Assembly: GCA_016840855.1 (NCBI GenBank)
Contig: JAEORO010000097.1
Span: forward strand, 1-10,214
Length of the DNA stretch: 10,214 nucleotides
Direction of reading: 5' to 3'
Source of the DNA: Candidatus Thorarchaeota archaeon
GTDB lineage: Archaea > Asgardarchaeota > Thorarchaeia > Thorarchaeales > Thorarchaeaceae
The position numbers and the translations under genes are program-made. Positions within the stretch are counted from its first letter, which is position 1; every line of letters starts with the position of its first letter. Shown here piece by piece: positions 1-10,214 of the stretch. Under the pieces are notes generated by a model. That model did no database searches. It saw only the letters and a list, made by a program, of their open reading frames with translations, and had not been told where the DNA came from.

Positions 1-40
1 TGCCGCAGTGGCCTAGCCTGGTTAGGGCGCGAGACTCATA

Positions 41-97
41 ATCTTCTTGGGATTCCCAAGATATAATCGGGGTCATTGAGACCGCGCCTGATGAGGC
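41..97 (+). other. tRNA-Met intron at canonical position 37/38 (57 nt)
   Basis: BHB: central helix CTCA (35-38)/TGAG (92-95), bulges TA|A (39-41) and GC|A (96-98), outer helix is the anticodon stem. Confidence 0.9.
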
Positions 98-119
98 ATC
101 TCGAAGTCGTGGGCTCGAA

Positions 120-149
120 ACTCTATCACATTTCGTGATAGGGAGATTA
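120..149 (+). other. tRNA-Met intron in the T-loop, position 59/60 (30 nt)
   Basis: 9-bp inner hairpin CTCTATCAC (121-129)/GTGATAGGG (135-143). Bulges AA|A (118-120) and TA|T (148-150); outer helix is the T-stem. The central 4-nt helix is relaxed (2 Watson-Crick pairs). A boundary of 119-148 gives the same spliced product. Confidence 0.85.
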
Positions 150-198
150 TCCCACCTGCGGCACCATCTCATTAAAAGCATCTCATCAAAAATTTCAC

Positions 199-217
199 TC
201 ATGACGGGGTTATTAGG
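199..217 (+). promoter_or_regulatory. Putative promoter motif TCATGAC-N3-GTTATTAGG upstream of the small ORF at 238
   Basis: TATA-like TTATTAG starts 28 nt before the ATG (leaderless spacing). A near-identical motif lies at 4182-4200. Confidence 0.6.
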
Positions 218-237
218 AACAATCTACACTCAAAACC

Positions 238-450
238 ATGAAGAAAGAAAAGTGGAAATTAGTAGGTGGTCGTGTCTATAGACTTGTGGAAGTCTTTGAC
301 AACATAGTTGATGCAACACTACAAGCTCGAGAATTGAAAGAAAATAATCATGTGTTCCTCTCAAAGCTGAGGAAAAATCATTGGGCTGTTTATTATAGAC
401 CAAAGGATCCTAATATTGAATGTACTCCCAAGCACTTCAATTTAGTATAG
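238..450 (+). CDS. Small hypothetical protein (70 aa), paralogue of 4221..4424
   Basis: Aligns without gaps to the 4221 ORF (WxLxxGxVYRLV ... WAVYxRPK), which supports real coding status. Confidence 0.8.
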   Translation: MKKEKWKLVGGRVYRLVEVFDNIVDATLQARELKENNHVFLSKLRKNHWAVYYRPKDPNIECTPKHFNLV

Positions 451-472
451 GTTATTTTCATTTCCATTGGTG

Positions 473-481
473 CTTAATAGA
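473..481 (+). promoter_or_regulatory. Putative TATA box (CTTAATAGA) for the ORF at 502
   Basis: TTAATAG starts 28 nt before ATG 502, the same spacing as for the ORFs at 238 and 4221. Confidence 0.45.
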
Positions 482-501
482 TTCTAAAAGAACATAGAAT
501 C

Positions 502-813
502 ATGACATTCGATCCAATAGTAACCGAGGATGATATTGAGAATAGAAGAATTAAGATTGAATCTTTGGGTAGAATTGTCAGGCAGCTTCAACGACCACAT
601 TTTGAGAAACTCATTCGAGAATCAGTCATCTCAGGAGTTGTTGATATAACAGACTGGACAATTGATGCCGTGAAAACACTACTAAAAGTCTGTGCAGAAA
701 AAAATCTCAAAATTACACTAAAAAATGGCGCGAGATACCTCATGCCGGTTATGTATCCAAATGCCCAGATGTTAGAATCATTCGCAAATGTCATCGTGTC
801 TGGTGAATGGTGA
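502..813 (+). CDS. Hypothetical protein (103 aa)
   Basis: ATG-start ORF filling the gap between neighbours on the same strand, with protein-like composition. No family recognised. Confidence 0.7.
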   Translation: MTFDPIVTEDDIENRRIKIESLGRIVRQLQRPHFEKLIRESVISGVVDITDWTIDAVKTLLKVCAEKNLKITLKNGARYLMPVMYPNAQMLESFANVIVSGEW

Positions 814-880
814 AGCATTTCTAACCGCGCTTTGAAAATCTCTTTATTGCCGCTTGATATGAACAAAGTAGGTGATACTC

Positions 881-2086
881 ATGGTGTTCGCTTTCAAGAC
901 GCTCGATGATATAGATTATGTTGGAAAGAAAATACTACTTCGTGTTGACATGAATTGCTCAGTAGATCCTGAAACTAAACAAATTACTGATATTTCACGA
1001 ATTGAAGCAATCCAAGAAACGTTAAATGAACTCTCTAGAAGCAAAGTAGTTCTGATGGCTCACCAAGGAAGTCCAGGAAGTGATGATTTTATCTCACTTG
1101 AACAGCATACTGAAATCCTAAAGCAACTTGGATTCAGAGCGAGCTTCATTGACGACATCTTTGGAGAAAAGGCAAAGAAAGCTATATCTCAGGTCAAAAA
1201 TGGCGAAATTCTAGTTCTTCAGAACGTCAGATATTTTGAAGGCGAACTAAAAAAAGCACCACCTTCTGAAGTTGCCAAGGAGAAAATTGTACAAGAGCTT
1301 TACCCCCTTTTCGATTTCTTTGTGAATGATGCCTTCGGAGCTTCACATCGTTCCCAGGCATCAATTGTTGGATTTACTACAGTACTCCCATCTGTTGCTG
1401 GAAGACTTGTAGAGAAAGAGATTCGTACACTTACTGCTGCAACAGATACTGACCAGCATCCTTGGACTCTAGTACTTGGAGGAAGTAAAGTAGAAGATAA
1501 GGTTGACATACTAAATAAGCTTCTAGCAACCAACAGAGTTGATAATGCACTCCTAGGGGGGCTCATTGGAACACTCTTTCTTATAGCTGATGCAAAAGTT
1601 CCTGAGAGCTACTCGAAATCAATCAAAGGTTATGATTCAGCAGTCGACACAGCACGAAAACTTCTGAGCAAATACCCAGACATTATGATACTTCCTGAGG
1701 ATGCCTCTGTAGAGAGAAATGGGGAAAGGTTTGACTGCACTTTCACCCAAATGCAAAATCACCCGTTCTTAGATATTGGCTTGAAGACATCTAAAAAGTA
1801 TGCAAGAATCATCAAGGACTCTGCAGTAGTTTTTGCCAATGGCCCAATGGGATATTTTGAGAAAGAGGTTTTTGCAAAAGGTACAACTGAAGTGCTAAAA
1901 GCAATTGCAGAATGCAAAGGAGTTACTGTTGTGGGTGGAGGTCACATGGGAGCTATGGCAAAGAAGATGTCACTCGAAAATCGTATTACACATATTAGCA
2001 CTGGAGGCGGGGCAACAATTAATTTCCTAACTGGAAAAAAATTAGATCTAATTGCTGCTCTGGAAGCTGCTGCTCAGAGAATGTAA
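881..2086 (+). CDS. pgk: Phosphoglycerate kinase
   Basis: Motifs LLRVDMN, AHQGSPG, QNVRY, FVNDAFGASHR, LGGSK, ANGPMGYFE, VGGGH and HISTGGGA. Start moved from GTG 872 to ATG 881 because AGGTGA (870-875) is a ribosome-binding site. Confidence 0.97.
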   Translation: MVFAFKTLDDIDYVGKKILLRVDMNCSVDPETKQITDISRIEAIQETLNELSRSKVVLMAHQGSPGSDDFISLEQHTEILKQLGFRASFIDDIFGEKAKKAISQVKNGEILVLQNVRYFEGELKKAPPSEVAKEKIVQELYPLFDFFVNDAFGASHRSQASIVGFTTVLPSVAGRLVEKEIRTLTAATDTDQHPWTLVLGGSKVEDKVDILNKLLATNRVDNALLGGLIGTLFLIADAKVPESYSKSIKGYDSAVDTARKLLSKYPDIMILPEDASVERNGERFDCTFTQMQNHPFLDIGLKTSKKYARIIKDSAVVFANGPMGYFEKEVFAKGTTEVLKAIAECKGVTVVGGGHMGAMAKKMSLENRITHISTGGGATINFLTGKKLDLIAALEAAAQRM

Positions 2087-2124
2087 AATTAATTTTAAAA
2101 GTTGGCTTTAGATTACGAAATAGG

Positions 2125-2200
2125 TGGAGCCCCAGGCGAGATTTGAACTCGCGACCTGCTGATTACAAGTCAGCCGCTATAGCCTCTAAGCCACTGGGGC
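2125..2200 (-). tRNA. tRNA-Thr(TGT), intronless, CCA encoded
   Basis: Reverse complement GCCCCAG TG GCTTAGAGGCTATAGC G GCTGA CT-TGT-AA TCAGC AGGTC GCGAG TTCAAAT CTCGC CTGGGGC T CCA (76 nt). Confidence 0.97.
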
Positions 2201-2223
2201 ACAACCTGCTGGTCAATCTGAAC

Positions 2224-2240
2224 ATATTATAGAGTTTTCG
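2224..2240 (-). promoter_or_regulatory. BRE/TATA promoter of tRNA-Thr
   Basis: Minus strand CGAAAACTCTATAATAT, about 25-40 nt upstream of the tRNA 5' end. Confidence 0.6.
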
Positions 2241-2251
2241 TAGCAGCACCT

Positions 2252-2794
2252 CTACTTGTCATGATACACATTATCTATGATAATGGCGTAAGCGAGTAAC
2301 ATCATTCTGGGTGCCATAGGATCAACAATGTGAATCACATATCTGTCTTTGAAGTTGAAGGCTGGAGCAAAGATATCTCTCCACTTATCGCTTTTCTTGA
2401 TTTCAGCGTATACTCTATTCTTATCATGAGCGTCTGTGATTGTAAAGTTCCACTTCATGACTCCGCCTTGAGCTTTGTATATCATTCTGTCCTCTGAATC
2501 ATACATATCAACAGAGCCTCTTATTGCAATCATAGGTTTCTTTCCTCGACCAATCAGTTCACCTGTGGGTGCTTTGACATCATAGATTGGGCGAGCGCTC
2601 ACCAGTTTCTTATTGATAATACAAACAACAGAATCATCAGGGTTTCTCAACTCAATTTCAGCACGCATCGATATGAGTTTCCTCTTCATTGATCCTATTT
2701 TCTCACCGTGCGTGTTGTAAATGTCACCACCGCCAAACTTCCACGCTTTTTCATGTAGCACATAAAATTCAATTGATGGGTCAAAAAGGCTCAT
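2252..2794 (-). CDS. LURP-one-related / scramblase / tubby-like beta-barrel protein (180 aa)
   Basis: Repeated units of the type [IY]xxxxGxxIGxxxxK, a C-terminal DRYVIHI strand and a hydrophobic helix MMLLAYAIIID, typical of LURP-one/scramblase folds. RBS AGGTGA lies upstream. Confidence 0.75.
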   Translation of the reverse strand: MSLFDPSIEFYVLHEKAWKFGGGDIYNTHGEKIGSMKRKLISMRAEIELRNPDDSVVCIINKKLVSARPIYDVKAPTGELIGRGKKPMIAIRGSVDMYDSEDRMIYKAQGGVMKWNFTITDAHDKNRVYAEIKKSDKWRDIFAPAFNFKDRYVIHIVDPMAPRMMLLAYAIIIDNVYHDK

Positions 2795-3152
2795 ATTTCA
2801 TCACCTTGAATAGTTATTTGTATGAAATAAATCCAATTAAGACAAACTAGGCTGCATACCTAATATTGAAGTCAATACCAGTGAATGAAAGATATAGCAA
2901 CACTTCCAATAGAAAGATTAACTCGACCTCCTCTGAAATTGGCAGTTAGCCATCAACCATTATCTAATAAGTGTTAAATTTCATCCAAGAATGAAATATC
3001 TTTATGAGTGCCCATGTTTAAGTAACTGATAAGGACCATTTCCCTAAGGAATAAGACACACGTCTTACAAACCCTAATCCTTACGAGAAAAGTAAAATAG
3101 CGTACAAAATTGCCTAGGAAGGCATAGGACGAAGTACTAGTAGGTGAAACAA

Positions 3153-4118
3153 TTGCAAACCCCCTATTCACAATTCGCAGGATCCATAGTAGACCTATTC
3201 AGACCAATCTCAGACTTTTTCCAATCTCTTGGTATCCCATTTGGCCCAATAGCATGGATGTTTATCATAGCTGTAACTCCATTGTTTCTGATAATAGTCC
3301 TACTGGTGTTTCGTGGACGTCGTGTTTCCAAAAGTGCTGGTGTAGATGAGGGAATTAGGAAAATCATCGCATCAACTGGTGATGTTTCAACCGGTATCTC
3401 AGGTGCAAAGAAACTCAAATTCCTAAAAACGCCATCACAGGCACTGGTTTTTCTGAAAATTGAAGAGAATGCTATCCAACAAGCTCTATCTGCAATTGAT
3501 TACTTCAATCAACAGGGTGACATTGATGAATCCATAAAGGACAAGCTTGTCACTGTATACCAAGATCGTCTTGCATCTGTACGAGATGCTTTAGCAAGAG
3601 ATGAACAACTCAAGGAAATAGTAGACACATCTTCTGCAGTTGATAGAGCACGTTCAGATTATCTAGCGAAACTTGCTGCAATGTCAGGAACTGCTGTTGA
3701 ATCTGATACAGAAGATGCTGGACCGTCCAGTGTTGGAATGCCTGACGTGGTAAGTACCGGTCCCCCCAGTGGTGGTCCCCCAGGTGGCGGTCCTCCAGGT
3801 GGTGCTCCTCCTAGCGGTGGTCCTCCAGGTGGCGGCCCCCCAAGTGGTGGTCCCCCGGGTGGCGGTCCCCCCAGTGGTGGTCCATCGGGCGGTGCTCCCG
3901 CAGCCCAAGCAGCTCCAATCACAACTCCTCCAAGTGGCGGTCCTCCTAGTGGTGGTCCACCGACTGGTGCAGCTCCTACTACTACACCTCCAAGTAGTGG
4001 TCCACCAGGTGCTGCAACAATTGAAGATGCTCCAAAACCTATGGGTGGAAAGAGTTCTCTACAGTCAGAAATGTTAGCTGAAATGGAGCGATTGAAAGCT
4101 CTCATGGGTGGAGACTGA
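3153..4118 (+). CDS. Membrane-anchored Pro/Gly-rich repeat protein with a helical domain and a C-terminal amphipathic helix
   Basis: TM segment IAWMFIIAVTPLFLIIVLLVF followed by RGRR, then a helical region, 14 PPxGG-type units and a terminal SSLQSEMLAEMERLKALMGGD. Start placed at TTG 3153 after the RBS AGGTGA (3142-3147); the ORF track starts at GTG 3144. Confidence 0.85.
   Translation: MQTPYSQFAGSIVDLFRPISDFFQSLGIPFGPIAWMFIIAVTPLFLIIVLLVFRGRRVSKSAGVDEGIRKIIASTGDVSTGISGAKKLKFLKTPSQALVFLKIEENAIQQALSAIDYFNQQGDIDESIKDKLVTVYQDRLASVRDALARDEQLKEIVDTSSAVDRARSDYLAKLAAMSGTAVESDTEDAGPSSVGMPDVVSTGPPSGGPPGGGPPGGAPPSGGPPGGGPPSGGPPGGGPPSGGPSGGAPAAQAAPITTPPSGGPPSGGPPTGAAPTTTPPSSGPPGAATIEDAPKPMGGKSSLQSEMLAEMERLKALMGGD
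3762..4016 (+). repeat. Coding 15-nt degenerate tandem repeat (PPSGG/PPGGG pentapeptides)
   Basis: Nine contiguous units at 3762-3896 and five more within 3927-4016. Third codon positions vary between units. Confidence 0.9.
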
Positions 4119-4181
4119 GTTTCAGAAACCTGGCAAATGTAAGTATTTTGCATTTACGAGTGAACAAAACGACGATATTCA

Positions 4182-4200
4182 TCATTACACCGTTAATAGG
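4182..4200 (+). promoter_or_regulatory. Putative promoter motif TCATTAC-N3-GTTAATAGG upstream of the small ORF at 4221
   Basis: Matches 199-217 at 14 of the 16 motif positions and lies at the same distance from the ATG. Confidence 0.6.
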
Positions 4201-4220
4201 TAGCATACGGACAATACTAT

Positions 4221-4424
4221 ATGATGCGGCAGTCACGATGGCAATTGATAGATGGCCAAGTTTATCGGTTAGTAGATATACTTCATAGTAAGATAAATGC
4301 TGAAATTTTAGCCAAATCCCTTGAGGATAACTGTGCTATCGTCATCATATCAACAGAGGATAACAAATGGGCAGTGTACTGGAGACCCAAAACTGGAACT
4401 CTATGTCCATATGGTGTCGTCTAA
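4221..4424 (+). CDS. Small hypothetical protein (67 aa), paralogue of 238..450
   Basis: 21 identities over 56 ungapped positions with the 238 ORF (counted by hand). A T-rich tract follows the stop codon. Confidence 0.8.
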   Translation: MMRQSRWQLIDGQVYRLVDILHSKINAEILAKSLEDNCAIVIISTEDNKWAVYWRPKTGTLCPYGVV

Positions 4425-4494
4425 TTTTTCTCTCTCGGAAGGCTTTTGGGAAGCTTAGTGTACAAGTCAATCATTCACTAATGGTGGCCACGAC

Positions 4495-5178
4495 ATGTCG
4501 AGAGTGAAGCTGAATGCGGCAAAAAGTGTTCTAGAAAAGATACCCAAGACAGGTCCAATTGGTCTTGGCAGTGGATCTACAATTGCAATCTTTGCAAAAG
4601 AGCTTGGAAAACGGATTTTGAATGGTGAGAATGACATCTGTGTCGTACCTAGTTCTTACCAAGCTTACCAATTAGCTATACAATATCAAATTCCTCTCAC
4701 AAATCTTGACATCAATCCAGAATTGGTGATGACAATCGATGGTGCTGATGAGGTTGATAGAAATCTCAACTTAACAAAAGGTGGAGGTGGTGCACTATTT
4801 CAGGAGAAAGTGGTTGCTTCAGCCTCAGAGAAGCTAATAATAATTGTAGATGAATCCAAACTTGTGGACCGACTTGCCTCAAAATTCATGATACCTATAG
4901 AGGTTCTTCCATTCTCCATTGGTGTAGTCAAAAAGAAAATCAGAAACATAGGAATTGAACCCATTGTACGACAAGCTGAGAAAAAGATGGGCCCTGTAGT
5001 GACAGATAATGGGAACTTTATCATAGATCTCAAATTTCCAAAACCAATTGATAATCCTGCAAAAGTCGCAGTAGATTTGAAGATGATACCGGGTGTTATA
5101 GAAACTGGTCTATTTGTCGGAATGACTGACGAAGTACATGTGGGCAAAGAGGACGGGGTTTACATTCTAAAGAAATAA
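4495..5178 (+). CDS. rpiA: Ribose-5-phosphate isomerase A
   Basis: Motifs GLGSGST, IDGADEVD, KGGGGALFQEK, VVTDNGN and PGVIETGLF. Confidence 0.97.
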   Translation: MSRVKLNAAKSVLEKIPKTGPIGLGSGSTIAIFAKELGKRILNGENDICVVPSSYQAYQLAIQYQIPLTNLDINPELVMTIDGADEVDRNLNLTKGGGGALFQEKVVASASEKLIIIVDESKLVDRLASKFMIPIEVLPFSIGVVKKKIRNIGIEPIVRQAEKKMGPVVTDNGNFIIDLKFPKPIDNPAKVAVDLKMIPGVIETGLFVGMTDEVHVGKEDGVYILKK

Positions 5179-5180
5179 TC

Positions 5181-6287
5181 TTACTGATACATAGACCAGA
5201 ATCTACGGAATTTCTCTGTGTATGATAATACATCCGTTGAGTCAACATACTGGTCTATTCCACCCAGATATTTTGGTAATTGTTTCACTTCATCATCTCT
5301 AATCTTTTCATAAATGGCATCTGCAAAATTATCCGCATGAATTATCATGAATGGACGATTGTGGAACTGTGACACACTGGATGACAAAGAATTGGTAATT
5401 TCAAGGTCGTTGTGTTTCTTGGCCATATACTCATACGCCTTTGCCAAATGATTTTGCCTCTCATCCCAGGTACCAGCATTCATAATCTCCATAAACAAGG
5501 GTGTGAGAATCCTTGCACTTTCAAGCTTGGAAAAAGCCGTACCAAACCATTTGATGTATGGCGTGTATTTTCGTTCCATAAGAAAACAAAGCATCATAAT
5601 ATCGGATATCAATCGTGCTGCAATGATGCGAGAGCCAAGCTCATCACTAACTTGACCAGCTCGGCCCATGAATGCCTCTTCTTGAGCTATTCTTCTCCAT
5701 TGGTTTGACAATAGATAAAGCCACAAGTCATTAGGATAATATTCCAATTTTTTGACGATAGGTTCTAACCTCTCCAAATCGTCACGGAAGACTTGTCCAT
5801 TCGCAATACTCAGCAGTATCTGTTGTGGGAGCACTAGCCAATCTATAATACGTAAATCTTCTGTCGGATTAAAACCCAAATACTCGATAAAGAAGCCGCT
5901 AACTGTGTTAATCATGATCCCATGATTCACAGGCCCATCTTCGATAAGTTCCATTCGTGTGGTGCCATCGTCATGATAACCAAAGTTGGTAGGAAATCCT
6001 CGTATTTCGTATGGAAGGTTTTGACTAAGAACATCATTAAGCTCATCTTTAAGAGTCCCATAGTCAGAATCGTCTAAGAAAATCTGCAATTTAGGTCCCC
6101 AATCATGGTCCATTGACTGTGGTGTATCATACCCCAACACATCTGAACCATGTCCTATACGAGCAGCAGAATAAACGAGCTCTGGAAAGTGTTCGTCTAT
6201 AATAGGTTTCACAGCTTCTTCATAGAATGCTTTACTCAAATCCAACCCAGGCAAGAAATCATAGAGCGGGTGATTTTCATCACTCAT
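5181..6287 (-). CDS. DUF4037-domain protein, nucleotidyltransferase-like N-terminus (368 aa)
   Basis: GLDLSKAFY, GHGSDVLGYDTPQSMDHDWGP (GS...DxD), NGQVFRD, YYP, QEEAFMGR and PYIKW motifs recalled as characteristic of DUF4037 proteins. Confidence 0.8.
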   Translation of the reverse strand: MSDENHPLYDFLPGLDLSKAFYEEAVKPIIDEHFPELVYSAARIGHGSDVLGYDTPQSMDHDWGPKLQIFLDDSDYGTLKDELNDVLSQNLPYEIRGFPTNFGYHDDGTTRMELIEDGPVNHGIMINTVSGFFIEYLGFNPTEDLRIIDWLVLPQQILLSIANGQVFRDDLERLEPIVKKLEYYPNDLWLYLLSNQWRRIAQEEAFMGRAGQVSDELGSRIIAARLISDIMMLCFLMERKYTPYIKWFGTAFSKLESARILTPLFMEIMNAGTWDERQNHLAKAYEYMAKKHNDLEITNSLSSSVSQFHNRPFMIIHADNFADAIYEKIRDDEVKQLPKYLGGIDQYVDSTDVLSYTEKFRRFWSMYQ

Positions 6288-6340
6288 CCAATTATCTCCA
6301 TATTTGATAATGGCCTTACAGGATTTGGATATTACGGCTC

Positions 6341-6350
6341 GAAAATAAAA
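6341..6350 (-). terminator. Oligo-T terminator after tRNA-Arg(CCT)
   Basis: Minus strand TTTTATTTTC one base after the CCA end. Confidence 0.5.
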
Positions 6351-6351
6351 G

Positions 6352-6458
6352 TGGCGGGCCCGCCCGGATTTGAACCGGGGATTACTAACTTAGGAGGCTA
6401 GTGCCCTATTAACCTCCAACGAGTCATTTCTCGTAGGTCCAGGCTAGGCCACGGGCCC
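6352..6458 (-). tRNA. tRNA-Arg(CCT) with a D-loop intron, CCA encoded
   Basis: Reverse complement GGGCCCG TG GCCT AGCCTGG[29-nt intron]ATA GGGC A CTAGC CT-CCT-AA GTTAG TAATC CCCGG TTCAAAT CCGGG CGGGCCC G CCA; 78 nt when spliced. Confidence 0.95.
6410..6438 (-). other. tRNA-Arg(CCT) intron at 19/20 (29 nt)
   Basis: Full BHB: outer helix CCTA/TAGG, central helix GCCT/AGGT, bulges GG|A and TA|A, inner hairpin CCTACGAG/CTCGTTGG. Confidence 0.9.
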
Positions 6459-6486
6459 TTGAATTCGAGCTTGAAAGATGTTTGTT

Positions 6487-6499
6487 GTTAAAGTTTTTG
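6487..6499 (-). promoter_or_regulatory. BRE/TATA promoter of tRNA-Arg(CCT)
   Basis: Minus strand CAAAAACTTTAAC, about 30-40 nt upstream of the tRNA. Confidence 0.55.
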
Positions 6500-6512
6500 T
6501 AATACTAGACCA

Positions 6513-7784
6513 CTACTCAGCAATCTTTGCAGTGATAGTCGCTCCCTCTTCCATTGCATCAACAAGAATACTGCCTTGTCTTGTTTTTATTCGTATGGAA
6601 CTTTCCCCATTTCTTCCCACAACAGTCGTGAATAGATACATATCGTCTGCGAATATCTCAAGTCTTTGTTTGGCATACTTTCTCCCAGTGTAAATTGTGA
6701 CTTTCTTTTTGCTATAACTCACAGATACAGGGACCGTTTCACCTGGCACACCTTTCCCGACATGATACCTTTCATCTCTTACTGCAGGCGTAAACGTACC
6801 TCTGACTGGAACTACCACTTTCTCTCCCCCAAATGAGAACATTTCAAACTCCAAAATTCCTCGTTCAAAATCTCGGACCTCAACTACTGGTCTTGCTAAA
6901 TCTCTCTGTGTTCCTCCCATCCCAGTAGGCAACTTCACTTTTAATGAGAGAGAAGAAACTTTGGATACTCGTCCATCCTCAATGTGAACAACAGTATCTA
7001 CCGTACTTGGAACTTGTCCCAACTCCACTCTTCCACCAAGAATTAGTCTTTGTAGTGCATCAATAGCTGAACCTGCATGTACAACCCCGACCATTCCTAC
7101 TCCCGCTGAACGAAGATCAGCATAGGCTTGAAAATCAGAATTCTTACGAAGTTCATCGTATATTACAAAATCCGGTCTGACAAGAAGTAGTACGTCTGCT
7201 GCCTTTTCCATACTACCATCAAGAGGAGAATATTGGACTATAGCCTCTTCCACTTGAAGGTCTCTTGGCTGTTCTAGAGTTTTTACAACATTACCCTTAC
7301 TACTATAAAACTCAGCCAAAGCTGCAGCAAAGGTACTCTTACCTGAGCCAGGTGATCCGGAAACAAGTATACCTTCAGCACGTGCTTCTAGCCTAGTCAT
7401 TAGTTTTGGACTTAATTGATAATCCTCAAGGTTCAATTTTACGATTGGCCGGATTGCTGAAATCTCCATCTTATCAGCAAATGGTCGCCTAGCAATAGCA
7501 ATCCTAAGATTTCTTAATTGCACTACAGAAGCTCCATCTTCTTCTATCTCAATAAATGAATTATTGTCATTCTCTGCAGTTTCAAGAATTGCTTCGGCAA
7601 GAATATCTAGCTCCTCAAAGGTAAGAATCCTATCAGAAAGCTCTACCAACTCCCAGTTTCCAGGTTCACCTCTCTTGGCACGAGGCGGGTTGTTTTCTAT
7701 AAGATGTACACTCATTGTATGTTCATCAAAAAATGCCTTGAGTGTCAGAATCTCTTCACTGTCTTCATTATTCGCCACTATCAT
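6513..7784 (-). CDS. PINA/MJ1533-family (PilT-like) P-loop ATPase, apparently lacking the PIN and KH domains
   Basis: FFDEHTMSVHL...AKRGEPGNW family signature, Walker A GSPGSGKST, KTLEQPRDL, LVRPDFVIYDELR (Walker B), GVGMVGVVHA and DLARPVVEVRDF. Likely start is ATG 7784 or GTG 7778, overlapping the endA stop. Confidence 0.85.
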   Translation of the reverse strand: MIVANNEDSEEILTLKAFFDEHTMSVHLIENNPPRAKRGEPGNWELVELSDRILTFEELDILAEAILETAENDNNSFIEIEEDGASVVQLRNLRIAIARRPFADKMEISAIRPIVKLNLEDYQLSPKLMTRLEARAEGILVSGSPGSGKSTFAAALAEFYSSKGNVVKTLEQPRDLQVEEAIVQYSPLDGSMEKAADVLLLVRPDFVIYDELRKNSDFQAYADLRSAGVGMVGVVHAGSAIDALQRLILGGRVELGQVPSTVDTVVHIEDGRVSKVSSLSLKVKLPTGMGGTQRDLARPVVEVRDFERGILEFEMFSFGGEKVVVPVRGTFTPAVRDERYHVGKGVPGETVPVSVSYSKKKVTIYTGRKYAKQRLEIFADDMYLFTTVVGRNGESSIRIKTRQGSILVDAMEEGATITAKIAE

Positions 7785-8403
7785 CACTTCCACGATTTCG
7801 AAGAGTAGCCTGAGCAACTCTATAGAAGTTAACCTCACCATTTTGGTCTACAAGAGCAAAAACAAGCTTCTTACGAGAGCCTGCAGCTGTCTGTGTAACC
7901 ATATCCAAGTCACTTAGAGATATGGGTACACCCTCTTTTAGAACGTATACCAATTGACTAGCACTTGCTGCTCCTGGTTTGTCACCTCTAGCGTATATAC
8001 GAAATCCAATCCCATTACCAAATCCCTGGCGTACAGCATAACCTCTACTTCTCAGGTCTCTAAACACGAGATATCTAGTCCAAAGGTCAGGGTTTTCATC
8101 AAGCAGTTCACTCACGATAGCATCAGGTCCTACTATCTCTCCATCAGGTTTTCTCACAATCAGGCGTTTTCTTTCAATAAGGTGTAAAAGCTCAACAGGC
8201 TCTAATTCAAGTCTATTAGCTTCAATCCTGTTTCCATAGAATCCTTGTTGCGAGATTCGGTCAGAATCCTTACTACCCACATACCCCTTCTTGTTTTCAA
8301 AAATGGCCTCTGCAGGTTCTTCAATGATTTCTTCTTCTGATTCAAGTTCTTCAAAATCTTCTGAAGAATCTTGCTCGAAAAATTCGTCATCATCATTTGT
8401 CAA
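7768..8403 (-). CDS. endA: tRNA-splicing endonuclease family protein, probable structural (non-catalytic) subunit
   Basis: GFYG, LEPVELLHL, YLVFRDLRSRGYAV, FRIY, RKKLVFALVD and GEVNFY match EndA. Ser occupies the catalytic His position. Likely start is TTG 8403 after AGGCGAG; the ORF track starts at 8466. Confidence 0.88.
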   Translation of the reverse strand: MTNDDDEFFEQDSSEDFEELESEEEIIEEPAEAIFENKKGYVGSKDSDRISQQGFYGNRIEANRLELEPVELLHLIERKRLIVRKPDGEIVGPDAIVSELLDENPDLWTRYLVFRDLRSRGYAVRQGFGNGIGFRIYARGDKPGAASASQLVYVLKEGVPISLSDLDMVTQTAAGSRKKLVFALVDQNGEVNFYRVAQATLRNRGSDDSGE

Positions 8404-8498
8404 TTGAATCTCGCCTAGTTTGTCTACCCACCTCGATAGTGTGAAAAACCCTTCGGCACGCCACAAGAACTATAGCCTCTTCAGAATGAACCTATAGT

Positions 8499-9017
8499 GT
8501 GTCAATCAACAGCTTTGAGGATGAGCTAAGGAACTTCATTTCAGGTGGTAATAAGATAGCAATTCTCGGTATTGGGAACGACCTAAGGTCAGATGATGGA
8601 CTTGGTTCTTACATTATTGAAAAGCTTAGAATCGACGATCCTCGAGTGATGGTTGAGTTTGTCGGATCTGTTCCTGAAGGATTTGCACGACCATTAGCTG
8701 AGTTCGGTGCTGAGAGAATAATCATGGTTGATGCAGCAGACATGAACAAGGCTCCTGGTCATATCGAACTCATCACCAAGGACCGCATACGTGGAATCAA
8801 TATCAGTACGCACAGTATGCCGCTTTCATTTCTTATGATGTACTTAGAACAAGAAACAGGTAGTACAACAATACTGCTTGGTATTCAGCCAAAAAGTATA
8901 CAGTTTGGTGAAGGTTTAACACCAGAGATTCAAGAAGTGGCTGACCGAATAATCAACGCATTAGAAAGCGTATTGAAAAGACACTTGAGAGGACTGACAG
9001 ATGTTTCGAACGATTGA
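8499..9017 (+). CDS. hycI: Hydrogenase maturation protease, HycI type
   Basis: Motifs LGIGNDLRSDDGLG, VPE, MVDAAD, STHSMPL, LLGIQP and FGEGLT. Confidence 0.9.
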   Translation: MSINSFEDELRNFISGGNKIAILGIGNDLRSDDGLGSYIIEKLRIDDPRVMVEFVGSVPEGFARPLAEFGAERIIMVDAADMNKAPGHIELITKDRIRGINISTHSMPLSFLMMYLEQETGSTTILLGIQPKSIQFGEGLTPEIQEVADRIINALESVLKRHLRGLTDVSND

Positions 9018-10041
9018 ATGGTTAGATGATACATCAGAGGTACGACTTGTAGACCAGACCAAACTTCCATTGGCTTTAGAACATATCATTACCAATAGTC
9101 ATGAACGTATTGCTGAGTCAATTGAGATAATGGAGATTCGTGGTGCTCCAGCAATTGGAGCAGCGGCAGGGATGGGCATGGCATTAGCTGCGATTGAGAG
9201 CAAAGCCCGGACCACGAGCGACCTTTTGGAGTACCTTGAGAAGGCTGCAGTCACACTCAACACACGACCAACTGCAGTCAATTTGACCTGGGCAACGAAT
9301 CGGATGCTGGATGTTGCCAAGACTGCAGAGGGAAGCGTTGACGATATTATACAGAAATTGATTGAAGAGGCAAAAGAGATTGCTGAAGAAGATGTTCGAA
9401 TGAGTAAAAATATGGGTGAACAAGCTCTTACTCTCATAAAACCTAGTTACACAATCCAGACCATATGTAATGCAGGGTCCCTAGCTACAGTTCACCTTGG
9501 CACTGTAGGTGCAGTTGTCCGAGCAGCCCATGAAAGATATGGTGGAAATATCAAAGTATATGCTGTAGAAACCAGACCTAGACAGCAAGGCGCACGTCTC
9601 ACAGTCTTCGAATTCATGGAAGATGGTATCGATACCACTCTGATTACTGATGGAATGATTGGTACAGTATTTCGTGAAGGAAGAGTTGATTGTTGCGTTG
9701 TGGGTGCTGACAGGATTCTGCGAACAGGCCATGTAATCAATAAAATTGGAACTTACACTATGGCAATCACAGCTAAATATCACAATATTCCCTTCTATTC
9801 AGTAGCTCCAGCATCAACAATAGATATGGTGACTAATCCCGAGGATGTGATTATTGAGGAACGTGATCCTGATGAGATTCGTATCATTAATGGTGAATAC
9901 GTCACAGTCCCAGATGCAAAAGTCTACAATCCTGCATTTGATATGACTCCACCTGAATTAATTGATGCAATTATCACCGACAGAGGCATTGTTCATAATC
10001 CAACAGAAGAGAAAATGAAGAGGTTGTTTGAAAACGACTAG
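9001..10041 (+). CDS. mtnA: S-methyl-5-thioribose-1-phosphate isomerase
   Basis: Motifs DQTKLP, IRGAPAIG, RPTAVNL, CNAGSLAT, ETRPRQQGARLT, GADRI, NKIGTY and NPAFDMTP. Overlaps hycI by 17 nt. Confidence 0.92.
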   Translation: MFRTIEWLDDTSEVRLVDQTKLPLALEHIITNSHERIAESIEIMEIRGAPAIGAAAGMGMALAAIESKARTTSDLLEYLEKAAVTLNTRPTAVNLTWATNRMLDVAKTAEGSVDDIIQKLIEEAKEIAEEDVRMSKNMGEQALTLIKPSYTIQTICNAGSLATVHLGTVGAVVRAAHERYGGNIKVYAVETRPRQQGARLTVFEFMEDGIDTTLITDGMIGTVFREGRVDCCVVGADRILRTGHVINKIGTYTMAITAKYHNIPFYSVAPASTIDMVTNPEDVIIEERDPDEIRIINGEYVTVPDAKVYNPAFDMTPPELIDAIITDRGIVHNPTEEKMKRLFEND

Positions 10042-10104
10042 ACTATAATTCATTGATGAACAATATGGAAGGCCTTAAGAGTATATTACGAGCGATGAAT
10101 TTTA

Positions 10105-10214
10105 GGGCACGTAGTCTAGTCTGGGCTCAAAGCGATGGATTGTTCTTGAGAGATAGATAGGGCGCCAGCCTTCGGAGTTGGATGCCGCAGGTTCAAATCC
10201 TGCCGTGCCCGCCA
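10105..10214 (+). tRNA. tRNA-Arg(TCG) with a D-loop intron, CCA encoded
   Basis: GGGCACG TA GTCT AGTCTGG[32-nt intron]ATA GGGC G CCAGC CT-TCG-GA GTTGG ATGCC GCAGG TTCAAAT CCTGC CGTGCCC G CCA; 78 nt when spliced. Confidence 0.95.
10125..10156 (+). other. tRNA-Arg(TCG) intron at 19/20 (32 nt)
   Basis: Full BHB: outer helix TCTA/TAGG, central helix GTCT (10119-10122)/AGAT (10151-10154), bulges GG|G and AG|A, inner helix CTCAA/TTGAG. Confidence 0.9.

Follow-up and report, generated by a model that had tools for sequence, protein, structure and literature searches.

A predicted membrane-anchored protein of Thorarchaeia carries a proline-rich arm and terminal helix found across the Asgard archaea

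The open reading frame ending at position 4118 of the window, by which we mean the whole 10,214-nucleotide stretch of DNA analysed here, is a real gene, and the functional unit under selection in its product is the C-terminal module formed by a proline-rich stretch and a helix. From the N-terminus, the protein is built from one transmembrane helix, an RGRR cluster, a helical hairpin, a Pro/Gly/Ser-rich linker and the C-terminal helix. We favour, with moderate confidence, the interpretation that it is a flexible membrane tether displaying a docking helix to which a conserved protein of the cytoplasm would bind; among the possible partners we place the actin system first.

Gene assignment and database searches

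The coding sequence (3153–4118, forward strand, as for all features below) encodes 321 residues from a TTG start to a TGA stop codon at 4116–4118. A Shine-Dalgarno-like GGTGA is read directly at 3143–3147, 5 nt upstream of TTG 3153. At 61 homologous loci the aligned start codon is TTG (53 loci), ATG (7) or TTA (1, probably mis-anchored), and a Shine-Dalgarno-like word precedes it in 60 of the 61. This agreement of aligned codons and Shine-Dalgarno-like words identifies TTG 3153 as the true start, which is where the original prediction had placed it. Residue numbers are counted from GTG 3144, which opens a mechanical open reading frame of 324 residues; numbering from the real start is obtained by subtracting 3. 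A homology search with the open reading frame recovered 353 homologues at E ≤ 1e-3.

Pfam, the PDB and the ESM Atlas gave no family match for the protein, and all database names read "hypothetical protein". In the Atlas, the whole protein retrieved only its own Thor clusters (0.86 and 0.83), and the tail part had no usable match among named clusters. When the PDB was searched by sequence, the full-length profile yielded low-complexity matches only, for example to the Pro-rich stretch of U1-A, and the tail alone yielded nothing, with tau at E 4.3. The best PDB matches of the tail profile are GCN4 leucine zipper adaptors, aligned through their last heptads over E-L-x-R-L-K-K-L-M at non-significant E values of 0.057–0.6. 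This match fits self-association as well as docking.

Conservation and spread of the C-terminal module

The C-terminal module GKSSLQSEMLAEMERLKALMGGD (residues 302–324, 4047–4115) contains the single amphipathic terminal helix that had been anticipated, modelled by AlphaFold2 at residues 305–321 (4056–4106). Comparison of 28 Thorarchaeota homologues reveals that no other part of the protein is as well conserved, the mean identity being 98.8% in the tail, 82.9% in the hairpin, 74.2% in the transmembrane helix and 58.2% in the linker. The 60 Thor-type tails compared comprise 57 distinct DNA sequences but only 11 peptides, all six leucine codons are used at the invariant leucine positions, and pairwise codon differences amount to 15,421 synonymous vs. 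2,208 nonsynonymous ones. Selection thus acts on the peptide and not on the DNA. Eight tail positions (L306, E309, M310, L311, E313, R316, L317 and M321) are invariant across three subfamilies that are 27–31% identical overall. The consensus is of the type L-R-x-E-M-L-x-E-L-x-R-L-K-K-x-M. The basic pair after the conserved leucine is K-K in most families and the Thor protein reads L-K-A; in the alignment designated A6, 11 of the 16 tails carry L-K-K-[IFLY], and the Thor tails L-K-A or L-R-T. A ubiquitin- or Pup-like C-terminal G-G-[DEQ] was considered and rejected, the ends varying among Thor loci (GGD, SGD, MGE, SGE, MGG) and being quite different in other lineages.

Scanning Asgard genomes with the profile derived from alignment A6 (34 columns, 16 rows) established the phyletic distribution of the terminal motif, a step already proposed with the original prediction: at E ≤ 0.01 the profile matches 346 of 400 genomes, and 85 of the 90 that are of high quality, in most cases once per genome. 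The gene in the window scores 59.6 bits (E 1.2e-15) against this profile, its own tail being one of the 16 rows; independent support for the module comes from the alignment with tails of other lineages. The protein has the two elements by which the module is defined, i.e. a Pro-rich disordered stretch and an A6-type helix at the extreme C-terminus. Elsewhere in the phylum this tail is carried by single-pass, polytopic or soluble proteins, the N-termini of which have no detectable mutual homology. The Thor protein would accordingly be one form, the membrane-anchored one, of a pan-Asgard recruiting device, because the module sits on unrelated N-termini across the phylum. The adaptor architecture first proposed for the protein is supported, each of the three findings named at the outset as refuting it having come out the other way: the C-terminus is predicted to be cytoplasmic, the terminal helix is conserved among homologues, and the genome encodes actin and ESCRT proteins. 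That the tail is phylum-wide and not tied to a membrane anchor had been missed.

In the soluble relatives, the N-terminal region is modelled as one long helix (H2–58, pLDDT ~93), and a fold search with this helix returned only coiled-coil segments or long helices, with no family standing out. Their Pro-rich arm contains two invariant motifs, L-P-P-A-P-K-L-P-P and P-S-F-A-K-R-P. Homology of the hairpin of the transmembrane form with the N-terminal helix of the soluble form was tried and discarded (hhalign probability 0.1%). The tail motif is also found inside an otherwise unrelated protein with vWA and zinc-ribbon domains (E 1.7e-6) and in small zinc-ribbon proteins (E about 1e-3 to 5e-3).

These features bear on the proposal that the partner of the tail is the protein itself, the terminal helix acting as a short coiled coil that joins copies or packs on the protein's own hairpin, and the result being a clustered scaffold with the multivalent Pro-rich arm as its working surface. 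Hydrophobic residues at 306, 310, 311, 314, 317, 320 and 321 occur over about 2.5 heptads of the tail, the GCN4 adaptors are its best profile matches, and the long helix of the soluble relatives resembles coiled-coil segments only; moreover, the invariant arm motifs of these relatives would make the arm itself the ligand. However, a simple zipper needs less than what is conserved here, since across the phylum the polar residues E309, E313, R316 and K318 vary no more than the hydrophobic positions do, and a stable coiled coil would normally be longer than 17 residues; in both respects the tail departs from a GCN4-type zipper. In two monomer models there is no sign of the tail packing against the N-terminal helices, as none of the structural matches covers both, and the presence of the motif within unrelated vWA/zinc-ribbon and zinc-ribbon proteins fits a shared external reader better. 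Self-association is therefore an unlikely identity for the partner, and docking to an external cytoplasmic protein is preferred.

Membrane anchor and topology

The N-terminal segment (residues 4–37, 3153–3254) has a predicted extracellular or interfacial position; it contains a predicted amphipathic helix (residues 6–28 in the model) and ends in a conserved GIPFGP. In the homologue alignment F19, P32, G34, P35, A37 and W38 are invariant near the N-terminus. The single transmembrane helix W38–F56 (3255–3311) is supported both by hydropathy, with a mean Kyte-Doolittle value of 2.88 over 19 residues, and by a helix at residues 35–59 in the model. It is directly followed by the stop-transfer cluster RGRR (residues 57–60, 3312–3323), which includes the invariant R57 and R59 and marks the cytoplasmic side. 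For the 15 residues flanking the helix on either side, the mean net charge over 22 Thor sequences is negative N-terminally (−0.9) and positive C-terminally (+2.2). The C-terminus is therefore predicted to be cytoplasmic according to the positive-inside rule, in agreement with the arrangement first proposed (one transmembrane helix, then RGRR, C-terminus inside). Moreover, relatives with the same tail exist that have neither a transmembrane segment nor a signal peptide, which argues that the tail works in the cytoplasm. Between RGRR and the hairpin lies a juxtamembrane stretch (residues 61–94, 3324–3425) modelled with low confidence (pLDDT 39–44); it bears a conserved IIASTGDVS..G..KK motif and the invariant residues A76, S77, G79, D80, S82, G84 and G87.

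With the inverse topology (N-in, C-out), the Pro/Gly/Ser stretch would be a glycosylated spacer on the cell surface, and the terminal helix would be a surface ligand. Spacers rich in Pro, Ser and Thr are common in archaeal surface proteins, and the sole Pfam match of the protein, to Extensin_1, points in the same direction, with 20.9 bits for a cut-off of 105 and by composition only. Such an arrangement is nevertheless very improbable given that the positive-inside charge is seen in all 22 Thor sequences, that the Thor protein has no signal peptide and that relatives sharing this arm and tail are devoid of a hydrophobic segment.

The proline-rich linker

The linker (residues 188–301, 3705–4046) is rich in Pro, Gly and Ser and disordered (pLDDT 34–47). 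Its length varies among homologues, from 98 to 150 residues with a median of 127 in 48 complete Thor genes, in which the mean fractions of proline and glycine are 0.26 and 0.29; the GC content is 0.59–0.64 in the linker vs. ~0.40 elsewhere. Twelve strict P[PS]xG[GA] units with mixed synonymous codons occupy residues 207–276 (3762–3971), and Tandem Repeats Finder reports a period of 15 with 8.3 copies and 77% matches at 3759–3883. The original count of 14 PPxGG-type units thus holds for 12, the number 14 being reached only loosely by including two degenerate units further on. As had been noticed then, the codons differ between repeat units that encode the same peptide.

The helical hairpin and the ESCRT system

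A helical hairpin after RGRR, as expected from the first reading, is present in the AlphaFold2 model (residues 95–187, 3426–3704): helices 97–123 and 129–181 are connected by a turn at QQGDI, with pLDDT 76–81 per 10-residue block. The motif A ARSDYLAKLAAMSGT (residues 169–183, 3648–3692) lies just ahead of the linker and all of its columns are invariant; it recurs in an unrelated Thor membrane protein (P0129), the match being restricted to profile positions 159–189. Short hydrophobic motifs of an analogous kind, with S-G-G as their end, occur in the soluble relatives. Among 1.84 billion representatives, only 9 proteins were matched by a profile built from the N-terminal domain of the Thor protein, and outside Thorarchaeia the N-terminal part consisting of transmembrane helix and hairpin is restricted to a few sister lineages.

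The best structural matches of the hairpin in the fold search are generic hairpins tied at Z 7.4–8.8, a range in which scores may reflect mere common arrangement (Z below ~13 for helical arrangements). They include, at the top, a CdvA filament (9s9g_A, Z 8.8, 70 residues aligned with an rmsd of 1.3 Å, tied with ~50 unrelated hairpins), ESCRT-I core chains (2p22_A, Z 8.5; 2f66_A, Z 8.4) and Snf7/Asgard ESCRT-IIIB (Z 8.1), the latter two also inside the tie. These matches are relevant to the idea of an ESCRT adaptor, in which an MIT-interacting motif recruiting Vps4 would be formed by the terminal helix, possibly with a contribution from the Pro-rich arm, or in which the hairpin, being CdvA- or steadiness-box-like, would nucleate ESCRT-III at the membrane. 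The host genome encodes Vps4 and two Snf7-family proteins, besides actin and profilin, so that both systems invoked originally are available; its Vps4 has an N-terminal MIT-like domain and its gene adjoins a Snf7-family gene. As in the case of CdvA and the MIT-interacting motifs of ESCRT-III, a membrane-proximal hairpin is combined in the protein with a Pro-rich segment and a helix at the C-terminus. CdvA combines a PRC-barrel with a C-terminal peptide for the winged helix of CdvB and, unlike the Thor protein, has no transmembrane anchor. C-terminal motifs of Asgard ESCRT-III proteins, helical and MIM1-like as well as Pro-rich and MIM2-like, are described in PMC7240154, and they too speak for an ESCRT link.

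Several results argue against it. The structural matches to CdvA and ESCRT proteins are indistinguishable in score from dozens of unrelated hairpins, and no match to CdvA (PF18822, CdvA-like coiled-coil) was obtained for residues 61–195 at E ≤ 10. A six-frame scan of the whole genome for CdvA at E ≤ 1 found five other loci, none of them on contig C31, and the scan for Snf7 (PF03357) found two (C32 and C19), neither being this gene; Pfam detects no Snf7 in the protein. In a comparison of patterns by eye with the MIM1 consensus, the tail misfits in the spacing of hydrophobic residues and arginine: aligning R316-L317 puts E313 at the upstream leucine and M321 at the final basic position. Finally, the gene was never found beside ESCRT genes in 68 Thor loci or in 14 other neighbourhoods inspected. 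We consequently regard Vps4 or another ESCRT component as an improbable partner.

Gene linkage and the actin system

For the docking of the tail to a cytoplasmic protein, gene neighbourhoods point in another direction. In the family designated f9, the soluble form lies upstream of an actin-family gene on the same strand in 101 of the 105 genomes listing both genes, with gaps of 128–5,895 nt; this linkage concerns one family with 13 genera, the members of which, being kin, are not independent observations. The neighbouring actin-family gene matches PF00022 at E about 1e-88 and is about 40% identical to the main actin of the genome. This linkage to an actin paralogue favours the actin side over ESCRT. 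In seven neighbourhoods outside f9 (two from f25 and one each from f3, f5, f15, f16 and f32), no actin-family gene was present within ~7 kb, and the synteny of the Thor gene with unrelated housekeeping genes (RpiA, PGK and a LOR/scramblase-like gene) is equally conserved. Families without a tail match (f27–f30, f6 and f8) encode actin in 14 of 16 genomes and Snf7 in 10 of 16, a distribution that does not discriminate; the presence of actin in the 14 genomes implies that the tail is not obligatory for actin function, or that it has diverged beyond the profile.

By analogy with eukaryotic regulators that combine a Pro-rich region with a short actin-binding helix, the partner may tentatively be sought in the actin system, as an actin-family protein and/or profilin-actin, although we rate this identification as possible rather than probable. 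A more specific version, somewhat more doubtful still, would see in the arm and helix an Asgard version, perhaps a forerunner, of the "proline-rich region plus WH2/connector-type helix" of WASP/WAVE/VASP-like factors, and would have them supply filament assembly with profilin-actin and an actin-family protein. The transmembrane form of Thorarchaeia would then couple actin assembly to the membrane, and the soluble form of f9 together with its actin paralogue would be a primitive nucleator. WH2-containing WASP/WAVE/verprolin proteins and the EVH2 region of Ena/VASP share with the Thor protein the order of a helical region for assembly or anchoring, a long disordered Pro-rich arm and a short C-terminal amphipathic helix. 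A possible further likeness to WH2-type factors is the L-K-K in the terminal helix of most Asgard families, and the host has actin and profilin. A WH2 core of the L-K-K-T type is given in PMC9433394. The Asgard L-K-K differs in being inside one continuous helix and not after a helix-linker, and in the Thor protein it reads L-K-A. No EVH1, GBD or acidic/Trp element accompanies it, in contrast to WASP/WAVE/VASP-type factors, and proline runs in the Thor protein are only two long (PPxGG), unlike those of eukaryotic actin factors. A polyproline peptide is bound by a Thorarchaeota profilin with a Kd of about 200–500 µM in an experiment described in PMC8410842.

In hmmscan searches of Pfam-A, WH2 (PF02205) was not matched at E ≤ 10 by the tail, the hairpin or 15 full-length members from 10 lineages, the WH2 model being short and such motifs easily missed. 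Neither Pfam at E ≤ 10 nor the PDB sequences gave a significant match to any actin-binding family. The Asgard gelsolins (2DGel) carry a WH2-like short basic actin-contacting motif of the L-x-x-[TV] type between two domains, as outlined in PMC9433394 and 10.1101/2025.11.30.690169. Their motif is embedded in a folded gelsolin, whereas the present one terminates a disordered Pro-rich arm, and the two families have no homology. The idea that the tail mimics that of a ribosomal stalk protein was dropped, as no such protein for comparison was found in the host genome, which is 92% complete (PF00428 and a regex scan). The remaining share of our expectation goes to some other conserved protein as the partner.

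Proposed function and significance

The gene, its predicted topology, the disorder of the linker, the pattern of conservation, the spread through the phylum, the modular make-up and the linkage to neighbouring genes are shown by the analysis; a docking function, a reach and a partner are inferred, and the following scheme would bring these together. The Thorarchaeia protein would be a type-III (N-out, C-in) single-pass membrane tether, held at the inner face of the membrane by its transmembrane helix and the conserved cytoplasmic hairpin, the latter probably allowing oligomerisation. The disordered Pro/Gly-rich arm of 98–150 residues could reach a few tens of nanometres, as estimated from about 0.3–0.36 nm per residue, and the invariant 17-residue amphipathic helix at its end would be the peptide to which a conserved partner in the cytoplasm docks. 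Occurring mostly once per genome on single-pass, polytopic and soluble Asgard proteins, the same module may represent a recruiting device common to the whole phylum. Bacterial ZipA offers a parallel: an N-terminal transmembrane anchor and a charged region are followed by a long, flexible Pro-rich linker and, at the C-terminus, an element capturing a protein of the cytoskeleton. The likeness is one of architecture only (single N-terminal anchor, bulk in the cytoplasm, Pro-rich flexible linker), as ZipA is bacterial and unrelated in sequence and ends in a globular FtsZ-binding domain, while the Thor protein ends in a 17-residue helix.

Asgard archaea have actin, profilin and gelsolins, and the literature searched names no factor that promotes the assembly of Asgard actin filaments or ties them to the membrane. 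The module described here is near-universal, mostly single-copy and unannotated in Asgard archaea, and its terminal 17 residues are almost constant across the phylum. The partner of the helix must be a central and equally conserved Asgard component. If this partner were actin or Vps4, the origin of the eukaryotic coupling of the membrane to the cytoskeleton or to ESCRT would become directly testable.

Gene Limits and Protein Architecture

In the source assembly (3.36 Mb, 259 contigs, completeness 92%, contamination 6%) the mechanical ORF of the target runs on the forward strand from GTG 3144 to 4118 (324 codons), and residues are numbered from this GTG. The aligned start codon, TTG 3153 in the window, is TTG in 53/61 homologous loci, ATG in 7/61 and TTA in 1/61, where we think the row is mis-anchored. 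In 60/61 loci the start codon is preceded by an SD-like word, here GGTGA at 3143–3147 on the same strand, 5 nt ahead of the TTG. This conserved TTG behind GGTGA thus bears out the limits 3153–4118 of the original prediction, and the true start is almost certainly TTG 3153. That a non-ATG start is itself kept behind a strong GGTGA suggests that translation is initiated at a deliberately low or a regulated rate. Some database entries begin at the internal Met39 (e.g., P0001, a homologue of 286 aa). The GGN/CCN repeat accounts for the antisense and out-of-frame ORFs over 3659–4153.

The only strongly hydrophobic segment, W38–F56, is directly followed by RGRR, and the mean net charge of its 15-residue flanks in 22 Thorarchaeota sequences, −0.9 on the N side versus +2.2 on the C side, predicts an N-out, C-in topology, in agreement with the cytoplasmic C-terminus proposed originally. 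The AlphaFold2 model (mean pLDDT 54.8) consists of a helix at residues 6–28, the TM helix (35–59), a helix at 68–79, a helical hairpin (97–123/129–181, pLDDT 76–81), an unstructured region (184–304, pLDDT 34–47) and a single terminal helix (305–321). Every element named in the original prediction is therefore present, its count of 14 PPxGG units being generous: strictly counted, the linker has 12 P[PS]xG[GA] units, with mixed synonymous codons, and Tandem Repeats Finder describes it as a period of 15 with 8.3 copies and 77% matches. Its GC content is 0.59–0.64 versus about 0.40 around it. Within the target's own genome, the tail motif and the PPxGG run each occur only in this gene.

Conservation and Selection

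The search for homologues at E ≤ 1e-3 retrieved 353 proteins; among the best 120 of these, every name given by the source is "hypothetical protein," as are all database names within the family. A scan of species-representative genomes yielded 68 loci, all in records titled Thorarchaeota, Promethearchaeota or uncultured archaeon. Over 28 homologues, mean identity to the window protein is 98.8% in the tail (residues 302–324), 82.9% in the hairpin, 74.2% in the TM helix and 58.2% in the linker; in 48 complete genes the linker is 98–150 residues long. Sixty Thor-type tails comprise 11 peptides encoded by 57 distinct DNA sequences, use all six leucine codons at the invariant leucine positions, and differ pairwise by 15,421 synonymous and 2,208 nonsynonymous codon changes. 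The target is a real, selected gene, and these codon patterns show strong purifying selection on the peptide. Gene calls in the family are often partial because many assemblies break within the Pro/Gly repeat (the gene is truncated at loci L010, L015, L030, L033, L039, L040, L044, L046 and L056, and L065–L070 begin inside it) and because several records mask the repeat as runs of X (L049, L057, L061, L064).

Database and Fold Searches

The only Pfam match of the target, Extensin_1, scores 20.9 bits where the cut-off is 105, and reflects composition. Nothing relevant was found in Pfam at E ≤ 10 for hairpin and tail, PDB sequence searches gave low-complexity or insignificant matches only, and the Atlas search returned only the target's own clusters. 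When the first 195 residues were searched as a profile against 1.84 billion representatives, only 9 proteins matched at E ≤ 1e-3. In the available main texts on Asgard ESCRT/MIT/MIM, WH2, actin and actin-related proteins, Thorarchaeota proline-rich proteins and Lokiactin, PMC11188069 among them, no description of the family or its tail motif came up; preprint supplements might list the soluble homologue.

The hairpin had been likened to CdvA, and a CdvA filament leads its structural neighbours (Z 8.8). ESCRT-I core chains, Snf7, a WRB/CAML chain, an archaeal OST1 cytoplasmic domain, designed hairpins and many others follow at Z 8.5–7.4, a tie that marks a widespread helical hairpin rather than kinship. 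The Pfam CdvA model, scanned genome-wide at E ≤ 1, finds five other loci and misses the target gene. An ESCRT partner would have in its favour only the generic likeness of the hairpin and the general MIM analogy (available text of PMC7240154), against which stand the Pfam Snf7 and CdvA models, which the protein does not match, and the MIM1 pattern, which by eye the tail does not fit. In the same genome, a short helix-turn-helix hairpin of the type G-x-I-[SD]-x-x-x-Y-x-x-x-K-x-x-L (contigs C28:1780–2046, C93:721–978, C72 and C79) recurs both in zinc-ribbon proteins and C-terminally in cation/proton antiporter-like proteins, and it is to this hairpin that the Pfam CdvA model responds weakly there.

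A Tail Module Across the Asgard Phylum

P0128, which the search of representatives matched weakly (E 1.6e-5), has relatives labelled Sifarchaeia or "Asgard group" and likewise combines a TM helix, a hairpin, a proline-rich stretch and a similar last helix. When the three subfamilies (27–31% identity) are aligned, the body retains few invariant columns, whereas L306, E309, M310, L311, E313, R316, L317 and M321 of the tail are all invariant. Since the proline-rich part inflates the count of the full-length profile (294/400 genomes of the phylum), a tail-only profile was built (34 columns, 16 sequences, 10 lineages). At E ≤ 0.01 it matches 346/400 Asgard genomes, mostly once per genome, and 85/90 of those with completeness ≥90% and contamination ≤5%, which provides the phyletic distribution of the terminal motif that had been proposed as a check. 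It has no match in families f29 (0/7), f30 (0/5), f6, f8, f27 and f28.

The carriers are of three kinds: a single TM helix plus hairpin (f1, i.e., Thorarchaeota, f2, f5, f18, f32), a polytopic N-terminus plus hairpin (f16, f11), and soluble proteins of about 215–290 residues (f9, f25, f3, f19, f20). The model of the soluble form comprises one long helix (residues 2–58, pLDDT about 93), a short helix over the motif A-A-S-x-L-F-x-x-L-S-G, a proline-rich arm with the invariant motifs L-P-P-A-P-K-L-P-P and P-S-F-A-K-R-P, and the tail helix (pLDDT 91–92). N-terminally, the TM and soluble forms have no detectable homology to each other (hhalign probability 0.1%), and the conserved, portable unit is therefore the short motif, the arm and the terminal helix.

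The tail-like motif L-[RK]-x-E-M-L-x-E-L-x-x-L-[KR] is found in weaker copies inside otherwise unrelated f9 proteins, namely a 559-aa protein with a vWA-like part and a zinc ribbon (E 1.7e-6) and zinc-ribbon proteins with a length of about 150 aa (E about 1e-3 to 5e-3). A 259-aa protein has it close to its end (E 4e-3); the loci are L187 (G167:C44), L188, L189, L191 and L190. Likewise, the Thorarchaeota motif A-R-S-D-Y-L-x-K-L-A-A-M-S-G-T recurs in a different Thorarchaeota membrane protein (P0129, 475 aa), which shares only A-I-D-K-A-R-S-D-Y-L-R-T-L-A-A-M-S-G-T-T-V-E with the target. Both recurrences suggest that the tail helix and the A-R-S-D-Y-L motif are short linear motifs that other proteins recognise. 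Zipper-like self-association of the tail is compatible with its heptad pattern and with insignificant GCN4 matches of its profile, but explains less well the invariant polar positions and the presence of the motif in unrelated proteins. P0129 also has a C-terminal zinc ribbon and a weak, sub-threshold CdvA-like coiled-coil match (16.7 bits).

Gene Context

The Thorarchaeota neighbourhood is rigidly syntenic, in the order PGK, LOR/scramblase-like gene (divergent), target, small ORF, RpiA, (DUF4037), PilT-like ATPase, tRNA-splicing endonuclease, HycI and MtnA, with LOR in 52, RpiA in 58 and PGK in 52 of the 68 loci. RpiA, PilT and EndA also neighbour the TM form in f5, f15, f16 and f32; this shared synteny supports orthology and says nothing on function. 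The LOR/scramblase-like gene (2252–2794, reverse strand; tubby-like fold; PF03803 31.4 bits, PF04525 29.6 bits) keeps its divergent position in 52/68 loci; that a membrane tether has a neighbour which binds lipids or membranes could be significant or a coincidence. Two small paralogous forward-strand ORFs lacking Pfam matches, at 238–450 (70 aa) and at 4221–4424 (67 aa, 103 nt past the target stop), share K/R-W-x-L-x-x-G-x-V-Y-R-L-V ... W-A-V-Y-x-R-P-K; as relatives occur in 46–47/68 loci, they are probably real genes. The mechanical ORFs of the tRNA endonuclease and PilT-like ATPase overlap by 74 nt (7768–7841) and those of HycI and MtnA by 17 nt (9001–9017), probably start-codon choices or true short overlaps.

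In f9, an actin-family gene lies downstream of the soluble tail gene in 7/7 neighbourhoods (e.g., L168:5041–6159, reverse strand). This paralogue (about 373 aa, PF00022 E about 1e-88, about 40% identity to the main Asgard actin) has orthologues in 117/135 f9 genomes. Among the 105 f9 genomes with both genes among the matches listed, which represent one family with 13 genera and are not independent, 101 carry them on one contig and without exception in the same orientation, the paralogue being downstream, at gaps of 128–5,895 nt (≤350 in 29, 351–1,300 in 60, longer in 12). A PIG-L family gene often lies between them, as in the one genome read from the 351–1,300-nt class. Seven neighbourhoods outside f9 hold no actin-family gene within about 7 kb on either side.

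Candidate Partners

As anticipated, the target's own genome encodes actin (441 bits), profilin (25 bits, at the cut-off), Vps4 and two Snf7 proteins; the genomes of its relatives encode Vps4 in 25/25 and actin in 24/25 cases. The f9 linkage favours the actin system as partner of the tail, and the order of parts resembles the proline-rich-plus-helix arrangement known from actin regulators. Further points for actin are that Asgard gelsolins carry an L-K-K-T-type motif (PMC9433394), to which the L-K-K core of the family tail is similar, that a Thorarchaeota profilin was measured to bind polyproline weakly (PMC8410842), and that within the literature covered no assembly factor for actin is known in Asgard archaea (10.1101/2025.11.30.690169). 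On the other hand, the WH2 model has no match, the Thorarchaeota tail reads L-K-A, the tail-less families retain actin (14/16 genomes), and the gene linkage is limited to one family. With its TM helix, hairpin, arm and conserved terminal helix, the membrane adaptor originally proposed is supported in kind by these predicted features. The Thorarchaeota gene is the membrane-anchored member of an undescribed, near-universal set of Asgard proteins that share a proline-rich arm and an almost invariant C-terminal helix, a candidate for docking.
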